Shown: positions 1 to 64,000 of the stretch, in pieces
Layout of the letters: each line of letters begins with the position of its first letter
How positions within the stretch are numbered: position 1 is the first letter of the stretch
Assembly (NCBI GenBank): GCA_026066175.1
Contig: GCA_026066175.1_4721.1
From: a phage
Length of the DNA: 64,000 bases
Reading direction: 5' to 3' (one strand)
The notes under the pieces: generated by a model
Told to the model about the DNA's origin: nothing
The model's database searches: none
The model's input: the letters and a program-made list of their open reading frames with translations, nothing else
Translations under genes and position numbers: made by a program

Positions 1-31
1 TCGCTTCGTCGAGGTAGGGGAGGATAACACT

Positions 32-1786
32 TTATGCCGCTACATACCCAGGCCAACGTTCTCTTGGCCAGTTTGTTGCGCCCTGTCCAACGTTGTCCTT
101 ACCAGAAGTTACATTACTTACGTCCCAACCACTAAGATCCTGGTTAAATGCGGTGTTGTTGCGCATCATGAGGTCGATCCTACGTAACGATTGGGTATTC
201 CAGCCGGAAATGTCTTGGTTGAATGCCGCGTTGTAAGCAAACATGTTAACAACGTCTTGTAATTTTGAAGTGTTCCAGCCGCTTATATCGCTATTGAACT
301 GCATGTTCGAGAACATACTGCTAGCGTTGACAAGACTACCTGTTTTCCAGTTAACCAGCTTGTCCCCATCAAGTGCAACGCAGCTACTGAACATGTAACT
401 CATGTCGTTAACTTTGGATACATCCCATTTATCTAACCCGTTACCAACGAACTCGTAACAAGCTTGGAACATCCAGCTCATATCGGTAACCTGGCTCACA
501 TTCCATTTGCTAAAGTCGAGGTTGAGTTTTGCGCATCCGGAGAAGGTTTTATACATACTGGTGATACGACTAACATCCCATTCTTGAATGTTAGGATCAT
601 TAAGTATAGATAAGAATTTGAACAATTCGTCTAACGACGTCCATTTCTCTGGGATACGGTTTGGTACGGTACGGAGTGATGAAAGGTTACTGATTGACGG
701 AGAGCGGAACATACCGTTATCCCAATTTACGATTTCTGTAATGTTGGACCCACGGATCGTTTGGCGTCCGTTACCATTATACACAGACCCTGTTGCAGTT
801 ATTGTATATTCGTTTGTATCAGCATACGTATATTCAGCCTGTGTAGGCCACTCACCTATTACATCCCTATTCCCGTCGCCCCAATCAATGGAAATATCTA
901 TCCAGCCATCAAGATCTAGGGTAACGGTCCCGCCATTGGTCTTCAGGACGTATTTACCTGCATTGTCGGTATAATAACAAACAATCATCGCACCGTACAG
1001 GTTACCAATTTGCCAATCATCCTTTTGAGTTACCGCGATATGTGCTGTGCCACGTTGTAGGAAAAGAACCGTACGGTTCTCGTCAGTCTGTAATGTGGTT
1101 AATGCTTGAGCCTTATCATCGTCGGTAATTTCACCAGCTTCCACTAAAGCACTTAACATTCTTTCGAAGTAATCGATGGGTAATTGGCGTCCTACAGACA
1201 TATCAACTGATGGAACAGCGAGATCATCCAATGCGGCGGCAGTTGCAAGCACTAATGATCCATTGGTGGTGTCTGTTTCTTGGAGGTAATGCAGTCCCGT
1301 AATCTGGTACGCTTGAATGATTGTAATCAGATCCAGCGTATCGTTAATGACCTGTACTTGTAAATGTCCAGACCAAACATAGCTGCTTTCAGCAATCGGT
1401 AATTCGACCGACTGAATACCCGATGTTTCAAAACTGATCTTCTTATTAAGATCGGCTTCCAGGAAATCAACCGCGAGGTCGAAATTTATACCGTACTTTT
1501 CAGCGATGGAATCTATGATGTTCCTGAAAGCAACATCGGTACTTACGATGAATCGTAAAGGGATTCCTGTGAACGCATTAGCAATATCTCGACGAACATA
1601 CGTAAGTGATTGTTCGAAGAAATAGGGACTGTTATCTCCAGGTTTGATGGTTACCTGACACATTTCAGGATGTTCAACTGGGATGAACGATTCAAATTTA
1701 ACATCGGATTCCTTCAACGAAAGCATGTTCTTCCGGTTTACCAGCGCCAGAAGATCGGCTTTCCATCCAGGATAAACAGTAGACAT
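32..1786 (-). CDS. Fibre / receptor-binding-like protein with C-terminal DUF285-type repeats
   Basis: C-terminal tandem repeats of the form FNQDISGWNTS / WDVSKVNDMSYMF typical of DUF285 repeats; N-terminal ~150 aa paralogous to the N-termini of 45949-47403 and 5434-6300; start moved to MSTVYPGW (GGAGTG 5 nt upstream). Confidence 0.55.
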   Translation of the reverse strand: MSTVYPGWKADLLALVNRKNMLSLKESDVKFESFIPVEHPEMCQVTIKPGDNSPYFFEQSLTYVRRDIANAFTGIPLRFIVSTDVAFRNIIDSIAEKYGINFDLAVDFLEADLNKKISFETSGIQSVELPIAESSYVWSGHLQVQVINDTLDLITIIQAYQITGLHYLQETDTTNGSLVLATAAALDDLAVPSVDMSVGRQLPIDYFERMLSALVEAGEITDDDKAQALTTLQTDENRTVLFLQRGTAHIAVTQKDDWQIGNLYGAMIVCYYTDNAGKYVLKTNGGTVTLDLDGWIDISIDWGDGNRDVIGEWPTQAEYTYADTNEYTITATGSVYNGNGRQTIRGSNITEIVNWDNGMFRSPSISNLSSLRTVPNRIPEKWTSLDELFKFLSILNDPNIQEWDVSRITSMYKTFSGCAKLNLDFSKWNVSQVTDMSWMFQACYEFVGNGLDKWDVSKVNDMSYMFSSCVALDGDKLVNWKTGSLVNASSMFSNMQFNSDISGWNTSKLQDVVNMFAYNAAFNQDISGWNTQSLRRIDLMMRNNTAFNQDLSGWDVSNVTSGKDNVGQGATNWPRERWPGYVAA

Positions 1787-1824
1787 AAGCACTCCAATCA
1801 TGGGGCGGTAACCGCCCCCATCAG

Positions 1825-4800
1825 TTAAATTGTCGGTTTCACGTCGCGTAATAGGGCAATATAATAGCCTAATCCTCGGAGGATCTCCCCACTCCAGAAA
1901 CCAAAATACATTCCGTCTCTGCCGAGATTAGCACTATCTGGTGCAGGACTCCACCCACCATTCATTGCGTCATCAACGGTGTAATGATTGATGTAGTTTT
2001 CAGCGATCTCGTTATAAACGTTAACAGCAACAGGATAGCCTTTATCGTTGGGATGTCCGTACAACATCGCTAACGACGCACCCGCTAGCCATAATCCTGC
2101 CATGTGACCAGTAAAGTCATTCGGGATAAACGCAGGCGGTTTCTCCATTGGAAAATCCGTTGGTGATTGATAAGCATTTTCCTGCTGGAACGTATATAAG
2201 AAATCGATCCAATGACTGATGTAATGGGTTAACTTCTCAGGGACAGTTAATTTACGATCGATCAATCCCGCGTAAAGCCGTACCGCTGAAAAGAAAGCCC
2301 GCGGCTGATAACCAGACCATGCTGTTTGATCGCCGAAGTGGTACATCGTAAAATCATTGACCTTTGATCCGCTTGGCGCATCCCAACGATCCCACACGTA
2401 CGCACTCGCACCCGGCCCTAAAACACCGAACTTCTGATAGTACCATTGCTGTGAGTCATACCAGAAATCCACAACATTCTGAATCATGAGGTCACGACGT
2501 TCAGCCGAAACGTCCATATCCAGGAAGACCCACGGATGCTGGTAACCCGGATAAGGCTGACCGCGCCAGCTGTCGAAAGTCGGTGCGTTAGGGATATAGT
2601 TGTTAGAAAACGGAATAATACCTGGGGTATAAGGTAGTGGATCAAGACGTTGGTTAACGATCGTGCAGTCACCAACACGTAATGTTCCCTCCGCTTCAAA
2701 GGTTGCTTTTAATGTAAACAACATGGTATATCCGTCATCCGTGGCGTAAGTTGATGGCGGATTGTTGATAGCGTAGAGCTTAAATACCCCTTCAGCGATA
2801 TCGCTATCATCTGGCAAGAACAGAATTTCAGTTGAGCCATCACCCCACACAGGTGCAGAAGGTTTAGGGTCAGTATCAGCATGGTTCGGTTGATACCCTG
2901 AGAGCGTCCATCCAGTAGCCGAAAGCGTCAATGTATTTCTTGCTGTGGTGGCCGGTAGCATCTGCCACCATCGCCAACCATTTGCATCTTCTACACGAAC
3001 GTTGTAGTCAATCGACGCGAAATAACTGACCTGCCTTACGATCTGTTTTGCCGTTGGATTGAATTCAAATTGCCCGCCTGCCGCAGTAAGCTGCGCTTTT
3101 AAGAACAGTCCGTCACAGGAATCTTCAACAGCGTCGCTGAACTCCGTGGTGATTGCCACGTCATCCTTCCAACCGACTTTATCCGCCGATATCAATACAG
3201 AACCTGTAACAGCATCACCGGTTGGCGTTGAAGCTTCATCAACCGCATCAGCAGGAATCAACGCGCCTATTTTGAAATCCCATTCTTTCGGTTCAACGCT
3301 GGAAGGTAATACCAGCTTGTACGTTTTGGCTTTCGCTTCGGTTTTGTCCAAAGAAAGCGATAGTGAGATCTCAACCGGAATTGCAACGCCCGCTACATCT
3401 TTACCTCCGCAGGTTACACGAAGAATTGAATCGCGATTGACGCGGAACGGAATGGCCTGCTGTTCAAGGTAAATCTGTGCCGAAGATGCTTGAATCACGA
3501 TCCAACCGTCAACATCACGTGTGATCGTGAACGGTGCTTTCGATGGATAGGTATACGTGTAAGCGATACCGTCGGTGTCGTAACGATCGGTTCCTTTTAC
3601 CTGGCGGAAGAACTTGTCATTCGCATCAATGCGGGTATATTCCTCAATCGTAAACAAAGATGCCTTATACGCTTTCTGATAGCGCTCCTGCTGCGTTAAA
3701 CGGTATAAGGTGTAGGCTGCTTCACAAAACCACTGTTCAGCGTCTGATGCGTTTCCCATGTAGTCTCTGGTGACCGGTACCTGGATTGGTCGGTTATGCT
3801 GACACTCATTCGTTTTAATGAGATATCCACCATATTCAACAGGTACACGGGGTGCCCATGCAACCAAATAAGAACCGGTAACGGATTTATCTTTGAGTAC
3901 GATAGTCCCTACCTCGTCATCCGCACACGCCTCAAGATCTTCACCGTCCGCTGTTACGTAACGTTTTGTTCGCAACGCCAATTTCTCAATGGGGAATACA
4001 GTACCTTTTGTATTCCAGTCAATCGTCCCATTTTCATTCGTCTTGAACACATCCGCATTTAGATTTTGCCATCCAAGCTTACCCTCATAGACCTGAACAA
4101 CAAGATCCATGTATTCCCCGAACGTTGGTGAACCGTGAGGGATCTTACCGATTCCGTTGGTAAACACAACCGCGGTATCATGGAAACCACCATGTGTTGG
4201 GTAATCGTCTTTCGCAAGCGGGTAATGAGCCAACACCGGCTGTTTCCCATTAACAATCCAGTTTGCTATCCAACGTGTTGGGGTATCCGGTGGTTCAAGT
4301 CCTGCATAGAACGCTTTTACGTACGCGTCGAACGATGATTCCGCTAACGTAAGAAAATGGGCTTTAAGCTGGGTATCGTCGGTCGTATGACTGAAAATGC
4401 TTGCACCCAGGATCAACAACGATTGTCCTTCCGTTGTCGCGTCGCCATCCGGTTGTGCTTCCTGACGCGTTGCTGCGATAAAGTGACGGTTATTCACCAA
4501 CACACCGCTTTCATTCAAGACGTAATGATCGGTTTCAGGATCGGTAAACGTTCCTGTATTTCGCGTTAAGAAGCGAGCGTGGCCGTAACCAACGAAATTC
4601 ACCGGAGACGCTGTGATCATCCATTTACCGATAAGTTGTGCGACGTCCTTATAACGTTCCGACGCCGCGATCTGTTTTACGTACCAGTCTTGTCGATTGA
4701 ACGTCCAAAGCAGGAAGTAATACGTCTTATTGATCTCCATTACCGGAAACGTGGGCGTCAACGGTTCCAACGTTAAATAGTTACTCCAGTCAATCTGACC

Positions 4801-5421
4801 ACCAACAACCGACGGGGTGATTTCAAGCAGTTGGCACCATTCGTAACGTTTCGGTTTCGCATCGTAGGTAACTGGCAATGACTGTTTATACGTTCCGACA
4901 CGGTTCAGGTTGTACTTCTTCCTGGCCGATCCTAAATCAACGTAAATGCTAGAACTCGAACTCGCTCCGTATGTACCTAAACCACCCAACGTTGAACGGT
5001 ACAATGAAATAAACAACGTATCTTCCCAGTAGGGATTATCCTCGGTAGGTTCTAACGCAATCTGAGCGGATATCGAGTTCCATGTACCGAGTTGATACGT
5101 TGCGTCGAGAGATTCATCCGTGAAGTACGACTCTGGTAAGCTGAGTTGATACCTTTCGTTAATTAATGCTAACGCGGCACGACCCGTAATATCTTCATTA
5201 CCAGTTTCTTTCTTTACGATCGCGCCGAATGGAAACAACGTTGCAAATGAACGTTTTGGTTTATTTACGGTTACCGTTCCTGTGTAGCTTCCTGTTCCCG
5301 TGAGTTGTTGGCCATCAACTGTTGCGGTAACGTTGATAGTCGCATCTGGAACGTTCGTTTTGTTGAGCGTGTTTAGTTGCTCGATCAATTCGTGTTTATC
5401 GTCGGGTAGAAATGTTGCCAT
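1825..5421 (-). CDS. Large (1198 aa) putative virion structural protein, tail fibre/tailspike-like
   Basis: Very long ORF lying between two fibre-domain paralogs; Trp/Tyr/Gly-rich C-terminal region; no catalytic motif recognised. Confidence 0.35.
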   Translation of the reverse strand: MATFLPDDKHELIEQLNTLNKTNVPDATINVTATVDGQQLTGTGSYTGTVTVNKPKRSFATLFPFGAIVKKETGNEDITGRAALALINERYQLSLPESYFTDESLDATYQLGTWNSISAQIALEPTEDNPYWEDTLFISLYRSTLGGLGTYGASSSSSIYVDLGSARKKYNLNRVGTYKQSLPVTYDAKPKRYEWCQLLEITPSVVGGQIDWSNYLTLEPLTPTFPVMEINKTYYFLLWTFNRQDWYVKQIAASERYKDVAQLIGKWMITASPVNFVGYGHARFLTRNTGTFTDPETDHYVLNESGVLVNNRHFIAATRQEAQPDGDATTEGQSLLILGASIFSHTTDDTQLKAHFLTLAESSFDAYVKAFYAGLEPPDTPTRWIANWIVNGKQPVLAHYPLAKDDYPTHGGFHDTAVVFTNGIGKIPHGSPTFGEYMDLVVQVYEGKLGWQNLNADVFKTNENGTIDWNTKGTVFPIEKLALRTKRYVTADGEDLEACADDEVGTIVLKDKSVTGSYLVAWAPRVPVEYGGYLIKTNECQHNRPIQVPVTRDYMGNASDAEQWFCEAAYTLYRLTQQERYQKAYKASLFTIEEYTRIDANDKFFRQVKGTDRYDTDGIAYTYTYPSKAPFTITRDVDGWIVIQASSAQIYLEQQAIPFRVNRDSILRVTCGGKDVAGVAIPVEISLSLSLDKTEAKAKTYKLVLPSSVEPKEWDFKIGALIPADAVDEASTPTGDAVTGSVLISADKVGWKDDVAITTEFSDAVEDSCDGLFLKAQLTAAGGQFEFNPTAKQIVRQVSYFASIDYNVRVEDANGWRWWQMLPATTARNTLTLSATGWTLSGYQPNHADTDPKPSAPVWGDGSTEILFLPDDSDIAEGVFKLYAINNPPSTYATDDGYTMLFTLKATFEAEGTLRVGDCTIVNQRLDPLPYTPGIIPFSNNYIPNAPTFDSWRGQPYPGYQHPWVFLDMDVSAERRDLMIQNVVDFWYDSQQWYYQKFGVLGPGASAYVWDRWDAPSGSKVNDFTMYHFGDQTAWSGYQPRAFFSAVRLYAGLIDRKLTVPEKLTHYISHWIDFLYTFQQENAYQSPTDFPMEKPPAFIPNDFTGHMAGLWLAGASLAMLYGHPNDKGYPVAVNVYNEIAENYINHYTVDDAMNGGWSPAPDSANLGRDGMYFGFWSGEILRGLGYYIALLRDVKPTI

Positions 5422-5433
5422 TTATACACCCCT

Positions 5434-6300
5434 TTAATCGTAACTAAAATAAAGCTGGCTGCTAATTCCGCTATCTGGATGCGGTTTTAACACGAGTACG
5501 GATTCACCAAACGATGGTTTTACGGGTGCTGAGGGACCGCTCGTGATACCGTTATAAACGACGGTAGCGTTCGTGACAAGTTCCCACGCAAGGGTATAAT
5601 CCATAGACGACAATGCCGTTGCTAAACAGTAAGCTGCACGTCCTGTCGGTGATGTTCCAGCCGCGAGCCGACGTATCGCACCTTGTATAGGCACATCAAG
5701 TAATATCCCGTAGGTACTTAACGCGTGAATACCGGATTGCGCTTGATCTTCAGGGTAGTACGATGTTAACGGTGTTTTCACCATAAACAACTCGGTGAGG
5801 TTATTGCTCTGTGCTTTCTTCGCAACGAATTGGAAAGTCCCATACCACGATTCTGAGGCGTTGGCACGAACAGCAATTGAAACCGTCTTCTCTTGGGTTT
5901 CGAATACGATCGATTGGGTTAACGTATCCTGATCGAATATTGCTAAATCAATCACTAATCCGTATTTTTGAAACAGCTGGCTTAAACAATCCGCGACGGT
6001 GGTTGCGTTAGCGACGATAACATAAGGTTGATGATGAATGAACAGTTTACTGATATCGCGTCGTTGGAGATAAATGGAGACAGGATCGTCGGAATAATAC
6101 CGTGATTGTGGCGCGGGATTAATGGACAAGCGTATACGTCCAGAGTTACCGTACCAGTCAGGCGTTATCGTGATATCCGATAAGGTTAGCGGTTGGTGTA
6201 TATCTTGGTTTAATCGAGAGAGTACATCCTCTTGCCATGTTCGTTCTGGGTACATTTTTTGACCTCGTAACTTATAAATATAACGGAGGACTGAATTCAT
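5434..6300 (-). CDS. Protein carrying the fibre N-terminal-like domain only
   Basis: Segment ITITPDWYGNSGRIRLSINP...YLQRRDISKLF...LFQKYGLVIDLAIFD aligns with TIKPGDNSPYFFEQSLTYVRRDIANAF...IAEKYGINFDLAVDF of 32-1786. Confidence 0.45.
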   Translation of the reverse strand: MNSVLRYIYKLRGQKMYPERTWQEDVLSRLNQDIHQPLTLSDITITPDWYGNSGRIRLSINPAPQSRYYSDDPVSIYLQRRDISKLFIHHQPYVIVANATTVADCLSQLFQKYGLVIDLAIFDQDTLTQSIVFETQEKTVSIAVRANASESWYGTFQFVAKKAQSNNLTELFMVKTPLTSYYPEDQAQSGIHALSTYGILLDVPIQGAIRRLAAGTSPTGRAAYCLATALSSMDYTLAWELVTNATVVYNGITSGPSAPVKPSFGESVLVLKPHPDSGISSQLYFSYD

Positions 6301-6309
6301 ACCATGGGA

Positions 6310-6371
6310 GAGGCGAAAAAAAAACGAAAAAATAGGAAAACGGTGTTCATCCTTTTTAGGGGATGAACACC
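6310..6371 (-). terminator. Intrinsic terminator
   Basis: 11-bp stem GGTGTTCATCC / GGATGAACACC followed on the minus strand by a long U-rich tract. Confidence 0.65.
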
Positions 6372-6382
6372 GGATAACAAAA

Positions 6383-6961
6383 TTAATGAGGAATGAGAGA
6401 ACTTAATTCGCTTTCTTCGATAACGAAGGTTTCGTTTTGGTTATCGAGATTCGTCAGCAAGACTTGTCCGACCGTAAAACAATCACCGCCTTTCTTCGGT
6501 ACCCAAACCGGTTCGTTGGTTACCGAATCAGGATACCATTTAAAGCGGTTGGTGTCCAGGAAGAACGCTGCTTTGTTTTCATTATCGGTAGAACGATAAC
6601 TGATCAATGCAGGCCACTCAATCCATGTCTTGGTGCACGGCACATGCAGGGGATACCACGCACGCCAATACTTACCAGGACGTTTTGGATCCTCCCAGTA
6701 TTCTGCCGTTAGCACGGCATCTTTATACTGTTTCTGCATCAGCATCTCAAGAACAGGTTCGTTGCCGAGCGGTAAACGCACCAATTCTCTTTCGACGTAC
6801 GCGGTATCGTCAAAAACGTCTCGATGTAAGTGGGTGGATACCCCAACAGGGGGTTTCGCGATCGTTGGTTTACGTTTCTGCTCTTTACGACGTGTATACA
6901 GAAACAATCCGATCGCTACTGCCACGAGTAAAACAAACAACACTACATTAATCCAATTCAT
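6383..6961 (-). CDS. Membrane-anchored hypothetical protein
   Basis: N-terminal hydrophobic helix VVLFVLLVAVAIGLFLY followed by basic RRKEQKRK; strong intrinsic terminator immediately downstream. Confidence 0.5.
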   Translation of the reverse strand: MNWINVVLFVLLVAVAIGLFLYTRRKEQKRKPTIAKPPVGVSTHLHRDVFDDTAYVERELVRLPLGNEPVLEMLMQKQYKDAVLTAEYWEDPKRPGKYWRAWYPLHVPCTKTWIEWPALISYRSTDNENKAAFFLDTNRFKWYPDSVTNEPVWVPKKGGDCFTVGQVLLTNLDNQNETFVIEESELSSLIPH

Positions 6962-7653
6962 TCGTCAACGTCTCCTTCTGCAAACAGGGTCAATTTGATT
7001 TCTGGATCATAGAACATGGTGATCACACCATCTTGTTCTGCTGAACGCTGCGCTGTCCATATTAACTGTTCATCCCGAATATCAAATTTATACCGTTCGT
7101 CGGTAACCACCGCTTCTGCATCGACGTAATGATAAATGGCACCTTCAGGATTCTCAATCCAGCCACGTACCATCAAACGGTCTTTCTGCTTACGTGTGAA
7201 GAATCGATACGGATCTTCACATGTTTGCCAAACATCACCGCTTTCGCTTACCAGTTCGTCATACACCTTCGAAAGCTCGTCAGGCACTGGAATCAGAATG
7301 TTATCCTGATAACTTGACCAGAAGCGACGTACGTCTTGTAATAGATCATCGCCCTGAAGTTCGATGGTTTCAGTATCATTGCCCTTTACAATTTCAATGC
7401 GGTCATGATAAACCCGAACCCAACCGTCATGCCAGTTATTACCATCAATCCGAAAAAGCAACGTATGAAAAACAACAACGTCGATATCGTCGAATGAGTC
7501 AAGTAACGCTTTAGCTGCTAACAACGGCGAATAATTCTTCGATTGCGTTGCTTTATGGATCTCTTCTTTGATGTACAGCTTTCCATGGATTGGGTGTTCT
7601 ATAACAAAACCACAGGAAAGCATGATGCTTCCTTGATAACGTGCTTCTTGCAT
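6958..7653 (-). CDS. Hypothetical protein
   Basis: 231-aa ORF in the minus-strand gene array; stop overlaps the start of the next gene. Confidence 0.45.
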   Translation of the reverse strand: MQEARYQGSIMLSCGFVIEHPIHGKLYIKEEIHKATQSKNYSPLLAAKALLDSFDDIDVVVFHTLLFRIDGNNWHDGWVRVYHDRIEIVKGNDTETIELQGDDLLQDVRRFWSSYQDNILIPVPDELSKVYDELVSESGDVWQTCEDPYRFFTRKQKDRLMVRGWIENPEGAIYHYVDAEAVVTDERYKFDIRDEQLIWTAQRSAEQDGVITMFYDPEIKLTLFAEGDVDE

Positions 7654-7738
7654 TTCTATTCCTCAAAATAATGATTGTCTTTTTACGTGACACGATTACA
7701 GTTTTATCAGTTCACAGGTTACTGATTTTCGGTAAGAA

Positions 7739-8269
7739 TTAATTTTGGCCTATCACCTTTTCTACCGCTTCAAGAATAGCGTCGTTTAGTCGTTGCCCAC
7801 GTTCCTCCATTGTTCCACCATCGCGATGTTTGTAGTTAACCGAGCAGATATCCCAAGCCCAGTAAGGCATCTCCGATGACTTGTCATCTCTGGTAGGATC
7901 GTTCAATCTGCTAGCACTAATCTGCCAGATGAAATCGGCGGGTTGTTGCCGTAAGCATTCACCTATAGCGTCTATATAAGACAACCCTTCGGTCGTCATA
8001 GCGACGATGACGTGCGGGTGTTTATTAACAACCTTCGTGATTGGTTTCCCATTAACAACCACTATACGGGTTACGTTATCGTGCCCTTCGCACGACCACA
8101 TCGGTGCGATACCAGGCGCATCCAATAATGCCTGACAGGCGGGTAAAATACGCGGTTCGACTACACCTGCTTCGATAGCAGCCCGTGCGCGCTCTTTAAA
8201 ACGCATCAGTTGTTCTTCAGTGATAACAAAAGAAAACATGGTTACTCCTTTCTGGTTCTTCCCCTCCAC
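7739..8269 (-). CDS. Hypothetical protein
   Basis: 176-aa ORF; no motif recognised. Confidence 0.45.
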   Translation of the reverse strand: MEGKNQKGVTMFSFVITEEQLMRFKERARAAIEAGVVEPRILPACQALLDAPGIAPMWSCEGHDNVTRIVVVNGKPITKVVNKHPHVIVAMTTEGLSYIDAIGECLRQQPADFIWQISASRLNDPTRDDKSSEMPYWAWDICSVNYKHRDGGTMEERGQRLNDAILEAVEKVIGQN

Positions 8270-8311
8270 AGCCTCAGGAAGAGAAGAACCATTTGTTACG
8301 TTGACGGATGA

Positions 8312-8569
8312 TCAAAATCCACTGATTGGATTGTTCAACGCTTTATCGCGGATTTTAATTGCCGCCAACATCGCTTTCTGATACGAATCGTAGGTATCGA
8401 CAGAAACCGTTAAATCGACCAATTTCTCTAACACAGATTCAGTCGCTTTTACGCGAACGCGAAACTTGGTAATGACATTATCTTTGTTACGGTAAACTGT
8501 GATGTGATGCAACGGCTGAACTTTAGTTTTATTAGTTTTAACGGATTTAGTTACTTTGATCGTTTTCAT
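8312..8569 (-). CDS. Hypothetical small protein
   Basis: Start moved to MKTIKVTK (AGGAAACCGCC upstream); the longer ORF-track start would translate through the terminator hairpin at 8624-8641. Confidence 0.4.
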   Translation of the reverse strand: MKTIKVTKSVKTNKTKVQPLHHITVYRNKDNVITKFRVRVKATESVLEKLVDLTVSVDTYDSYQKAMLAAIKIRDKALNNPISGF

Positions 8570-8623
8570 GGCGGTTTCCTTTTTAACTAGGATGATTGCA
8601 TATACAGGGTTTAACGGCATAAA

Positions 8624-8641
8624 CCCTCCCCGGAGGGAGGG
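8624..8641 (-). terminator. GC-rich stem-loop with TTTATGCC tail
   Basis: CCCTCCC / GGGAGGG stem; minus-strand tail TTTATGCCG. Confidence 0.5.
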
Positions 8642-8658
8642 CATACGAACAGTTCGAT

Positions 8659-9153
8659 TTACGTATGTCGGCGTTTGCCAAAGAAAATGTGATTATCTAC
8701 CACGGTGATGTTGGTAGCATGCTTTTTGAAATGTTTGGGGCGAAGGTGTTTCGCGTTGAAGAATACGGCTCCTTTAGTTGGATCAGCTTTTCGATAGGCG
8801 GGCATATCGTTACGTAAGACAGCAACTTTACGCGCGATTGCTCTTGCACGGTCGAAAGCGACTTTATCGGTAATGACGATCCTTTTACGTTTTGTCCAGG
8901 GGAATTGACCTCTTTGCAGAACCACATCTCTGACGTTCGTAGGGAATCGGGAATCCATCGAACGGTTATGTATTAAAAACGCCACGGAGTATTGTCCTTT
9001 CAACGATTCGCCTCTGGCCTCCATATACACGGCACAGGCGACGATCTCTTTCCGACAATCTATTCTAGGCCCTGCGTTCACCGATGCTTGACTGAACGGT
9101 GTGATAAGTAACATAACAAGCCCTAAAACCAACGTGTGTAAAATACCTTGCAT
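8659..9153 (-). CDS. Secreted cell-wall hydrolase, SleB / Hydrolase_2-like
   Basis: Signal-peptide-like N-terminus MQGILHTLVLGLVMLLITPFSQASV; motifs YMEARGES, HNR..RFPT, RGQFPW match the SleB-type hydrolase pattern; GAGGT upstream of the internal Met. Confidence 0.55.
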   Translation of the reverse strand: MQGILHTLVLGLVMLLITPFSQASVNAGPRIDCRKEIVACAVYMEARGESLKGQYSVAFLIHNRSMDSRFPTNVRDVVLQRGQFPWTKRKRIVITDKVAFDRARAIARKVAVLRNDMPAYRKADPTKGAVFFNAKHLRPKHFKKHATNITVVDNHIFFGKRRHT

Positions 9154-9398
9154 CTTAATAACCTCACGATAAGGTGCTGTCCACTGGCGTTTTCTTGTTG
9201 TCAACGCGTGCTGTTAATCAGCGGGCAGCAGGTTAGCGTCAGATGTTTGCCCGACATCCACGACAGAAATAAACGGTACTGAAAATACGGTCTCCTCTGG
9301 TTTGGCAATAAACATAACGTTGGATAACAGAACCCATTTCCCGCATCCAACGCGGTAAAGGTGTACATCGTTTGAATTCATATAGTTTCTCAAAGATG

Positions 9399-9701
9399 TT
9401 AACCTCTACCGTCGAGCCACAGGTTATATTTCTCACGGGTAGTCGGATCACGATAGATACGACGATACCTTAATTCCGGTAATAACCCGGTTCGTACCAA
9501 CTCATCCGTTATCTTCCGACGTCGTTCTACGCCATCATGAATACGACGTAACTCACGGAAGTTAAGCGGTGTTTGTTTCATCAGAATTCCCATTACAACC
9601 GGGCGATGATCGATTTCGTACAGTGACAATACTCCACGTATTTCGTCTAACACGCGTTCTCGATCGATCAATATACGGTCGTGGTATTTTAACTGTTCCA
9701 T
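9399..9701 (-). CDS. Hypothetical protein
   Basis: ORF in array; start tentatively placed at MEQLKYHD. Confidence 0.3.
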   Translation of the reverse strand: MEQLKYHDRILIDRERVLDEIRGVLSLYEIDHRPVVMGILMKQTPLNFRELRRIHDGVERRRKITDELVRTGLLPELRYRRIYRDPTTREKYNLWLDGRG

Positions 9702-10066
9702 AACGACCACTCTTGTTCTACACGTCGACATACCGGTAATAAACACCACCAACATAAGGCGCTAAACGATAACAGCGCGAGAATAGCTGTGATTCCATTC
9801 AGGTGTCCGCTGATTTGCCATGAAGTAAACATGAATAGAACATAACCTAAACCATACCCGATGAACCGTTTGATGTTATATACCGATTGTACACAGATGT
9901 ACAGCAACGGGATTTGCCCAACAATAGAAATAACGGATCGTACCACAAAGTTAATACGCGCTGACGTATCAATGAAATCCATTGTAACCGCATTAATACC
10001 AATCAACGTAAGTGTGATACCGAGAAAGATTTTTATATACGTGCTGAATTTAGTTGCTTTTTGCAT
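9689..10066 (-). CDS. Multi-pass membrane protein
   Basis: Several hydrophobic segments (IFLGITLTLIGINAV, ILALLSFSALCWWCLL). Confidence 0.4.
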   Translation of the reverse strand: MQKATKFSTYIKIFLGITLTLIGINAVTMDFIDTSARINFVVRSVISIVGQIPLLYICVQSVYNIKRFIGYGLGYVLFMFTSWQISGHLNGITAILALLSFSALCWWCLLPVCRRVEQEWSLWNS

Positions 10067-10277
10067 TGTGCTTATTCCTACCTACATTCCTCAACAATGT
10101 AACGATAACGAATACCGCTATCATCAAGAAGATGAACCATAACCCAACGTTGATTCGGGCTGCAGGTTCATCGACGAGAAAGAACATCCATCCGCAGAAC
10201 CCGATGACAATCCATACCAACACCATCCCGGTTAATCCACGTAACAGCAGATGTCCCATAATCCCTCCTGATTTCAT
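10050..10277 (-). CDS. Small membrane protein (holin-like by size and topology only)
   Basis: 75 aa with two hydrophobic stretches (VLVWIVIGFCGWMFFLV, LWFIFLMIAVFVIVTLL) and a basic C-terminus. Confidence 0.4.
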   Translation of the reverse strand: MKSGGIMGHLLLRGLTGMVLVWIVIGFCGWMFFLVDEPAARINVGLWFIFLMIAVFVIVTLLRNVGRNKHNAKSN

Positions 10278-10444
10278 TTATCCTGATACAACGATAACTC
10301 CAGTCGTAGAAATACCGCTAACGCAATAGACAGTAACGCTACGCGTACCCACATCCCACCTTGAACGCTGTTATACAGCATAAAGACCAGAGCGATGCCG
10401 CCCATATGCAGGCGGCACTTATCGAAAAGTGTTGGTTTATACAT
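10274..10444 (-). CDS. Small membrane protein (ORF absent from the supplied track)
   Basis: Hand translation: MYKPTLFDKCRLHMGGIALVFMLYNSVQGGMWVRVALLSIALAVFLRLELSLYQDK; stop overlaps the start of 10050-10277 (ATGA). Confidence 0.3.
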   Translation of the reverse strand: MYKPTLFDKCRLHMGGIALVFMLYNSVQGGMWVRVALLSIALAVFLRLELSLYQDK

Positions 10445-10664
10445 AGGAAATTAATCGTCGTGTGATTTTTACTTTACCTTTACCTGGGCCTTTCTTGCGA
10501 CGATTCAACAGACGGATGCGGTATCCGGTTACGGTATCCCCATCGTAATCAGCGCGTAACGATAACGAGAGAGCACGATGTTCCCGATCAACGCCCGGGT
10601 TGTTATAGAAACGATTGAAACTTAAAAGATGATTACTTGGAATCATTGTGTTATCCTTACTCAA
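10437..10664 (-). CDS. Small basic protein with KKGPGKGK motif
   Basis: C-terminus RLLNRRKKGPGKGKVKI resembles three small ORFs at 30600-31193. Confidence 0.35.
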   Translation of the reverse strand: MSKDNTMIPSNHLLSFNRFYNNPGVDREHRALSLSLRADYDGDTVTGYRIRLLNRRKKGPGKGKVKITRRLISYV

Positions 10665-11024
10665 TTATCGGCCCAGGTCGAGGTATTCAGCACCAACCAC
10701 GGTATTAGTGGTAGGATCAACCAATACGCGAACACGCGCGTAAGTACGATACCCTGGATTGAACACTTCGAAATCCGCAACACGCAGTTTCACTTTAGGG
10801 TCGGTTGGACTTTTCACACCTGGCAGTTCTTTCGGTTCACCGAAGTCTACGCCCATTTCTTCAAGGTCATTTGACGTAAACTCATTCATGGCCATATAGA
10901 CACGTGAGGCTGTATTGAATACATCACGGCTGTAGAGGAAATCGGTTTGGTTAGCATGTACAGAACCAATAAAACCACCGAACAGAATAGCAACAGCAAC
11001 AAACAGTTTTGTTAACGTTTTCAT
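10665..11024 (-). CDS. Secreted hypothetical protein
   Basis: Signal-peptide-like N-terminus MKTLTKLFVAVAILFGGFIGSVHA. Confidence 0.5.
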   Translation of the reverse strand: MKTLTKLFVAVAILFGGFIGSVHANQTDFLYSRDVFNTASRVYMAMNEFTSNDLEEMGVDFGEPKELPGVKSPTDPKVKLRVADFEVFNPGYRTYARVRVLVDPTTNTVVGAEYLDLGR

Positions 11025-11062
11025 GAGCGTTTCCTTAATAACTTAAATAGAACAATATCGTA

Positions 11063-11485
11063 TTAACGTACAGCTGCTACACCGCGTGAGCATGCCTGGA
11101 TACCATCGGTGTTCACGATGATGGTTTCGTTAAACGCGCGAATACGTGCACGACGGGCTTCTTTAAGGCTGGCGATAGCGCTAGCAACTTCGTTAACGTT
11201 AGCGAGACTTACGACCGGAATCAGACGAGCGTCAGGGCTGCAGATGTTCAAGCCTTGATAAATACGTCCGTTAATTCCTAAGGTATCAGACATCGGATAA
11301 TGCGCGCGGCATTGATTTTGGCCCATCACCACAAATGAACGATCGGAGAGACCAATTTGGTAACGACCGTCTTCACTGTAGGTGTAGCAATTGTGTCCAC
11401 GAAGCATCCAGTTTGCTTGTGCTTGAACGCTTACGAAAGCCAGAGATGCAACGATAGCCAGTACGATGTTTTTGATCAGTTTCAT
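11063..11485 (-). CDS. Secreted hypothetical protein
   Basis: Signal-peptide-like N-terminus MKLIKNIVLAIVASLAFVSVQA; AAGGAA upstream of the start. Confidence 0.5.
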   Translation of the reverse strand: MKLIKNIVLAIVASLAFVSVQAQANWMLRGHNCYTYSEDGRYQIGLSDRSFVVMGQNQCRAHYPMSDTLGINGRIYQGLNICSPDARLIPVVSLANVNEVASAIASLKEARRARIRAFNETIIVNTDGIQACSRGVAAVR

Positions 11486-11569
11486 GATAAGATTCCTTAT
11501 TAAAGATTAAAATGAATATTGAGAAATAAGAGATTGATAAGGCCCTCATCACGAGGGCCTCCGTAACCA

Positions 11570-11878
11570 TTAATTTGCCGAGAAGAAATGCATTATAGCA
11601 TCTACCGGCTGCGGGTTGCTTTCAAATTTGTCGTTAGTAAACACGACGCGCTGTCGTAGGACGTGTGCGGCTATGATATCGCTTTTATCTCCGGCAAGCG
11701 AAACGAAACTCATCGTCCCAGCAGGGATCGCGATTTCGAACGTTGATGTACGACCTTTAGCTTTCTTGATGCTCTGTAAGGTGCTGTTGAGCGTTTCCGT
11801 TTTCTGACCGATCAGAAGACCGGTAACAAAACGATTTTCGATTTTACCAGCAACGTTCATCTTGAATGAAGTTGACAT
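11570..11878 (-). CDS. Hypothetical protein
   Basis: 102-aa ORF followed by the stem-loop at 11541-11559. Confidence 0.45.
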   Translation of the reverse strand: MSTSFKMNVAGKIENRFVTGLLIGQKTETLNSTLQSIKKAKGRTSTFEIAIPAGTMSFVSLAGDKSDIIAAHVLRQRVVFTNDKFESNPQPVDAIMHFFSAN

Positions 11879-11928
11879 AATTACATCCTCTTAATACGGA
11901 TTGATTTTAGATTGATAACAACATAACA

Positions 11929-11947
11929 GCCCTCCGAAGTGGAGGGC
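11929..11947 (-). terminator. Stem-loop terminator
   Basis: GCCCTCC GAAGT GGAGGGC with a U-rich minus-strand tail. Confidence 0.45.
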
Positions 11948-11955
11948 CTGGTTAA

Positions 11956-12267
11956 TTACTTGTAGAAATGACGTAAAACCGTTGCGATAGGGAACAACCC
12001 TGTAACGGTGTTATCACCCGCGAACATCATGTTCGAACCGTTAACCGTGATGAAACGGATATCGGTTGCTGAACCATCGATGGCGACAAATCGCATCGAG
12101 TTAGGTGGAAGATCTTCAACAACATCCTCCAGGTATTCACGGTTTTCAAACGCTTCTTTAACACGACGCATGAAACGAATCAAGGTTCCTTCAGCATCAG
12201 CTTCCAAATGGCCTAAGGTTTCACGATTGTTACGAATAGCGAATACAGTCATCTTAAACATATTCAT
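11956..12267 (-). CDS. Hypothetical protein
   Basis: 103-aa ORF; preceded by promoter-like motif copy 1 and AAGAGGA. Confidence 0.5.
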   Translation of the reverse strand: MNMFKMTVFAIRNNRETLGHLEADAEGTLIRFMRRVKEAFENREYLEDVVEDLPPNSMRFVAIDGSATDIRFITVNGSNMMFAGDNTVTGLFPIATVLRHFYK

Positions 12268-12338
12268 CCTAGCATCCTCTTGTGTTGGATTGATTTCTAA
12301 ACATCTAGGTGAAGCATATTACTGCTTTGCTTCACCTT

Positions 12339-12370
12339 GGTAATATAGCCGTGAAAATTATTGTATTAGC
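12339..12370 (-). promoter_or_regulatory. Promoter-like motif, copy 1 (GCTAATACAATAATTTTCACGGCTATATTACC on the minus strand)
   Basis: Shares a near-identical core TTTCACGGCTATATTAC with the copy at 43614-43645; lies ~70 nt upstream of the minus-strand start at 12267. Confidence 0.45.
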
Positions 12371-12373
12371 TTA

Positions 12374-13327
12374 TCACGCCTTCGTTAAATAAGGTCGGAT
12401 CTCATTAATACGTTTAATCACAACGTCAGGGAAAAGTTTAATGATCTCATCTGGCGGTGCCTCGTCTTTCGTCCAACGATAACGTTCAACCTTTTCAATC
12501 CGTGGACTCCCTCCTACGTCAGCGATACGAAAGATGCTGGCAATACCCAAATCAAAACTTACACTGTAGATATCTTCTACGCCTCCTTTATCAGCAAGCA
12601 TTTTCGCAAAATGTTCGGTATCAGGAAGAATCGCCAAATTGCGTATACACCACACATTGTCACCCATCTCCTCAAGTTTCGGGTACGTCAACGTATGTCC
12701 GTGTTGCGTTAACCAGCGGTGGTTTTCAAGATAAAAGTCTTTATCTCCCGGACGATAACCCAATATCACTCTTGTATAGAAAAGATTAGGGGTATCCAGC
12801 AGTTCTCGAATTGTCGGTCCGGTGTGCTCCCAGAGACAAATCCGATTACGGTCTATGTCGTAATCGGCGTCATTGCTCACTTCCCAACTTATCGTAAGTT
12901 CGTCGATAACATTCCAGCCAAATACACAATCACAGCCGAGTAGGTTGACGATGGTTGAAATATCATGCTTGTCGAATATGCCAGGATTACGCGGAGGTTC
13001 CATTATGCGTAGCGGCTCCCACAGCTCGGCATAATCGTAAAGCAAATGACGACATAAGCTTTTTGTTAACGGCGTTTGTTCGCGGAACAGTGGAAGAATC
13101 ACTCTATCCAATAACGGACGCAGTGGGTGATTATCCGGTGGTAGCGGGGCAATTAACCGACCTCCCTCTTTAGAGCCGTCAAGACCGAACCCGTAACGCT
13201 CTGAAAGGAGCGCAATCAACACTTTTGCTATGCGATTACGTACTACGCGGTGGACATCATCGGTGTAGCCGAATGTCGGTTTATTACCGCAAACGAAGGT
13301 GAAGTATCTAGGCGTTAGCTTAACCAT
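12374..13327 (-). CDS. Hypothetical protein
   Basis: 317-aa ORF; no motif recognised. Confidence 0.5.
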   Translation of the reverse strand: MVKLTPRYFTFVCGNKPTFGYTDDVHRVVRNRIAKVLIALLSERYGFGLDGSKEGGRLIAPLPPDNHPLRPLLDRVILPLFREQTPLTKSLCRHLLYDYAELWEPLRIMEPPRNPGIFDKHDISTIVNLLGCDCVFGWNVIDELTISWEVSNDADYDIDRNRICLWEHTGPTIRELLDTPNLFYTRVILGYRPGDKDFYLENHRWLTQHGHTLTYPKLEEMGDNVWCIRNLAILPDTEHFAKMLADKGGVEDIYSVSFDLGIASIFRIADVGGSPRIEKVERYRWTKDEAPPDEIIKLFPDVVIKRINEIRPYLTKA

Positions 13328-13337
13328 CTTCTTTCCT

Positions 13338-13784
13338 TTAATCTAAATAGTAGATGATAGAAAGGTCTTTTCCATCAAATACGATATCCGTACAATCATG
13401 GAGCGTTGGCAAGACCATTTTTGCCGCGATTGGAACATACGCTTGTAATTCCATGAAGTTGTTCATACGGAACGCACGGCGTACCATCAACGGGGTTAAC
13501 GTAAAGGTTACGCTGACATTACCGTTTTGTGTTAAATGCATGATCGCATGACCGTGATCGCACCAGCAATGGTTCTCAATCCATCCAGTATAAACAAGAA
13601 CGTTTTTATTCTCGTCGTAATAAGCAATACCTGGTTGCTTTAGACGACTGGTGAATCGAGAAGCCTGCTCGTAGCCTGCGCGTAACATACGGGCGACCAA
13701 ACGGGTGTTGTTATCCATTCGGTTTTGTTCGTTGGTTTTCGTGGTGTTGAAAAGTTCGATACGTTCTGCTTTTGTAATTTGCAT
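13338..13784 (-). CDS. Hypothetical protein
   Basis: 148-aa ORF. Confidence 0.45.
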   Translation of the reverse strand: MQITKAERIELFNTTKTNEQNRMDNNTRLVARMLRAGYEQASRFTSRLKQPGIAYYDENKNVLVYTGWIENHCWCDHGHAIMHLTQNGNVSVTFTLTPLMVRRAFRMNNFMELQAYVPIAAKMVLPTLHDCTDIVFDGKDLSIIYYLD

Positions 13785-13786
13785 GA

Positions 13787-14203
13787 TTACTGTCCTAAGA
13801 AATTGCGGTTGAATAAAGGAATGCCTGAGCCACTAAAGATACGGGTGGTGGAATGTCCTTGATGTTCGGTTGATTCGTAATACTCGATAGGCCGTGATAC
13901 GGGTTTAGGGAGACGATCTAATGCTCGCAACACACCGAGCTTGATCAAATTGCTTTCGAACGGGTAGGGTTGTATCGTTAGCGAACAGAACACTCTCGTT
14001 CTATGCAGATGAATAAGCCGTTGTTGGAGCTTCGATAACCGTTTGTATTTAATCAGGAAACCGATAACATGGCTCTCTGGATGATCGTGGTGGTAGCGTG
14101 CGTTATCAAAGTAAGCGTGCTCTCCTCTTGCAATGAGATACTTTATTGCTTGCATGAATGAATAGCGCCGCAATTCACCGTCGGCTAACATCACACGAAT
14201 CAT
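13787..14203 (-). CDS. Hypothetical protein
   Basis: 138-aa ORF. Confidence 0.4.
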   Translation of the reverse strand: MIRVMLADGELRRYSFMQAIKYLIARGEHAYFDNARYHHDHPESHVIGFLIKYKRLSKLQQRLIHLHRTRVFCSLTIQPYPFESNLIKLGVLRALDRLPKPVSRPIEYYESTEHQGHSTTRIFSGSGIPLFNRNFLGQ

Positions 14204-14610
14204 GGCTTCGCATCCATGACAGGTCCGAACATCCAGAACGCAAGCTGCTGATACACTTGCTCAACGACAGCGGCTTCGGTTTGTTCGTTCATCACTCTCC
14301 CTTTTGTTTGTCTGATTCCAGGTGGTATATCGCCAGGATGGACATAACTTGTCGGAAATTGCCAGAGCAGACATTTACCTAACGTGGGTAAATAAACTTC
14401 GTCGAACTGGAAGGCTTTTGGATTCCAATGAAGCAACTGGTCCGATTCGACGTTCAGCGCTTTCTTACGTTTGCTTGGTGGGTTACCAAAATACTGAACG
14501 ATTTCCGACGCCAGAATCTGTTCAACAAAACGTTTTGCTTCTGCGTCATCGATGGGTGGTAAACGATGCGACAGATTCATCCTTCGCTGCTCTGTGTCGA
14601 TTCTCCGCAT
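14200..14610 (-). CDS. Hypothetical protein
   Basis: 136-aa ORF; ATGA overlap with the downstream gene. Confidence 0.4.
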   Translation of the reverse strand: MRRIDTEQRRMNLSHRLPPIDDAEAKRFVEQILASEIVQYFGNPPSKRKKALNVESDQLLHWNPKAFQFDEVYLPTLGKCLLWQFPTSYVHPGDIPPGIRQTKGRVMNEQTEAAVVEQVYQQLAFWMFGPVMDAKP

Positions 14611-14803
14611 GTTTTTTTACCAACTCACGAGCATCGAGCTTACCGTTGTGTCCAACCTGTCGATGTAATATCTGTCCCTGGAACAAAACGCAAAGTTCTT
14701 GAGGCGCGGTACTTTCCATACGTCCGTAAGCAACGATCACCGAGCGCCGACGGTCGATAACCTCGCGGATGAACCGCGGCTCAGTAATACTCACCACTAT
14801 CAT
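14546..14803 (-). CDS. Hypothetical small protein (uncertain)
   Basis: 85-aa ORF filling the gap 14611-14847, overlapping the neighbour in a different frame. Confidence 0.25.
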   Translation of the reverse strand: MIVVSITEPRFIREVIDRRRSVIVAYGRMESTAPQELCVLFQGQILHRQVGHNGKLDARELVKKHAENRHRAAKDESVASFTTHR

Positions 14804-14847
14804 TTAAAGCCCTCTTTATCTTTTTCCATTTCTCTTTACATAGCCAC

Positions 14848-15573
14848 TTAAGACGTTGCCATCTTATATTCCAGAGATTTCTTCGATAGACCATGAATAA
14901 TACCTTCTGGGGTTAACAGTAGACAATCTGGATTCTGTGTTTTGGAACGGTCGTCATGGCTGTTCAATGAAAACAGCAACGCAGAAATCCCCTTTGTTCT
15001 ATTTAACGTTGCAGCAATAACGTCGTATTGCCTTAACGCTTCTGACACGGTACGATGCGGAACCACACGCGACTGCTTAAAGCTGGCTAACCGCCACGTC
15101 TCGAACAGGCAACGCAGTTTAAACACATCCGTCGGAACAGCATTGGCCCCCTCTTCGATAACCTTAACACGATCAGCCTCAGGATATCCGACGGCAACAG
15201 CTCCAAAGTGACGCACGCCATCATGGAAAGCATCGACGGACGTTTCCGCATACTTACACACGGTACCAGAAACCACCATGACCTTCGCTAACCCACGGTA
15301 ATTGATGGTTAACGGAATACGGAATACACGGAACGCATGTTCTGGTGTTAATGCGGTATCATTGACCTTTGTTGCAGTCAGTTTACCGCGTTCATAACGC
15401 GCCTCGAACGTAAGCCCATCGTAAACAGGATTGATAACAACGCCCCCAGGGGAGGCGTTAGCGTTGAGATGGGTGTTAAGCCAATCCGATACTTCCTGTT
15501 TGGTGGTCACGATTAACATAAAACGGTCCTCCATTTCTGTTCCTTTATTGTTGAACGGTTTCTTCCAAACCAT
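14848..15573 (-). CDS. Hypothetical protein
   Basis: 241-aa ORF; the true start may be an internal Met. Confidence 0.45.
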   Translation of the reverse strand: MVWKKPFNNKGTEMEDRFMLIVTTKQEVSDWLNTHLNANASPGGVVINPVYDGLTFEARYERGKLTATKVNDTALTPEHAFRVFRIPLTINYRGLAKVMVVSGTVCKYAETSVDAFHDGVRHFGAVAVGYPEADRVKVIEEGANAVPTDVFKLRCLFETWRLASFKQSRVVPHRTVSEALRQYDVIAATLNRTKGISALLFSLNSHDDRSKTQNPDCLLLTPEGIIHGLSKKSLEYKMATS

Positions 15574-16195
15574 CTTTCTGTTTTGTTAATTCTGATTGCT
15601 TGCGATACACCGTCCACGAGTCGTATAACCCGGTAAACGTCAAATGACGGGCATTTAAGTTCACGGTGAATTCCGTCACGTTGACGAAATCCGAACGAAG
15701 CATCCGATGAAAGTTATCATCTCCGGTACAGCCTCCGTTTCCTTCGCCCTGATAAATCAGAAGCTGATGCGGTTGAATCCGCGTTGCAACCAATGTGGCT
15801 TGTGGTTCGTTGTAAGGCGGCCACGACAATAAAATGACATCGTATTGCGAAAGGTCGACGTTCGTGTAGTCAGCCTGCTGAATGTCCTCAATAAACGGAT
15901 GGGGATGTATTGTCGTATCGTAAGCGGTAACGTCCTCAACACCAAGTTTACGCAGTACGTGAGTCAGGTAACCTGTCCCACAACCCAGGTCAGCAACACG
16001 CCGTCCGTAACAGATGTTCGCTAACTGAAGCGCGGTTTCCATGGTTAACAGCGACCATCCAACGTGTTGGGTGTATTCTTCACGTGTGTCCCATTGTTGT
16101 TGAAATGACATCGGTTCGATGATACCGGCAAGCCGTGGATAGGGCAACGGCATCTTGTTTTCACCCTGAGTGAGTAACGCAATAACATCGTTCAT
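15545..16195 (-). CDS. SAM-dependent methyltransferase (class I)
   Basis: Motif I VADLGCGTGYLT; substrate not determinable from sequence. Confidence 0.6.
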   Translation of the reverse strand: MNDVIALLTQGENKMPLPYPRLAGIIEPMSFQQQWDTREEYTQHVGWSLLTMETALQLANICYGRRVADLGCGTGYLTHVLRKLGVEDVTAYDTTIHPHPFIEDIQQADYTNVDLSQYDVILLSWPPYNEPQATLVATRIQPHQLLIYQGEGNGGCTGDDNFHRMLRSDFVNVTEFTVNLNARHLTFTGLYDSWTVYRKQSELTKQKDGLEETVQQ

Positions 16196-16220
16196 TTCTT
16201 TTCCTTCTTATCGGCATAAA

Positions 16221-16239
16221 CCCTCCCATACCGGGAGGG
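16221..16239 (-). terminator. GC-rich stem-loop with TTTATGCC tail
   Basis: CCCTCCC / GGGAGGG; minus-strand tail TTTATGCCG. Confidence 0.5.
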
Positions 16240-16244
16240 TACAA

Positions 16245-16688
16245 TCATTCATTATCAATAACCCTGAGATTCGGTGCACCAAGTTCTCTTTTGGCTATCG
16301 CACTAAGTAACCGTTCTTCAACGAAACAGGTTTCTTTGCTGCCATCGATTGTACGCATATCACCTCGGAAATTGTTAAGAACCATGAACAGTTCGCAACC
16401 TTCGATCGGGATAGCGATATCGTAATTAACCTGGGATGCTGTGAAGCGAATACCTACCACGATACCAGGAACGTAGATGACGGGTGCGGTCGGTATCTGG
16501 GCGGCTTCATTATCTGGATCTGCCTCCATTATAAGCTCAACCCGGTCACCAATATGGAATTGCGAGTACCCGTTCACTTCGCGTAAATAAGCAGATTGCT
16601 GCATATTGACAAACTTCTCTTTGCTTGAGTCGCAAGGTAAATCCAGGACTTCTTCCAACGTTAAGAATTTGCGATCGAACCAACTCAT
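16245..16688 (-). CDS. Hypothetical protein
   Basis: 147-aa ORF. Confidence 0.45.
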   Translation of the reverse strand: MSWFDRKFLTLEEVLDLPCDSSKEKFVNMQQSAYLREVNGYSQFHIGDRVELIMEADPDNEAAQIPTAPVIYVPGIVVGIRFTASQVNYDIAIPIEGCELFMVLNNFRGDMRTIDGSKETCFVEERLLSAIAKRELGAPNLRVIDNE

Positions 16689-16689
16689 C

Positions 16690-17229
16690 TTAAGCTCCTT
16701 TATGTTTTGTTTTGATTGATGATGTTAACCAGGATGATCTTACCGTAAAGCCTTCGGATTCATAGAACGCTTGGGCTTCAGCGTTATCGGCACGAACATC
16801 CAAACCGATGGCGTGCCCACCGCAATGGTACGCGACGTTACGGGCTTCGTTCATCAAGGCATGACCAATTCCGCGTCCGCGATACTCTTGCTTTACGATA
16901 ATCGACGTCACGTCATGAATACCCATATGGCTCTCGGTGCTCACTTCCAGGAGTCCTACCGGTATTGAGGCAATAGCATCGATCATGACAATCAACATCG
17001 CGCCAGCTGGGAGACGGTCTTCCAATTCCAGGGAAGCGTACTCGTCTTTTAAACCAGGGATACGTTCTGGTAGGAAGGTATCTATCCAGGCTTCTGATTC
17101 CGCATCATCGAGAATGCGATACAGTTCACGAATCCGCTGTTTATGTGGATAGAGGTGTGGGTCAGCCGCCGTTGAAGCGATAATGCAATGAAACGGTCGT
17201 TCATTGATCACCAATGATTTAATACTCAC
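16690..17229 (-). CDS. GNAT-family N-acetyltransferase
   Basis: Acetyl-CoA-binding motif A: VKQEYRGRGIGHALMNEA. Confidence 0.6.
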   Translation of the reverse strand: MSIKSLVINERPFHCIIASTAADPHLYPHKQRIRELYRILDDAESEAWIDTFLPERIPGLKDEYASLELEDRLPAGAMLIVMIDAIASIPVGLLEVSTESHMGIHDVTSIIVKQEYRGRGIGHALMNEARNVAYHCGGHAIGLDVRADNAEAQAFYESEGFTVRSSWLTSSIKTKHKGA

Positions 17230-17735
17230 GCTAAGTTTTCCTCGTTTTCTAAGAGTCGATTACGATGACGTTTATACATTTGATGTAACGCTGTGATCTG
17301 ATAAAATTTCTTATAGCGTCTTTCAATCCGCTTCTGCACCTCTTTCCATGGGAGTTTATCGTATTGACGATAACGATGGATTTCATTTAACATGCGGAGT
17401 CGATCAGGGTCTGTGTTCTGTATCGTCCTGAGTTTGATACGCTGGTAACCGCGTTGTAACCCCGATTCAGAATACGTCACACCGAATTCATCTTGAATTA
17501 AGGTGATGATCTCCCGCCAACGTCGTTTCTCACCGTCGCGCAAATGCACGACCCGCGATAAAATATCGTTACGATTACGATGACTCAGCTTGATATTAAG
17601 CATTGAAGCGATCGCGCTTATCCCTCTCTGACTCCGTCCTAACGCTTCACCGATCTCCTTTGATGTCATGACGCCAGCGTTTCGGCGTATGAATGCGATT
17701 TCGGTTGTTGTATATTCACGGTTACCCACGATCAT
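17226..17735 (-). CDS. HTH/Myb-like DNA-binding protein, paralog 1 of 6
   Basis: YTTTEIAFIRRNAGVMTSKEIGEALGRSQRGI plus C-terminal W..I..I..EFG..Y shared with the five neighbours. Confidence 0.5.
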   Translation of the reverse strand: MIVGNREYTTTEIAFIRRNAGVMTSKEIGEALGRSQRGISAIASMLNIKLSHRNRNDILSRVVHLRDGEKRRWREIITLIQDEFGVTYSESGLQRGYQRIKLRTIQNTDPDRLRMLNEIHRYRQYDKLPWKEVQKRIERRYKKFYQITALHQMYKRHRNRLLENEENLA

Positions 17736-18190
17736 ATCACCTGATAATAATGAAGACGTTGACGTAACGTAATCGGTTTATATTGCTTTCCAAATTCCTT
17801 GTTAATAATAGAAACCGTTTCCTTCCACGTGGGTCCTTGTTCACGTAGTGTTTTCGCCCGCGTTAGCAGCCGCGTGCGTTCTGTGGTGTCATAGCGACGC
17901 AGTCCTAAACGTCTTGCTGTTGCCGCTACGCTGTCACGCGAACGGTTGAGTTGTAGAGCGATCTCTTTAAACGACAACGTTCTTATGTTTTCACTGATAA
18001 AAGCGATCTCATCTTTGGTGTACGGTTTGTTCGTACGAACGGAGGGGAATAACGCAAGTTTATTCTTTATAGCGCTTCTTGAACGATTTAGCTGTTTAGC
18101 GATTATCGCGGTTGATGGACGTGGTATCTGTTCAGCAAGACGCTCCAGGCGCTCAAACTCTTCTTTCGTCCAACGGCGCTTCTGTCCCAT
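17732..18190 (-). CDS. HTH/Myb-like DNA-binding protein, paralog 2 of 6
   Basis: WTKEEFERL...IAKQLNRSRSAI; YTKDEIAFI...KEIALQLNRSRDSV; WKETVSIINKEFGKQY. Confidence 0.5.
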   Translation of the reverse strand: MGQKRRWTKEEFERLERLAEQIPRPSTAIIAKQLNRSRSAIKNKLALFPSVRTNKPYTKDEIAFISENIRTLSFKEIALQLNRSRDSVAATARRLGLRRYDTTERTRLLTRAKTLREQGPTWKETVSIINKEFGKQYKPITLRQRLHYYQVI

Positions 18191-18662
18191 TGGCTACACT
18201 CTCCTTCTTCTTGTTAAGAAACCATCGTTGATAAACAGCATGCTTACTGTAATGTGTACCGAACACCGTGTTCACATGGTCCGCGATCACGCTCCAACGA
18301 TAGCCCTGACGGTGTTGTTCGTCAATGTAGTCCAACAATGTCTGACGGAACGTCTCTGATGTTCGATAGATTTTATTCCGCATAGCAAACAATCGAACGG
18401 TGTCGTACGGTCGATTAAGATCAATAGCGATTTCCTTTAACGTTTTGTGTTTGACGTTATCCCTTAAGTAGTTCAGCTCTCGAGTTGTAAACGGTATGCG
18501 TGTTTGTCGTCGCTGTAACGTCAATCGTCGGATACGGCTTTCGACACTATAGCGAGAGCGTTTTAAACGTTCCGCAATCTCTCTTATTGGCGTTGTGGTT
18601 TCTGTATACAGAAAAACTAACAACGTTATTTCATCGGGTTTCCAGGGCCTAATTTCCTTCAT
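18153..18662 (-). CDS. HTH/Myb-like DNA-binding protein, paralog 3 of 6
   Basis: WKPDEITLL...EIAERLKRSRYSV; FTTRELNYL...KEIAIDLNRPYDTV; WSVIADHVNTVFGTHY. Confidence 0.5.
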   Translation of the reverse strand: MKEIRPWKPDEITLLVFLYTETTTPIREIAERLKRSRYSVESRIRRLTLQRRQTRIPFTTRELNYLRDNVKHKTLKEIAIDLNRPYDTVRLFAMRNKIYRTSETFRQTLLDYIDEQHRQGYRWSVIADHVNTVFGTHYSKHAVYQRWFLNKKKESVANGTEAPLDERRV

Positions 18663-19107
18663 TGATTACTTCCCCTTCTTCCTTATTTCTCTTCTCGTGA
18701 TACCACCAACGCTGACGAACCGCTTGTTCACTCCAATCAGAGTTGAAATGTTCGTTCGCTGTGTTGGTAATTTGGTGCCAACTGTCGCCTTCTTTTAACC
18801 TTTTGTTCACAAAAGCTAAGAATGCATGCGTGTATTCTCCACAAGAGCGTCGTATGCCATGTCGGTACGCAATAGCTCTTAAACTGTTTGGATCGCGACC
18901 TAAATCTCTCGCAATCGCTTTATACGTTTTTCGAGCAATGTTTGCTCTGATATACGCTATTTCATGTGATTTGAAATATTGATACGCGCGCCGTCTTGGA
19001 ACACCCAGTCGATGTAGTCGTGCTTGAACGGCCCCGTACGTCGTCTCCATGATTTCCGCGATTTCATGAATCTTTAATCGCGGTTGCCGAAAATACAGTT
19101 TCAACAA
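18649..19107 (-). CDS. HTH/Myb-like DNA-binding protein, paralog 4 of 6
   Basis: IHEIAEIMETTYGAV; FKSHEIAYIRANIARKTYKAIARDLGRDPNSL; WHQITNTANEHF. Confidence 0.45.
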   Translation of the reverse strand: MLKLYFRQPRLKIHEIAEIMETTYGAVQARLHRLGVPRRRAYQYFKSHEIAYIRANIARKTYKAIARDLGRDPNSLRAIAYRHGIRRSCGEYTHAFLAFVNKRLKEGDSWHQITNTANEHFNSDWSEQAVRQRWWYHEKRNKEEGEVINEGN

Positions 19108-19151
19108 CTGCTTATCGGACTTATGATTCCATCGTCATATCGTTGGTCTCA

Positions 19152-19634
19152 TTAATAAATAACCCTGTTCCTACGCGTCTTTAAAACATGTGTGTAATAG
19201 AGGCTATGTACGCCGCTTAAGGTGTAATGTGTGCCAAACTCCTGATTGATGATGTTCTTTATCTTCTCCCATGTTAGTGCGTCCTTTCGAAGATCCTCTA
19301 CGCGATGATAAATCATTTCTCGACGGGATGCTTTGCAGGCTACAATACCGTAACGGTAACATAGTTTGTGGATTGAGTTCACGCTACGATTAAACGCCCG
19401 TGCGGCTTCGGCTAGGCTATGTGTTTTCACGTATTGTGCGATACGTGCCCGTTCGTCGAAGCTGCTGGTATGATGGCGTTGCTTTAGTTTCCACCGTTTT
19501 CGATTACGATTGAGGCGTCCTTGGACCGAACCTTCCGTCCGACCCAAGCGCGACGCAATTTCCAACATCGGGACGCCATCTTGATACAGCGTGATCAACA
19601 CAGCATCCTCTTCAGGTGTCCAGTCCTTGACCAT
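19152..19634 (-). CDS. HTH/Myb-like DNA-binding protein, paralog 5 of 6
   Basis: WTPEEDAVLITLYQDGVPMLEIASRLGRTEGSVQGRLNRNRKRW is a clear Myb/SANT-like repeat; WEKIKNIINQEFGTHY. Confidence 0.55.
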   Translation of the reverse strand: MVKDWTPEEDAVLITLYQDGVPMLEIASRLGRTEGSVQGRLNRNRKRWKLKQRHHTSSFDERARIAQYVKTHSLAEAARAFNRSVNSIHKLCYRYGIVACKASRREMIYHRVEDLRKDALTWEKIKNIINQEFGTHYTLSGVHSLYYTHVLKTRRNRVIY

Positions 19635-19644
19635 CGTACCTACC

Positions 19645-20103
19645 TCATCTTGCGTGATAACTTAAAAGACGCCCAAGCGAGGCGGGCGTATAGCGTGCTT
19701 TGAATTCTTTGTTGATTTGCTTGGTGAGGTCCTTCCACGCGAGCTTATCTCGAAGTTGATTAACCCGATTGCAAACCGCTAATCGTTTTAGTTTGTTAAT
19801 CATGATACCGTTACGATGACAATAACAACGTACCGAATGAACGCTCCGTCCGAGTTCTTCTGCGATCTCCGCTAACGTATGCGTTTCAGCAAGCTGGACT
19901 AGACGTCGTTTCTCCTCTTGACTGTAACTTGGCATTCGTGTAGGCAAAGAACGTTCTTTACGTCGCAAACGTAAGTAACGCGCTCGTACACTCTTCGGTG
20001 AACGGTTCATGCTTTGCGCGACTTCTGCATAACTCGCATTGGGGAGTGTTTTAAGAATCCGCAGCAACGTTGCATCTTCTGCTGGTGTCCAATGTCTACC
20101 CAT
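19645..20103 (-). CDS. HTH/Myb-like DNA-binding protein, paralog 6 of 6
   Basis: WTPAEDATLLRIL...EVAQSMNRSPKSVRARYLRL; LAEIAEELGRSVHSV; WKDLTKQINKEF. Confidence 0.55.
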   Translation of the reverse strand: MGRHWTPAEDATLLRILKTLPNASYAEVAQSMNRSPKSVRARYLRLRRKERSLPTRMPSYSQEEKRRLVQLAETHTLAEIAEELGRSVHSVRCYCHRNGIMINKLKRLAVCNRVNQLRDKLAWKDLTKQINKEFKARYTPASLGRLLSYHAR

Positions 20104-20107
20104 GTTC

Positions 20108-23230
<3,123 letters not shown>

Positions 23231-23256
23231 GTTGGGAGGGACACAGGCGAATCACC

Positions 23257-23889
23257 TTACGATTTCACAACACATTCGACTTCGTCGTTCATGTACGCGT
23301 CGTATAAAGACAAGACTTCTTTCATTTTGATTTCAGGTAACGCAACGGAACGTATCGCTTTCAAGATGTTCCGCGTTTGATGATGTTTTGCTGTGGCCTC
23401 ACGTGCTTTACAGAACCGACGGATACAGGTATTAACTTTACCGCCTTCAGCACGTTCGAGAGCAACATGCAGCTTCAAATCAAGCAATACATCGGTAAGT
23501 TCCTGAGTAGCCGGATCGTTACGAATGAGTCGTACGGTATGTTCATCAGGATTCAGCATCGTGAGGAACTGAAGTTTTATGTGCTCTGGTACCGGTTTCG
23601 TGTTCGCCATGATGGCATCAAGCTGTTCTTTAACGTCCAACTCGTTGAACACATAACGTTCGACGTGTACAACATGTGCTTTTCCTGATTCACCGTAAAT
23701 CGCCATCGCACGATAATCATCAAACAACACGACGTACATCAGATCTTGTTCTGGTCCTAGGGTACCATCGATGAGTTTCGGGGCATGTTTCTTGAAGAAA
23801 CCGTAACGAACAGCTTCATCCGGCTGGAGCGTCCACGCATTAACAGGCTGTTTTACGAGTTCCATGTAACACCTCATCAAGATCATCAC
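23257..23889 (-). CDS. Hypothetical protein
   Basis: 210-aa ORF. Confidence 0.45.
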   Translation of the reverse strand: MMILMRCYMELVKQPVNAWTLQPDEAVRYGFFKKHAPKLIDGTLGPEQDLMYVVLFDDYRAMAIYGESGKAHVVHVERYVFNELDVKEQLDAIMANTKPVPEHIKLQFLTMLNPDEHTVRLIRNDPATQELTDVLLDLKLHVALERAEGGKVNTCIRRFCKAREATAKHHQTRNILKAIRSVALPEIKMKEVLSLYDAYMNDEVECVVKS

Positions 23890-24154
23890 TTACACCAGAC
23901 GGCACAACCACACCGGTACGAATCACTGCCGCGATTTCCTGCATCGCTTTGCCTTTCAACGCAAAGGTTTCGTATACAACAGCACGTCGGGTTGTTAGGC
24001 CCACAAACTTACAGACGACCATGTTGTCTTCTGAAAGATACGCGGTTTCCAACTCACCGTGCAGCAGTTCTTTTTCTCGAGTATCAATGCCGATTAAGGC
24101 AATTTGATAGGCAGATAGTTTCCAATAACGCATATTCATCCTACTTGTAAACAA
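23840..24154 (-). CDS. Hypothetical protein
   Basis: 104-aa ORF. Confidence 0.3.
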   Translation of the reverse strand: MFTSRMNMRYWKLSAYQIALIGIDTREKELLHGELETAYLSEDNMVVCKFVGLTTRRAVVYETFALKGKAMQEIAAVIRTGVVVPSGVSDDLDEVLHGTRKTAC

Positions 24155-24966
24155 TCAAATATTCCGAAACCGAGTTCCTCGTTTCTACTTTAGCCGAGAT
24201 CATTCTCCTTACCGTAATCGGATGAAATTCTGATGCGGTACTATAGATTTCTTCAACCAATGGGCACGTACTATTACTGATTACGGTAGGGATACCCGAC
24301 TTACGAAGTTTGTCGGCCGTTTCTGCAAGGTATCGGTGGTCATCCAACGTGAATCCTTCCTTGGTATAACCTGTAAAAGAGGCTGTGGTCGAAATAGGGA
24401 TATACGGCGGGTCGCAATATACGACATCGCCCGATCTCACGTTTTCGAGGTGTCGTCTAAACCCACCACTTACAATTTCCACCCCCCCCCCCCTCGACGG
24501 TGGTACGAAGATGGTTAGCAGCCGTCCGTAATTCGTATTTCGGACAATAGATCGTCTTGTATCGTCCGTGCGCAACGTTAAATAATCCGTTTTGGTTATA
24601 GCGACACAAACCATTGAATCCGTAACGGTTCAGGTATATGAAACACACCGCACGTTCCCAAGGATCGTTGCTTTGATTAAAACGATCGCGTACCTCGTAA
24701 TAACGTTTAACGTCTTCCGGTGAAATTTGGAATAAACGTTCAACATCCTCAATGAATTGTTTCGGACATGTCACCAACGCTCTCCAAACATTAAGGATAT
24801 CCTCGTTAGCATCCCCAATGGAATAACTAGGATATTTCAGTGAAAGCGTCACCGCGCCAGAGCCGACGAACGGTTCAACCAAGCGTTTTCCATCCGGCAA
24901 CACATTCCTAATTTCAGGGATAAGTTTGGTTTTGTTACCCAACCATTTAAGAAACGTTTTATTCAT
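24141..24966 (-). pseudogene. dam: Dam-family N6-adenine DNA methyltransferase, split by a frameshift in a 12-nt homopolymer
   Basis: N-terminal ORF (24457-24966) has FLKWLGNK...LVEPFVGSGAV; C-terminal ORF (24141-24614) has VVYCDPPY; the two frames meet in the run of 12 C on the plus strand (12 G in coding sense) at 24482-24493; one fewer G gives ...RTTVEGGGVEIVSGGF... in frame. Confidence 0.75.
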
Positions 24967-25387
24967 CGAGAGACCCCTGCGACCCGATGAACTCGATGCT
25001 TATTTCCGTTCGAATCGGGTTGATAAGAATTTCACGTACACGCTCCAACCATTCGGGATTATCCGTCAGAACAACATCGGCGTATTTCAACGGTGTATGT
25101 TCGAACGTATCGGTTGTGCTTACCATCAATACACCGTTAAGTTCTACGTACAGCGGTATACGTCCACGAATACGTTGCCATGTGTCATGGGTCAGATCTT
25201 CGCATTCAAGCGCAATCGCGATGATGGGGCTGATGTTAAGTGGGAAGCTAGGATGCAACGTGCGGCGAAATGTCACCCAGTTCTCAACATGAGAAACCGC
25301 AAGTTCTATCGAACAACATTTTGGTGGTATCTGAATATGAATTTGTTGGACAAGTTTATTGGGGTTTTGTACAGACTTATCGGCCAT
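24959..25387 (-). CDS. Hypothetical protein
   Basis: 142-aa ORF. Confidence 0.45.
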   Translation of the reverse strand: MADKSVQNPNKLVQQIHIQIPPKCCSIELAVSHVENWVTFRRTLHPSFPLNISPIIAIALECEDLTHDTWQRIRGRIPLYVELNGVLMVSTTDTFEHTPLKYADVVLTDNPEWLERVREILINPIRTEISIEFIGSQGSLDE

Positions 25388-26356
25388 TTACTTTTTCCTG
25401 AAAATCAGCGTCGGTAATCCATTTCTTACAGCGTAGTATAACACCAATAAGTTAATCTTACCGGCCGATACCGTCAGGGTCTTCTTACGACGCGGTAAAC
25501 TGATCGGGATCTCGGTGGCGATTTCGCTGACGTTATGGAACGATTGAGCGTATCGACGCAGTGACGCTTCACCGAGGATCGGTAAGAAGAGATCTTCAGT
25601 AAAGGTACTATCGCAAATATACTGGATGTTAATAAGCGGGGGATTAAACTCATCCAGGAAATCGAAGAGTTCATCAACGATTTTCAACAGGTTCGCGGGT
25701 AATGGAACTTCACGAACATATTTCTGATTCCCTTTCTCAAGTAGAATCATCGTCATGCAGTAATCCTGGATGATATCAACAACGTCTTGCTGGGTGGTTG
25801 CCGCATTTAACAACGTGCAGGCTTCCGACCAGGAGAGTTGTCGGCGTGTCTCGTAGTAAGACGGTTGTAATACCGCGTAGAACTCACGGAGTAAACGACC
25901 AACATCACCACGGGTACGTATCGCTAACTCAACAGCATAACCTGTCTTTTCAGCATCGCTCAGAATGTCGTTACGCCACAAAACGTAATCGTCAAGCATG
26001 CTGCGGTATTTCTCGGTCCAATCAGATGAAAGATAATAACCGATTTCTTCAATAAGGACATTTACCTTACCGCCCAATGCCTCGCGACGAGGATCGACCG
26101 AAGGCTCGAATGTAAACGGTAATTTAGGTATGCCGAAACCATCAGCCACGATAACGTCGCTAAGGAAGGTCCCTAATGGCGACCAAGGACCCAGAAGATC
26201 CTGATACAGCATGGGGTGCATGCTATTAATCAAGGTGAATCGATCATCAAAGAAACGAATGCTTGGGTGCTCGGCGAGCGCAAGTTCCGCGTAGACTTTC
26301 TCAAGCTGTATTTTTATTGCGTCCCGTGTTTTATCGATAGGGCCTATAGAAGCCAT
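25388..26356 (-). CDS. Hypothetical protein
   Basis: 322-aa ORF. Confidence 0.5.
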   Translation of the reverse strand: MASIGPIDKTRDAIKIQLEKVYAELALAEHPSIRFFDDRFTLINSMHPMLYQDLLGPWSPLGTFLSDVIVADGFGIPKLPFTFEPSVDPRREALGGKVNVLIEEIGYYLSSDWTEKYRSMLDDYVLWRNDILSDAEKTGYAVELAIRTRGDVGRLLREFYAVLQPSYYETRRQLSWSEACTLLNAATTQQDVVDIIQDYCMTMILLEKGNQKYVREVPLPANLLKIVDELFDFLDEFNPPLINIQYICDSTFTEDLFLPILGEASLRRYAQSFHNVSEIATEIPISLPRRKKTLTVSAGKINLLVLYYAVRNGLPTLIFRKK

Positions 26357-26370
26357 GTCGTATATCCTCG

Positions 26371-26637
26371 TTAAAATGTGCCCATGATAGACAGGGCAAC
26401 GTGATCTTTACTCGCACGTGCTTGTAAGGACATATCCAGATTGCCTTTCTTAACACGCCAACGTGCGATCAGTTCTGGCTGCTCGACGGAATATAACCCT
26501 TCCCGGTGTTTATTCAACCATTTCGCGATCGGATGCAATTTATCGGGATCGACGACACCCAATTCCAATCCGCCTGCCGTCAGTGGTTTAGAATAAAAGT
26601 CAAGCGCGTTCCGTAAAAAGTCATCCTCGATACTCAT
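26371..26637 (-). CDS. Hypothetical protein
   Basis: 88-aa ORF. Confidence 0.4.
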   Translation of the reverse strand: MSIEDDFLRNALDFYSKPLTAGGLELGVVDPDKLHPIAKWLNKHREGLYSVEQPELIARWRVKKGNLDMSLQARASKDHVALSIMGTF

Positions 26638-26750
26638 CGCAGCATACCTACCATGCCGATAACCGCAAACAGTACGCCAACAGCGCTATACGCCAGCAGG
26701 ACTTTTGCAGCCCACGATTTTATTTCTACGTACTCTTCATTATTTACCAT
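26634..26750 (-). CDS. Very small membrane peptide (ORF absent from the supplied track)
   Basis: Hand translation: MVNNEEYVEIKSWAAKVLLAYSAVGVLFAVIGMVGMLR; stop overlaps the start of 26371-26637 (ATGA). Confidence 0.25.
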   Translation of the reverse strand: MVNNEEYVEIKSWAAKVLLAYSAVGVLFAVIGMVGMLR

Positions 26751-26826
26751 ATTTCACCCCGTTAGGTTATTGTCTGATCTCATACCTTTACCGAAGCGCA
26801 TCCCCGCCATTAAGACGGGGTGTTTA

Positions 26827-27201
26827 TTACCAGAGACGATTACCTTCCTCGTCCCACCAAGCAATCGCTTGCGTCGACTCAAATGAGTGAGGACGTAATG
26901 CCATGCCTTTGCGGTCAACGACTAACCGTAATTCGGTACCGAACCATTCAATCGAGATAAACAAACCCTTCCGAATGATGGCCTGGTAACCCGATAACCG
27001 TTCAAAGAGCCGTTGAAAGATCGTATCGTGTTCACACGACGTTAACGCTTCTGAATAACGCTGCAGGGATCTTGCATCAACAGGTAACCGTGTTTTACAG
27101 TTCCACCACAATACCGCGTACATCAATGCCGCATTACGCAAACGTAACGATTGAACCGGTGTGAGTTGTCGTCCTTCAACATCATCAATAATAACATACA
27201 T
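26827..27201 (-). CDS. Hypothetical protein
   Basis: 124-aa ORF. Confidence 0.4.
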   Translation of the reverse strand: MYVIIDDVEGRQLTPVQSLRLRNAALMYAVLWWNCKTRLPVDARSLQRYSEALTSCEHDTIFQRLFERLSGYQAIIRKGLFISIEWFGTELRLVVDRKGMALRPHSFESTQAIAWWDEEGNRLW

Positions 27202-27433
27202 TGCGTTTTATTCCGCGCTTGTTTCCTTAACATGGACACATTCCGCATCGATAATCACGCCGGTAGAACGATTCGTCTCGTTGGAGGAATCAAATCCGCT
27301 ATTAAACAACATCGCGAACGTGTTGTTATCCATACGAGCAAAGGTCTCCGCAATACGATCGGGATGAAAATCGGTGCGGTTGATGGTCGATTTCACAAGA
27401 ACTCCTATAAACAAATTAGTAATGGTGTTGAAA

Positions 27434-27913
27434 TTAAAGCAGGATCTGCGGGCAGCAGCAAGATTCGTAACCGCCTTCATACGGTAGTGTATTGCTGGTG
27501 TCAGGCCAAACAAGTTGAATACCCGCAACCTTCCCATAACGGACAACAGCGGTTGTTGCGTATTCTTGATTGAATGCGTCGATATCTTCGATTTCACGTA
27601 CATCCAAACGAAGGGTTTCACCAGTACCTTTCAGGGTCAGGTTACCATCAAAAGCACCTAATGGAACGGTCTTTGTTTTGACCATGAAATTACCCAGTTT
27701 GTTAATCGCGTTACCTAACGCCGGACAATAACCAGATACGAAGATTTCCGGCATTCCGTGTTCGGTTAACCCAACGGTATACATAAAGCCAGGCTCGTCG
27801 CTTCCTTCATCAGGAGCGACACCGATAATAGCCCAATGCTTTTTCTCGATTTGTTCTTCAACGAGATCATTCAGTTTGGAGAAATTATTATTAAGTTTAG
27901 CAACATTACTCAT
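27434..27913 (-). CDS. Hypothetical protein
   Basis: 159-aa ORF. Confidence 0.45.
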   Translation of the reverse strand: MSNVAKLNNNFSKLNDLVEEQIEKKHWAIIGVAPDEGSDEPGFMYTVGLTEHGMPEIFVSGYCPALGNAINKLGNFMVKTKTVPLGAFDGNLTLKGTGETLRLDVREIEDIDAFNQEYATTAVVRYGKVAGIQLVWPDTSNTLPYEGGYESCCCPQILL

Positions 27914-28193
27914 GTTCTCTTTCCTTTAATGCGTTTTCTAACCAACGGACGTAGCTTTCACGATAGATGTGAATATGTCTTTTCCCGTCCCGGAAGTTAG
28001 GGTCAATGAGGTGAACAGCGGCGGACGTAGACGCCACCGCGTGCTGAAGATGTTTTCGCGTTAATCGTCCAAGTTTTACCCAACGTCTGATGTAACGTGC
28101 ATCTGTTGCTAAGCATGTTCGCTCATCAACGAAAGGCACCAGGACTTGGACGATGCTGCCGTAATACACCATCGAACTATTGAACATCTGCAC
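27906..28193 (-). CDS. Hypothetical protein
   Basis: 95-aa ORF. Confidence 0.35.
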   Translation of the reverse strand: MQMFNSSMVYYGSIVQVLVPFVDERTCLATDARYIRRWVKLGRLTRKHLQHAVASTSAAVHLIDPNFRDGKRHIHIYRESYVRWLENALKEREHE

Positions 28194-28217
28194 CTCCGTG
28201 CAAATGGATGGAGCTGA

Positions 28218-28517
28218 TTAGTGAAGAATTACTGTTTGTGACCCGTTCTCGTATTCGGCCTGCAACTCGTCGTAACGACGATTGACAACTTTGATTGCGT
28301 TATCGATCTCCGACGTATCTGACGCAACCGATCGTCTCGCTTCCAATCGGTCTAACAACGCATCGCGCATACCTTCTGCGGCGGCGAGCTCACAGGTTGC
28401 CTGGTGTCGATCGTCTGAAAAGATGAAGAATGATTTGTTTTCTTCATCGGCCAGGAAGTAGTTACGAATCTCAGCCAATCGTTCCTCTGAGATTGGTCCA
28501 CGGTTATTTTCGCTCAT
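28218..28517 (-). CDS. Small acidic helical protein
   Basis: 99-aa ORF in the AT-richer stretch. Confidence 0.4.
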   Translation of the reverse strand: MSENNRGPISEERLAEIRNYFLADEENKSFFIFSDDRHQATCELAAAEGMRDALLDRLEARRSVASDTSEIDNAIKVVNRRYDELQAEYENGSQTVILH

Positions 28518-28529
28518 CTTGTATCCCTC

Positions 28530-28850
28530 TTAAAGTTTTAATGTATTTACGCCGTTTATAAGGGCATTGATTTCATCATCGATATTACTCACTCGTTCGA
28601 TAATCTTCTCCACTTGAATGATAGATTTCTTGTAAATACTCGCTGTCGCCGCAAGACCTTGTCCGTAAACACTCGAAATGTATATTCGAAGTTCTTTTAG
28701 GCGATCGAGCAACGACTGTGCTAGTTCTAAATATAACAATGTTTCGTTTGTTGGAATCGCTGTATTGAAAACACGTAACTTATGTTCTAACAACGATGTT
28801 GCGGCTTCAAGTTGGTAGGTGTATCTACGGTAAGCTTTAGGGTCAATCAT
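28530..28850 (-). CDS. Small helical protein
   Basis: 106-aa ORF in the AT-richer stretch. Confidence 0.4.
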   Translation of the reverse strand: MIDPKAYRRYTYQLEAATSLLEHKLRVFNTAIPTNETLLYLELAQSLLDRLKELRIYISSVYGQGLAATASIYKKSIIQVEKIIERVSNIDDEINALINGVNTLKL

Positions 28851-28857
28851 AACGACT

Positions 28858-29253
28858 TTATTTGTCAGGGTCTGGAAAATAGTAAAATCGCCAATGTAAC
28901 ATGGTAATTGCGTTTCTTATTCGATGTGCCTGAACACGGCGTCCAAGGAAGGACTTGTAGCATGAATCGCGATCCATAAACAACTCATGATTCGCTTTCA
29001 TCAGAATCACGATGTCCCTTAGATACGAATGGCAACACTCGATAAATGGGTCCGTATCGTACGTATATTTCCTCGCACTACCTATCCCCAACTCTCTATT
29101 TAACTCGCGACTGTTTATCATCAGCTTCGCATAACCGATAAGCCGAACGAAGTCCCGTAAATTGCGACGAAAGCAAAAATGTCGCCAGGTTCTTAGTACG
29201 TTATGTGACGGACCGGCGAGCGTCTGAGCCTCCGTATTAGAGTTAGTCATCAT
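28858..29253 (-). CDS. Hypothetical protein
   Basis: 131-aa ORF. Confidence 0.35.
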   Translation of the reverse strand: MMTNSNTEAQTLAGPSHNVLRTWRHFCFRRNLRDFVRLIGYAKLMINSRELNRELGIGSARKYTYDTDPFIECCHSYLRDIVILMKANHELFMDRDSCYKSFLGRRVQAHRIRNAITMLHWRFYYFPDPDK

Positions 29254-29875
29254 TGATACCTTCTATTAGTTGTACAGCAACTTCTTTTTCGGTGTTATAA
29301 AAGAACTTGCGGTGGAACTGAACAAGAAGCTTTTCAAATTTACATTGGACGATCTTTTTGCGTTCGATATGACCCAGGGAGAGCAAAGCACCCATGCAAC
29401 GTACAGCTTGCTCAAGAACTTGTTTTGCGGTATCGTGATCGTCTGGCAACGGTAAATCATTATCGTCCTGAGCGATAAGCCGTTTAATGATATTATCGAT
29501 ACGTACGCCATCACCATCGATGAACGCCGTTTTCTCCCATTTTTCGATTCGTTGGCGTGCCTCTTCCTGTATGAGTTGACGATATTCGGTTAACTCTTTT
29601 ATCTGGGTTTCTAAATCGTTTACGATTTGTTGGACGGACTGAAATTCACTTTTATTTTTATACCACCAATCGTTATGCGATGAAATCTTTTTAGCTTGTA
29701 ATACCACGCCACGACATACGTTAACCAAATGGTCACCATCCGGTAGCTCGGTACCGAAATGACGTTTGTGTTGATAACGCATCACACGTAGTAAACGTTT
29801 AGCCAGGAAACTTTGTTTATCGAGTTTCTTCTTCAGTTGTGTATATTTCTCTTCTCTTATTTCCATTAATTCCAT
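29243..29875 (-). CDS. Coiled-coil-like hypothetical protein
   Basis: 210-aa Lys/Glu/Gln-rich ORF. Confidence 0.4.
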   Translation of the reverse strand: MELMEIREEKYTQLKKKLDKQSFLAKRLLRVMRYQHKRHFGTELPDGDHLVNVCRGVVLQAKKISSHNDWWYKNKSEFQSVQQIVNDLETQIKELTEYRQLIQEEARQRIEKWEKTAFIDGDGVRIDNIIKRLIAQDDNDLPLPDDHDTAKQVLEQAVRCMGALLSLGHIERKKIVQCKFEKLLVQFHRKFFYNTEKEVAVQLIEGINDD

Positions 29876-30264
29876 GATGTTGTACCTCGTTCAGCGATCA
29901 GGAGAGTCTTGGTTACGCTTTTTGCTAACACACCGCAGTTACGATATATGCGCCTAAGGGACGATTTCAATTCGCAATAACGACTAAAATAAACTTTCAA
30001 GTCGTCTCTTGTTACCTCATCAGTATGTATTTTCGTAGAAACGCCGAGATCGATAAACTCTTTTCTTAATTGAGATAGTTCGTCAAGAAGGCGATGATAA
30101 CTTAGAGAGATAATAGATTTATCGGATAGTGGCTCGCCAGTTATCTGGCTCTGACGCTCATCGAAGTATTGTAAGTGCCATTCGATTCGCTTATGCAATT
30201 TATCGAGTAAACCAATAAAAGTATTATAGTTGGTAACGGCCAGGTTAACTTGGCTAGTTAACAT
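29866..30264 (-). CDS. Hypothetical protein
   Basis: 132-aa ORF. Confidence 0.4.
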   Translation of the reverse strand: MLTSQVNLAVTNYNTFIGLLDKLHKRIEWHLQYFDERQSQITGEPLSDKSIISLSYHRLLDELSQLRKEFIDLGVSTKIHTDEVTRDDLKVYFSRYCELKSSLRRIYRNCGVLAKSVTKTLLIAERGTTSWN

Positions 30265-30596
30265 TTCACATTCTCCGTTATTTGCTTTAAACAGTTACGT
30301 ATACTTTTCAATCGATGGTTAAATTCAGAACGATAGCACTTTCGTACATCCCGTCCTGCTCGCGCTTTGTTTGCCTGATGAAGCTGTTCATTCACCTGGG
30401 ATGCTATACGTAAACGCTGTAATAATGACCTCAGCCGAACAACAACCAACGGCTGTTCTTTCACTTTCTCGAGTTTAAGTAGATAGTCAATATGAAACTT
30501 TATTCCGATGATCTGATTCCTATTTTTGCGGTACTGGCGAATATGCCAACATCGACGGAAATAGGCGATGCTAAACATGGGGTAGATTCTCTTCAA
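30258..30596 (-). CDS. Basic hypothetical protein
   Basis: 112-aa Arg/Lys-rich ORF. Confidence 0.35.
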   Translation of the reverse strand: MKRIYPMFSIAYFRRCWHIRQYRKNRNQIIGIKFHIDYLLKLEKVKEQPLVVVRLRSLLQRLRIASQVNEQLHQANKARAGRDVRKCYRSEFNHRLKSIRNCLKQITENVKC

Positions 30597-30599
30597 ATG

Positions 30600-30797
30600 C
30601 TACCTCCGATAATACTTCGGATTAGGTGCTTTATGGTACTTATAAATACCTATTTTCTTCTGTTTGTCTTTACCAGGTCCTCGCTTAACGCGTTTGTTGA
30701 AAACACGATCCAAATATCGAGTAGCTATAAATCTGGACAAATACACCGGATCGATATAATCCATGGTACCTGCTTCTGTTTCTTCGAGACACTGCAT
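30600..30797 (-). CDS. Small basic protein with KRGPGKDK motif
   Basis: RVFNKRVKRGPGKDKQKK; member of a four-copy small-protein family. Confidence 0.3.
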   Translation of the reverse strand: MQCLEETEAGTMDYIDPVYLSRFIATRYLDRVFNKRVKRGPGKDKQKKIGIYKYHKAPNPKYYRR

Positions 30798-30823
30798 CCG
30801 TAACTCCTCTTTCCTCTAAGAAA

Positions 30824-31027
30824 TCAATCCAACATAAGCCACGACATCGCTTTCACGAGATAATCCAATGCAACGTCCATGATTCTTCGTTCCGACGTTT
30901 GTGTGATGCGTGCCGTAAATCGCTTTCCTTTATTACAACCCTTCTTGTATTTCCCTTTGATATAACGAACACCAATCGTGTCACGAATAACAAGTTCGGC
31001 TACGTCGTAGGGCGATATCTTAGTCAC
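30824..31027 (-). CDS. Small basic protein with KKGCNKGK motif
   Basis: RYIKGKYKKGCNKGKRF. Confidence 0.3.
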   Translation of the reverse strand: MTKISPYDVAELVIRDTIGVRYIKGKYKKGCNKGKRFTARITQTSERRIMDVALDYLVKAMSWLMLD

Positions 31028-31037
31028 CGTGTTTACC

Positions 31038-31193
31038 TCAAGTAGAGAAGGTTATCGGCTTTATTTCTACCTGTCCGTACATCCAGGTGTATCTCGATTT
31101 TCCTTTACGAGGACCTTTCTTAAATTTGGTGCTTATCGAAATACGATAACAGTACGACCAGGTCGCACGATTTATAGTGATCTTGTCCGCCAT
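31038..31193 (-). CDS. Small basic protein with KKGPRKGK motif (ORF absent from the supplied track)
   Basis: Hand translation: MADKITINRATWSYCYRISISTKFKKGPRKGKSRYTWMYGQVEIKPITFST; GAGGG upstream. Confidence 0.25.
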   Translation of the reverse strand: MADKITINRATWSYCYRISISTKFKKGPRKGKSRYTWMYGQVEIKPITFST

Positions 31194-31202
31194 GCCTTAC
31201 CC

Positions 31203-31496
31203 TCAGTGCAATTGTTTCTTAAACCCAGCATTAAGGAGCTGGGTTCTTTCATCGATAGTATCCAACGTGGTCAATAACAACCTGCGTTGTTCTTTCGTCA
31301 ACATCTCTCCTTTAAGACGCTGTTCTATTTCTATCTTCAGTAGCATCGGCATCGTTTGCGATAGCACGCTATCCGCTTCTATCTCGTAATTATCTTCCGG
31401 CGTGGGTAATACATCACTAACACCGACAAGATAATGGCCGATAACGGTTCGTCGTCTTTCCATTGCCTCCAGCAGTTCGCTGCTCACTTCATCCAC
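31203..31496 (-). CDS. Hypothetical protein
   Basis: 97-aa ORF with a GTG start preceded by AAAGGAGGA. Confidence 0.4.
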   Translation of the reverse strand: MDEVSSELLEAMERRRTVIGHYLVGVSDVLPTPEDNYEIEADSVLSQTMPMLLKIEIEQRLKGEMLTKEQRRLLLTTLDTIDERTQLLNAGFKKQLH

Positions 31497-31539
31497 GATT
31501 ATCCTCCTTTAAGGGCGAGGTACCTCGCCCTTAAGATCT

Positions 31540-32559
31540 TTATACCGCTACTTGTGCTTTAATAGCAGGGTGTGATTGATATCCGACGAACACAAAGTCT
31601 TCGTAACGGTAATCCGTGATACTCTCCGGTTTCCGCACAATTTTCAGTTTCGGTAGTGGATACGGCTCACGACTAAGTTGTTCTTTAACCTGTTCGAAGT
31701 GGTTATGGTAGATGTGACAATCTCCACCTGTCCACACAAACTCCCCAACGTCCATGTTCAGCTGTTGCGCAAGCATGTGTGTTAACAACGAATAGGAAGC
31801 AATGTTAAAGGGCGTCCCGAGCAGCGCGTCCTGGCTACGACAAGTCAGCATACACGACAGTGCGCGCGTAGGTACGTTATGCGCATTCAACCAGAGTTCG
31901 GTTTCGCTCTGTTTAACATCGTCGGTAACCCATCGTGCTCTTAGCGCATCGTTGCGGTGGACGTAATAAACACGTTCATCGATAGTGAGTTCATGGGTGT
32001 AGAACTGATAGAAACTGTGGCATGCAGGAAGCGCCATATCGTCTAAATTGCCTACGTTCCATGCGCTAACGATAATCCGTCGAGAATCAGGATCTTCTTT
32101 GAGTTGACGCATCACGTTTGCAATTTGGTCATGGTGTTTAACATACAAGAGATGTTTAACCATACCGTCGTTAACAATACCGCAATACTCATAACCGCGT
32201 TGCATCAAAGTACGGGTACGTTCGGTGTCGTGCGGAACAACAACTTTGTAGTCGATCCATTCACGCCATTGTCTACCGTAAATCGGCCCTAGGTTCCCTT
32301 CTTTATCAGCCCACTCATTCCAAATACGTACGCCGTTATCCTGAAGATACGCGACGTTCGTATCACCGTTAAGGAACCAGAGTAGTTCGTGAACAACGCT
32401 CTTAAGGTGAATCTTCTTGGTGGTGACCAACGGAAACCCTTTCTTTAAGTCAAAATGCATTTGACGTCCGAATACCGAACGTGTGCCGGTACCGGTACGA
32501 TCAGCTTTATCGCGACCGCTATCCATGATGTCTTGTAAGAGATCTAAGTACTGTTTCAT
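31540..32559 (-). CDS. thyA: Thymidylate synthase (ThyA family) with two insertions
   Basis: Collinear with E. coli ThyA from MKQYL..DRTGTGT..FPLVTTK..HELLWFL to [14 protein letters not shown], the catalytic Cys in [21 protein letters not shown] and C-terminal REP.PLPKL; ~40-aa and ~30-aa insertions give 339 aa versus 264. Confidence 0.85.
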
Positions 32560-32768
32560 TTCAATCCTCTAAACGCTTTAGGTAGTTCCTGAAGTTTGTC
32601 ACGATATTTAGAATCGCTTAACGTGTAACAACAACCACGTAACACGTTGTATGCGTAATCAGCTTGTAAACCACGAACCATCGGATCCGACGATAGATTC
32701 AATGGTACATCATCAAAAATCCACACTTCAACGTTCTTCTTGTGTTCCTTCGTTAACATCGTTTTCAC
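32556..32768 (-). CDS. Hypothetical small protein
   Basis: 70-aa ORF, ATGA-coupled to thyA. Confidence 0.35.
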
Positions 32769-32828
32769 CTCACGATAAAGTAAATAGGATTTGTCGAGAC
32801 GCCCTATTCTTTTATCGTTGGTTTTCCA

Positions 32829-33692
32829 TTAGTAATAATATCTGATACGTTCGGGTTTTGCTAAAACACTCTGTTCGAATGGCCTTACATGTACGCAAAC
32901 ATCGACAGAATAATAGATACTACCATCGCCACACCATCGCATTACCACACATCCCTTTCTTGTACGAATATGGTAAAACGTCCACTGTGTTTGCCAGTTA
33001 TCGTCTGTGGATTCTTCCGTTCTTTCTTCCGCATCAAGAATCTTTTCACCGACAATATCGCTTAAATCACCATCGATATCGCTGAGATATACCGTCTCGC
33101 AACACTCACGGCTGTGGTACATTTCTACCACGTTATCGTCTTCGCGATGAAAAAGGATAGCTTTACAGTATTCCAGCTGTTCCTCGGTTATTTCTGACGC
33201 GTTAAGTAATTCGTCGTTATCAGTCACCATCCAGATATTTTTGATTACATGCCCGTCGAGCTCCTCCATTGTAAATACCTCGATATTCGGACGAACGGGT
33301 TCAGGTTGAACAATCGGAATACGAACACAACCAATTAAGGCCATCCGTCCTTTCTTTGGTCTAACCGCAAGGTAAGGTGATTTTCTTGGGTGGTTATGCA
33401 GACGTATTTCTAATTCGTCGAATTTAATCCCGTATATACCTAAGAAACGATCGAACAACCGATGAAACTCATCTGTTGCTTCTTCCAACGTTATGGCGTC
33501 TACCGTGAGTTTATGTCCCCTGAACACTCTGGTTAAATCGATAACGTCCAGTGTCTTGAAATATATTTCCGTAAGGGGATGATTTGTATTTTCCAGGTAC
33601 GTAATGGTTCTTTGAACCCAGATTTTAGGCGCAGCGCCTTTAAAACGTTTCAGGTATTTAAAGCGATAACGGGTATGATCTGATGTTATCAT
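32829..33692 (-). CDS. Hypothetical protein
   Basis: Start moved to MITSDHTRY (GAGAGGAGG upstream); the longer ORF would read through the terminator hairpin. Confidence 0.45.
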   Translation of the reverse strand: MITSDHTRYRFKYLKRFKGAAPKIWVQRTITYLENTNHPLTEIYFKTLDVIDLTRVFRGHKLTVDAITLEEATDEFHRLFDRFLGIYGIKFDELEIRLHNHPRKSPYLAVRPKKGRMALIGCVRIPIVQPEPVRPNIEVFTMEELDGHVIKNIWMVTDNDELLNASEITEEQLEYCKAILFHREDDNVVEMYHSRECCETVYLSDIDGDLSDIVGEKILDAEERTEESTDDNWQTQWTFYHIRTRKGCVVMRWCGDGSIYYSVDVCVHVRPFEQSVLAKPERIRYYY

Positions 33693-33766
33693 TTTAGCCT
33701 CCTCTCTTAGCTTCAGAGAATTCTCAAAATCCGTTAGTTTTGATAGACCGAGTAAGACGGCATAAA

Positions 33767-33787
33767 AGCCTCCCTCCATGGGAGGCT
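33767..33787 (-). terminator. GC-rich stem-loop with TTTTATGCC tail
   Basis: AGCCTCCC / GGGAGGCT; minus-strand tail TTTTATGCCG. Confidence 0.5.
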
Positions 33788-33800
33788 TTATTACGATAAT

Positions 33801-34349
33801 TTACATTACGCGGACAGCGAATTCAAGGACGTATACGTCATCGGCGTCCATTGGGTTTGTGGTCGAATAACCAATGAAACAATACCCCATCGCTGAAACG
33901 AAATCTTCGAGTTTATCAATGCTATTTGCGAGAATGCGATCATCGATGCTCAAACGGCATTTACGCGTTATTTTGTTACCGCGCGGTACGGCGGATAACA
34001 AACACATGAAATGCGTGATGCGGTTGTTATGGATAAACTGCGAATAGACATCAGAAGGATTGAGACTCCCCATAACGTCCTGAATGTGTGCACGACGTCC
34101 AGGTGATACATATTCCGAGTATGCGAATGTCGCTACCGTACGACGATCTTCAGTGAAATACGTATTACCTTCAGGGTGGTAGCTCTCCACGGTTCCATCT
34201 TCGCGGGCGACGGTTACGATAGGTGCACCGTATTCGTCACGGCTGAAATCAACTTTGCATTTATCCGTGAGTGGTAGTATCGTGCACGGCTTCGCGGTGT
34301 TCTCATCCGGGAGATCATAACCACTCATCATTTTCAAGAACATAGACAT
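33801..34349 (-). CDS. Hypothetical protein, paralog A of a local three-gene family
   Basis: N-terminus MSMFLKMMSGYDLPDENTAKP..TVATFAYS resembles 34436-34975; C-terminal KITRKCRLSIDDRI resembles 35051-35362. Confidence 0.45.
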   Translation of the reverse strand: MSMFLKMMSGYDLPDENTAKPCTILPLTDKCKVDFSRDEYGAPIVTVAREDGTVESYHPEGNTYFTEDRRTVATFAYSEYVSPGRRAHIQDVMGSLNPSDVYSQFIHNNRITHFMCLLSAVPRGNKITRKCRLSIDDRILANSIDKLEDFVSAMGYCFIGYSTTNPMDADDVYVLEFAVRVM

Positions 34350-34401
34350 AATAGAACCTCATGGTAATAGAAGATAGAGTTAATAGATACTACAACAGAT
34401 T

Positions 34402-34425
34402 GAGGGGGTATTATCCCACCCCCTC
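34402..34425 (-). terminator. Stem-loop
   Basis: GAGGGGGT / ACCCCCTC. Confidence 0.4.
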
Positions 34426-34435
34426 GCAGGGATTA

Positions 34436-34975
34436 TTACTTCTTATAAGGCGTGACTCTAAAGACACCCTCATTCTGATCATAAACAACCACGAACTGTC
34501 CGGCGAATAGATGACGGAGTAATGAGTCGATATTGTTTATAAATTGACTGTCATTTATCTGTACAAAATCGATTACGCGATCTCGCTTCAAACTACGATC
34601 GATTAAGCGTATTTCAAGCAACGCCATGATAAGTTTATCGTTAAGATATCCGCCTGCCTCCAAGGCTTTTCCATAACTGACGTTTTTGATATCAGCACGC
34701 ATACGCTCGACGTCTACCATGGGGAAACCGCAAGAATACGCATATGTTGCGACAGTGTTACCGTTATCCATCACGTAGACGTTACCGCCGGGATAATCGA
34801 TAAAACGTTGGGTTTTGTCACCATGAACAGCGATTTCTAACGTCGGTTTACCCATCGAATTGCGGTTGAATTCGATGGTCGTCAAGCGATCCGGCACCAC
34901 ATGCAGTGTAAACGGTTTCGAGTTGTTTTGATCGCTGGTATCGCAGTTGCCCATCATTTTTACAATAACACTCAT
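34436..34975 (-). CDS. Hypothetical protein, paralog B
   Basis: MSVIVKMMGNCDTSDQNNSKP..TVATYAYS. Confidence 0.45.
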   Translation of the reverse strand: MSVIVKMMGNCDTSDQNNSKPFTLHVVPDRLTTIEFNRNSMGKPTLEIAVHGDKTQRFIDYPGGNVYVMDNGNTVATYAYSCGFPMVDVERMRADIKNVSYGKALEAGGYLNDKLIMALLEIRLIDRSLKRDRVIDFVQINDSQFINNIDSLLRHLFAGQFVVVYDQNEGVFRVTPYKK

Positions 34976-35050
34976 GTTTAACTCCTTAGTAGTCCTAGTA
35001 GTAGTTAATGAGGGAGTTCACCTCATCAGATAACCTATACTGGTAAGATC

Positions 35051-35362
35051 TTACCGAAACGTTACGTGAAATGAAACAATGTAACCTTCTGGTTTGTCAG
35101 CCTTATATCGAGTACAGAAATAACCAAACTTCGTTAGGAATTCACACAACGCATCGGCCTGATATAACGGTATACGGTCGTCATCGAGTAACGAGCATTG
35201 ATGTGTAATCTTCTCCGAAGGATCGACACGACACAAATAAAGAAGGAATCCTACTATAGCCTGATTACTCGTAAAGTTGTCGAACTCGTCTTTGGCTTTA
35301 AACTCTTTAATGGACGTTAGCGTTTTCGTCAATCGCTCACGATCAAGCATGTTAACCTCCAT
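35051..35362 (-). CDS. Hypothetical protein, paralog C (C-terminal domain only)
   Basis: KITHQCSLLDDDRI...GYFCTRY resembles the C-terminus of 33801-34349. Confidence 0.4.
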   Translation of the reverse strand: MEVNMLDRERLTKTLTSIKEFKAKDEFDNFTSNQAIVGFLLYLCRVDPSEKITHQCSLLDDDRIPLYQADALCEFLTKFGYFCTRYKADKPEGYIVSFHVTFR

Positions 35363-35414
35363 ACAAACATAACCCTCCTCCTTCCCTTACGGGTTGGAGG
35401 AGGGGATTATGCTG

Positions 35415-35729
35415 TTATTCTGTTTTAGGTGACGAACCGTTCTTCTTGAAGTCGGATTCGTATTTCACATTAGAATCGAGAACCTCACGAACGGTTTTAT
35501 CTGTACAACCGCGGGCGATATACGCGTTCAAATCGTCACGCAATTTACGCATCGTTGTTTTATCCACATCAGAAACATCTGACTTGGTAAGACGGAATGC
35601 AATCGCATCACGAATTTTATTCAACGTTGCTGGATTATTACGCTGCTCTGCAAATACCGCTTTGATGAAGGTACCGCTGTCTTTCGAAGCAACGGCAGCA
35701 TCAAGAATCTCAATATGCTTTTCAGACAT
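35415..35729 (-). CDS. Hypothetical protein
   Basis: 104-aa ORF. Confidence 0.4.
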   Translation of the reverse strand: MSEKHIEILDAAVASKDSGTFIKAVFAEQRNNPATLNKIRDAIAFRLTKSDVSDVDKTTMRKLRDDLNAYIARGCTDKTVREVLDSNVKYESDFKKNGSSPKTE

Positions 35730-35780
35730 TTTCTTTCCTTTAATAAACGATCATCGTCATATTCATTGCGCAGGATACCG

Positions 35781-37094
35781 TCACTTAGACACCGCCATGC
35801 TTCGCGCTAACGCAACGTCGTACGCATCCATGATTGCGTCGCCGATAGCAGTATGACGAATCAACGGAATACCTACGTCTGGATACTCTTTGGTACCCAT
35901 GATCGATACCGGTTTGTCCTGATAGGCTGCGATCATCGAACGAATGTCCTGAACCTGGTTGTATCGGCAGATGGGTTTAAAGCCTGCTTTACGGAACCAA
36001 TACTCTAATTGAGGCCAATCGGTTTCACCGCGGGCAAGATAATAGAAGGTATCTTTACCGTAGTATTCTGTCATTTTGTCACGAATATTGTTAACGAACG
36101 CATTGACTTCAGCAATGGCTTCTTTATAGCCCATTACCTTACCATGCTGGAAACAATAATCACGTGCTTCTTTCGGTGCTTTGGTTTGCCACCACTCTAC
36201 CGTTGATTCGCTGATACGACCACCGTCAGCGATTTGACCGTGCACGTCAGGGAAGACATCAATACGCGGACCGTTAACGATGGATTCTGGATTAGCCAGA
36301 TCGAAGAACACGATACCGATTTCTAACAACACCCCGTTCTTTTCCAGACTAAGGTTCTCAACATCCAAACAGAATGCAGGCTTCTCTACCGCTAATGGCT
36401 CGAATGAATGGTTGCTGGTATCCGACTCAGCTTCGAGTTCGGTGGCGTCCAGATCGGTATCCGCAGGTTTCAGTTCTAATACAGCATTATCAAGCCCGGT
36501 TAACGAAAAATAGTCTTCGAAGAAATCGGGTACCGTCATGCCATGCAAATCGATACCACAATCTTCCATCCATTGTTTAAACTGGCACTCATCGACATCG
36601 ATCGCTAAACGGCATGGTCCGTAACGATTATCCAATGACGCATCAATCCAGAAGAAAGTGCGTATAAGTAAGTAAGGATTATGCTCCGCGATGATTTCTT
36701 GGCTAGCGTGAGCATCATACACCATTACCTGTATTATTTCCTTACGTGTGTTATACGGATCAACCATCAATCGCCGCACGACTTCTCCCAGGTATTCCAG
36801 CGCACGTGTGTACACGGTAGATCCAACTTGTCCGTACGCGCTTATACCCGTCAATAGTTCCTTATAAGACGCGTCTGAAAGCGAAGACGATAGCACACGC
36901 GCCAGCTCGGCATTGTATATACTGCATGATTTCTTCGGGGCGATAGCATCATGTAACGCTTTAATAAACGCTGGTCCATCAATATCAAACAACCATCCTT
37001 GGCGTCGGTGGGCGGTATATCGTAATAACGCACCGATAGCTGCCTGGGGTGGTGTATATTCTTTTTCGTTAATTTCAAACAGTAGTTCGCTCAT
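35781..37094 (-). CDS. Two-domain protein with C-terminal DnaQ-like 3'-5' exonuclease (DEDDh)
   Basis: Exo I FCLDVENLS (D.E), Exo III RHTAIGDAIMDAYD (H...D); ~200-aa N-terminal domain of unknown function. Confidence 0.55.
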   Translation of the reverse strand: MSELLFEINEKEYTPPQAAIGALLRYTAHRRQGWLFDIDGPAFIKALHDAIAPKKSCSIYNAELARVLSSSLSDASYKELLTGISAYGQVGSTVYTRALEYLGEVVRRLMVDPYNTRKEIIQVMVYDAHASQEIIAEHNPYLLIRTFFWIDASLDNRYGPCRLAIDVDECQFKQWMEDCGIDLHGMTVPDFFEDYFSLTGLDNAVLELKPADTDLDATELEAESDTSNHSFEPLAVEKPAFCLDVENLSLEKNGVLLEIGIVFFDLANPESIVNGPRIDVFPDVHGQIADGGRISESTVEWWQTKAPKEARDYCFQHGKVMGYKEAIAEVNAFVNNIRDKMTEYYGKDTFYYLARGETDWPQLEYWFRKAGFKPICRYNQVQDIRSMIAAYQDKPVSIMGTKEYPDVGIPLIRHTAIGDAIMDAYDVALARSMAVSK

Positions 37095-37110
37095 TTTAAC
37101 ACCTTTTTTG

Positions 37111-37446
37111 TTATTCTGGTTTATCTGCTGACAGACCGAGACCCGCCAGTATTACGTAGTCGTACCACGCTTTTACTTTTGCTTTCGCGTCATCTAAACT
37201 GAATTCGGTGACGTAAGGAAATTCGCCGTTGACTTGGAAAGGCAGCTCGCAGGTGTAGCCGGTATGATCCTTCCAACCTTTCCATTCGATAATCAGAAGA
37301 CCAAAAACAGTCTCAGCGGTAACATGATTGTAGCGGCACGCTTCGTTTGGCGGATATTCTTCCGACCAGGTAATCTCCTGCTGTGCTAAAAGCTGTTGTA
37401 CGACCGCTAACGGTTGTTCCTCATTAAGTTCGATACTATCGATCAT
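37111..37446 (-). CDS. Hypothetical protein
   Basis: 111-aa ORF. Confidence 0.4.
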   Translation of the reverse strand: MIDSIELNEEQPLAVVQQLLAQQEITWSEEYPPNEACRYNHVTAETVFGLLIIEWKGWKDHTGYTCELPFQVNGEFPYVTEFSLDDAKAKVKAWYDYVILAGLGLSADKPE

Positions 37447-38039
37447 CGGATACCCTCTTTCTCTTTATCGTAATCACTGCAAACATTAACGAATGCCGTA
37501 TTGCTGGATAGCACACTTACCATCTTACGGATTGCATCCAGCGGTTCAAGTTTAGGATCAATTAACGCACCGGTCAACACGCTGATTGCTCGTGCGATCT
37601 CAGCCAAATTAACATTTGGGTCTTTGTCGTCAATAATGAGCAAACTCTTTGCTGACTTCCGGCGACGCTTGACGATCAACAAGAACGTAATCAGGTTCTC
37701 ACGCCACGCATCAGAATCCAGATTACGTATCAGGGTTAATGCCCGACGTTCTTCTGCCCAGGATGGTTTCTCACGGATCACCGGCATGTAAGCTAATTGT
37801 TCGGCAAGTCCTTTCAGACTGACGCGGTTGGTCCCACCAGGATGTTCGCTGATCCTCAACATCTCGGTTAATATACGCACATATGCGGTTGTTGTTGATA
37901 CGCCACGTAGCGGCAAGAACAAATTATGTCCTGGAACACCATCATGGCTCAACGGTGCGATATAAGTCATGAACCAGCGAATATCATCGTCGGTTTGTTC
38001 TCCAACGACGAATGTAAACGCCTCACGTAAAACACTCAC
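37443..38039 (-). CDS. Hypothetical protein
   Basis: 198-aa ORF. Confidence 0.45.
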   Translation of the reverse strand: MSVLREAFTFVVGEQTDDDIRWFMTYIAPLSHDGVPGHNLFLPLRGVSTTTAYVRILTEMLRISEHPGGTNRVSLKGLAEQLAYMPVIREKPSWAEERRALTLIRNLDSDAWRENLITFLLIVKRRRKSAKSLLIIDDKDPNVNLAEIARAISVLTGALIDPKLEPLDAIRKMVSVLSSNTAFVNVCSDYDKEKEGIR

Positions 38040-38325
38040 GATGAAATCTCCTTAACGCTTCTTGTATACGTAATCTCTTCGGTAGGTACAGACGTTTGTA
38101 CAAATCGATTAACAGATAACGCAACACTGACGCGACCACCAGGTACTCACCCTCGGATTCGGAATAGCGGATCATGTTAATCGGGTAATTCAAATAAGAA
38201 TAAGAAAAGAGATCATCGTTAGTAAGGCGATGATCCTCAAGATACTGACGAAATATGTTTGCTAAGGCATCGTACTCCATTCCGTAGTAACGCAACGACA
38301 CCTGTCTTGCAGACAGTCGTTTCAT
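38023..38325 (-). CDS. Hypothetical protein
   Basis: 100-aa ORF. Confidence 0.4.
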   Translation of the reverse strand: MKRLSARQVSLRYYGMEYDALANIFRQYLEDHRLTNDDLFSYSYLNYPINMIRYSESEGEYLVVASVLRYLLIDLYKRLYLPKRLRIQEALRRFHRECFT

Positions 38326-39164
38326 GCTGGGTTACCTTTTAGTTTTTCGCGTATCGCTTCAACAACGCTTGAAGGATCAGTAATAATGGCCGCGATAAGA
38401 TAATCGATAGGTATGTCAAGAATGATTTTCTTCAATTGAAAGGTCGTATCTTTACGACGTACACCGTAAAACACACCATCCTTAAACACGACTTCGTATG
38501 AAATTGGGAGCTGGCTAATGATGGTATTGGCGTAATCCCCTAACCACATCGACCCCGCCATCAAGTGCGCACAAATTGCATGACTGATACGCACATCCTT
38601 GTTCTTCTGGCTGACATCTTTGATTTTAGCCATGGCGACCAGAAGTTCACCAACCTTATTCAGCATGTCGTCGTATACCCCGAAGAACTTAATCAACTGC
38701 CGCGTCCCTAACGACATATACGTCTCTCGAGGTAACACACAACACACCTGTGGTAACGTACCGACACCATAGACGCAACTGTGGGGTGATAACGGAAGCA
38801 GGTCAGCAACCGCATTTTTGATGTTGTTGTAAGCCGTGATATCGTTGAAGGGTGAAAGGCCTTTTGTCATTGGCTTATCGATCGCTACATCGAACTCGGC
38901 AAACGTCCATGCGGCTTTACGAAGTTGCCCCTTTTGGTAGGGCGGGGCCAATACCGCAACAACACGAAGACGGTACTCATGGGTATCACGCAATGTGAGT
39001 TGAATGCCTTCATCATCCCCTTTACGTACAAGCAGATAACGACTTGCGCATCCATCACACACCACCGTGGGTTCATGTTGACCGTACGCGGCGAGGATCG
39101 GTTTACTAAGATCTTTATCGCAGTGTTTACAATGATGATCTTGTTCCTGATAACAGATTTTCAC
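38322..39164 (-). CDS. Hypothetical protein with N-terminal zinc-ribbon-like motif
   Basis: CKHCDK...VVCDGCASRY. Confidence 0.45.
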   Translation of the reverse strand: MKICYQEQDHHCKHCDKDLSKPILAAYGQHEPTVVCDGCASRYLLVRKGDDEGIQLTLRDTHEYRLRVVAVLAPPYQKGQLRKAAWTFAEFDVAIDKPMTKGLSPFNDITAYNNIKNAVADLLPLSPHSCVYGVGTLPQVCCVLPRETYMSLGTRQLIKFFGVYDDMLNKVGELLVAMAKIKDVSQKNKDVRISHAICAHLMAGSMWLGDYANTIISQLPISYEVVFKDGVFYGVRRKDTTFQLKKIILDIPIDYLIAAIITDPSSVVEAIREKLKGNPA

Positions 39165-39178
39165 GATTAACCCCTCTG

Positions 39179-40135
39179 TTAATGTAAAACGCGATTTGCC
39201 GGAGCTACAACGGCGTTATCCATAGACAGATTCGTTGCTTTACGATCAGGACTGAATCGACGCGCATTTTCTTCGTGATGGTTAGCAGGGTTATCTTGTC
39301 CCATCAGTTCCTCTGCCTCACTGAACGAGAGTTCTCGAAAGCCTTTCGGATACAAGAACAACGGCTCATCAACATCCAACCCTTCGACAAATCCATGCGA
39401 TAACCAGACACTACCATCTACACTGTAAAGAATCGGTTCGATATCATAATCCAGAACGTACTGATACCAGTAGTTAAACAACTGGGCAATCCAACGGTTA
39501 CGCAGTAAGTAATCAATGACAATCGCGCTACGTACGCTGTGACACCAGCCGATTTTACCGTCAACTCTCTGCAGCAAGGTGCCGTCATTTGCTTGCCGGA
39601 TAACCGCATTAAACAGCCACACGAGATCGGTTGCGAAACTTGCCGCGTCTCGGATGTCGGGGATGTAACGCATGGGTATCGTCAGATGAGAACGGTATTT
39701 AGCCAATGCTTCTTCACCGTTGTCCCCTTCAACACAGAGAATACCATTCGCCGATAGATGACCTTGATTCAACGACTGGGCGATGTAAAGCTCGCCAATC
39801 TCGTTAACATGTTCGACTGTCCCTAGGGTTAACTCGGACATAAAACGGTCGAGATCAATAGGCATCGTCGTGCTCGCAATAAACGGATTCATAGGTCGGT
39901 TTTTATCCGAGAAAACGATCGACCAAACAGCTGCACATTTCTCATCGGTTGGCACAAACGAAACATGCCATTCCTTACGTTTATTCACCACGGACACTTT
40001 CGATGCTTTCCAGCAATGCGTACAAACATAACCGGTGTCTTGTAATGGCGTATCCGAAAACACATCGTAACGAATCGATGCAATTGCGATATCATGCCCG
40101 CAGTGAGGGCAGGTGGTATCAATAAGCGTTTTCAT
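39179..40135 (-). CDS. Hypothetical protein with N-terminal zinc-ribbon-like motif
   Basis: Start moved to MKTLIDTTCPHCGH...VCTHCWK. Confidence 0.45.
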   Translation of the reverse strand: MKTLIDTTCPHCGHDIAIASIRYDVFSDTPLQDTGYVCTHCWKASKVSVVNKRKEWHVSFVPTDEKCAAVWSIVFSDKNRPMNPFIASTTMPIDLDRFMSELTLGTVEHVNEIGELYIAQSLNQGHLSANGILCVEGDNGEEALAKYRSHLTIPMRYIPDIRDAASFATDLVWLFNAVIRQANDGTLLQRVDGKIGWCHSVRSAIVIDYLLRNRWIAQLFNYWYQYVLDYDIEPILYSVDGSVWLSHGFVEGLDVDEPLFLYPKGFRELSFSEAEELMGQDNPANHHEENARRFSPDRKATNLSMDNAVVAPANRVLH

Positions 40136-40139
40136 TTTG

Positions 40140-40366
40140 TTAAATTCCTTTTGATAAAAATACGTGGATGTCTGTAAGCTGTTCTTCGGGGATATCATCA
40201 GCTGCTGTTAGAACCTTGGGACCATGTTCGTTGAGGTAGGCTTCCCGCTGAAGCTGATGGAATCGATTGGCTTCTTGGAACTCGGTGTCCGTCATGTAAA
40301 CCAACTTGTACTTCGAACGTTTATTCGGATTATATCTCTTATTACGTTTCTTTGGTTTCTTCGCCA
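40140..40366 (-). CDS. Small basic protein
   Basis: Start moved to MAKKPKKRNKRYNP (GAGG upstream); the longer ORF would read through the hairpin at 40380-40407. Confidence 0.4.
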
Positions 40367-40379
40367 TAATAGCCTCGTG

Positions 40380-40407
40380 AAGGTGGATGGCGCGTACCAT
40401 CCACCTT
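40380..40407 (-). terminator. Stem-loop
   Basis: 11-bp stem AAGGTGGATGG / CCATCCACCTT. Confidence 0.4.
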
Positions 40408-40415
40408 CCTCCATG

Positions 40416-40946
40416 TTAAAGTGCGTTCAATTCTTCAGGTGTACGTACGGTACGGGTGTTAGGATCAACCATTGCCGGTGTGCCAGCAGGACATTTGCGA
40501 ACATCGATCCGCATCTCAGGTTCGATCGGACGAATACGGTATGTTTTACCGTCATCGGTTAATACCGAAATCGTCAACGCCTGGTTCAGTTCATTAACGA
40601 AGTTCACCAAACGTTGTTGACCTCCTTTCGCCCAGAAGTTAAGATCGGTTTCTCCATTGAAATAGCTGATCCCTTCAGCGGTGCCAATCGTGATCTTAAC
40701 GATGCCAGGATAATCACGAAGAAGAGGTGCTTGATAACCTTCGTCCTCTGTATCCAGTTTTACCCACGCACCACCTGTGGACAAGCAATTAACTTCTAAC
40801 GCGGTTGGTGCACTAACCTCCGCTGATGACCAGGTATACATGGTACCTAGTTTTGCGTGTCCGGTTTCCAGTTCGCTGTAATCCCAAGCCTGTGCTGACG
40901 CGGTAATAAAGAAAGCAGCAAGAAACAACTTTTTCATTCTTTTCAA
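40416..40946 (-). CDS. Secreted hypothetical protein
   Basis: Signal-peptide-like MKKLFLAAFFITASAQA. Confidence 0.5.
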   Translation of the reverse strand: MKRMKKLFLAAFFITASAQAWDYSELETGHAKLGTMYTWSSAEVSAPTALEVNCLSTGGAWVKLDTEDEGYQAPLLRDYPGIVKITIGTAEGISYFNGETDLNFWAKGGQQRLVNFVNELNQALTISVLTDDGKTYRIRPIEPEMRIDVRKCPAGTPAMVDPNTRTVRTPEELNAL

Positions 40947-40991
40947 TTCCTATTAGAGTGACCGATTATAGTGGTCGAGATTGCTAATAAC

Positions 40992-41426
40992 TTAATTCTG
41001 GTATTGTTTTCGTAATGCGCGATTACGTTTGCGTTCTTGGTTTTTAACGGTACCAAGAAACAGCTTCAATTCTGACGGTTTAAGCGTACCCTCACGTACC
41101 GCACCGTTTTGTTCGATGTGGTACGTCCAATGATCAACTTCCGCGGTTAAGACTAACGTGGTAGGTTGTTCGTCAGGTAGCGCACGCGGCGAGAAAATAA
41201 ACAACAACTCAAAAGGCGTTTCTCGGCTAATAACAGGACGGATGCTCACATCGAGACCCTCCCATCGCTGGGGTTTAAGCATACCGCCAGCAGCACTGAT
41301 CGTTTCCGAACGTTGATCTACAAACTCAGCGAGTTCCCGATCGTCATTAAAGTAGATCTCATGCAAGATATCCGTGTCGATATAAAACCCGCGTTTAAAA
41401 TCGTGACGAACAATTGAATTCTTCAT
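40992..41426 (-). CDS. Hypothetical protein
   Basis: 144-aa ORF. Confidence 0.45.
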   Translation of the reverse strand: MKNSIVRHDFKRGFYIDTDILHEIYFNDDRELAEFVDQRSETISAAGGMLKPQRWEGLDVSIRPVISRETPFELLFIFSPRALPDEQPTTLVLTAEVDHWTYHIEQNGAVREGTLKPSELKLFLGTVKNQERKRNRALRKQYQN

Positions 41427-41478
41427 TTTAACGCCTTTTGTTGTTTGCTATCATGTCCTATACGAACATGAAAAATCG

Positions 41479-41754
41479 TTAATCTTTACCGTTGAACGTA
41501 ACGCCACGGCCGGTTACCGACGAAGGAACCTTGAGATAATAGAAGTAAATGTAATTGTCGCGATGGCTAAAATGGTTTTTGCAAGCATAGTACTCTCCAG
41601 CTCCAATGAATGATTTAATACGTGTAATTTGAGGGTGTCGTGCAAGCAACGCACGTATCACGATTTCCATCTGATGGTCATTCAAACCCGGTCGTGCGTC
41701 GACGTGGAAATGAAGGTCCTTGAGGAACCGTTTCCAGGGATCAGGCTTTGACAT
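41479..41754 (-). CDS. Hypothetical protein
   Basis: Start moved to MSKPDPWK (AAGGAGGTGACG upstream). Confidence 0.4.
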   Translation of the reverse strand: MSKPDPWKRFLKDLHFHVDARPGLNDHQMEIVIRALLARHPQITRIKSFIGAGEYYACKNHFSHRDNYIYFYYLKVPSSVTGRGVTFNGKD

Positions 41755-41794
41755 CGTCACCTCCTTTAATAAGTAGCAGGAATGCGGCATAGAA

Positions 41795-41812
41795 CCCTCC
41801 CCGGAGGGAGGG
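41795..41812 (-). terminator. GC-rich stem-loop with TTCTATGCC tail
   Basis: CCCTCCC / GGGAGGG. Confidence 0.5.
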
Positions 41813-41821
41813 TATGTAATG

Positions 41822-42379
41822 TTATTCCATCCAGACTTCTTCGTCGTAATGGTTCTCTATTGCGTTGCGCCAGAAGCGAACGGTATCCAAACTGATCGGC
41901 GTATAGAAATGTTGATCAACACCGACGTTGAGTCCGTTTGCTTTCGCTAACATACAACGATGGATATGTCCAAACAGATTGAAATACCCTGGGTTTCTTT
42001 CACTGGGTTTATGGCATAACCAATAAGACTCGTCGTTATTGATCGGCAATACCAACGGATGTTCATAAACCGCAGCAAATCCCATATCAAGGAGCTTGTC
42101 GCGGAAAGCATCAAAACTCAACCCGCTCGCCTTGCAGGCGTCCTCGTCCCAATTCCCGAGTACTAACTGAACCTGGATATCAGAACGAATGGCTTCAATG
42201 AACTCGAACTTGCCCCAATCGCCCAGATGCCACAACACGCTGTTCTTAGGGAGATTGTTGATGGCTTTCAGCATGTGTTGGTTCATGTCAGCCACGCTTG
42301 CAAACGGACGACGTGAATACACCCGGGTGCGTTCGCTGTCAAAATGCGTATCTGAAGTAAAGAAGATAGATGGGATCAT
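41822..42379 (-). CDS. Calcineurin-like metallophosphoesterase
   Basis: FFTSDTHFD (D.H), WHLGDWGK (GD), LVLGNWDED (GN.D), LFGHIHR (GH.H). Confidence 0.6.
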   Translation of the reverse strand: MIPSIFFTSDTHFDSERTRVYSRRPFASVADMNQHMLKAINNLPKNSVLWHLGDWGKFEFIEAIRSDIQVQLVLGNWDEDACKASGLSFDAFRDKLLDMGFAAVYEHPLVLPINNDESYWLCHKPSERNPGYFNLFGHIHRCMLAKANGLNVGVDQHFYTPISLDTVRFWRNAIENHYDEEVWME

Positions 42380-42858
42380 CGATCTAATTGCTCCAGAAAT
42401 GCACGCCCTGATTTACTTGCACGCAAATGTTGTTCTGCGGAAGTCAGCAGCACGTCGGTTGGCGTATAGGCTACACTGCCTTTCCACTCCGTCTTCAGCT
42501 TACCCTCTTCGATGCTGAACTGAATCAGTTGTTGGGTGCCAAAATTAAGCGTGTTGGTTGCTGCGCTGAATACACCACCCATCATGCTGTAACCAAAGAC
42601 TTTCGCATCTTCTGCATAGAAGTCGTTGTCGATCAATTTGTTCTGTAGTTCCAGCTGATCGGACGGCAGCAGTCCACCATCAAAGACACTTAGAATACCG
42701 GCTAAGCGATAAATACTCACCTTTCCTGAAACACCCACCACGTAATTGCCGTATGGTGTTTCCTCAAGCTTCGCGACGACGGTGCGATCATCGGAGGTTT
42801 TCATTGAAACCTCAATGCCATCATCGATTTCCGTTAATGTTAAATCAACAATACTCAT
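42376..42858 (-). CDS. Hypothetical protein
   Basis: 160-aa ORF, ATGA-coupled to the phosphoesterase gene. Confidence 0.45.
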   Translation of the reverse strand: MSIVDLTLTEIDDGIEVSMKTSDDRTVVAKLEETPYGNYVVGVSGKVSIYRLAGILSVFDGGLLPSDQLELQNKLIDNDFYAEDAKVFGYSMMGGVFSAATNTLNFGTQQLIQFSIEEGKLKTEWKGSVAYTPTDVLLTSAEQHLRASKSGRAFLEQLDR

Positions 42859-42879
42859 TTGTTTTCTCCGCGTTCATGT

Positions 42880-43566
42880 TTAACACATGATTTCACCATG
42901 TTTCTTTTCAACATACGTATAAACATCATCCAAATAAGCGATGAGTTTATCACGATTCGCACAAAGCGATTTGATCGTTGCAATCTCTTTCGTATAAAGC
43001 TGCTGGCCCAGGGCTGGATAAGTAATCCAAGCATAACCATCAGGTGCGAACTTAGAGATAAGGTAATCGGCGGTTTCCTGTAATGCGAACTCCTTGCTCA
43101 TCTGGCCGTAGCGGTGTTCGATAGCACGAATACCAAAACGTTCACTATCAAGACGACCCATATCCGCCAAACGAAGAACCTGAGAAGCCACAGAACTACG
43201 TGGACCGGAATACGAAGCACGATGTTCAGCAATGAGTACGCGTATCTCCTCGATATCTTCCGGTGTGAAAATATGTTGCTCATTACGAAGTAAGATAATC
43301 GACGCGCGAATACCGCCAATAAGGTGGTGGTATGTTCTGTTCTCATGACAAGCGATATCATGCATGAACGCTGCGGTTAACAGACGACGGCGTTCAACCG
43401 GTCGAATGATACCAACCACATCAGCAAGTTCATTTGCCAGTTCGACAACAGCAAGGACATGTTCTTCTTGATGGGCAAGATCGTTCTTTTTAATGTTATC
43501 AATAACTTCAGTGCGTGTTTCCTGAGATAAGAAATTTAAGCAGTCTAACGAAAATAAAGATTTCAT
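42880..43566 (-). CDS. Putative HD-domain phosphohydrolase
   Basis: AAFMHDIACHE with His residues upstream; weak call. Preceded by promoter-like motif copy 2 and AAGAGG. Confidence 0.4.
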   Translation of the reverse strand: MKSLFSLDCLNFLSQETRTEVIDNIKKNDLAHQEEHVLAVVELANELADVVGIIRPVERRRLLTAAFMHDIACHENRTYHHLIGGIRASIILLRNEQHIFTPEDIEEIRVLIAEHRASYSGPRSSVASQVLRLADMGRLDSERFGIRAIEHRYGQMSKEFALQETADYLISKFAPDGYAWITYPALGQQLYTKEIATIKSLCANRDKLIAYLDDVYTYVEKKHGEIMC

Positions 43567-43613
43567 CGTACGTACCTCTTTGACTGTATTAATAAATCGT
43601 GTTTACTCACGTA

Positions 43614-43645
43614 AGTAATATAGCCGTGAAAGGATTTGTATTGGC
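43614..43645 (-). promoter_or_regulatory. Promoter-like motif, copy 2
   Basis: GCCAATACAAATCCTTTCACGGCTATATTACT on the minus strand, ~48 nt upstream of start 43566. Confidence 0.45.
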
Positions 43646-43709
43646 ACGTTCGACGTTCATCGTATTTTATGGATTGTCGAATGACGTCATTTTAAGGGAC
43701 ATCCCCGGC

Positions 43710-43745
43710 CTCCTCCCCAGGAAAGGTGTGGGGAGGAGTTTTTAC
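43710..43745 (+). terminator. Plus-oriented terminator-like hairpin with T5 tail, ~30 nt before the SNF2 helicase start
   Basis: CTCCTCCCC / GGGGAGGAG followed by TTTTTAC. Confidence 0.5.
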
Positions 43746-43772
43746 CAGACTTTTATTAATTCGAGTGCGAGT

Positions 43773-45854
43773 ATGTTAGATAGAATAAATCGCCTAATGA
43801 ACCGGATAACGGTTAAAAATCAAAGCAACAATACCGTGCATGTTGGGGGTATCGATGCCTGGCGTCTTTCGGACGATATCCAGCGAATCTGGGGTACCTC
43901 TCGGTTTATGAAATATATGTTTCGTAACTTCTCTTCCAGCGGTCTTAGCATTCACAACTTCTATCTGCCTGATTTCGTTTATATTCTTGAAACGATCATT
44001 GATGCAAAGAACACCCGCAGCAACAAGCGGATGCTAAAACGCCTTGTTGAAGTCTTGTTAGAAGAAACCTGGCTGCAAAATACCACCATCGAACAGCCAG
44101 CCATTCTTGATAAAGCGCGCATGAAGAAAATGATGACGCTTTCTTTGTTCGATTATCAAGATGAGTATCTCGACATTTATAACCGCAACGTTCCGAAATA
44201 TCGATTAAAAGGCCATGTGTGTGCGATGGGTGCCGGGGCGGGTAAAACAATTACCGCGTTGGCGTTAAGCGCTGCCTTGGGTGTTGACGTCTTCGTGGCA
44301 TGCTGTCCTAAGAACACCATGCGTTCGGCATGGCAATCAGATTTACATAAAGCGCTTGTGGATCCTGCAACCGAATCCGCATTCTGGTCTGATGTGATGC
44401 CCCCAACCCAGTTACAGAAAAGCGATAAATATTACTTCCTGCATTACGAGCAGATGGGATTGTTAAACGAGATCATGCTCAAGCATAAACGCACAGCAAA
44501 ACGTGTGTTGATCGTTGTCGATGAAAGCCATAACTTCAACGATAAGAACAGTCAACGTTCTCAGCGTTTGGTTGATCTGGTACAGACGATGCGTCAAACC
44601 ATGAATGCGGACATACATGTCTTATTTATGTCGGGTACGCCTGTTAAACAGATGGGTTCTGAAATGATCCCATGTTTAGGTTGCATTGACCCGATGTTCC
44701 AAGGCCAGGTGGTTGATAGCTTCAAGTCGATTTACGGTTTAACCAGCAGTCGTGCTAATGATATCTTAAGGCATCGTCTTGGATTCATGATGCATGTCGT
44801 ACCCAAAGAAGCTTACCGTAAGACACGGCCTGAGGTTCAGGACGTATACGTGAAACTGCCTAACGGTAGTGATTACACCATCTCAAGTATCCGTGACGAT
44901 ATGGCGGTGTTTGTGCGTGACCGTGCAAAATACTACAAAGATAACTGGGGGCATTACCGGAAGATTTTCGATGATGCGCTGGATTTCTATCGTCGGACCA
45001 TACGGACGGAAGGTGAGCGTAAAGAACTGTCTCGTTATGAATCCATCGTCGCCCGCTTTCAGAAAGGTTACGATCCTGTCAGGGATAAAGAAGACGCCAT
45101 GTTCTGCAACGTGTTCGAGAAACGAGCGATCATGCCGATTCTTCCTCCCGATTTACGGATTGCGTTCAAAGACGCCAAAAGCGTCATCAAGTACGTCGGA
45201 TTGAAGATTCAAGGGGAAGCCTTGGCAAGGGTTCTTGGCGCAGCGCGCATTCAATGCCACGTTGATATGGTCGAGTATATCGATTTTGAAGGGTATATCA
45301 ACAATGCTGAAGCCAAAGTGCTGATCTTCACGTCATACGTTCAGGTAGTTGAACGCGTTGATAACCTGCTTCGCGATGCGGGCTTCTTACCAGAACCGAT
45401 CTACGGGAAGACCAACAAGAACATTAACCAGATCCTCGCGCGATTACGCGATGATCCTGACAGCGGTCCCGCTATCGCAACCTTTGATAGTTTAGCGGAA
45501 GGGGTTCCTATGTTAATGTGTAACGTCGGCCTTTTCTTAAATAACCCCTGGCGTTCCTCCGATGAGATCCAAGCCATCAGTCGTCTCGACCGTGTTGGTC
45601 AAACCCAACCTGTTCGTATCTATCGTTTCATGCTGGATACTGGCAGCGAAGGTAACGTTTCAACACGAAGCCAAGAGATCATGGAGTTAAGTCGTCAGCT
45701 GGTTGAAGAAATCACAGGTGTTAAATACAATGTGAATAAACAAGCCGACGTTAACCTACAAGAAACGCTGGCTATGGAAGGGTACGATAGATACTTGACG
45801 ATTAATACCCCTGGGTTTGAAATCAAACCGCGTTCCACGTTCTTAGAATGGTAA
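43773..45854 (+). CDS. SNF2-family (SF2) helicase/ATPase
   Basis: Motif I CAMGAGAGKT, motif II VVDESHNF, motif III MSGTPVKQ; start placed at ATG 43773 (MLDRINRL) because the track ORF begins with GTG at 43599 and would translate through a terminator-like hairpin. Confidence 0.7.
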   Translation: MLDRINRLMNRITVKNQSNNTVHVGGIDAWRLSDDIQRIWGTSRFMKYMFRNFSSSGLSIHNFYLPDFVYILETIIDAKNTRSNKRMLKRLVEVLLEETWLQNTTIEQPAILDKARMKKMMTLSLFDYQDEYLDIYNRNVPKYRLKGHVCAMGAGAGKTITALALSAALGVDVFVACCPKNTMRSAWQSDLHKALVDPATESAFWSDVMPPTQLQKSDKYYFLHYEQMGLLNEIMLKHKRTAKRVLIVVDESHNFNDKNSQRSQRLVDLVQTMRQTMNADIHVLFMSGTPVKQMGSEMIPCLGCIDPMFQGQVVDSFKSIYGLTSSRANDILRHRLGFMMHVVPKEAYRKTRPEVQDVYVKLPNGSDYTISSIRDDMAVFVRDRAKYYKDNWGHYRKIFDDALDFYRRTIRTEGERKELSRYESIVARFQKGYDPVRDKEDAMFCNVFEKRAIMPILPPDLRIAFKDAKSVIKYVGLKIQGEALARVLGAARIQCHVDMVEYIDFEGYINNAEAKVLIFTSYVQVVERVDNLLRDAGFLPEPIYGKTNKNINQILARLRDDPDSGPAIATFDSLAEGVPMLMCNVGLFLNNPWRSSDEIQAISRLDRVGQTQPVRIYRFMLDTGSEGNVSTRSQEIMELSRQLVEEITGVKYNVNKQADVNLQETLAMEGYDRYLTINTPGFEIKPRSTFLEW

Positions 45855-45861
45855 TTAAGAA

Positions 45862-45890
45862 GCTCTGCCCGAAGGCAGAGCTTTATGCCG
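45862..45890 (+). terminator. Terminator after the SNF2 helicase gene
   Basis: GCTCTGCC CGAA GGCAGAGC followed by TTTATGCCGG. Confidence 0.6.
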
Positions 45891-45948
45891 GATTTACCAC
45901 GAAATCGTATGACGCGATATGCGTCTTTAATTAAAGGAAAAGCGCGAA

Positions 45949-47403
45949 ATGAAAATCAAACAAAGCTGGAAAGACGAATTACTTGCATTAGTTAACAGCA
46001 AAAACAGTTTACAACTGACATTAGACGACGTAAAGTTTGAATTAACCGAACCGGTAAGCGAAGTGCCCGGAACGGTCGTTGTTACAATCAAACCGAACGA
46101 TAATAGTCGCTACTTTAACGAGCAGTCTCTGACCTACGTCCGTCGAGACATTGCTAAAAACTTCACCGGGATTCCGTTACGGGTTATCGTTAAGCAAGAT
46201 ACCGCTGTAAGGGATATCATCAATACGATTGCTGAACGTTACGGATTGGTATTTGACACAACCGTCGACTTCCTCGAATCAGAGCTGAATAAACAAATTA
46301 CTTTCGCAGACACCGGTATTAAAGACGTTACTGTTCCGGTTGCAAACACGTCTTATGTTTGGGCTGGTAATCTTCAGTTCAATATTGCGAACGATACGTT
46401 AAGCTTGATTACTATCATCAAGAAAACCAATCTTACGAATCTGGTTTATCTGGATGGTGTTGAAGCTGACACATCGGGGTCGTTACTGTTAGCCACCACA
46501 GCACTTGTTAACGATAGCGTAAATAAGCCGATGGTTGAAAACGAAGATATCGTCGATGAATTCTACAACGTTCTTAATGCTCTAGCCAAATATGGTGACA
46601 TAACTGGCGATGAATTAAATGCCGCCTTACATGCGTACGATGAAGCAGAAAACAGGAATAAAACCACGGTAATAACTCTTGGTGATATCCAGTGTGTTGC
46701 AACAGAAAAAGACGATTGGGAAATTGGACGTTTACGCGGTCAGATGGTTCTCGCGCTCAAATCCGACAAACAACCTGAGCGCGAGAACACGTTAAGGTTG
46801 TTTACGAATGGCGGTGACGTCTCACTAACGTTAAACACAATGAAAGATATCAGTATCGATTGGGGTGATGGGAATAAAGTAACGTTGGATGCTGAAGAAA
46901 GATACGCGCACCACACATACGCCGACAATAACCAGTACCAAATCGAAATTGTGTCTCGTACGGACCCAGATGTGCTGCGACCAAATTATATTTCTGGGAG
47001 TGAGATAACCGAAGTAATTCACTGGGCTACTACTTCAACAATAGCTCTGAATTTTGTTGGATGCGATAATTTAGCGACTGTTCCAGATGAGATCCCAACT
47101 TCGTGGACAACGTTGGACAGCATGTTTGAAAGTTGTACGAATTTGAATGATCCGTCTATCTCTAACTGGAATACAAGTAACATCACATCAATGAATGGTA
47201 TGTTCGGCGGATGCACTAAATTTAACCAACCTTTAGCTGCCTGGGATGTCAGCTCAGTAACTGACATTGGTGGTATGTTTGTCGGATGTGACAGTTTTAA
47301 CCAAGATTTAAGTGGGTGGCGATTACCGTCAGGAGTAAACCACACCAATTACGATGATGGTGCTTTCTCGTGGCAGACGGAACATAAACCGACATTCCAG
47401 TAA
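45949..47403 (+). CDS. Fibre / receptor-binding-like protein with C-terminal DUF285-type repeats (paralog of 32-1786)
   Basis: N-terminal ~150 aa aligns closely with 32-1786; C-terminal ITSMNGMFGGCTKFNQPLAAWDVSSVTDIGGMFVGCDSFNQDLSGW repeats. Confidence 0.6.
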   Translation: MKIKQSWKDELLALVNSKNSLQLTLDDVKFELTEPVSEVPGTVVVTIKPNDNSRYFNEQSLTYVRRDIAKNFTGIPLRVIVKQDTAVRDIINTIAERYGLVFDTTVDFLESELNKQITFADTGIKDVTVPVANTSYVWAGNLQFNIANDTLSLITIIKKTNLTNLVYLDGVEADTSGSLLLATTALVNDSVNKPMVENEDIVDEFYNVLNALAKYGDITGDELNAALHAYDEAENRNKTTVITLGDIQCVATEKDDWEIGRLRGQMVLALKSDKQPERENTLRLFTNGGDVSLTLNTMKDISIDWGDGNKVTLDAEERYAHHTYADNNQYQIEIVSRTDPDVLRPNYISGSEITEVIHWATTSTIALNFVGCDNLATVPDEIPTSWTTLDSMFESCTNLNDPSISNWNTSNITSMNGMFGGCTKFNQPLAAWDVSSVTDIGGMFVGCDSFNQDLSGWRLPSGVNHTNYDDGAFSWQTEHKPTFQ

Positions 47404-47422
47404 AAAAAAATAGTTAGCATAA

Positions 47423-47456
47423 CTTCCTCCCTACCCATAACGGGCGGGGAGGAAGG
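47423..47456. terminator. Probable bidirectional terminator between convergent genes
   Basis: CTTCCTCCC / GGGAGGAAG; GTTTATG on the plus strand and a T9 run on the minus strand. Confidence 0.55.
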
Positions 47457-47472
47457 TTTATGTGGTTATGAC

Positions 47473-47811
47473 TTAGAACCAGAGTTCTTTCATGAAGTAG
47501 GCTTCCATATCGTAAATAAGCCACTCATCTGGGATTTCTAAAGGATCGTCTTCGGTTAAGGTGAGCATGTGCAGGGCGAACGCACGCTTAATATCTTCCA
47601 ACAGCTTATCATCACCGTAACCTTCGGGTAGTTTACGGTCAACCAGCTGGGTTTGTTTATAGACATCGCGGAACGCTTCAGGATTATGTTTATCCATCGG
47701 GAATTGTTCAGCAGCCTGAACCATCGAAAGCGTCCAGCTTACAACATTGTAACGCTCACCGTTAATTTCACTGAACTTATCATCGATTAAACAGATTTGT
47801 TGTATATTCAT
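47473..47811 (-). CDS. Hypothetical protein
   Basis: 112-aa ORF. Confidence 0.4.
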   Translation of the reverse strand: MNIQQICLIDDKFSEINGERYNVVSWTLSMVQAAEQFPMDKHNPEAFRDVYKQTQLVDRKLPEGYGDDKLLEDIKRAFALHMLTLTEDDPLEIPDEWLIYDMEAYFMKELWF

Positions 47812-48701
47812 ACATTTTCTCCATTCTTATCTTGGCCGCAATCACACTCTTCGGTGTCTTTCTTACTTAAACGTAAGACACCGAGTGCGGCATGCTTGAG
47901 TTCTTGCAAAGCGCTTTTCAGCTGACCTTCTTCATCGAAATCAAAATACTTCTCGTTGTAGCTTAATGCTGGAATCATATTTACGAGAGGTTCGATGGCA
48001 GGCATCAGCATCTCAATCACAACCTTAGGATCAACGAAACGTTCGAACCCTTCAGGAAGTTTACTGGTGATAACTTTGTCGTTCTTGATGAAGAATTTAT
48101 TCTTGAACAGATCGTCAAGGATAGCATTCTCTTCATCGGTACGTTCAGCGTAAGGCCGATCGATCATCTGTACGAAAACACCGTTAAGGGCTTCAGGCAT
48201 TGCGGGGTTCTCACGAAGGTTAAACCCTGCTGGGATTTCGATATCGATCTTCGCCCAGTCGATAACCTGATGGTCTCGCGTATAGATGACGTCAACCTCC
48301 CACGCCAAGCCATCGGTACCTTCTACGGTATAACGTGTTTTAGCTTGACCTTCTGGTGCCATACGCTCGATAGCATCGAACATCTCGACCGGAATTTCCA
48401 CTTCGCTTTCCATGGCATCCCCTGGACCGCGATAAACCTTCGTGGTCATGAAGTACTTCGGTTCTTCGTTGTCGATCTGGATTGCTCGAGCACGTACCTG
48501 GCCTTTAACACCACCCACCGACGTGTTATCGTACAACCACTGGTGTTGCACCATGTGTTCAATTTTCGTGGCGTTCTGACGTAGGATATCTACACCGTCT
48601 TCAGCCAGTTTACCAAAGAAGACCAGCTCACGTTCCTGCTGTGTCTCTCCGCTCAACATCATTAAATTGGCGATTTGTCTCACGCCTTTTACTTTCGACA
48701 T
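47808..48701 (-). CDS. Hypothetical protein
   Basis: 297-aa ORF. Confidence 0.5.
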   Translation of the reverse strand: MSKVKGVRQIANLMMLSGETQQERELVFFGKLAEDGVDILRQNATKIEHMVQHQWLYDNTSVGGVKGQVRARAIQIDNEEPKYFMTTKVYRGPGDAMESEVEIPVEMFDAIERMAPEGQAKTRYTVEGTDGLAWEVDVIYTRDHQVIDWAKIDIEIPAGFNLRENPAMPEALNGVFVQMIDRPYAERTDEENAILDDLFKNKFFIKNDKVITSKLPEGFERFVDPKVVIEMLMPAIEPLVNMIPALSYNEKYFDFDEEGQLKSALQELKHAALGVLRLSKKDTEECDCGQDKNGENV

Positions 48702-48749
48702 ACATGCTCCGGTTACAAGGGCTTCATCGGAAGCCCTTCTGCTTTAATA

Positions 48750-51011
48750 TTACAATTCGAAATCTTCATCGATAACGCGTTGGGTTAGCACCTTGTCGCT
48801 GAAGAACTCCACCTTACGTTGATGGTATTTCCGATGTGCTTCAATCGACGTACACACCAGATACCAGAACGTGGGTGTCATACCCTCGAACTTCCCTTTC
48901 AGCTGACGTAGTCGACCTAACACCTGAATGTTACCAGTTCTCGACCCCATCGCTAACGTCATGAACGTCATCACCAAGTCAGGAAGATCGATTCCTGTAC
49001 CAGCCGATTTTACCGTTGTCACACTGATATCATTATCCAGTAACACCATGAAATCTTCTTCAGCGGTATAAGGACCTATCTCCAACTCAGGGATACGTTC
49101 ACTTAAGTAATGCGATAACGACTTGCACATATCAACGGTTGCACAATACACCAACATCTTCATGCCTTCCTGATATTGGTTCATGAAACCTTTGATAATA
49201 ACCGTATAGATAAAGTTGAAATAGGCGAGTTTGAGTTGCTTATTCTTCATGATAGACTGTTCGAATACCGTGTGAGAATAAGAACCTCCAAAGCCTTTGT
49301 ATCGGACTTTATCCGTACTGCGTAGTCGATACGTCACCGCATTTACCGCGATGTATTTCTTGTATTCACATTTCGCATAACGTGCTTCTTTCGGATACAT
49401 CAAATACAGCATCCGCTCGATGAACGGATCGTCAGACACCGCCGTTGCCGACAGATAAATGATTTCCGGAATATTCGCGTAACACTTCACTTTGAACAAG
49501 AAATGCAGAGCTTCGTGACATTCATCGTGGATTAACAATCCAATGCCTGTTTTCTCCCAGAACTCGACTGGATGGAAAACATAAGGTGCGACACAGTTGT
49601 TCTTTTCATAATCGGTTATATAACGCTGAAACATGTTCAGTGAGAATAACGCAATTTTGAAATCCAACTCACCTTGTTCTACCAACGTCTGAAATTCCAA
49701 CATGCTGTAACGAGGAATGTCGGGATGCGGTGGGTCAGACTGGGCTGTACCACGTATCTCGATAACATCACCTGGTTCCATACCGAAGAAACTTAGCAGT
49801 GAGCTACGCCATCCAGGCATGTACCTCGGTGACAGAATGATGCCCGTCCGTACACCACGTCGGAAGGTGATCTCCTGCGACATTGCGGTGTTGTGCGTGA
49901 CGATATGGTCTTTAATAACATAAAGGCTTTCGTCGTTGTCCACCGTGATGCAACGTGCCTTCGCTTTCACCGTCGGCACGATGCCGCCAATCGCTAAACC
50001 AGGAAGCGTGTTAACGGGAAGATCATCTGGAATCTCAATGCCGTCAGGAATAAGCTTAAGCAAATCGGAATGGTAAATTAATGTCTCCATCGTGTAACTA
50101 TTGATGGGGCATTTATACGCGATTCCCCCTAACCGATAAGCCAACTCCCAGACCTCGGTCATTATCTGCGAATCGGTGGTTCTGACCGCAAGGTGAGCCC
50201 ACCCTTCTTCAACACGCAGCACGCAACGATCTTTGATGAGTTCTCTGAAACGATCAAGACCCACGAGTTCTTTCGGTTCGTAAAGTCGGATTCTTACCGG
50301 ACGAGATCGTGACGATCTGTCATTAAGACGTTCCATGATTTCACTCGTGCTGAGCACCTTGTCAGGATCCGTGCATTGCCAGAGATGATCACCACACGCT
50401 TCAACCATTCGTCCATCTTCAAAGAAGACAGCGTAAAGCTGAATATCGTCATGATCAAAGATAGCAGTTACGTTCGTCGGTAAACCATCCGCGCCGATGA
50501 CCTCATCACCCACCTGGAGCTCACCAATCGGCTTCCAACCGCTTGGAACCTTAACGGGTGTATGGAGAGCCAATGCTTTCCCAGACCCCGTGCCTGCGGT
50601 GTTTAGGCTCATTCTGAAAGGGGTATCCTTACCCCCATCCATGTACTCCAACCATTCTTGCTGATCTTCACGCCACGGAAACTTCCAGTTCTTCACAAAC
50701 TCCACTTCCTTACCTGGAACCGGATCGTGGTAAACGATTTCCAACCACTCCTTTCGAATTCCTCGAGAAAAGATAAAATCCAAAAACGACTTCAGCTGTT
50801 CACGAAGTAAGTAGACCTCGCTATAATCGCTTCTTGCTGCGGCGTAGGTGTTGATGGTATCGGTGACCATTCTCCGTGTACGAGGGTCGCGTCGTTTCCG
50901 TAGATGCAAACAACGGTCTCGAAGGTAATGGCCAATCAAATGGGCAAATCGAAGTCCGTATCCGCTCAGCTTCATGCCATGCGAGAAGACGTCGATACGA
51001 GCTAACTTCAT
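48750..51011 (-). CDS. SF2 (DExH) helicase carrying an intein-like insertion in motif I
   Basis: Host motifs NTAGTGSGK | T (AGTGSGKT after excision), LLIHDECHEA, YLSATA, SAGTGIDLPDLV; about 229 aa inserted between K and T. Confidence 0.65.
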   Translation of the reverse strand: MKLARIDVFSHGMKLSGYGLRFAHLIGHYLRDRCLHLRKRRDPRTRRMVTDTINTYAAARSDYSEVYLLREQLKSFLDFIFSRGIRKEWLEIVYHDPVPGKEVEFVKNWKFPWREDQQEWLEYMDGGKDTPFRMSLNTAGTGSGKALALHTPVKVPSGWKPIGELQVGDEVIGADGLPTNVTAIFDHDDIQLYAVFFEDGRMVEACGDHLWQCTDPDKVLSTSEIMERLNDRSSRSRPVRIRLYEPKELVGLDRFRELIKDRCVLRVEEGWAHLAVRTTDSQIMTEVWELAYRLGGIAYKCPINSYTMETLIYHSDLLKLIPDGIEIPDDLPVNTLPGLAIGGIVPTVKAKARCITVDNDESLYVIKDHIVTHNTAMSQEITFRRGVRTGIILSPRYMPGWRSSLLSFFGMEPGDVIEIRGTAQSDPPHPDIPRYSMLEFQTLVEQGELDFKIALFSLNMFQRYITDYEKNNCVAPYVFHPVEFWEKTGIGLLIHDECHEALHFLFKVKCYANIPEIIYLSATAVSDDPFIERMLYLMYPKEARYAKCEYKKYIAVNAVTYRLRSTDKVRYKGFGGSYSHTVFEQSIMKNKQLKLAYFNFIYTVIIKGFMNQYQEGMKMLVYCATVDMCKSLSHYLSERIPELEIGPYTAEEDFMVLLDNDISVTTVKSAGTGIDLPDLVMTFMTLAMGSRTGNIQVLGRLRQLKGKFEGMTPTFWYLVCTSIEAHRKYHQRKVEFFSDKVLTQRVIDEDFEL
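49890..50576 (-). mobile_element. Intein-like element inside helicase motif I (protein residues ~146-374)
   Basis: Begins ALALHTPVKVPSGWKPIGELQVGDEV and ends CITVDNDESLYVIKDHIVTHN followed by Thr; removing it restores AGTGSGKT. Confidence 0.55.
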
Positions 51012-53047
51012 AACGTGATTACATCCTCCGGTTTAGGTTCTTTACGCGGTAGAAGCATGTAGTCGATCGGATGATCTGGCTTCATGGTTGGGATATAACT
51101 GTTCGGGTTTTGGAACGCATCCAGTTGCTCTTGGTGAGCGAACTTCATACTCAAGGAGCGCATGTTCATGTTCTTCTTGAAGGTACTGAAATAACGAGTC
51201 GTTCCCTGTTTCGGCATGCGGTAATCTTTCGTGTGTGGTGAACGAATCATACTCGCGTAGAGAATAACGTCCAGATGCGATAGATTCATTCGTAAACGTT
51301 GCGCACACAGACGATGCCAATAATACAGTACGTTGGCTACTTCTTCTGGTGTCGCTTCATCTTCCGAAAGGAATCCTGCACTGAACGAACCTTTCCCGAA
51401 TTTGAATTCACGTTCGATTTCTTTTGCGTATTCCATCATGTTTTTATGGATGAGTGGCATCTGGAATAGCGTCCGTGAATTGTCCCAATGTTTCAAGTCG
51501 AAGATCACAATCCCGTCTGCTGTTACTTCCCAGCTATGGCGTTTGAGATAACGGATAAACGCTTTGCTTGGTACAACAGGACGTCCACAGAAATCGAAAT
51601 TGACTTTGAGTTTACGATAGCTCTCATCTTTCCTGTCGTAAATCTCCATATCGCAAAGCGTCATGTTGAACAGACGTTGCGGGATAAGCGAACTGATCTC
51701 TTCCGCTTCAGCTACATCGTACAACATGTTCGCCAGACCGAGTTTCATCTTAATCAGCACGTGTTTGCCTTTCAGCTCACGGGCTAATTTGATGTCGTTC
51801 ATGTTCTGGCTGTAACGAAGGATATGTTGATATTCCGGCGGGATTGGTGACGTAGACACGGTGGACGAACCATCGTGATGTTTGGTCGAAAGAATGTTCT
51901 GGGTAACCTGTTGTGAACCTGTACGTGCTGAGCAGTCTCCGATGTTGTCGGTCAATGCAAAGTTATGGCTTAATTCACCATAGCACGTTGCACAGACACC
52001 AGCAGGATCAGAATGATGACAGTAACAAACGGAACGCATGTTCACAATGGTACCGATCAATTCTTTCATGTGAGGCTGTATCGACAACAGCGAACCATCT
52101 TCACGTAAGATGAATCGACCGTGGAAACCTTTAAGATCGGTTTCATCACGTATCGGCATCGGAATGGTTTCTCTGCTTCCACAATCACCAGGATGCAGAC
52201 GTTGTACAACCGCCGTTGCGATTTGCAGCTCACGTCCGAAATATTCTGACTTCTTAATCTGCTCCTTGTTGAACAACAAAGATTTTGCCGCAGAGCGACT
52301 TTCTTTTAAGCTGTCCGGAAGCGAGATCAAGCCTGCTGCATACGAGCGCATCACTGGGTCACGGAAGATCTCCGAGTTGATATCGGTTAAGAAACCACGC
52401 ATCCCAATACACTGCAATACCTGTCCGATTGACACGTGTTCGGTTCTTACCGCACGTGCGATCGGGTTGGCATGCAATGTTTTATCGGTACTTAAAACTT
52501 TTGTTAGTTTCTTGTATGCGCTCTCAATACCTTCGCGGGTGGGTTCCGCTTCAGCGATGATTTTCTTCACTTCGGGATGTACGGTAATCTGATAAAAATC
52601 ATCCGCACAGATGGTCGTTACGTATTCCTCCAACGCATACGTAAAGAAGTTATAAACGTGGTTAAACATATCGAACAACGCTTTCCAGAGAACCTCACGA
52701 TTCTCTTGCGGATACGCATACATGCATTGACGATAGGCTGCGCTTTGTAATGCAACGGAAGAACCTGCCGTAAACTTGCGTTTATCCACCAGGTTCTCTT
52801 TCGTTAACGGTGTCTCAGGATACATGCGATGTAAAGACCAATGCATGTAGCTAAAGAAAATGCGTCGCGCACGCAATTCATGAACACCATCGTCCATCTC
52901 GATATACACACGGTCATTAGGCTGTGCCCACTCGAACACCTCATCAACCGGCCAATGCATAAGCTCTCGCGCCCGTACACGGCGTTTCGTGGTGATCGTC
53001 TGTACTGTATTCATTATTTTTACTTTCCGATTAAGTGGTTTTATCAT
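51008..53047 (-). CDS. Large hypothetical protein with a Cys cluster
   Basis: 679-aa ORF, ATGA-coupled to the helicase gene; CYCHHSDPAGVCATCYG; no family recognised. Confidence 0.5.
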   Translation of the reverse strand: MIKPLNRKVKIMNTVQTITTKRRVRARELMHWPVDEVFEWAQPNDRVYIEMDDGVHELRARRIFFSYMHWSLHRMYPETPLTKENLVDKRKFTAGSSVALQSAAYRQCMYAYPQENREVLWKALFDMFNHVYNFFTYALEEYVTTICADDFYQITVHPEVKKIIAEAEPTREGIESAYKKLTKVLSTDKTLHANPIARAVRTEHVSIGQVLQCIGMRGFLTDINSEIFRDPVMRSYAAGLISLPDSLKESRSAAKSLLFNKEQIKKSEYFGRELQIATAVVQRLHPGDCGSRETIPMPIRDETDLKGFHGRFILREDGSLLSIQPHMKELIGTIVNMRSVCYCHHSDPAGVCATCYGELSHNFALTDNIGDCSARTGSQQVTQNILSTKHHDGSSTVSTSPIPPEYQHILRYSQNMNDIKLARELKGKHVLIKMKLGLANMLYDVAEAEEISSLIPQRLFNMTLCDMEIYDRKDESYRKLKVNFDFCGRPVVPSKAFIRYLKRHSWEVTADGIVIFDLKHWDNSRTLFQMPLIHKNMMEYAKEIEREFKFGKGSFSAGFLSEDEATPEEVANVLYYWHRLCAQRLRMNLSHLDVILYASMIRSPHTKDYRMPKQGTTRYFSTFKKNMNMRSLSMKFAHQEQLDAFQNPNSYIPTMKPDHPIDYMLLPRKEPKPEDVITL

Positions 53048-53122
53048 ACAGTGTATTCATTCCGTTGGAATTTACTCCGGGAGTCCCTTCCCTTAGGTTA
53101 TATAGGTGTTAATATATCTCGG

Positions 53123-53608
53123 TTATCCTGCTTTCTTCTGAAGGCTATAAGGATCCATCGCATCGGAGCGGTCGGCAACGATGGTAAGAATGAAGCCTTT
53201 TATCTGTCTCACTTCGGTAACCCGGAGTCCCCTATCGTTACGATAAACATTTTCTTCGCCGACCAGTTTTGGTCGAATAACATAAACCCCATCAACGAAC
53301 GGAAACGTTGAATACGGATAAATACCAATACGAATAATATTCGGATGATCACCTCGAGGGTCACGTCCAAACACATCAACTCTACCGTAAATCGTGCCGT
53401 CCGCACCTTCCACTTCAATAAGGTCGTTGCGAATATCCTGAAACAGTTGTTCTAAGGTCTCTACGGGATATGTATAAGCGACGCCTAATGCAACATCCTC
53501 AATGGTCTTAACGCTAAATCCGTTAAGCCAAATAATCCGATCATCTGTCCATGTTTCTTCATACGCTGTTAATCCGTCGCCGTATATGTTGGCGTGTGCT
53601 ATCTCCAT
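53123..53608 (-). CDS. Hypothetical protein
   Basis: 161-aa ORF. Confidence 0.45.
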   Translation of the reverse strand: MEIAHANIYGDGLTAYEETWTDDRIIWLNGFSVKTIEDVALGVAYTYPVETLEQLFQDIRNDLIEVEGADGTIYGRVDVFGRDPRGDHPNIIRIGIYPYSTFPFVDGVYVIRPKLVGEENVYRNDRGLRVTEVRQIKGFILTIVADRSDAMDPYSLQKKAG

Positions 53609-53720
53609 AATCTCATTTCCTCTTCTCTGTTAGGATAAATGACATGCTGGATAACGTTGCCTTTGCATATATTGCTTTATTTCCGTCAGAAATAACGGAA
53701 AATAAAAACAACGGCATAAA

Positions 53721-53752
53721 CCCCTCCCACCTCCACATGGGAGAGGGAGGGT
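53721..53752 (-). terminator. GC-rich stem-loop with TTTATGCC tail
   Basis: CCCTCCCACCTCC / GGGAGAGGGAGGG (imperfect); minus-strand tail GTTTATGCCG. Confidence 0.45.
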
Positions 53753-53757
53753 GTATG

Positions 53758-54120
53758 TTATTCTACATTATCTTCTACGGCTTCGGATTCATCCGCTTCT
53801 GCGAAGCTTTCCTGAACCGCAGTGGTATCCCAGTTCGCTGCGTAATCAGCCATGGCTTCGCGCAGCGCTTCTTCACCCGCATCACCAGCCAGGTCAAGTA
53901 CAACCAACCCTTGTGCGACGTTCTGCGCTACGGTATCGATAACCGTTGCATCCTCTTCAAAGCTACGTACCGGTTCAATGGTACCAACATCAACAGCGTA
54001 GTTCGTGGTTGCGGTAAGGACAGCAACCTGTAATGCGTTGCTGTCTTCGTCATGAAGTGCTGCTTCAATACCGATTGGACGGGCCAGTTCTTGCAGTGTC
54101 AATTTACGAATTAAGTTCAT
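53758..54120 (-). CDS. Highly acidic small protein
   Basis: 120 aa, Asp/Glu-rich throughout (e.g. EADESEAVEDNVE at the C-terminus). Confidence 0.45.
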   Translation of the reverse strand: MNLIRKLTLQELARPIGIEAALHDEDSNALQVAVLTATTNYAVDVGTIEPVRSFEEDATVIDTVAQNVAQGLVVLDLAGDAGEEALREAMADYAANWDTTAVQESFAEADESEAVEDNVE

Positions 54121-54143
54121 TATGTCTTTTCCTCAGGTGAATG

Positions 54144-54494
54144 TTAGCAATCGTTTAAAACTTTTTCGATACGATGGTTGACAAGCTCATTGAACGACTC
54201 TTCTGCTTGTTCGATAATTTCATCAACGTCAATATCTAATCGTTGGGGTTGGATGACGTGCTCTTTCATGGTTTCCAGCCAGTATTCGGCTTTAATCATG
54301 ACGTTAACAACATGTTCAACCTGACTGCGTAGGTCGATAATCTGGCAATCAGGATTATTAATATCGATGACGTGTCCGTGGTGGTTGATAAACCCAAGCT
54401 TATTCGATGCTTTTACGGCATCGCGAGTAAGTTCTTGCAGGATTAACGCATTTACGTAATTCACTGCGACGGAACGATTTTCTTTATCACTCAT
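54144..54494 (-). CDS. Hypothetical protein
   Basis: Start moved to MSDKENRS (AAGAGGA upstream). Confidence 0.4.
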   Translation of the reverse strand: MSDKENRSVAVNYVNALILQELTRDAVKASNKLGFINHHGHVIDINNPDCQIIDLRSQVEHVVNVMIKAEYWLETMKEHVIQPQRLDIDVDEIIEQAEESFNELVNHRIEKVLNDC

Positions 54495-54612
54495 ACCAGG
54501 GATCCTCTTTAAGTGTTCACATTCTAGTGTTAAGCAGTTAAAATAAACCGTTCCTTTAATCAGCATAAGCATCCTCCTCCCACCGCACGGGCAGGAGGAG
54601 GCGTAATATGCG

Positions 54613-55023
54613 TCAGAAAGGAAGACGATCTTTATATTCTAACAACGTATCTTCGAAGCAGGCTGCTAGCTCAGACTGCAATTCGATTCGACCTTGTTCA
54701 CCAAACAACTCCAACAGCATCAATCCACGCGCTGTTTTCGTTGCGACCTCTTCACAAATACAAAGGTCGTGTGCAACGTCATCACCAACATCCTTACGTA
54801 ACTGTGCTGCAATGGGCTTAAGATTGCCGTCCTCGTCGTATTCGTCACGAAACGCATCATAAGCCGCATCAATGTTCGCCGTCCGCGTCAATCCTTCGGA
54901 ATCTCGCCAGTCTCGATAGAGTCCAAGCAGACGATTGTGATTCTTCGTCTTGACGTTAGGTGCTGGAAGATTGCGCAATAGATGCGGAGTAATCAATGCA
55001 ATCACGCTGTCTGAATGATCCAT
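54613..55023 (-). CDS. Hypothetical protein
   Basis: Start moved to MDHSDSVIAL (GAGGT upstream). Confidence 0.4.
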   Translation of the reverse strand: MDHSDSVIALITPHLLRNLPAPNVKTKNHNRLLGLYRDWRDSEGLTRTANIDAAYDAFRDEYDEDGNLKPIAAQLRKDVGDDVAHDLCICEEVATKTARGLMLLELFGEQGRIELQSELAACFEDTLLEYKDRLPF

Positions 55024-55033
55024 ATCTACCTCG

Positions 55034-57202
55034 TTAGCTTTCGCAATCATCCGCATCGATGATCTGACCACCAGCAACATTCAACTGGTGATACAATATC
55101 CTCAACGCACGGTTACCCCCAATGGGATACTTCTCGAAGTTGGTCGCAATCGGAATCGCAGAGGGTTTGTCGGTTGCATAGATGCTTTCCGTGATGCTAT
55201 CCACCTGTTTCGGGTTGTTCGCGTAATCCATGAATACGCTTGCGAACCATCCACCGGCGAAGGCGGTGACTTCGCGATGTTCAGATTCACCACAATAACG
55301 TGTTGGTTGCTCTTTACCAGGAGAACTGTACTTATCACTGTTGCTGAGTTTCGACGGCAAACCATGTGCTTGCAGTTTAGGAATACCTACCGCAGACCAA
55401 TCGTTTGCTGTCTTCTCCAACATCATGATGTACGTATCACCAATCGCAATATCGTTCTTGGTGGTTCGCCATTGACCAGAACGACCACGATAGCGTACAG
55501 GGCCTTTCTTCAACGGGAACTCTCGAATCAGGTTCTCCATACGCTCCGAGCCTGCTGCGATACTGTCTGTCGGGATATAGACTTCTGTACCATGGCGTTG
55601 TACGTAACGTAGATGGTCCCATTTATCGTCATCTGTGATACAATGTTTCTCAACAACCTGCTCCACAAACTCAGGACTAACGATATAGTAGTAACGCATC
55701 AATGTGTTCCATGCGGTTTCCAGATCGCCTGCATCCATTACCGGTTTCAGTTCACGCATGATCTGGTCGCCAACACCATTGATATACGGTGCGTTAACAC
55801 GACTTAAACTCATCCTTTTAATTACCGTGCTGTCGTCGAACATAAAGTCCGCAACATTCCCCCATTGGTCTACGGGCATCTCGTCATCTTCCATGATATC
55901 CGTTACGACGAATTTATCACCCGCCATACCGGTAAATTTAAATCCGATACCAGGGACCACATCGTAGGTATACGTGATGGTCACACGCCAGTCATCAAGA
56001 TTCTCCTTACGATAATCACGGGTCGGCAACACATGACGTAGCTGACCGTTCGGATTGCGAATGTCAATACCATGCTCAGCATCAGCGAGGTTCAACCACC
56101 ACATCACCGTCTGATGATGTCTGATGGGTGTACCAGCACGTTCACGTTCGTATTTACGCACCGCATCCTGAATACGGGTATACAGCAGACCGATGGCGTT
56201 TTCATATTTCAGGAATTGACGATACGGAGGACGCATCTTCTCTTCCATCATAATCGCACGCTCGCGGGCTTGACATCCAGAACGACGATGTCGATCGCTG
56301 ACAACATCGATATCCGTTACACGCGCATTCGGCTCAGCGTAAGTGAGATCATCGTAAACATAATCCACACGCTGAAGATTGCACGTCATCATGTCAACGA
56401 CGCTGAGGATAGGATCGATTTCGCGTGTTGCTGCAAGTAACCCATCTTTACGAATACGCTCACCGTTCTCGGGTATTGCTTGATATACCTCGTCATCACC
56501 GTAGAGATTGATTGGGTATCGCGATTTACCTGATGTAATTGTTCGCTTCTCAATACCGGTACTGGTGAAATGCTTCAATACACCACGACGAGCAACACCA
56601 CCATCTTCAATACACTGGTAGAAGCTACCGAAACACACCTTGCAATCGCGACCGTAACCCCACTCGCGTGTTTCTTGATTGATCGCTGGGCTTTCCATCA
56701 AACGAGAATATCGCGGTACAATCTGGCCTCGACGAAGGGAATGGAACAAGTTGGTTGGTCGAAAACGGAAACCGTACTGCTGATGCATGATGTGATGCTC
56801 AGGCACTTCAAGCAAGCGTAGCTCGTGACGGTTACCATCCTCTTGGTTTTCATACAGCACGTAATGCATCGTGTTTGTTTTGATGCTGTTTGCTGTATGT
56901 CCTGGTTGAAACCGCGGAATGATATCTATGATGCGAGATTCAACTGGAAACTCTACTGACCAAGTGTTCTGTCCGTACTGGTATTCAATCCCCGTCGTTA
57001 ATCGGGACGGCTTCGCATCTTTGATAACCAACGCTTGGCTAAGATGTCCACCAAACATCGCAGCGCGCTGTGCTGAGTTATAATGCAATAGCCCGTTAAG
57101 TCCAGTCCCTACACCCGTATACTCCTGTTTAATGGGAATGATTTTACCTTCAGCGATTGCCTGCTTCACAGATTCATAAAGAGGTTTTTCTTTATAATGC
57201 AT
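55034..57202 (-). CDS. Large hypothetical protein
   Basis: Start moved to MHYKEKPLYE (AGGAAG upstream); no family recognised. Confidence 0.5.
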   Translation of the reverse strand: MHYKEKPLYESVKQAIAEGKIIPIKQEYTGVGTGLNGLLHYNSAQRAAMFGGHLSQALVIKDAKPSRLTTGIEYQYGQNTWSVEFPVESRIIDIIPRFQPGHTANSIKTNTMHYVLYENQEDGNRHELRLLEVPEHHIMHQQYGFRFRPTNLFHSLRRGQIVPRYSRLMESPAINQETREWGYGRDCKVCFGSFYQCIEDGGVARRGVLKHFTSTGIEKRTITSGKSRYPINLYGDDEVYQAIPENGERIRKDGLLAATREIDPILSVVDMMTCNLQRVDYVYDDLTYAEPNARVTDIDVVSDRHRRSGCQARERAIMMEEKMRPPYRQFLKYENAIGLLYTRIQDAVRKYERERAGTPIRHHQTVMWWLNLADAEHGIDIRNPNGQLRHVLPTRDYRKENLDDWRVTITYTYDVVPGIGFKFTGMAGDKFVVTDIMEDDEMPVDQWGNVADFMFDDSTVIKRMSLSRVNAPYINGVGDQIMRELKPVMDAGDLETAWNTLMRYYYIVSPEFVEQVVEKHCITDDDKWDHLRYVQRHGTEVYIPTDSIAAGSERMENLIREFPLKKGPVRYRGRSGQWRTTKNDIAIGDTYIMMLEKTANDWSAVGIPKLQAHGLPSKLSNSDKYSSPGKEQPTRYCGESEHREVTAFAGGWFASVFMDYANNPKQVDSITESIYATDKPSAIPIATNFEKYPIGGNRALRILYHQLNVAGGQIIDADDCES

Positions 57203-57233
57203 AGGACTTCCTATTATCGAATTGAGGTACGTC

Positions 57234-57587
57234 ATGTCTAATACGCCCCTGAACGACTTTCTTAAGACAAACCCCGATGACCTCATCCACAACCTTGATT
57301 TCAGGAACGTTGTTGAGATGCATCTGGAATATTTCAAAAATGCCGGTTTGGTTTCTACGATAGACATACCACCCGAACGCGCCTACGAATTCGATGGTAA
57401 CTTTTATGGATTATGTCGGGTTATGCTTGGCGAAGGCAGTGAACCTATGCACTGGGTTACCCTAAGAATCAACGGTTATCGTGATCCTACGGAATACACC
57501 GCCGATGTCCTAACGATGAAGATTGTCGATTCAAGCGCCATCAACACGTTAAAACAGCAATATCGCACAATCCACTACAGCGCTTAA
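57234..57587 (+). CDS. Hypothetical protein
   Basis: Start at MSNTPLNDFL with GAGGT upstream; followed by a plus-oriented terminator hairpin. Confidence 0.45.
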   Translation: MSNTPLNDFLKTNPDDLIHNLDFRNVVEMHLEYFKNAGLVSTIDIPPERAYEFDGNFYGLCRVMLGEGSEPMHWVTLRINGYRDPTEYTADVLTMKIVDSSAINTLKQQYRTIHYSA

Positions 57588-57592
57588 GATAA

Positions 57593-57630
57593 CCCTCCCA
57601 CGGCGTAAAGCGGCGGGAGGGCATTTATGC
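57593..57630 (+). terminator. Terminator after plus-strand gene 57234-57587
   Basis: CCCTCCC...GGGAGGG followed by CATTTATGCCG. Confidence 0.5.
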
Positions 57631-57653
57631 CGTCGTTCGATGCTTTTAGCGCA

Positions 57654-58934
57654 TCAGAAGCGATTTACAGGACGACCTGTCCACGCGTTCAGGATAGTGT
57701 TACGTTCCATCTCAGCGCGACGACGCAGCCCGTTCGGCGTCTGCGGTGCTGGTGGCATCCCCCATCCTGCAGGTTGCGCACCCATGCCTGGCCAAGCCCC
57801 AGTATTGAACATCGTACCGTTACGTTCCGCTACACGGTTCATCAGCATATCGAACGTACTATTACCTCCTGGTTGGTTAGCACCTCCTTCCCACGGATTA
57901 GGTTGAACCGGCGCGGTCTTACCTAACAGGTTATCGATGACATTACCTGATGCAGTAGGACGTGGTTGCATACCTTCATGTGCGGCGGCTGATGGATTTG
58001 GCTTAACCGTAGGTTGCGGTCGACTGTTGAGCGTTACACCCATGTTGTATTTCGCTGGAGGAATCTGTCCGCGATGCTGATTAATCGGTTCAAAGTCCTC
58101 AACCCAGGTAACGTCGCAATACCCATTCTCTTTACCGTCGTACTTATCACCAAACAGTTTGATGAGGTTATTCAACGGTTCCATCAGCTTAGCGAAGCTG
58201 TGGATAAGGCAATCGAAATACGGTGCATGCGGATCGCTTGACCCAGCGTTATACGTTTCACTGACTTCGCTTGCGTGCGGGATAACATACTCAACCAGGT
58301 TTCTCAGCATGTTAAGATCTTTCTTGGAGATCTCAACACCACACCAGTACGTTTTCTTATCTTTCGTGCTGATGTGTTCTTCTTCCATGAACGGGAAAGT
58401 AACAACGGCAACACGGGTCATCTTCTTACCCATGTAGGTTGCACCAGTACGACGAAGATAGATTTTAGACAGCGTATACGGTGTATCACGTTTCAGCCAA
58501 ACGGTAACCAGTTTACCCAGGGTCGTTAACGTCTTATCGCTGGCGTCCGCAAGGATGTTGAAGAACTCTTTCTGCTTCGGACCGAAACGTTTTGCTTCTT
58601 TCGGGTTGATCGCGGTTTCAACCATCCAAATCAGCATGGAGCACAGCGTAGCGTTAAAACGGACAACCATCGCACGACGCAGGAACTGCAGCACTTCCGA
58701 TTCGCCGTTCATCACGTCTTCACTTAACGGATGGAACAGCACACGTTCGGCAAGATGGCTTCCTGTACGCACTTCGGTAACCGGCATCAGCAACGGCATG
58801 CTTTCCACGGTAGCGGCAACTGCAACAACCTTACCATCACCATCTGTAAAGCGGTACTCTAACTCATGAGCATCGTTTTCAAAATAGTTAACGCTTTGTA
58901 GCGCTTTACGATAAGCTTCAATAAGCTTCGACAT
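57654..58934 (-). CDS. Hypothetical protein with Gly/Pro/Asn-rich C-terminal region
   Basis: 426-aa ORF; low-complexity C-terminal third. Confidence 0.5.
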   Translation of the reverse strand: MSKLIEAYRKALQSVNYFENDAHELEYRFTDGDGKVVAVAATVESMPLLMPVTEVRTGSHLAERVLFHPLSEDVMNGESEVLQFLRRAMVVRFNATLCSMLIWMVETAINPKEAKRFGPKQKEFFNILADASDKTLTTLGKLVTVWLKRDTPYTLSKIYLRRTGATYMGKKMTRVAVVTFPFMEEEHISTKDKKTYWCGVEISKKDLNMLRNLVEYVIPHASEVSETYNAGSSDPHAPYFDCLIHSFAKLMEPLNNLIKLFGDKYDGKENGYCDVTWVEDFEPINQHRGQIPPAKYNMGVTLNSRPQPTVKPNPSAAAHEGMQPRPTASGNVIDNLLGKTAPVQPNPWEGGANQPGGNSTFDMLMNRVAERNGTMFNTGAWPGMGAQPAGWGMPPAPQTPNGLRRRAEMERNTILNAWTGRPVNRF

Positions 58935-58962
58935 ATTGTATTTCCTTTTCTTTTACGACAAT

Positions 58963-58983
58963 GGTCCCCCATGACAGGGGACC
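58963..58983 (-). terminator. Stem-loop
   Basis: GGTCCCC CATGACA GGGGACC. Confidence 0.4.
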
Positions 58984-58989
58984 TATGGA

Positions 58990-60576
58990 TTAGAAGTTGC
59001 CTTTGGTGGTTACAGCATCAACCAGGTTGAACAAATCGATGCTCAGCTTATACACTTCCTGCTGGCTACGGTTAAGCAGCGGGCTATAAGCAGAAGGGTT
59101 GATGTTCGGCATGGTGTATGGAATCGGGGCAGAGCCATCAACGCTGATCTTGAACTGGCTATCCAGGAACAGGTTAATTGCGCCACTTACCATAACCGCA
59201 TTCGGGTTGTTCCCTAACATCGACGGTAAGATGTTGATGATCATATCGGAACGCATCTGCTCAGCAGCACGGTTACAGTCGTAGCCTTTAATGAACGGTA
59301 CCGCATCGGTAACCGCAACCGCCCACTGGCCTGGCATGATGCCCAGCTCTGGGTGACCGTGGTTGTCTGCAATGAAACGGAACGATTCCAGCATGCGATA
59401 CGTCATCGCCGCAGGCATCATGGACGCCAGCGAGGAGCAATAGATCGTTGGATAATCGATCACATCCCAGCTTTGGCTATCCGTTGGCATCCAACCGAAT
59501 TCGGTGGTTGCTGATGTACCGCGACGGGCTTCCACATACGGGAACAGCGTCAGGACATCACGGATATGTTCACCGAAATGCCGTTTCATTTCACCCCAGC
59601 TCAGGCTACCGTTAAACGAAAAGCCCTCATCACGCATGATCTCATTGAACATCGTGTGCGCAACCAGCGGTTGTTCACGGACGTATTGAGAAGCCTCAAC
59701 GTAAACATCCTCGTTGTTGGCCTCGCCGGGATGAGAACCTAGCTCGAAGGTCTGACGAACGGTACCCACGCTATCGAACGCTTTCTTCAGATAGATGGTT
59801 GGGATATTTGTATCGATGCTGGCGGGTTTTACCTTCTCTGTTGCAAAACACAGCGCAGCATCCATACCACGAACAACCGGTTCCTGTTGTGGTCGGTATG
59901 TTGAGTGGTTCACGACGTCCGCATACATCGGGTCGAACTGTTGCATCACGTTCTGCATCGAAGGATCCATGAACTGATTGTCCATACCACCATTACCGAG
60001 CCAACGTGCAGTCGATGCGTAGGTCAGCGTATCCTGCACACGGGTACTGAACTGAACGTCGTTGTTCATTGGGTCATACGCCCCGGTAAGCAGATGGATA
60101 GCATCTTGAGGAGCTGCACGTACAACCTGTTTACCGAACATATCAACGGTGGTTGTTTCCAGCACGATAATGACGTTGGTGAAGAAGAACTGCAATTCGT
60201 TCGGTAGATCTTGTACGCGGGTTGTGTATGCATCCAACGGAACAGAATAATCGGTGTATCCAGACACGTAATGAACACGTTTGCTTCCTGGAGCTAACGC
60301 AACCGATTCTTCTGCTGCCATCATGAAATGGAAACGACGGGTACCCCAACCATTAGCAATCTCTGAAACCCCTTCCGGCTGTGCGGTTTGCTCTAACATC
60401 CCGGCAGCCAGTTTATTGATCGCTGATGGTGTTGTCGCGGTGCCGAATCGCGTTGTGTTAATAAACTCTTCCAGGCTATGCATGCTGTCAGCGTGGAACT
60501 GAATTGGACGACGGTGCACATTGTTGTATGGTGCGGTTTCAACCATCAGGATTTCACGAACATTCATCGATACCAT
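58990..60576 (-). CDS. Hypothetical protein
   Basis: 528-aa ORF. Confidence 0.5.
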   Translation of the reverse strand: MVSMNVREILMVETAPYNNVHRRPIQFHADSMHSLEEFINTTRFGTATTPSAINKLAAGMLEQTAQPEGVSEIANGWGTRRFHFMMAAEESVALAPGSKRVHYVSGYTDYSVPLDAYTTRVQDLPNELQFFFTNVIIVLETTTVDMFGKQVVRAAPQDAIHLLTGAYDPMNNDVQFSTRVQDTLTYASTARWLGNGGMDNQFMDPSMQNVMQQFDPMYADVVNHSTYRPQQEPVVRGMDAALCFATEKVKPASIDTNIPTIYLKKAFDSVGTVRQTFELGSHPGEANNEDVYVEASQYVREQPLVAHTMFNEIMRDEGFSFNGSLSWGEMKRHFGEHIRDVLTLFPYVEARRGTSATTEFGWMPTDSQSWDVIDYPTIYCSSLASMMPAAMTYRMLESFRFIADNHGHPELGIMPGQWAVAVTDAVPFIKGYDCNRAAEQMRSDMIINILPSMLGNNPNAVMVSGAINLFLDSQFKISVDGSAPIPYTMPNINPSAYSPLLNRSQQEVYKLSIDLFNLVDAVTTKGNF

Positions 60577-60577
60577 T

Positions 60578-62164
60578 TTATTTTTTTCCTCTTAAATTTA
60601 CTACATGTTCATTTAATCGAACAACTAATTGCACAAGCTGCTGACGGATATCTGCTGGGCAAAGCATCAATCCTTTACGATCAGCGGGGACTTTCTCAAG
60701 GATTTCAGGGCCTGCTGCTGAAACATCCCAATCCCATTCACAAAACGCATCGGCTACCATGTTAATACCGACAACCGGTAAAGTTGTACGTTCATCTTCA
60801 TACATGGCATGCGGATACAATTTATTGACGGTAATAATCTCCTGTGGTTTTAATTGGTGGATAATCTGATAAACATCATCACGTTTAACCTGGATGCCTA
60901 CGGTTAATGCGGCCAGTTGAGGGAAACCCCAATGGTCTAACAAGCATGCCGCAATCGCTAACGCTTTTGCCTGATGCACGGCTTCAATCGGTGCCAGACT
61001 TCTCGCCGGAAGATGGCTGTCCAACAACCATTGCGCCAGTGCTCGGCATCCGCGATTGATCGGTTTTAACTCAACGGTATCATCATGCTTCGCGTAGGTG
61101 TATCCGTCGTAACGTTTTGCGATACGCGCATACATGTCTTCAACCTTACCGTACGGTGCGGTTTCATCAACGTCGTGTAACACCCGTTCCATCTGGGTAA
61201 GATAAGCGATATCAAGAATGAGTACACGTGGTGAACGTTTATCTTTCACCATCAGCGCATCAATCACACCTTGGCTATCTTCATCTTGCGCATTCCCTCG
61301 CGGAGTTTTCTCACGTATGGGTCCGCTGAAACGACGTTCCGTACAGAGGTTATTCACATAACTGAAAATCAGCGTCACCAGATGCGTACAACTGACCAAC
61401 ACCCCATCTTTAACGACGGGCTGCACGGCTTGGTCCAAATCACGTACCGCAAGGCGTCTGACGATGGCTTGCGAACGCAACCAACCCGGCACTTTTTCTG
61501 TTGACATGTAATCCACGGTCATCGACAACGTGATCTTTTTATCGCCTGTCTGTGCACGGATATAGTCTTCCAGTCGGTCATAAGCTGCGATATCATGAAT
61601 GCGTGTTTTATACATCAGCGACATCGCCACTTCTTCTTTACGTACTGTCCCGTACGTTTTCCCCGCATCAATCAGGAACTCAGCCCAGATAGGCACCATC
61701 AAACGAACGTAAATCGCTAACGCGGTTAACTCAACATAATCGTTTCGTAAATAGGTTTTCTCTGGGATATCATCCTCGCCTAATGTCGTTTTCATATCCG
61801 GCGGTAATTTTACCCAACCTGGGGTATTACACAACGCCAGAATCTCTTCGTATACAACAGGTTTGTAGATTTCACCAACAGCGCGGCTCAGCTCCTCCAT
61901 TTGTTGTTGTGGCGCAATGTAATTATCCATCGCTTCACGTGCTTTAACGAACCCTTCAAAGATATCATCGGTTCGACGTGGGTTCTTTTGCTCTATCCAG
62001 GCAAGATACTTGTTAATCTCTCGCATCTGATTGCTGGCCATATCCCCATCGATCTTGATATACCCTTGGCCTGAAAATTCCACGGTACGTCCATCACGAT
62101 GTTTGATAAGATAATGGTCTAGCTTTTCTTTGCCTTGCGTCGTAATGACGGGCACAATGTGCAT
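60578..62164 (-). CDS. Hypothetical protein
   Basis: 528-aa ORF; preceded by promoter-like motif copy 3 and AAGAGG. Confidence 0.5.
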   Translation of the reverse strand: MHIVPVITTQGKEKLDHYLIKHRDGRTVEFSGQGYIKIDGDMASNQMREINKYLAWIEQKNPRRTDDIFEGFVKAREAMDNYIAPQQQMEELSRAVGEIYKPVVYEEILALCNTPGWVKLPPDMKTTLGEDDIPEKTYLRNDYVELTALAIYVRLMVPIWAEFLIDAGKTYGTVRKEEVAMSLMYKTRIHDIAAYDRLEDYIRAQTGDKKITLSMTVDYMSTEKVPGWLRSQAIVRRLAVRDLDQAVQPVVKDGVLVSCTHLVTLIFSYVNNLCTERRFSGPIREKTPRGNAQDEDSQGVIDALMVKDKRSPRVLILDIAYLTQMERVLHDVDETAPYGKVEDMYARIAKRYDGYTYAKHDDTVELKPINRGCRALAQWLLDSHLPARSLAPIEAVHQAKALAIAACLLDHWGFPQLAALTVGIQVKRDDVYQIIHQLKPQEIITVNKLYPHAMYEDERTTLPVVGINMVADAFCEWDWDVSAAGPEILEKVPADRKGLMLCPADIRQQLVQLVVRLNEHVVNLRGKK

Positions 62165-62218
62165 AACAACCTCTTTTCGCGGTTCCCTGTTAAACGTTTT
62201 CTATAACGCCATCAAGGA

Positions 62219-62250
62219 GGTAATATAAGCGTGAATAATTTTGGATTCCT
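62219..62250 (-). promoter_or_regulatory. Promoter-like motif, copy 3 (degenerate)
   Basis: AGGAATCCAAAATTATTCACGCTTATATTACC on the minus strand, ~55 nt upstream of start 62164. Confidence 0.35.
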
Positions 62251-62366
62251 GCTGAGTCATCGCTCAGCATGCAAGGCATCCCGCCGAAGCGAGACACCTT
62301 GCACTAACGGAAAATACTCGCGTTACCTTCTGAATCGAAGACCCAGAATGCGATACTAAAGCATCA

Positions 62367-63155
62367 TTAGAATGCTAAGCCATCAAAGGCGATTGACGGA
62401 TCATCATCGTCATTTGCGCTAGGCGCGTCCCAACGCGTGTCAGGGGCTGCTGGAGCCGAACTTGAGGCATTAGAGTTACCGTTGTACTGGCCGTTACCAG
62501 CATTACGGTTACCGCCACCGTTGTTATTGTTACGATTGTAGCTGTTGTTACCATTACTTACGCTACGGCTTTCACCGTCAAAGTTGGTTGCGAGGATGCT
62601 TGGTAACACCGCACGATGAATACGTACGAATTCCAGCGCACAAAGCGGAGAAACAACACCGATCTGCAAAGGTTGTCCAGACTCATCAACCAAAGCGTGG
62701 AAACGCGGTGGTTTGAACACGAATTGGATGTTCGGTTTTTGGTATGCGGTTACCGCGATGTACACCGAACCATCGTCATTCTTACCGACCCACGTTGTGC
62801 TCTCGGTAATCTGCTTTTTCTTACCTGGGTTATTGCGATCATCGATAACCTTTTCGTTCTTCATCGCAAAGCGTTGACCAGGTTTACCCTTAGCAACCTG
62901 CTCAAGGATCGCCAGTAGGTTATAGAACGCGTATGAACTCATACGTGCCCAAATGCTTTCAGCACGACCCTGTTGGTCTTTACGTCCTGTATAAACCGTA
63001 ATACGTGGTTGATTTTTAGCGACGCTAATTTTCAATGATGGAATTGAATTACCGCCCTCAACCTTCTCGTCCGCCCACAGTTTCCAGTTGTTGTCGTCAT
63101 AAGCCGTAGGAATGATATTTCCTTGTGGTTTACTGCCCGAATTCCAATTGCTCAT
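62367..63155 (-). CDS. SSB-like protein (globular N-domain, Asn/Gly-rich linker, acidic C-terminal tip)
   Basis: Linker NGNNSYNRNNNNGGGNRNAGNGQYNGNSNASSS and C-terminal ANDDDDPSIAFDGLAF; architecture-only inference, no OB-fold motif recognised. Confidence 0.3.
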   Translation of the reverse strand: MSNWNSGSKPQGNIIPTAYDDNNWKLWADEKVEGGNSIPSLKISVAKNQPRITVYTGRKDQQGRAESIWARMSSYAFYNLLAILEQVAKGKPGQRFAMKNEKVIDDRNNPGKKKQITESTTWVGKNDDGSVYIAVTAYQKPNIQFVFKPPRFHALVDESGQPLQIGVVSPLCALEFVRIHRAVLPSILATNFDGESRSVSNGNNSYNRNNNNGGGNRNAGNGQYNGNSNASSSAPAAPDTRWDAPSANDDDDPSIAFDGLAF

Positions 63156-63229
63156 TTTCAGCCTCGTTACGTAGTGTGAATCAATTTCTGACTTCAGATG
63201 ATAGTCAATATTAGTTAAAAATTACAGCC

Positions 63230-63931
63230 TCAACGAAACATGTCCAACAGAAAACGTTTCGCAAACGGGTCTCGTAATTGGTTAACGCCGAAGCGGGTAC
63301 GGTCTTCCGTGGTTAACGGATTCCATTGACTTTGTTTCGCAAGGTCTAATAACATCCTTTTTACTTTCACCGGTCCGCTATTGAACTGTACCGCTTGGTC
63401 ACCGAACGTACCCAGGGTCATTTTCGTAAAGGGGAGGTTCGCAACCTCTGGACGATCACCCCCCGTCAGTTTGGTTGACCATTGATGTTTTCGTTTCAAA
63501 GTTCCGGTATGGCTCTCTACCAAAATAAGTTCACCAAAACCGGTTCTTGCTAACAGGTCAGAAACATAATGGGTGGTGATATACGACGTCTTGGTTATCG
63601 TGGGTAATTTACAATCCATTGATTCGATATTCGGAAACTTCTCTACCGACGATAGCAACCCATGATAAAGTGCTGCAAGCCCTTTTTGTTTTTCGGTATG
63701 CGGCTCCTTGTGTATGGCGTGCGGATAAACACGCTTGATCGATGCGTAGGTTGGCGCATAAATCCGTAAACGAATATGCGGGATAACTTCGTTAGCCAGT
63801 TGCCGTAATTGCGACAATTCGTTTTGGAAATCACCAGCAATCATTGACACCGGTAATCGGTGCTGCTCAACATCCTCGTAGCTTTCAACGAAGTTACGTG
63901 CTAACGTACGCAGGTTAAAAAGCCAATCCAT
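63230..63931 (-). CDS. Hypothetical protein
   Basis: 233-aa ORF. Confidence 0.45.
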   Translation of the reverse strand: MDWLFNLRTLARNFVESYEDVEQHRLPVSMIAGDFQNELSQLRQLANEVIPHIRLRIYAPTYASIKRVYPHAIHKEPHTEKQKGLAALYHGLLSSVEKFPNIESMDCKLPTITKTSYITTHYVSDLLARTGFGELILVESHTGTLKRKHQWSTKLTGGDRPEVANLPFTKMTLGTFGDQAVQFNSGPVKVKRMLLDLAKQSQWNPLTTEDRTRFGVNQLRDPFAKRFLLDMFR

Positions 63932-64000
63932 CGGCGTCTCCGGCTGTTGCTGTATTGCCGTGAGTGTTACCGACGTCCCTACCGATAACGGATAATCACC

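Follow-up and report, generated by a model that had tools for sequence, protein, structure and literature searches.

Three copies of a 39-nt block recur in the 64,000-nucleotide stretch of phage DNA analysed here, which is referred to as the window. Very probably they serve as early promoters, belong to a jumbo phage of the Goslar-like, nucleus-forming kind and are read by the virion RNA polymerase (vRNAP) that it injects. We infer the vRNAP as the reader, a conserved G as +1 and the early expression of the downstream genes. The promoter class is a known one, present here in the lineage of Escherichia phage Goslar, for which no explicit description of early promoters or of their motif was found in the literature consulted.

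The repeat family and its position in the window

An unbiased repeat search ranked the 39-nt block first among the direct-repeat families of the window, with the other two copies 79% and 67% identical to copy 1 over the 39 nt. All three copies read on the minus strand and are intergenic, facing the minus-strand starts at 12267, 43566 and 62164, each preceded by AAGAGG, at gaps of 72, 48 and 55 nt from motif to start codon. The preliminary description of this DNA had reported a three-copy motif of one orientation, 48-72 nt upstream of these starts with their AAGAGG, identical over 17 nt in two copies and degenerate in the third, and all of this is borne out. The 17-mer TTTCACGGCTATATTAC is exact at 12340-12356(-) and 43615-43631(-), and its version in copy 3, ATTCACGCTTATATTAC at 62220-62236(-), carries 3 mismatches; when up to 3 mismatches are allowed, the window holds 3 matches against 0.21 expected. 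The motif had been described as ~30 nt long, and that block is real, but conservation reaches further downstream, to a T-G(A) that is invariant 6-8 nt past TATATTAC in all three copies. The copies, read on the minus strand, and their predicted starts are as follows.

12332-12370, minus strand: copy 1, predicted early-type promoter; upstream TAATACAA, then TTTTCACGGC, core TATATTAC at 12340-12347; reads aataattTTTCACGGCTATATTACcaaggtGaag
12333, minus strand: G, predicted start of copy 1; 66-nt leader to the ATG at 12267
43607-43645, minus strand: copy 2, predicted early-type promoter; core TATATTAC at 43615-43622; reads aaatccTTTCACGGCTATATTACttacgtGagt
43608, minus strand: G, predicted start of copy 2; 42-nt leader to the ATG at 43566
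62212-62250, minus strand: copy 3, predicted early-type promoter; degenerate upstream half ATTCACGCT, core TATATTAC at 62220-62227; reads aaaattATTCACGCTTATATTACctccttGatg
62213, minus strand: G, predicted start of copy 3; 49-nt leader to the ATG at 62164

The 8-mer core TATATTAC is exact in 3/3 copies and is found nowhere else in the 64 kb. As a bare 8-mer it is not enriched, either in the window (3 against 2.33 expected) or in Goslar, and the argument is therefore not built on it; the signal lies in the flanks, the strand and the position. The extended core TATATTAC-N5-TG is observed 3 times in the window against 0.16 expected, a count reached in 0/100 shuffles; the T-G stands at +6/+7 after the core at all three sites, and its G is the +1 predicted at the sequence level. 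In a position-weight scan the three copies scored 46-50 bits, while the next site scored 20 bits and the shuffle maximum was 10.8. Further copies were sought at 1 mismatch to TATATTAC-N5-TG, and the 5 extra sites obtained were rejected, being at chance level, mostly coding and not promoter-like.

The exact core TATATTAC thus marks three sites only, all intergenic and co-oriented with the next gene. Intergenic DNA makes up ~8% of the window under a crude gene model, so that three of three intergenic copies would be improbable by chance (P ~5e-4). Copy 2 sits in a 206-nt divergent gap between an HD-hydrolase gene (minus) and an SNF2-like helicase gene (plus, start 43773), and copy 3 lies in the gap that separates the gp67-like gene from the gp68-like one. 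Copy 2 seems at first to run into the plus-strand helicase ORF, but this was dismissed as an artefact of a GTG-extended ORF, the true start being 43773, as in Goslar.

Several other elements were observed around these positions. The only other above-noise site of the position-weight scan lies at 53090-53125 (-), with core TATATAAC at 53097-53104 (20 bits), within the 75-nt gap immediately upstream of the gp74-like gene for the beta' subunit of the non-virion RNA polymerase (nvRNAP). Around 53104, the segment gagatatattaacaccTAyATAACctaagggaaggga is kept in Goslar, where the core reads TACATAAC, with two core mismatches; this site could be a weak promoter or one of a different class, and it is uncertain and was not counted as a copy. 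The divergent gap at 43567-43772 is almost invariant among this phage, Goslar and one IMG/VR relative. It contains, at 43700-43740, a 10-bp hairpin (CTCCTCCCCA...TGGGGAGGAG) upstream of both divergent genes (HD hydrolase, minus; helicase, plus), whose ortholog the Goslar record lists as a terminator on the plus strand, an unexpected annotation where promoters diverge. Another hairpin, GGTGAAGC(A)...(T)GCTTCACC at 12308-12336 (-), begins at the predicted +1 of copy 1; its stem is kept in Goslar and UViG_3300011560, its loop is variable, the whole-leader fold has an unremarkable z-score of -0.9, and it could serve as a stem-loop that stabilises the 5' end. The interval 62250-62305 (-), which separates the gp67/ChmC-like gene from copy 3, holds a very stable 16-bp hairpin with a UUCG loop and a second hairpin of 6 bp (-36 kcal/mol, z = -5.3). 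Both are nearly the same in Goslar and have no T-tract after them; they may act as a terminator or a 3'-end protector for the upstream transcript.

The phage and the predicted transcription units behind the copies

Megablast of the window gave Escherichia phage vB_EcoM_Goslar as the sole match, at 80% nucleotide identity in the variable part. The gene order tracks Goslar from ~101 to 163 kb, and the helicase is 98-99% identical in protein. On the minus strand, the genes between 63931 and 48750 follow the order of phiKZ gp66, gp67, gp68, gp69, gp70, gp71/73, gp74 and gp75, and three window proteins match chains of the solved phiKZ nvRNAP. Taken together, the Goslar synteny, the phiKZ collinearity and the nvRNAP matches identify a phiKZ/Goslar-type jumbo phage that forms a nucleus (Chimalliviridae). 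Both polymerases of a two-RNAP phage are accounted for, since nvRNAP subunits are encoded in the window and vRNAP genes, located outside the window, are annotated in Goslar; by analogy with this relative, the present phage presumably has vRNAP genes of its own. No gene for a T7-/N4-type single-subunit RNAP was found among the proteins examined, and to our knowledge the motif is unlike the promoters of T7- or N4-type single-subunit RNAPs. The units facing the three copies comprise the following features.

11956-12267, minus strand: first gene of unit 1; 103-aa hypothetical protein, homologue of Goslar_00105
11929-11947, minus strand: GC-rich hairpin GCCCTCCacttcGGAGGGC, then TGTTATG, immediately past the copy-1 gene's stop codon; recognised from sequence only
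42880-43566, minus strand: first gene of unit 2; 228-aa HD-domain phosphohydrolase, homologue of Goslar_00159
41785-41812, minus strand: hairpin CCCTCCCTCCGGGGAGGG (41795-41812), then TTCTATGCCG; first terminator-like element past copy 2, after three genes
60578-62164, minus strand: first gene of unit 3; 528-aa homologue of PHIKZ068, the sigma-like fifth subunit of the nvRNAP
55034-57367, minus strand: nvRNAP beta-like subunit, a PHIKZ071- and PHIKZ073-like fusion (7ogp_C, 6.7e-86), downstream of copy 3
51008-53047, minus strand: nvRNAP beta'-like subunit, PHIKZ074-like (7ogp_D, 1.1e-85), further downstream in the same orientation

The 103-aa product of the copy-1 gene has no Pfam match and no PHROG match, and the hairpin at 11929-11947 looks terminator-like and may end transcription unit 1. 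In unit 2 the HD phosphohydrolase gene is followed by a hypothetical gene and then by a metallophosphoesterase gene, with Pfam matches in the unit to PF01966 (1.5e-7) and PF12850 (4e-7). The first product of unit 3 matches PDB 7ogp_B and 9rjs_B over its full length (E ~6e-28) as well as phrog_3209, and aligns with phiKZ gp68 in blastp at 4e-33, the amino-acid identity between the gp68 homologues being only 24%. Copy 3 is placed at the head of the nvRNAP cluster (gp68-, gp71/73- and gp74-like genes), which fits the known logic whereby the vRNAP transcribes the nvRNAP genes.

A second recurrent element of the window consists of a GC-rich hairpin, often CCCTCCC...GGGAGGG, followed directly by TTTATGCCG.

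8615-8641, 16212-16239, 33758-33790, 41785-41812 and 53712-53753, minus strand: hairpin followed by TTTATGCCG
near 45860-45890 and 57600-57632, plus strand: hairpin followed by TTTATGCCG

The window has 7 copies of the 9-mer TTTATGCCG, where base counting predicts ~0.5; in Goslar 8/9 copies follow a hairpin, and in phiKZ one does (62639). At three or more sites (8620, 33779, 41790) the next gene uses the ATG within the motif as its start codon, and there the 3' arm GGGAGG stands at Shine-Dalgarno distance. From this arrangement, the hairpin with TTTATGCCG could act both as a transcription terminator and as a mask over the ribosome-binding site that follows. The element appears to resemble the conserved terminator motif reported for phiKZ and 201phi2-1.

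At the far end of the collinear genes, the gp75-like SF2 helicase (ORF 48750-51011, minus) is 98-99% identical to Goslar_00164 outside an insertion of 227 aa (49893-50573, minus), which is absent from Goslar and lies exactly within Walker A (GTGSGK/ALALHTPVKV...VIKDHIVTHN/TAMSQ, slashes marking its borders). The insertion has no Pfam match; its HN-T end and Hint-like start suggest an intein that would start with Ala, not Cys.

Conservation and kinship with known early promoters

Exact copies of the 17-mer number four in Goslar, four in an IMG/VR contig of 237.5 kb, three in a 183-kb contig and one in a 42-kb contig, and IMG/VR scans with the 17-mer and with a degenerate pattern of the class returned Goslar, two Goslar-like contigs and the 42-kb contig. 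The last is an unrelated viral contig with dissimilar flanks (IMGVR_UViG_3300004369_000909, 1368-1384), and its match is probably due to chance, given the size of the collection. In the Goslar genome TATATTAC occurs 10 times, always on the coding (minus) strand, and TATATTAC-N5-TG picks out exactly 8 sites, on the coding strand and 30-100 nt upstream of annotated minus-strand genes; the N5-TG requirement thereby retains the 8 promoter-like sites and loses 2 coding ones. Its effect in the first 100 kb of phiKZ is to retain 10/14 TATATTAC sites, all intergenic. As the T-G spacing had defined the search pattern, the test in the relatives is one of selectivity.

The Goslar orthologs of copies 1, 2 and 3 lie at 113797, 142800 and 160791, and one further Goslar site is found 80 nt upstream of Goslar_00189, i.e. 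chimallin, identical to PDB 7sqt. The copy 1 site is conserved in Goslar and UViG_3300011560, where the longest invariant intergenic run is TAATTTTCACGGCTATATTAC, a phylogenetic footprint, and the 6-nt spacer of copy 3 varies in three relatives (ctcctt, ctttgt, ctctat) with the T-G retained. Sixteen non-redundant Goslar-like sites give the consensus tAat.cAa.a.ttTTCAcGgcTATATTACcTa.gTGA, in which the upstream box and the T-rich stretch that precede the core (tAat.cAa.a.ttTTCAcGgc) align with the phiKZ and 201phi2-1 consensus. The GC-containing CACGGC segment is specific to the Goslar lineage, and within IMG/VR the GC-containing TTTCACGGC upstream of the core is confined to Goslar-like genomes, bar one probably chance match.

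In the first 100 kb of phiKZ, the 10 occurrences of TATATTAC-N5-TG are all on the plus (coding) strand, intergenic and co-oriented, just upstream of gp5, gp6, gp10.1, gp31, gp36, gp41.3, gp54 (chimallin), gp58.1, gp68 and gp76. The site at 57984 lies in the gp67-gp68 gap, the same gap as that of window copy 3 and its Goslar ortholog. The consensus read from these sites is tatT.AAA.aaaTTTaA....TATATTACtAA..TGa, and the predicted phiKZ promoter in the literature is TATATTAC (PMC7058600 Table 2), so that the 8-nt core of the window is identical both to the phiKZ sites and to the published motif. Differential RNA-seq of phiKZ revealed an extended -10 box together with a T-rich motif upstream of -19, with the early promoter motif at the primary transcription start site (TSS) of PHIKZ054 (PMC8244752). 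The likeness to phiKZ includes the T-G 6-7 nt downstream of the core, the T-rich segment directly upstream of it, the A/C-rich box near -30, and the intergenic, gene-facing placement upstream of chimallin (at the Goslar site) and in the gp67-gp68 gap. Unlike phiKZ, which has TTTAAACAG or TTTGAGATC above the core, the three window copies have the GC-containing TTTCACGGC; the TSSs are mapped in phiKZ and predicted in the window, and the sites are much sparser than in phiKZ (3 per 64 kb in the window, 8 per 237 kb in Goslar; phiKZ has 10 per 100 kb). The published number of vRNAP-dependent early promoters in phiKZ is 28-32 per genome (Ceyssens 2014, as cited in PMC7598289 and PMC8244752; Wicke 2020, PMC8244752).

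Early promoters of Goslar and phiKZ alike have an upstream half of one of two forms, a CAAAC/CAACA type (..aatCCAACAtttTTCACGGC in Goslar, attCAAACAtaTTTAAACAG in phiKZ), which is the sole form in the window, and an A-run type (attGAAAAAAAtttCAGGgt in Goslar, atGAAAAAAAtTTGAGATy in phiKZ). The chimallin promoter is of the A-run form in both phages, and the variant is not conserved by position, as the gp68 promoter is of the A-run form in phiKZ and of the other type in the window.

The agreement extends to further jumbo phages. The 201phi2-1 motif, TTAWTAVAA_HYWTTTRARR_BTATATTACDWHDGTG (PMC7058600 Table 2), belongs to a predicted/mapped early promoter (PMC7058600; PMC11512511) with whose whole ~35-nt layout the block aligns: TAATACAA corresponds to TAWTAVAA, followed by the TTT run, TATATTAC and N4-GTG (consensus TTAWTAVAA..TTTRARR.TATATTAC....GTG). 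The differences are TTTCACGG in place of TTTRARR and an enterobacterial host, not Pseudomonas. The OBP and N1M2 motifs end in ..KATATTATYWWADTG (PMC7058600 Table 2). In AR9 the early consensus AAATATATATTAT-(6N)-G+1 is active without protein synthesis and is assigned to the virion RNAP (PMC5312081). The block shares with it the TATATTA core, the 6-nt spacer, the initiating G and the placement at early genes, but AR9, a Bacillus phage with uracil in its DNA that falls outside the chimalliviruses, has T, not C, after TATATTA and a longer AT run. For phiKZ and phiR1-37, the distance from the element down to the TSS is 6 nt (PMC5312081). More generally, every RNAP-encoding jumbo phage is reported to have a conserved ~10-nt AT-rich motif at about -10 upstream of its early operons, which proved to be an early promoter where tested (PMC7598289). 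The preliminary description was thus right to see a promoter-like, phage-specific element, an assignment that the behaviour of the motif supports, but it missed that the class is already described, with the phiKZ core TATATTAC (PMC7058600).

The orientation of the sites bears on the proposal that the block is a conserved non-promoter element, whether bound by a regulator of the phage, active as a 5' RNA element or used as a target of recombination/homing. Intergenic repeats can serve many roles, and a conserved hairpin follows copy 1; but the sites face the downstream gene without exception (21/21 in three genomes: window 3/3, Goslar 8/8, phiKZ 10/10), the leaders of 42-66 nt have promoter-like lengths, and phiKZ sites of the same type are reported as mapped early promoters, all of which makes such a role extremely unlikely. 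A shared RNA structure in the 5' leaders was also considered; the three leaders fold differently, with unremarkable z-scores, and as they have no common fold the RNA-element explanation was rejected.

Many phages transcribe their early genes with the host RNA polymerase, and the block contains a -10-like TATATT hexamer that matches TATAAT at 5/6 positions, at a promoter-like distance from the downstream genes. It could on this basis be a promoter of the sigma-70 type, read by the host polymerase, perhaps in a modified form or with the help of a phage factor. We consider this highly unlikely. A -35 element at 16-18 nt and an extended -10 TG are both missing; at a spacing of 17 nt stand the hexamers GCTAAT, GCCAAT and AGGAAT in copies 1-3, none of them TTGACA-like, and a sigma-70 consensus scan called the motif at 0/3 sites, its few calls elsewhere being at chance level. 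These results confirm the earlier remark that TATATT comes without a usable sigma-70 -35. Moreover, the conserved positions fall outside sigma-70 contacts, namely the C after TATATTA, the T-G at +6/+7 and TTTCACGGC immediately upstream, and the core is common to phiKZ, a Pseudomonas phage that transcribes its genes independently of the host RNAP. The suggestion of a modified host polymerase as the reader is unlikely because a sigma-70 -35 element is missing, and that of a phage-encoded factor is likewise probably wrong; the vRNAP is favoured.

A promoter for the nvRNAP (middle or late), or a dual promoter for both phage polymerases, would account for the T-G at the predicted start, which recalls how the late motif of phiKZ, T(-3)ATG(+1), ends, some sites reading ATG or GTG, and AR9 offers the precedent of genes that carry both early and late promoters (PMC5312081). 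However, late promoters of phiKZ show no conservation upstream of T(-3)ATG(+1), and its middle promoters have an AT-rich/TACT motif near -22 to -24 (PMC7598289; PMC8244752). The block resembles neither, having ~35 nt of upstream conservation and no TACT/A-repeat motif. It agrees instead with the early consensus of phiKZ, 201phi2-1 and AR9, and precedes chimallin (in Goslar) and the nvRNAP genes, which are needed before the nvRNAP exists. An nvRNAP or dual promoter is therefore very unlikely.

Proposed mechanism and its meaning for Goslar-type phages

Early genes of phiKZ-type jumbo phages are transcribed by a virion-packaged multisubunit RNAP, independently of the host RNAP and of new protein synthesis (PMC5312081; PMC7598289; PMC10541120). 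Mass spectrometry of purified Goslar virions showed all five vRNAP subunits, and one vRNAP subunit, tagged with GFP, colocalises with the DNA that is injected. When Goslar is arrested at the early pre-nuclear vesicle stage, chmA, picA and chmC transcripts are at near normal levels (PMC10541120). The copies are where the heads of early operons would be expected, being intergenic and co-oriented, with the position of copy 3 conserved in phiKZ and the same motif at the Goslar chimallin gene.

We propose that the vRNAP would recognise an element of ~35 bp in three parts, i.e. a TAAT(A/C)CAA-like box near -35, the T-rich TTTCACGGC segment from about -25 to -15 and the near-invariant TATATTAC from about -14 to -7. 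The conserved G that stands 7 nt past the C of TATATTAC would be the first transcribed base (12333, 43608 and 62213), and transcription would proceed leftward on the minus strand into the three units with starts at 12267, 43566 and 62164. Unit 3 would deliver the gp68-like sigma-like subunit and then the gp69-, gp70-, gp71/73- and gp74-like products, a cluster that would encode the second, non-virion RNAP, which would take over middle and late transcription.

Some observations run counter to this scheme. Only 8 such sites are found in Goslar, while 175/249 of its genes are detected 5 min post infection (PMC10541120), which would call for very long operons or other types of early promoter. Also, the GC-containing TTCACGGC segment departs from the 'AT-rich' description given for other lineages. 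A possible, though rather doubtful, extension of the scheme is that the Goslar lineage (Goslar, the two IMG/VR genomes and this phage) swapped the AT-rich segment for a fixed TTTCACGGC and makes do with few promoters (~8 per 237 kb), through a shifted specificity of the vRNAP or of a co-injected factor, or that the two upstream variants are distinct early sub-classes.

Conceptually, the three copies add nothing new; they are an unexceptional instance of an element already known, here in a Goslar-like phage of E. coli. Their value lies in a sequence-level map of the early starts to be expected in this part of a Goslar-like genome, with predicted +1 positions at 12333, 43608 and 62213, and in the lineage consensus TAATMCAA-N4-TTTCACGGC-TATATTAC-N5-TG, which is usable for annotating early operons in Goslar-type coliphages and for driving early expression in engineered phages. 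Lineages that share the same core and differ in the upstream half also provide modestly useful comparative data on how virion RNA polymerases recognise their promoters.

What the first reader, a model, noticed from the sequence alone, without database searches (positions are those of the whole stretch)
17226..20103. Tandem array of six paralogous HTH/Myb-like genes, flanked by a GNAT and a SAM methyltransferase
Six consecutive minus-strand genes of 152-169 aa share a three-part architecture: a Myb/SANT-like repeat (clearest in WTPEEDAVLITLYQDGVPMLEIASRLGRTEGSVQGRLNRNRKRW), a second HTH (YT.DEIAFI......KEIA..LNRS..SV....R.G) and a conserved C-terminal W..I..IN.EFG..Y block. The copies are diverged at the protein level and packed tightly, with 4-38 nt overlaps, which points to an old, maintained expansion rather than a recent duplication. 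Six putative DNA-binding regulators in one operon is unusual; they could be a diversified set of transcription or host-takeover factors, or target different host nucleic acids. I do not recognise this array from any characterised phage.
Basis: seen in the sequence. Interest (0 to 1): 0.75.

Follow-up and report, generated by a model that had tools for sequence, protein, structure and literature searches.

The report
Six-gene Myb-like DNA-binding array
A relative of the nucleus-forming E. coli jumbo phage Goslar carries six neighbouring, anciently duplicated genes for small basic proteins built from three helix-turn-helix DNA-binding domains, distantly related to phage T5's D5 regulator; the array is real and under selection but belongs to a known kind of phage protein, and its function is untested.

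Summary
Six adjacent minus-strand ORFs (17226-20103) are paralogs (22-35% identity). They are the only matches to their own profile in the 64 kb window. Structure prediction gives three tri-helical HTH domains per protein. R1 and R2 are copies of one Myb/sigma-region-4-like unit. R3 is an HTH fold with no sequence relatives outside this phage lineage. G1 is the exception: it has R2-R3-R3' and no R1.

The window is a Goslar-like chimallivirus, and the array equals Goslar gp114-gp119, so it does occur in a characterised phage, though nothing is published on it. All six fall in PHROG 323 ("transcriptional regulator, D5-like"), and T5 D5 matches the array profile directly.

Five Goslar-like lineages give six clean orthogroups in fixed order, with dN/dS of 0.06-0.24. 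There is also turnover: one lineage has five copies, Goslar gp119 lacks R3, and window G4 carries a nonsense codon.

About 19,700 database representatives share the R1-R2 unit, mostly as long multi-repeat phage proteins. One unrelated phage contig also clusters several family genes.

Best reading: a subfunctionalised set of DNA-binding regulators acting on phage DNA. DNA binding is well supported; the target and role are inferred. I rate it a new member of a known kind, of moderate interest.

The parts
17226..17735 (-). G1, 169 aa, pI 10.5. Module order is R2-R3-R3' (no R1, duplicated third module). Ortholog of Goslar gp114 (87-88% aa identity). Overlaps the GNAT start by 4 nt.
   Evidence: (two R3 hits, iE 4.6e-17 and 1.2e-4)
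17732..18190 (-). G2, 152 aa, pI 11.0. Modules R1-R2-R3. Ortholog of Goslar gp115 (48% aa identity).
   Evidence: Myb_DNA-bind_6, 24.0 bits against cut-off 22.9; phrog_323, 2.8e-20
18153..18662 (-). G3, 169 aa, pI 10.2. Modules R1-R2-R3. Ortholog of Goslar gp116 (39% aa identity).
   Evidence: (phrog_323, 3.4e-18); R3 of this protein modelled at pLDDT 93.7
18649..19107 (-). G4 as an open frame from TTG, 152 aa, pI 10.0. R1 is N-terminally truncated, followed by R2-R3. Ortholog of Goslar gp117 (48-51% aa identity).
   Evidence: (Sigma70_r4_2, 27.0 bits against 25.7)
19108..19152 (-). Remnant of the ancestral G4 5' end. The ATG at 19150-19152 overlaps the G5 stop codon. An in-frame TGA at 19135-19137 corresponds to CGA in the close relative L011 and in Goslar, where the protein is an intact 167 aa. 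This is a nonsense mutation or a sequencing error.
19152..19634 (-). G5, 160 aa, pI 10.1. Modules R1-R2-R3. Ortholog of Goslar gp118 (71-72% aa identity). Absent from lineage L009.
   Evidence: Sigma70_r4_2 33.3 bits, HTH_23 31.6 bits, both above cut-off; AF2 model
19645..20103 (-). G6, 152 aa, pI 10.7. Modules R1-R2-R3, with the best Myb match of the six. Ortholog of Goslar gp119 (58% aa identity), which lacks R3.
   Evidence: PF00249, 45.1 bits against 24.4; phrog_323, 1.5e-23

Best explanation
The six genes encode a subfunctionalised family of small, very basic, monomeric DNA-binding proteins. Each is a string of three independent tri-helical helix-turn-helix domains: R1 and R2 of the Myb / sigma-region-4 / T5-D5 type, and a lineage-specific R3.

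By analogy with c-Myb R2R3, Cbp1/Cbp2 and the Tc3 and paired domains, the third helix of each domain would sit in the major groove. The three domains, joined by short basic linkers, would then read an asymmetric site of roughly 12-18 bp. The paralogs carry different recognition helices, and each orthogroup keeps its own. The six would therefore recognise different sites.

The genes are co-transcribed with the NAD-dependent ligase, the GNAT and the putative methyltransferase in a DNA-metabolism block. They most likely act on the phage's own DNA to regulate gene expression and/or replication, as T5 D5 is annotated to do. That would require import into the phage nucleus.

Shown here: paralogy, fold, basic charge, family membership, conservation and purifying selection. 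Inferred: DNA binding (strongly), sequence specificity, the phage genome as target, and a regulatory outcome.
For: - Fold: the AF2 model of G5 has pLDDT 83.7 with nine helices in three bundles, and a low pTM of 0.39, which fits beads on a string. R3 modelled alone has pLDDT 93.7. Its best structural matches are HTH DNA-binding domains (Mu transposase I-beta, G20c small terminase N-domain, DMAP1 SANT, SETMAR, GcrA), with TMq 0.66-0.78 for the first four and 0.60 for GcrA, although the Foldseek E-values (1.9 or worse) are not significant for so small a domain.
- Solved relatives: the array profile hits Cbp2 (2LVS) at 1e-9 and c-Myb R1R2R3 (1H88) at 6e-8.
- Pfam: Myb_DNA-binding, Myb_DNA-bind_6, Sigma70_r4_2 and HTH_23 score above cut-off for G2, G4, G5 and G6.
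- Internal repeat: R1 and R2 are homologous repeats (hhalign 96.5%, E=8e-10).
- Charge: pI is 10.0-11.0 for all six.
- Family: all six are in phrog_323. T5 D5 is phrog_323 at 1e-71. It aligns to R1-R2 (hhalign 90%) and hits the array HMM at 7.8e-10. The T5 record annotates D5 as a DNA-binding protein required for DNA replication and late transcription.
- Specificity pattern: recognition helices are 55-66% identical between orthologs but 18-32% between paralogs, the largest ortholog/paralog ratio of any helix class.
- Selection: dN/dS is 0.055-0.235 for Goslar vs L003 and 0.063-0.241 for window vs L011, similar to neighbouring genes.
- Evolutionary stability: six clean orthogroups in fixed order across five lineages.
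- Operon context: there is no room for internal promoters, five of the six starts have SD-like sequences (the G4 TTG does not), and the ligase is directly upstream.
Against: - No binding site, expression timing or localisation is known. No shared intergenic motif was found in the window.
- The relationship to T5 D5 covers only the HTH repeats, not D5's N-terminal ~130 residues.
- D5-type proteins may be abundant, low-specificity dsDNA binders. The D5 homolog is a major component of phiR2-01 virion preparations (PMC8624392).
- The array is confined to Goslar-like phages. It is absent next to the ligase in Moabite and was not found by tblastn in other chimalliviruses. It is therefore not part of the core chimallivirus expression machinery.
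- G2, G3, G4 and G6 are 39-58% identical to their Goslar orthologs, while 20 neighbouring genes are 62-90% identical. This is unexpected for factors locked to conserved cis-sites, although mosaic recombination is evident nearby.
- The family tolerates loss: five copies in L009, no R3 in gp119, and a nonsense codon in window G4.
Confidence: 0.45

Rival explanations
1. The six are architectural, low-specificity dsDNA-coating proteins (nucleoid- or histone-like). They would bind phage DNA cooperatively inside the phage nucleus or early vesicle and organise or protect it, rather than acting as site-specific regulators.
For: - Very high pI and beads-on-a-string HTH domains.
- The wider family is dominated by proteins with 4-11 matched R1-R2 stretches, which suggests long contiguous DNA coverage.
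- The T5 D5 homolog is among the most abundant proteins in phiR2-01 virion preparations (PMC8624392).
- From my own knowledge of the older T5 literature, not checked here: D5 binds dsDNA cooperatively.
- The rapid sequence drift of G2-G4 and G6 is easier to tolerate without cognate sites.
Against: - Six distinct orthogroups, each with its own conserved recognition helices, are kept in fixed order. That is not expected for redundant coating proteins.
- gp114-119 are not mentioned in the Goslar virion structure paper.
Confidence: 0.2
2. The six are host-directed factors. They would bind the E. coli chromosome, plasmids, or defence or CRISPR loci early in infection, to shut off or redirect host functions or to blunt defences.
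For: - Lineage-restricted, fast-evolving, copy-number-variable families are typical of host-interaction genes.
- The closest solved relative by sequence is a CRISPR-repeat-binding protein, Cbp2.
- They would not need nuclear import.
Against: - dN/dS is well below 1 in both close comparisons, with no sign of positive selection at gene level.
- PADLOC gave nothing above noise.
- The Cbp2 similarity is a generic di-HTH resemblance.
Confidence: 0.12
3. The six are stand-alone DNA-targeting modules derived from, or working with, selfish nucleases such as homing endonucleases. They would be domesticated or orphaned DNA-binding domains rather than regulators.
For: - Secondary PHROG hits go to the HTH regions of HNH endonuclease families (phrog_1891 and phrog_8446, E 1e-4 to 1e-5).
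- The same repeat is fused to a Vsr-type 'DNA mismatch endonuclease' in Acinetobacter phage ME3 and to a helicase in P0003.
- A patchily present ORF, the gp120 homolog, abuts the array.
Against: - No nuclease domain is present in or beside the array.
- Order is conserved and selection is purifying across five lineages, unlike mobile HEGs.
Confidence: 0.08
4. The six are sigma-like promoter-specificity subunits for the phage's sigma-less multisubunit RNA polymerases. Each paralog would direct a different promoter class.
For: - Sigma70_r4_2 scores above the Pfam cut-off for G4, G5 and G6.
- Group 1 jumbo phages encode no sigma factor, and the RNAP flap partner is unknown (PMC7824862).
Against: - There is no sigma region 2 or 3.
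- The array is absent from other chimalliviruses that use the same RNAPs.
- From my own knowledge, not checked here: phiKZ nvRNAP initiates in vitro without added factors.
- The region-4 hits are generic HTH similarity that equally matches Myb and HTH_23.
Confidence: 0.05

Closest known systems
Phage T5 D5 protein / PHROG 323 'transcriptional regulator, D5-like'
   Same: All six match phrog_323 (E 1e-10 to 1e-23), and T5 D5 is a core member of it (1e-71). D5 residues 134-236 align to R1-R2 (hhalign 90%), and D5 hits the array HMM at 7.8e-10. Both are basic tandem-HTH proteins. Both are encoded in a DNA-metabolism block just downstream of an NAD-dependent ligase.
   Different: The six cover only profile positions ~93-240 of 319 and lack D5's N-terminal region. 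They carry the lineage-specific R3 module. There are six paralogs rather than one gene. T5 uses host RNAP in the cytoplasm, whereas Goslar uses its own RNAPs inside a protein-bounded nucleus.
Eukaryotic c-Myb R1R2R3 / SANT-Myb domain (PF00249, PF13921)
   Same: Both have three tandem ~50-aa tri-helical repeats. R1 carries the W-T-x-E-E-D start. R3 has a G-x-x-W-x-x-I ... Q-R-W pattern. G6 scores 45.1 bits on PF00249, and the array profile hits 1H88 at 6e-8.
   Different: The regular three-tryptophan core is not kept: R1 keeps only the first Trp, and R2 usually has Y/F there. Four of the six fall below the PF00249 cut-off. R1 and R2 score equally well on sigma region 4 and HTH_23.
Archaeal CRISPR-repeat-binding proteins Cbp1/Cbp2 (PDB 2LVS)
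   Same: This is the best solved-structure match for R1-R2, both by sequence profile (1e-9) and by Foldseek (rank 1). Both are two HTH domains joined by a basic linker and both bind DNA as a monomer.
   Different: Cbp1/Cbp2 are archaeal cellular proteins with a different biological context, and they have no R3. The similarity is at the level of a generic di-HTH unit.
Expansion of Myb-type (RsfA-like) HTH transcription factors in Bacillus jumbo phage G (Iyer et al. 2021, PMC7824862)
   Same: Both are lineage-specific multiplications of Myb-type HTH proteins in a jumbo phage, interpreted as phage-encoded transcription factors.
   Different: Phage G belongs to a different jumbo-phage group (3.2, non-nucleus-forming) and a different Myb subfamily. 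No direct homology was tested here.
Multi-repeat HTH proteins of uncultivated phages (e.g. P0014, P0053, P0008, P0003)
   Same: They share the R1-R2 unit: 19,683 representatives at E<1e-3 and 188 at E<1e-30. They sit in phage contexts. In contig L005, four genes and a 45-aa fragment of the family cluster within ~5 kb.
   Different: They carry 4-16 units in one polypeptide of 300-900 aa, sometimes fused to a helicase or nuclease. None of the non-Goslar hits extends into R3.

Membership tests
PHROG 323 (D5-like transcriptional regulator) | Significant match to the family profile | tested here: met
   All six match, at E 8e-10 (G1) to 1.5e-23 (G6). T5 D5 is the reference member at 1.2e-71.
PHROG 323 (D5-like transcriptional regulator) | Full-length architecture of T5 D5 (N-terminal region plus C-terminal HTH repeats) | tested here: not met
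   Matches cover only profile positions ~93-240 of 319. hhalign aligns only D5 residues 134-236.
PHROG 323 (D5-like transcriptional regulator) | dsDNA binding and a requirement for late transcription or replication | not testable with these tools
   This is known for T5 D5 only from the record annotation. There are no data for Goslar gp114-119.
Myb/SANT domain (PF00249 / PF13921) | Score at or above the Pfam gathering threshold | tested here: inconclusive
   G6 passes PF00249 (45.1 against 24.4) and PF13921 (41.4 against 22.9). G2 passes PF13921 only (24.0 against 22.9). G1, G3, G4 and G5 are below cut-off.
Myb/SANT domain (PF00249 / PF13921) | Tri-helical HTH fold in tandem repeats | tested here: met
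   The AF2 model has three 3-helix bundles. c-Myb is among the top fold and sequence matches. R3 matches the DMAP1 SANT domain at TMq 0.66.
Myb/SANT domain (PF00249 / PF13921) | Three regularly spaced tryptophans or aromatics per repeat | tested here: not met
   The alignments show only the first Trp kept in R1, none conserved in R2, and the second Trp (W122) plus a partial third in R3.
Sigma-70 family | Region 4 HTH | tested here: inconclusive
   Sigma70_r4_2 scores above cut-off for G4 (27.0), G5 (33.3) and G6 (34.8). The same residues match Myb and HTH_23 equally well.
Sigma-70 family | Region 2 (core binding, -10 recognition) | tested here: not met
   There is no Sigma70_r2 hit in Pfam. 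NCBIfam sigma models score 15-24 bits against cut-offs of 43-324.
Cbp1/Cbp2 CRISPR-repeat-binding proteins | Tandem HTH domains with a basic linker | tested here: met
   2LVS scores E=1e-9 over profile positions 10-99 and ranks first in Foldseek.
Cbp1/Cbp2 CRISPR-repeat-binding proteins | Specific binding to CRISPR repeat DNA | not testable with these tools
Homing-endonuclease DNA-binding modules | Linked nuclease domain (HNH, GIY-YIG, Vsr) | tested here: not met
   No nuclease domain was found in any of the six or in the adjacent ORFs. Only the HTH portions of the HNH PHROGs match.

The most novel reading that the evidence does not exclude
The six proteins are imported into the Goslar phage nucleus. 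There they act as a combinatorial set of site-specific factors that partition the genome into temporal or functional transcription and replication classes. This would make them the first dedicated transcription-factor repertoire described for a nucleus-forming phage, possibly working with its sigma-less RNA polymerases.
Probability: 0.25. Interest if true: 0.6.

Novelty: new member of a known kind. Interest (0 to 1): 0.35.

Why it matters
Regulation of gene expression in chimalliviruses is essentially uncharted. A 2025 review of nucleus-forming phages does not use the terms "transcription factor" or "DNA-binding" at all, and these phages encode no sigma factors.

A conserved, selected set of six DNA-binding proteins in Goslar, the E. 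coli model chimallivirus, offers a tractable way to ask three things:
- whether such phages use specific transcription or replication factors;
- which DNA-binding proteins are admitted to the phage nucleus;
- how a tandem-HTH scaffold diversifies its specificity.

The work also draws attention to a very large family of multi-repeat HTH proteins in uncultivated phages, about 19,700 representatives at 50% clustering. The only studied member I am aware of is T5 D5.

The limits are that the domain type is common, the array is restricted to one genus, and no function has been shown.

Tried and rejected
- Recent duplication or DNA repeats: the repeat finder found only short matches at chance level across 16500-21000.
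- Internal promoters or terminators: the sigma-70 and terminator scans were at background level and are in any case uninformative for a phage with its own RNAPs.
- Shared intergenic motifs as candidate binding sites: no 8-mer occurs in five or more intergenic regions, and only weak 6/7-mers appeared. Several 'intergenic' gaps are in fact disrupted genes.
- Array in other chimalliviruses: tblastn with G6 and G2 found only Goslar among nucleus-forming phages. The ligase neighbourhood of Serratia phage Moabite has no array, and its DNA-binding-like gp102 is unrelated (hhalign 0.2%).
- R3 relatives: the profile search found one 69-aa fragment only, and nothing meaningful in the PDB.
- NCBIfam and PADLOC: nothing near cut-off.
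- PDB hit 8VD6 'CAP repeat': this is a de novo designed protein and is irrelevant.
- Pseudogene or decaying-duplicate reading: rejected, because dN/dS is 0.06-0.24 in two independent lineage pairs.
- Small-terminase reading: only weak Terminase_5 hits on the HTH (E 0.0015-0.03) and no oligomerisation domain.
- Literature on Goslar gp114-119: none found.

Full report
**1. What is there**

The window is a relative of Escherichia phage vB_EcoM_Goslar, genus Goslarvirus, a nucleus-forming jumbo phage. Megablast of window 1-25000 covers 70% of the query at 81% identity and hits only Goslar.

The ORF listing confirms six consecutive minus-strand ORFs at exactly the reported coordinates:

| Gene | Coordinates | Length |
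|---|---|---|
| G1 | 17226-17735 | 169 aa |
| G2 | 17732-18190 | 152 aa |
| G3 | 18153-18662 | 169 aa |
| G4 | 18649-19107 | 152 aa (TTG start) |
| G5 | 19152-19634 | 160 aa |
| G6 | 19645-20103 | 152 aa |

The junctions are:
- G1/G2: overlap of 4 nt
- G2/G3: overlap of 38 nt
- G3/G4: overlap of 14 nt
- G4/G5: gap of 44 nt
- G5/G6: gap of 10 nt

Five of the six starts are preceded by SD-like sequences; the G4 TTG start is not.

Downstream, G1 overlaps a GNAT acetyltransferase by 4 nt (16690-17229; PF00583 E=5e-14). After that come a 147-aa ORF without family hits and a putative class I methyltransferase (15545-16195). The methyltransferase is below Pfam cut-offs here but is annotated as such in Goslar. 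Upstream lie a 244-aa ORF with no hits (20108-20842) and an NAD-dependent DNA ligase (20802-22877).

The block from about 24150 down to about 14850 is one uninterrupted run of minus-strand genes with no gap larger than 49 nt. It is therefore probably one transcription unit.

**2. Are they paralogs beyond chance?**

Yes.
- Pairwise BLASTP (dbsize 1e6) gives 1e-21 for G5/G6, 7e-21 for G3/G4 and around 1e-9 to 1e-13 for most other pairs. G1 links through G2 at 2e-9.
- An HMM built from G2-G6 and their orthologs, without G1, retrieves exactly these six ORFs from all six-frame ORFs of the window. G1 scores 3.8e-21.
- No nucleotide-level repeats remain, and identities are 22-35%. The duplications are therefore old.

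**3. Anatomy**

AlphaFold2 on a 17-sequence alignment gives G5 a mean pLDDT of 83.7. The model has nine helices in three 3-helix bundles at residues 7-44, 59-95 and 102-158. The pTM is low (0.39), as expected for independently tumbling domains.

R1 and R2 are repeats of one unit, with consensus W/Y-T-x-x-E-...-EIA-x-x-L-x-R-S/T-x-x-S-V/I-x-x-R (hhalign 96.5%, E=8e-10).

R3 has the pattern L-R-x-x-G-x-x-W-x-x-I-x-x-x-I-N-x-E-F-G-x-x-Y-...-Q-R-W/Y. It is not detectably homologous to R1 or R2 by profile. Modelled alone, it folds with pLDDT 93.7 into a tri-helical domain. Its best structural matches are HTH DNA-binding domains: Mu transposase I-beta, phage G20c small-terminase N-domain, DMAP1 SANT and SETMAR at TMq 0.66-0.78, and GcrA at 0.60. 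The Foldseek E-values are not significant, as is usual for a 53-residue domain.

G1 is the exception. It lacks R1 and has R2-R3-R3'. An R3 profile built without G1 hits it twice, at 2e-8 and 1.7e-5.

All six proteins are strongly basic, with pI 10.0-11.0.

**4. Family assignment**

Pfam gives overlapping matches to Myb_DNA-binding, Myb_DNA-bind_6, Sigma70_r4_2 and HTH_23. These are above the gathering cut-off for G6, G5, G4 and G2 (G2 on Myb_DNA-bind_6 only) and below it for G1 and G3.

All six fall in PHROG 323, 'transcriptional regulator, D5-like', at E 8e-10 to 1.5e-23, covering profile positions ~93-240 of 319.

The evidence linking the array to phage T5 D5 is as follows:
- D5 itself scores 1.2e-71 on phrog_323.
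- D5 residues 134-236 align to R1-R2 (hhalign 90%).
- D5 hits the array HMM at 7.8e-10.
- The T5 record describes D5 as a DNA-binding protein required for DNA replication and late transcription and involved in early shut-off.
- D5 lies immediately downstream of the T5 NAD-dependent ligase genes, which is the same linkage seen here.

Against solved structures, the array profile best matches the archaeal CRISPR-repeat-binding di-HTH protein Cbp2 (2LVS, 1e-9) and c-Myb R1R2R3 (1H88, 6e-8). Foldseek ranks 2LVS, c-Myb and the Tc3 bipartite DNA-binding domain at the top, though weakly. NCBIfam and PADLOC add nothing.

**5. Distribution and evolution**

Goslar gp114-gp119 are positional orthologs. 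In the order G1 to G6, the amino-acid identities are 88, 48, 39, 51, 72 and 58%. In RefSeq they are annotated as hypothetical proteins, except gp119, which is 'SANT/Myb domain-containing protein'.

Three further Goslar-like contigs carry the array:
- L003, from IMG/VR
- L011/L012, from Logan
- L009/L010, from Logan

An NJ tree of all 29 members gives six clean orthogroups, with G5 paired with G6 and G3 with G4. Gene order is fixed. All duplications therefore predate these lineages.

dN/dS, where dS is unsaturated, is 0.055-0.235 for Goslar vs L003 and 0.063-0.241 for window vs L011. This is in the same range as the neighbouring genes. All six are thus maintained by purifying selection.

There is also turnover:
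- L009 has five copies and no G5.
- Goslar and L003 gp119 lack R3.
- Window G4 has a CGA-to-TGA change at codon 6, which is intact in L011 and Goslar.

Between the window and Goslar, G2, G3, G4 and G6 are 39-58% identical. Twenty neighbouring genes are 62-90% identical. This reflects either faster long-term protein evolution or mosaic exchange, which is visible nearby.

Outside the genus:
- tblastn finds no other chimallivirus.
- The ligase neighbourhood of Serratia phage Moabite has no such array.
- R3 has no relatives elsewhere.

The R1-R2 unit, by contrast, is extremely widespread. There are 19,683 representatives at E<1e-3 and 188 at E<1e-30. The best are 300-900-aa proteins with 4-11 matched R1-R2 stretches, some fused to a helicase. 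They occur in phage contexts, in Listeria and Mammaliicoccus phages annotated 'D5-like', and fused to a Vsr-type nuclease in Acinetobacter phage ME3.

One unrelated metagenomic phage contig, L005, carries four family genes and a 45-aa fragment within ~5 kb. Iyer et al. had already noted an expansion of Myb-type HTH factors in jumbo phage G (PMC7824862). Clustered expansion of this domain type in phages is therefore not unique.

**6. Mechanism**

What is shown: six maintained paralogs, each made of three tri-helical HTH domains, with strongly basic charge, membership of the D5-like family, and co-orientation with DNA-metabolism genes.

What is inferred: each protein binds dsDNA as a monomer. 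The third helix of each domain would sit in the major groove, as in c-Myb R2R3, Cbp2 and the Tc3/paired domains, so that the protein reads an asymmetric site of roughly 12-18 bp.

Recognition helices differ between paralogs (18-32% identity) but are kept within orthogroups (55-66%). This suggests six different specificities.

By analogy with T5 D5, and given the genomic context, the most likely targets are the phage's own DNA and the outcome is control of expression and/or replication. In a chimallivirus this implies import into the phage nucleus.

I put about 0.85 on DNA binding and 0.45 on the full regulatory model. The rivals and their weights are:

| Rival reading | Weight | Main support or reason |
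|---|---|---|
| Architectural coating of DNA | 0.20 | D5 homolog abundant in phiR2-01 virion preparations; multi-repeat relatives |
| Host-directed takeover or anti-defence | 0.12 | Host DNA is largely gone by 60 mpi |
| Orphaned or accessory DNA-targeting modules of selfish nucleases | 0.08 | HTH similarity to nuclease families and fusions |
| Sigma-like specificity subunits | 0.05 | Region-4-type HTH matches |
| Decaying duplicates | rejected | dN/dS |

**7. Novelty and interest**

The array is genuine and unstudied. No paper mentions Goslar gp114-119. A 2025 review of nucleus-forming phages never mentions transcription factors or DNA-binding proteins.

Against that, the domain type, the family (PHROG 323 / T5 D5) and the phenomenon (lineage-specific HTH expansions in phages) are all known. 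The array is already present in a public, characterised genome, and it is confined to one genus.

I therefore rate it a new member of a known kind, with an interest score of 0.35. The most novel surviving reading is a nucleus-resident, combinatorial transcription-factor set for a chimallivirus, at about 0.25 probability.

Noticed in passing
window 20108-20842 (-): A 244-aa ORF between the ligase and the array is the homolog of Goslar gp120 (86% aa identity). It has no Pfam or PHROG hit. It is present in the window and in Goslar but absent from their respective close relatives L011 and L003, and from L009, where the ligase is followed directly by the G6 ortholog. Patchy presence suggests an indel-prone or mobile gene.
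   Followed up: partly
window 19135-19137 (-): There is an in-frame TGA at codon 6 of the ancestral G4 reading frame (CGA in L011 and Goslar). It leaves a TTG-initiated ORF that lacks helix 1 of R1. This could be a real nonsense mutation, readthrough, or a sequencing error.
   Followed up: yes
window 24141-24966 (-): A Dam-like D12-class N6-adenine methyltransferase is split into two overlapping ORFs of 169 aa and 157 aa (the latter with the DPPY motif) at a run of G residues (GGGGG in the protein, poly-G/C in the DNA). The gene is intact (275 aa, PF02086) in L009 and absent from Goslar at this position. The split may be a frameshift or a homopolymer error.
   Followed up: partly
window 14200-14803 (-): Two ORFs (14200-14610 and 14546-14803) both match the single Goslar gene gp109. 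This is another apparent split gene in the window.
   Followed up: no
window 24959-26356 (-) vs L011 795-2189: Two genes are only 65-69% identical to the otherwise ~95%-identical relative L011. This indicates mosaic recombination between Goslar-like lineages close to the array.
   Followed up: no
L005 5126-10461 (ENA ERZ25964943 NODE_12): An unrelated uncultivated phage contig carries four genes of the same R1-R2 HTH family, with 2, 6-7, 2 and 4 units, plus a 45-aa fragment, all within ~5 kb. This is an independent clustered expansion.
   Followed up: partly
L002 (T5) 20365-23078; window 17226-22877: In T5 the D5 gene directly follows the NAD-dependent ligase genes ligA and ligB. In Goslar-like phages the D5-like array directly follows the NAD-dependent ligase. 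This may be a conserved linkage or a coincidence.
   Followed up: no
L001 6141-6647 (Goslar gp114): The annotated start of Goslar gp114 (147 aa, MTSKEIG...) appears too short. The ORF extends upstream to 168 aa and includes helix 1 of R2 (EYTTTEIAFIRRNAG), which is conserved in the window, L003, L009 and L011.
   Followed up: partly

Follow-up and report, generated by a model that had tools for sequence, protein, structure and literature searches.

The window, by which we mean the whole stretch of 64,000 nucleotides analyzed here, carries on its minus strand a complete gene for a Dam-type (D12-class) N6-adenine DNA methyltransferase at 24141-24966, split by a run of 12 G residues (C12 on the plus strand) at 24482-24493. 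In coding sense the site reads CAT CTT CGT ACC ACC GTC GAG GGG GGG GGG GGT GGA AAT TGT AAG TGG TGG GTT TAG. The original prediction was of a Dam-family gene whose two frames meet inside this run, and this was confirmed by the open reading frames (ORFs), by the PF02086 profile and by comparison with E. coli Dam (PDB 2G1P). The first frame (24457-24966, minus strand) starts at an ATG at 24966 and yields an N-terminal product of 169 aa, with the C-terminus ...RTTVEGGGGGNCKWWV directly before a stop; this product (P0121) is identical to EKC0517688.1, recorded from an 'Escherichia coli O157' assembly. The second frame, also on the minus strand, contains no stop until the TAG at 24141. Within it lies an ORF of 113 aa (24141-24482; MEIVSGGF...) that contains the DPPY motif and is identical to P0124. 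The final G of the tract contributes to its start codon, a GTG; a GAGG lies 8 nt before this codon, and the ORF overlaps the 169-aa ORF by 26 nt. In NCBI, C-terminal ORFs of this kind (P0123-P0125) are annotated as a separate 'DNA adenine methylase'.

As had also been predicted, removal of one G (G12 to G11) fuses the halves in frame, giving a single 274-aa protein in which they are joined as ...TTVEGGGVEIVSGGF..., and which has an intact 274-aa homologue at 97% identity (P0001). The PF02086 profile matched this restored protein in one stretch (profile positions 1-251 of 253, E = 6e-58, 196.9 bits against a cut-off of 22), and E. coli Dam matched it from end to end (residues 2-274, E = 4e-62, about 40% identity). 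In the allele of the window, the PF02086 match is encoded only across the two frames. The gene would be in frame with G11, G14 or G8; the window carries a +1, or OFF, allele.

The protein shares three features with E. coli Dam and the D12-class GATC methyltransferases of T4, P1 and phi80 (damL), i.e., the FxGxG motif, the NRYG(F/Y)NGLCRYN hairpin and DPPY. The AdoMet-binding motif I (FVGSGAV, within EPFVGSGAV) lies upstream of the tract at 24850-24870, and the catalytic motif IV (DPPY, within VVYCDPPY) lies downstream of it at 24402-24413 and is missing from the product of the OFF allele; both are nearly invariant in the alignment of homologues. The segment NRYGFNGLCRYN (24595-24630) aligns with the hairpin of E. 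coli Dam (LNRYGYNGLCRYN), which, from the literature on the structure of that enzyme with DNA, we take to be responsible for GATC recognition. The equivalents of R124 and L122 of the E. coli enzyme are retained in this hairpin. At the position equivalent to P134, presumably a residue of the hairpin that contacts a base, the clade of the window has Ala (NVAHGRY; codon 132 of dam, 24570-24572), and the relative P0005 reads NTPYGWY at this position, so that the specificity of the phage enzyme at the third base pair might depart from canonical GATC.

A further difference from E. coli Dam, and from other bacterial Dams in the alignment, is an insertion of six residues, TVEGGG, of which the E-G-G-G is encoded by the G run. 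The glycines of this loop are dispensable, with R, E or K found there in alleles that are in frame. Lying between the half that contains FVGSGAV and NRYGFNGLCRYN (recognition and AdoMet binding) and the half that contains DPPY, this tolerant loop is a natural site for a frameshift switch. Also unlike E. coli Dam, the enzyme belongs to a lytic, nucleus-forming jumbo phage.

When 20 kb around the site were searched, the sole match was Escherichia phage vB_EcoM_Goslar, with about 80% nucleotide identity and a conserved gene order. From this similarity and from its source, we identify the window as a contig of a Goslar-like (Chimalliviridae) jumbo phage within the assembly of an E. coli O157 isolate. 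The gene upstream of dam (24959-25387, minus strand) is a homologue of Goslar gp125, and its stop overlaps the ATG of dam (ATGAATAA); the gene downstream (23840-24133, minus strand, 97 aa) is a homologue of gp124 and starts 8 nt past the end of dam. Goslar itself has no dam. A comparison of 24134-24966 of the window with 9687-10413 of Goslar (L001) showed that, at the position of the 826-bp gene, Goslar has an overlap of gp124 and gp125 and no remnant of dam; the gene was either lost from Goslar or never present there.

A megablast search with the dam region gave no matches in INPHARED phages, complete E. coli genomes or PLSDB plasmids, and exact-pattern and protein-guided scans of IMG/VR revealed no close relative, every hit being at most 42% identical. 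The relatives described below came from Salmonella, Shigella and E. coli isolate assemblies and from metagenomes. The presence of Goslar-like phages within bacterial isolate assemblies has been described recently, with 237 Goslarvirus genomes in one study (PMC12768965) and 60 Goslar-like genomes in a preprint (bioRxiv 10.1101/2024.12.31.630880), chimallin being well conserved in 59; neither of these two reports mentions a methyltransferase, a frameshift or a homopolymer. The setting of the window fits these 'bacterial assembly-associated' or 'persistent' virulent phages.

The G12 run is beyond chance. The longest other run of G or C within the 64 kb is 6, and with the base composition of the window the expected number of G or C runs of 12 or more, if bases were independent, is about 0.002. 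Nor is the run a likely by-product of the amino acids encoded: this phage uses GGG for only 14.5% of its glycines, less than any other Gly codon, and GAG, the minor Glu codon, for 34% of its glutamates, so that codon usage gives E-G-G-G a probability of about 0.001 (about 1 in 1000) of being encoded by G alone. The only other long homopolymers in the window are two runs of A9 on the plus strand, at 6316-6324 and 47402-47410. These were considered as further switches and rejected, both being outside coding sequence: the first lies in the T-rich terminator tail behind a 12-bp hairpin on the minus strand (6372-6341), and the second begins inside the TAA stop of a plus-strand ORF (45949-47403).

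A protein search recovered full-length homologues (274-275 aa) at 97% and at 75-77% identity, and one truncated protein of 174 aa. All shared one gene neighbourhood, on Goslar-like contigs that reach 240 kb in length. In their DNA, the in-frame genes have at this site an 11-nt tract rich in G, which is G11 (L008, L104), G6AG4 (L009, L010), GGGAGGAGGGG (L005-7), G5AG5 (L105) or GAGA+G9 (L002). The 174-aa protein (L003 and L004, from two runs) has G6AG5, with one G in excess; here the frame was broken at the same site in a separate event.

In the clade of the window (at least 90% identity), seven alleles were read as DNA: G10 (L092-95), G11 (L101, L102), G12 (the window, L096-98), G13 (L106), G14 with a T>G substitution (L091), GAGA+G9 (L002) and GAGA+G11 (L099, L100). 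The 90%-identity protein clusters gave the corresponding products. Three alleles are in frame (ON), i.e., G11 (EGGGVEIV; P0126, P0130, P0132), GAGA+G9 (ERGGVEIV; P0001, P0128) and G14 (EGGGGEIV; P0131). Four are out of frame (OFF), each leading to a stop, i.e., G12 (EGGGGGNCKWWV; the window, P0129, P0133), G10 (EGGGWKL; P0127), G13 (EGGGGWKL; P0134) and GAGA+G11 (ERGGGWKL...; P0122, from three O157 isolates). The products of G10, G12 and G13 are fragments of 164-169 aa that lack DPPY. By contig counts there were about 13 ON versus 12 OFF in this clade and about 21 ON versus 33 OFF in the next, in samples that are not independent since Logan, NCBI and ENA overlap.

These alleles bear on the idea that the G12 allele might yield active Dam despite its frameshift, by +1 ribosomal frameshifting, by polymerase stuttering or by non-covalent assembly of the 169-aa and 113-aa products. 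Several features of the locus would suit such an arrangement: the 26-nt overlap of the ORFs, the start of the C-terminal ORF exactly at the end of the tract, the GAGG upstream of it as a candidate ribosome-binding site, and the position of the break in a tolerant surface-loop insertion. Split cytosine methyltransferases exist, but we know of no example of a split Dam. A programmed frameshift, however, needs a fixed relation between the frames, whereas the relatives are in frame, +1, -1 or +2. Programmed ribosomal frameshifting and transcriptional slippage were rejected because the out-of-frame arrangement is not conserved, the G11, G14 and interrupted 11-nt tracts all being in frame. Overall, we regard recoding or a split enzyme as very improbable.

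To compare changes in the tract with changes in its background, we aligned flanking sequences of closely related loci. L092 (SRR32320485) has G10, while L097 (SRR32320486) and L098 (SRR32320477) both have G12, and there were no mismatches among them in 2421 + 2000 flanking nt; these are sister runs of one strain, in which tract length is the sole difference. Similarly, L002 (A+G9) and L099 (A+G11) differ at 2 of 895 upstream bases, and L091 (G14) and L101 (G11) at 1 of 2421. No gaps were needed to compare the 14 loci, and over 4.4 kb they thus contain no indel other than the tract. An internal control was provided by lineages with the interrupted tract G5AG5 (EGEGV), in which all of at least 41 contigs are in frame at the tract; lineages with a pure tract are OFF about half of the time. 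We conclude that the length of the tract changes faster than all other mutations accumulate.

All of these tract alleles come from consensus assemblies, presumably mostly Illumina, a platform known to be prone to error in long runs of G. It was important to consider whether the true genome has G11 and an intact dam, with G12, and the G10 and G13 of relatives, being miscalls in poly-G. An error model also predicts that instability would scale with the purity of the tract, as observed. In addition, several 'partial' Dam proteins in NCBI from Salmonella and Shigella assemblies (P0139-P0142) have one terminus only a few codons away from the tract, where the contigs break; the site is hard to assemble, and such breaks, which count against the switch and in favour of an artefact, are consistent with either mixed tract lengths or poor poly-G reads. 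However, G12 was called on at least four distinct backgrounds (the window, L096, L097/L098 and P0133), and the 169-aa product of the window is present in both NCBI and Logan sources. Identical OFF alleles also recur across isolates and collections, in three E. coli O157 isolates (P0122, on a 248-kb contig) and in seven contigs (P0135). Moreover, the sister runs with G10 and G12 differ by 2 nt in consensus on identical flanks, and a frameshift is also found in the interrupted tract G6AG5, where miscalls are unlikely. An artefact is unlikely as a general explanation of the tract alleles, and we give the same low probability to the view that the window's gene is in truth intact. The possibility of an assembly error, which had been raised with the original prediction, does not account for G12 on at least three other backgrounds, although this one contig may still contain such an error.

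We also examined whether the gene is under selection. Comparison of the window's clade with the 77% clade gave a pS of 0.72-0.82, i.e., saturation at synonymous sites, and a dN of 0.12-0.20; dN/dS is therefore about 0.04-0.07, whether calculated for the N-terminal half or for the C-terminal half past the tract. Pairs within the 77% clade mostly had ratios of 0.07-0.15, the exception being one pair at 0.26. At the clade level, purifying selection is strong on both halves of the gene. The 113-aa C-terminal frame is open in every tract-OFF locus read as DNA. The gene has been kept functional over the long term, and the OFF alleles are therefore recent or reversible. The pure G11 tract persists in both of the synonymous-saturated clades, all four codons (GAG and three GGG) being retained, with a probability of about 0.02-0.07 computed from the gene's own rate of codon retention, and against the codon usage of the phage; this is no more than suggestive of selection for the tract itself. 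Many lineages have interrupted tracts.

These results weigh on irreversible decay, in which a dispensable dam contains a fragile run and the allele of the window is a pseudogene heading for loss, with no switching function. Goslar entirely lacks dam, with gp124 and gp125 abutting, and in the 77% clade two relatives with a stable interrupted tract carry inactivating lesions of other kinds, i.e., an in-frame deletion of 18 aa (P0164) and a frameshift just past DPPYIPI (P0167). Dam is therefore dispensable under some conditions, a point that also speaks against the switch. The hosts supply Dam themselves, and the DNA is protected by the phage nucleus. Within the clade of the window, the C-terminal half has 3-4 nonsynonymous and no synonymous differences, which we set aside as too few changes to interpret. 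Against decay stand the low dN/dS of both halves across saturated divergence and the open C-terminal frame in the OFF loci. ON and OFF also alternate on near-identical backgrounds, implying either frequent change in both directions or repeated recent origin, and the pure tract has been kept in both clades even though interruptions that would stabilize the ON state are readily available. Neither the relaxed constraint nor the extra downstream lesions of a decaying pseudogene were seen, the within-clade counts being small for the allele of the window. A dead gene, one of the outcomes initially envisaged, is disfavoured at the clade level, and we judge decay of the window's own allele to be rather unlikely.

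The locus shows several features of a contingency locus: a long homopolymer within an ORF sets the frame, its length is polymorphic and both halves of the gene are maintained, with a dN/dS of 0.04-0.13. The slipped-strand switch that was originally suggested finds support at the population-genomic level, where relatives range from G10 to G14, ON and OFF are both common, and sister runs differ as G10 versus G12. We consider it probable that this is a functional, hypermutable homopolymeric ON/OFF locus that controls the phage Dam and is OFF in the window. According to this model, dam is an accessory gene in a nucleus-forming jumbo phage of the Goslar type, and its frame would be set by a hypermutable G run, which slipped-strand mispairing during replication of the phage DNA would alter by one or two G residues. 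With G11, or the in-frame G14, full-length Dam would be made; G10, G12 and G13 would give fragments without DPPY. The OFF alleles would be young or reversible, since selection preserves the whole gene, and changes in the tract are expected to run in both directions. The outcome would be mixtures of Dam-ON and Dam-OFF phage, as at other contingency (phase-variable) loci, in which ON phage would methylate GATC and OFF phage would not. GATC is not avoided in the window (303 sites observed versus 245 expected).

Two points make the selective benefit of switching less obvious: the hosts are Dam+ in their own right, and replicating phage DNA is shielded by the nucleus. One payoff might be bet-hedging, with some host defences cutting GATC that is unmethylated and others attacking DNA that bears m6A; this would be a parallel to the A-run contingency locus of T2 agt. 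Speculatively, the phage nucleus may keep host mismatch repair out and so raise the rate of slippage, and OFF alleles may retain some activity via frameshifting or via association of the 169-aa and 113-aa products. A more far-reaching possibility, which we put forward tentatively, is that selection maintains the contingency locus so that each burst is a mixture of Dam-ON and Dam-OFF, hedging against defences or tuning the carrier state in E. coli O157, Salmonella and Shigella; the switching rate could then be exceptionally high, given that the nucleus probably shuts out the host's mismatch repair, and OFF alleles might supply a two-piece Dam.

Methyltransferases controlled by repeats are classic in bacteria. 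As in the phasevarions of Haemophilus and Neisseria (mod) and the poly-G methyltransferases of Helicobacter and Campylobacter, the number of repeats in a methyltransferase ORF would set the ON or OFF state. Unlike those systems, however, the phage gene is an orphan viral Dam rather than part of host restriction-modification or a Type III mod. Its target is more likely to be the modification state of the phage's own genome, with no effect on a regulon expected.

Among phages, polyG tracts have been reported in receptor-binding genes of Campylobacter phages and in a methylase of a Bordetella phage, and contingency loci with A runs are known in T2 and T4. The agt gene of T2 has an A9 contingency locus for bet-hedging between McrA/BC and TgvAB, involving reversible slippage in a DNA-modification enzyme, by which sub-populations escape defences against modified or unmodified DNA. 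The dam locus shares with agt a homopolymer inside a phage DNA-modification gene; it differs in that the enzyme is Dam, the phage belongs to the Chimalliviridae, the run is G11-12 rather than A9, and the evidence for it comes from population genomics. The damL gene of phi80 is also a phage Dam homologue and is annotated as disrupted by a frameshift, but it is a pseudogene annotation in a single temperate phage. The present locus adds to repeat-controlled methyltransferases and phage contingency loci that are already known, and what is notable is the phages in which it occurs, persistent nucleus-forming jumbo phages of enteric pathogens, and the unusually rich natural series of alleles.

If the switch is real, Goslar-like phages, found recently in hundreds of clinical isolates of E. 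coli, Salmonella and Shigella, would carry a built-in generator of epigenetic heterogeneity, and the newly proposed idea of phage contingency loci would extend to the Chimalliviridae and to adenine methylation. The natural ON/OFF pair would then offer a way to probe what a phage gains from Dam methylation when its DNA is enclosed in a protein nucleus, and stocks of such phages prepared for therapy or biocontrol would be mixed in their methylation state. For annotation, pairs of split ORFs labelled 'Dam' or 'DNA adenine methylase' in these assemblies should be read as one gene.

Two other features of the window were observed. The minus strand carries 72 of its 76 long ORFs. Some tetranucleotides depart markedly from expectation, with CTAG (34 observed versus 245 expected) and GGCC (72 versus 173) being scarce and ACGT (483 versus 245) abundant.

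Follow-up and report, generated by a model that had tools for sequence, protein, structure and literature searches.

Gene content and coding capacity of the locus

Positions 28218 to 30596 of the window, by which we mean the whole 64-kb stretch of phage DNA analysed here, carry six consecutive minus-strand ORFs that overlap or lie at most 12 nt apart (genes A to F, Table 1). Over 27-32 kb the window phage shares approximately 80% nucleotide identity with Escherichia phage Goslar, and it is a Goslar-like nucleus-forming jumbo phage, a chimallivirus of Enterobacteriaceae. The block is embedded among genes for DNA metabolism (thymidylate synthase, DNA ligase, exonuclease) and, as in Goslar, is flanked by genes for a DUF4262 protein and thymidylate synthase, with gene order and strand also the same in the two phages. 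A, B, D and F are direct orthologues of Goslar gp133-gp136 (YP_009820818-YP_009820821, all annotated as hypothetical proteins), to which they show 79%, 60%, 69% and 85% amino acid identity, respectively. Goslar differs in that it wholly lacks E, and its C orthologue, which is present, is unannotated in the RefSeq record. Gene G, although outside the six-gene stretch, belongs to the same AT-rich run.

Table 1. Positions and properties of the six genes, the C-terminal domain of D and the adjoining gene G
Feature	Coordinates	Strand	Product and remarks	Goslar orthologue	GC
Gene A	28218..28517	-	99 aa, acidic (net charge -9)	gp133	48.3%
Gene B	28530..28850	-	106 aa, Leu-rich	gp134	37.7% (lowest of the six)
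Gene C	28858..29253	-	131 aa, Arg-rich; predicted three-helix bundle; variable cassette		44.4%
Gene D	29243..29875	-	210 aa	gp135	40.0%
D C-terminal domain	29246..29461	-	codons ~139-210; near-invariant in the alignment of relatives
Gene E	29866..30264	-	132 aa; variable cassette		39.1%
Gene F	30258..30596	-	112 aa, 24% K+R, net charge +20	gp136	40.4%
Gene G	30600..30797	-	65 aa, basic; outside 28218-30596	gp137	39.4%

The first-pass annotation of this DNA had described six consecutive ORFs here, and that description is borne out. All six lie tightly packed on one strand, third codon positions take most of the substitutions, and dN/dS falls between 0.08 and 0.33 across the whole set (A, 0.11-0.23; B, 0.11-0.28; E, 0.33; F, 0.08-0.15). 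Five of the genes have a Shine-Dalgarno-like motif upstream, and ORF lengths are conserved among relatives whose proteins are 40-95% identical. Together, these features show that the six ORFs are real genes. The opposite reading, which treats some or all of the ORFs as spurious and takes the AT-rich stretch for non-coding or regulatory DNA, could draw on their small size, on the omission of C from the Goslar RefSeq annotation and on the TTG start of F. That start is preceded by GGAGG, has an alternative ATG at 30578 and opens an ORF that is kept at 110-111 aa in the eight relatives whose ORFs were extracted. Besides the conserved lengths and ribosome-binding motifs, this reading is opposed by an Rfam search of 26-33 kb that matched no RNA family and by promoter- and terminator-like sites that are no commoner than in shuffled sequence; the substitution pattern refutes it, and we give it practically no credence.

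The six proteins are mutually unrelated, with every pairwise hhalign probability below 1%. E had been entertained as a diverged tandem duplicate of F on the strength of a blastp alignment (24% identity over approximately 90 aa, E = 0.06 in a tiny database), a relationship that profile-profile comparison rejects.

Lineage restriction, mosaicism and predicted structure

When the six proteins were searched by tblastn against 50,697 phage records, Goslar was the sole match, and a profile of D run against 1.84 billion representative proteins recovered its own cluster and fragments only. Across broad metagenome protein searches, conducted for D and E, and IMG/VR viral contig scans, which also included A and F, these four proteins matched Goslar-like contigs alone. 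Neither the phage records, nor the D profile, nor the contig searches yielded a donor-like homologue outside the Goslar clade, and complete E. coli genomes and PLSDB plasmids contained no close relative. NCBI lists a protein identical to E, annotated as hypothetical, under E. coli O157. In Pfam, PHROG, NCBIfam and the PDB none of the six proteins found a match (for A this holds for families and PDB entries alike, and F has no sequence relative in the PDB), nothing significant emerged from the anti-defence families within Pfam, PHROGs and NCBIfam, and PADLOC gave noise-level hits of 11-15 bits, all in keeping with the earlier statement that these are orphan proteins with no recognisable motif. 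The literature consulted assigns no function to Goslar gp133-gp137, and the supplements to the Chimalliviridae core-genome paper do not, in the portion available, contain the accessions of the Goslar orthologues of A, B, D and F. Judged from these searches, the six genes are orphans of the Goslar clade that lie outside the Chimalliviridae core.

Of some 60 known Goslar-like genomes (bioRxiv 10.1101/2024.12.31.630880) and related contigs, we compared 15 related loci, which come from metagenome or isolate-assembly contigs and do not represent independent lineages. All 15 carry A, B, D and F in synteny. C is absent at four (L004, L005, L006 and L009) and survives in L007 as a remnant of 24 codons, leaving five relatives without an intact copy. 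E is missing from nine of the 15, including Goslar, L003 and L004-L009, and is found in the window, in L010-L016 and in 11 protein clusters; an alignment across its junctions shows 12 nt at the F/D boundary replaced by a 402-nt segment. Because Goslar, a plaque-forming isolate, has no E and five relatives have no intact C, these two genes are dispensable cassettes, and A, B, D and F are fixed among the sampled members of the clade. The first-pass annotation had proposed acquired accessory genes and had named membership of a conserved core in relatives as a ground for refutation; the presence of A, B, D and F at every locus partly refutes the proposal on that ground, and the turnover of C and E favors it.

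Variation within the block also takes the form of allele exchange. B occurs as two allele types that are approximately 60% identical to one another, and L012 changes allele type directly downstream of the D C-terminal domain. The latter shares 83-99% nucleotide identity with all eight aligned relatives, and its dN/dS is 0.03-0.08 compared with 0.22-0.45 in the middle domain of D. We considered whether the 3' end of D might be a nucleotide-level element or an overlapping gene: an alternative-frame ORF spans 29266-29517 on the strand of D, and L008 is frameshifted into that frame. Both possibilities were rejected since synonymous sites there vary at the usual rate, with codons differing in 28 of 65 columns whose amino acid is invariant, and the constraint would therefore operate at the protein level. 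The conserved domain is likely a crossover site for mosaic exchange. Under the history that we propose, the block would have passed down vertically in the Goslar clade, with homologous recombination shuffling it among relatives that circulate together.

The proteins had been described as Lys/Arg/Glu-rich, helical and coiled-coil-like. Mean K+R+E content is 23.4%, compared with 19.4% (SD 4.4) in the other ORFs (p = 0.025), a weak enrichment that is clear for A, D and F and not for B, C and E. AlphaFold2 models, built for D and C from shallow alignments of 7-9 sequences, are all-alpha, which upholds helicity for these two. The model of D (pLDDT 74.6; helices at residues 2-38, 47-74, 78-117, 147-167 and 170-207) predicts a fast-evolving N-terminal three-helix bundle followed by a near-invariant C-terminal helical hairpin and has no fold match in BFVD or the PDB; that of C (pLDDT 80.5, pTM 0.72) retrieves generic bundles only when Foldseek is run against the PDB (E >= 0.42). 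In both models helices of 20-40 residues form antiparallel three-helix bundles or hairpins and not long coiled coils. For A, B, E and F, the sole pointer to helicity is a Pro+Gly content of 3.6-6.9% against 9.6%. A motif in C, SRELNRELGIGSARKYTY, had raised the prospect of a helix-turn-helix DNA-binding protein, which we rejected: C has no Pfam or PDB sequence match even at E <= 10, and its model places SRELNRELGIGSARKYTY within one long helix of a protein for which Foldseek finds generic helical bundles. Membrane location was likewise dismissed, as the 19-residue Kyte-Doolittle mean never exceeds 0.86 in any of the six and none therefore looks membrane-bound. Overall, the six proteins appear to be small and soluble, with neither an enzymatic nor a membrane signature.

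Base composition and the origin of the block

The GC content of 28218-30596 is 41.7%, compared with 45.7% for the 64-kb window, which places it at the 1.4th percentile among all windows of equal length; the global minimum of 40.6% starts at 28405, inside the stretch. With an empirical SD of 1.66 points for windows of this size, the dip amounts to about -2.4 SD, which is roughly the value expected for the lowest of some 27 independent windows. At a scale of 500 nt it extends past the end of the stretch to approximately 30976, into genes G and H. B, D, E and F (38-40%) drive the dip, and neither A (48%) nor C (44%) is AT-rich relative to the remaining ORFs of the window (mean 45.2%, SD 2.4). The stretch had been called AT-richer from hand counts of 21-23 G+C per 60 nt. 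Its standing as the lowest-GC 2.4-kb stretch in the window supports the call, the modest depth and the two genes of ordinary composition qualify it, and the counts fall on the low side of a measured mean of 25.0 per 60 nt (27.4 overall, SD 3.75). The much higher GC reported near 57.7 kb is confirmed by a window maximum of 50.7% at approximately 57.6 kb.

The dip lies chiefly at the second codon position (GC2 of 0.337 in the block against 0.386, p about 0.05; 0.25 in D alone) and is not significant at the third (GC3 of 0.427 against 0.462, p = 0.20), so that it reflects amino acid composition. We propose that proteins low in Gly, Pro and Ala and high in Lys, Glu, Ile, Leu, Asn and Gln would lower GC2 and thereby produce the mild AT-richness, to which weaker constraint on small genes may contribute. 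The orthologous block has 39.9-41.8% GC against flanks of 44.1-45.4% in nine of the nine relatives measured; as the same dip recurs in the same block of all nine, it is inherited.

These results bear on the main proposal of the first-pass annotation, namely that the stretch is an accessory island acquired horizontally, marked by foreign composition and bearing genes for anti-defence or host takeover. In its favor are the location of the window's lowest-GC 2.4-kb stretch, the orphan status of the proteins, the turnover of C and E between relatives and the early-class behavior of the Goslar orthologues described below. Sliding-window GC and GC3 analysis, however, reveals a modest dip, lying mainly in GC2, that is not a sign of transfer and that does not track the variable genes: C has average GC, A lies above the average, and the lowest values belong to the fixed B, D and F. 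Both dip and synteny are conserved in all relatives examined, and the searches above returned no homologues outside the clade and hence no donor. Furthermore, the block has no meaningful flanking repeats or mobility genes, and candidate sites for a private promoter or terminator fall within shuffled-sequence expectation. The mild AT-richness is not evidence of foreign origin, recent acquisition of the whole block is largely refuted, and we consider the island proposal unlikely.

The morons of lambdoid phages are compositionally deviant inserts that are transcribed independently. E and C resemble them as single-gene insertions or deletions between conserved neighbors in a somewhat AT-rich block. 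They differ in having no private promoter or terminator, in the unremarkable composition of C and in being translationally coupled to their neighbors through overlapping start and stop codons.

Early expression and candidate functions

Published RNA-seq data for Goslar provide an indication of expression class. At the single time point tabulated, 30 min after infection, knock-down of ChmA changes gp133-gp137 by about -0.1 to +0.65 log2 units, whereas the late genes tabulated alongside them lose 3 to 7.5 log2 units (bioRxiv 10.1101/2023.09.20.558163, Supplementary Table 2). The read density of gp133-gp137 resembles that of neighboring genes, and the whole gp106-gp159 block, thymidylate synthase included, shows the same pattern (bioRxiv 10.1101/2023.09.20.558163). 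The annotated Goslar orthologues of A, B, D and F thus behave like early-class genes, in data that pertain to Goslar and not to the window phage. This behavior fits candidates for host takeover or anti-defence and does not discriminate among functions, as gp106-gp159 all behave alike. It does weigh on the idea that the proteins are packaged in the virion or associated with the nucleus shell as structural components. Small charged helical proteins can serve as internal head proteins or scaffolds, but the transcripts of the Goslar orthologues hold on ChmA knock-down when those of structural genes drop by 3 to 7.5 log2 units, and the cryo-EM paper on the Goslar virion, which lists 28 virion proteins, does not name gp132-gp137 in its main text. 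A structural role is very improbable.

Our favored account, which is probably correct, is that the block belongs to the plastic, early-transcribed part of a Goslar-like chimallivirus genome that lies outside the core, and that it is made up of six unrelated small-protein genes that are maintained by vertical descent and recombination and likely encode binding proteins. Composition and fold class suggest that the most likely role of the products is that of a set of non-enzymatic binding proteins active early in infection. The early infection vesicle would supply the transcripts, translation would take place in the cytoplasm, and the proteins would act by binding partners, not by catalysis. For F, with a net charge of +20, the most plausible ligand would be nucleic acid or some other polyanion. 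In D, the invariant C-terminal hairpin may hold a conserved partner as the variable N-terminal bundle diversifies. Overall, the proteins would tune host or phage processes early in infection, to a benefit that is, at least for C and E, non-essential.

It is possible, though we hold it at less than even odds, that the proteins serve the phage's own program (early transcription, replication, the vesicle-to-nucleus transition or mRNA handling) and not the host. The location amid DNA-metabolism genes, the similar read density and apparent co-transcription with thymidylate synthase, DNA ligase and exonuclease, the strongly basic character of F and the invariant C-terminus of D, as a conserved phage partner would predict, all point this way. 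Yet other chimalliviruses share this program and have no homologues, C and E are dispensable in nature, and neither C nor D has a detected DNA- or RNA-binding fold.

The block of small binding proteins that we favor has parallels in known systems. Work by Comeau and Krisch from about 2007 reportedly defined the hyperplastic regions, or 'plastic periphery', of T4-like phages as groups of small orphan genes, mostly early and non-essential, whose content varies from one relative to the next. Our block shares with these regions tightly packed small orphans of early class (as judged from the Goslar RNA-seq), gain and loss of whole genes, mosaicism of alleles and a lack of detectable homologues outside the group. 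It differs in belonging to the Chimalliviridae and in being less plastic, as four of its six genes are fixed, such that the likeness is one of analogy and not homology. Among nucleus-forming phages, Dip of phiKZ, a degradosome inhibitor, is an early small orphan protein that acts on the host. JADA of Pa36 is an essential early protein with a novel fold that is specific to the family Chimalliviridae (PMC12931631). Like these two, the six proteins are small products of a nucleus-forming phage, without known domains and expressed early, and Dip and JADA act or are sensed through protein-protein contact. There is no similarity of sequence or fold to either, and the six genes, unlike JADA, are specific to the Goslar clade and include two that are dispensable.

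On its own, the result is of minor importance. It indicates that a jumbo-phage genome can carry a mild compositional dip that is an inherited by-product of protein composition and not a mark of transfer. It also supplies a candidate list for screens in Goslar-like phages, consisting of four clade-fixed and two dispensable early orphans, one of them missing from the Goslar annotation, for which natural presence/absence variants can be used as ready-made knock-outs. We tentatively raise the prospect, which we think somewhat doubtful, that one or more of the proteins is a new effector that counters Enterobacteriaceae defence, reprograms the host or aids the persistent, carrier-type association of Goslar-like phages with bacterial isolates. 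The main candidates would be the cassettes E and C, together with D, in which an invariant C-terminal anchor is joined to a fast-evolving N-terminal bundle. Should this be true, the exchange of alleles and the turnover of cassettes would record an arms race. Any of the proteins with a proven role in anti-defence or persistence would be particular to the one E. coli phage lineage known to form a nucleus.

Six clade-restricted genes of a Goslar-like phage

Genes A-F follow one another head to tail on the minus strand, overlapping slightly or separated by at most 12 nt, and Shine-Dalgarno-like motifs precede five of the six; F starts with TTG and carries GGAGG six bases ahead of it. Substitutions relative to orthologues concentrate at third codon positions, and dN/dS (Nei-Gojobori) is 0.08-0.33, compared to 0.02-0.06 in the neighboring thymidylate synthase. 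The six consecutive ORFs of the first-pass annotation are thereby confirmed, and they are real, constrained and moderately fast-evolving genes.

A search of our phage collection with window 27-32 kb returned a single match, Escherichia phage vB_EcoM_Goslar (Chimalliviridae, 237 kb), at ~80% nucleotide identity, and complete E. coli genomes and plasmids gave zero matches to the window stretch. Protein E is identical to NCBI 'hypothetical protein OOS50_002637 [Escherichia coli O157]', and L013, a contig from public sequencing of a bacterial sample (run SRR22175737), is identical to window 26866-33264. Taken together, these three matches indicate that the window is a Goslar-like phage from a bacterial isolate assembly. 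Its recurrence in SRR22175737 and the O157-filed protein fit the persistence in bacterial isolates that has been reported for Goslar-like phages; a preprint describes 59 phages of this type versus one cultured isolate (bioRxiv 10.1101/2024.12.31.630880).

The proteins had been described as orphans with no recognizable motif, and this held: Pfam, PHROGs, NCBIfam, PADLOC and PDB sequences gave no significant match, nor did searching by fold, with D against viral predicted structures and PDB and with C against PDB. No two of the six are paralogous, and none has a membrane-like hydrophobic segment. By tblastn against 50,697 phage genomes, all six matched Goslar only; an exhaustive D-profile search of 1.84 billion representative proteins recovered D's own cluster and four fragments, and nothing else; E fell into 11 clusters, each of ~132 aa, of which those checked sit on Goslar-like contigs; and A and F were restricted to two Goslar-type contigs in IMG/VR. 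In the available part of the Chimalliviridae core-genome paper supplements, accessions of the annotated Goslar orthologues of A, B, D and F (gp133, gp134, gp135 and gp136) do not appear. Genes A-F are thus restricted to the Goslar clade.

The proteins had also been called helical and coiled-coil-like. AlphaFold2 models of C (pLDDT 80.5, pTM 0.72) and D (pLDDT 74.6) are all-alpha, both with a three-helix bundle, to which D adds a helical hairpin on the C-terminal side, and the low Pro+Gly content of A, B, E and F is compatible with helices; the modeled folds are antiparallel bundles, not classic coiled coils. The proposed Lys/Arg/Glu richness is a mild overall excess (23.4% vs 19.4%, p = 0.025) that comes mostly from A, D and F.

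Features of the block, its orthologues and its surroundings
Feature	Location	Strand	Detail
Gene A	window 28218-28517	minus	GC 48.3%
Gene B	window 28530-28850	minus	GC 37.7%
Gene C	window 28858-29253	minus	GC 44.4%
Gene D	window 29243-29875	minus	GC 40.0%
Gene E	window 29866-30264	minus	GC 39.1%
Gene F	window 30258-30596	minus	GC 40.4%
Gene G (next gene)	window 30600-30797		GC 39.4%
Alternative frame of D	window 29266-29517		open
D orthologue, frame shift	L008 (237-kb metagenome contig) 8001-8618		near codon 175
Unannotated Goslar C orthologue	L001 (Goslar locus) ~4876-5244; NC_048170 ~129362-129730	minus	intact, 122 aa
Mini-protein gene	window 30824-31027		67 aa, Lys/Gly-rich motif
Adjacent mini-protein gene	window 31038-31193		51 aa, motif in common
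DNA repeat in mini-protein genes	window 30924-30952 and 31099-31127
Gene with GTG start	window 31203-31496
GC-rich hairpin	window 31508-31535		perfect, 13 bp
Thymidylate synthase	window 31540-32559		intact, 339 aa
Thymidylate synthase in two pieces	L011 75-2202; L012 1-1726		GIY-YIG + NUMOD3 ORF between
Dam-like methyltransferase (PF02086)	L007 12658-13422; L008 12912-13739; L010 10461-10949; L014-L016 locus end

Presence, absence and mosaicism among relatives

Using tblastn, we compared the block across 15 related loci. A, B, D and F occur in 15/15, in the same order, with a DUF4262 gene on one side and thymidylate synthase on the other. L004, L005, L006 and L009 lack C, and in L007 it is cut to a 24-codon in-frame remnant in which both ends are kept, proving deletion. 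The window and L010, L011, L012, L013 and L014-16 carry E, and Goslar, L003 and L004-9 do not. At the site of E, 402 nt stand in place of 12 nt, and the swap begins exactly at a shared start codon that overlaps F's stop and ends at D's codon 5, such that translational coupling is preserved with or without E. The block therefore splits into four fixed genes (A, B, D and F) and two cassettes (C and E).

Alleles within the block are also mosaic. In amino acid identity to the window, L004 and L009 reach 92-99% for A, B and F, whereas G is just 71-74% identical. The mosaic relative L012 (a DRR595539 contig) matches the window's proteins at 93-100% identity over genes J to D, beyond which its C, B and A are of Goslar type (83, 60 and 77% identity to the window); the crossover lies at D's strongly conserved 3' end. 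In Goslar itself, an intact C orthologue, 83% identical to window C over residues 23-131, lies in the annotation gap between gp134 and gp135, and the missing C in the RefSeq record seems to be an omission in gene calling.

D evolves at two speeds: residues from ~139 to the end are almost invariant across all relatives (dN/dS 0.03-0.08), whereas residues 46-138 diverge to ~50% identity (dN/dS 0.22-0.45 in this middle domain). A hidden nucleotide element at the conserved end is ruled out by this low dN/dS and by persisting synonymous variation, with codons varying in 28/65 columns whose amino acid is invariant; the conservation points instead to strong protein-level constraint. We infer that the C-terminal hairpin has a conserved binding partner while the N-terminal bundle diversifies. 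Separately, the D orthologue of L008 shifts to an alternative frame, open in the window too, and the shift reflects either true truncation or an error of assembly.

The split in the thymidylate synthase of L011 and L012 resembles a group I intron carrying a homing endonuclease, the arrangement known from T4 td. A hairpin, CTTAAGGGCGAGG-TA-CCTCGCCCTTAAA, separates the stop codon of thymidylate synthase from the ribosome-binding site and GTG start of the gene that comes next. Exact copies of the hairpin are confined to L012 and L013, the closest relatives; on the coding strand it lacks a following T-run and so does not qualify as a classic terminator. The two mini-protein genes may represent a small tandem duplication. 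Downstream of the block, a Dam-like DNA methyltransferase gene found in some Goslar-like relatives and absent from L004-L006 is a further presence/absence gene.

Base composition of the block

The block was first flagged as AT-richer, and its GC content is indeed 41.7% versus 45.7% for the window, placing it at the 1.4th percentile among windows of equal length, with the global minimum (40.6%, starting at 28405) inside it. With a standard deviation of 1.66 points across such windows, this dip of ~2.4 SD is little more than chance expectation for the lowest of ~27 independent windows, and at the 500-nt scale seven further segments fall below the mean minus 2 SD. Four of the six genes bear the dip, which continues beyond the originally stated limit into G.

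Composition had further been read as a mark of horizontal acquisition, a reading that these data do not support. The largest shift is at codon position 2 (0.337 vs 0.386; 0.25 in D), whereas the difference at position 3 is not significant (0.427 vs 0.462, p = 0.20), and in nine relatives the block is similarly 39.9-41.8% GC against 44.1-45.4% in the flanks. Small genes in the window are generally slightly GC-poorer (Spearman rho 0.36 between length and GC). The dip is an old, inherited trait, driven mainly by amino acids.

Expression and candidate roles

Published Goslar RNA-seq (bioRxiv 10.1101/2023.09.20.558163, Supplementary Table 2) places gp133-gp137, the last being the orthologue of G, at ~0.5-1.2 reads per nucleotide at 30 min, like their neighbors. 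Upon knock-down of the nuclear shell protein ChmA they change by log2 ~ -0.1 to +0.65, while structural and late genes fall 3 to 7.5 log2 units. The authors treat the knock-down profile as equivalent to early infection; on that footing, these maintained transcripts mark the orthologues as early-class in behavior, with transcription from the infection vesicle. The entire gp106-gp159 block behaves alike, and expression thus dates gp133-gp137 without setting them apart. Our literature search found no published function for gp132-gp137, and the paper on the structure of the Goslar virion does not mention them in its main text.

Collectively, we infer that A-F proteins would act through binding rather than catalysis, early in infection and in accessory roles, those of C and E being dispensable. 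The original proposal, that these accessory orphans are candidates for functions directed at the host, survives as a hypothesis; their targets could be host proteins (for takeover, anti-defense or persistence) or, alternatively, phage processes. There is no evidence for a new mechanism in the block, which is an ordinary early region of a large phage, plastic and rich in orphan genes; hyperplastic regions in T4-like phages and early orphans in phiKZ-like phages are comparable cases. Its study nonetheless yields useful by-products in an unannotated Goslar gene, variants that naturally lack E or C, and the two evolutionary speeds within D.
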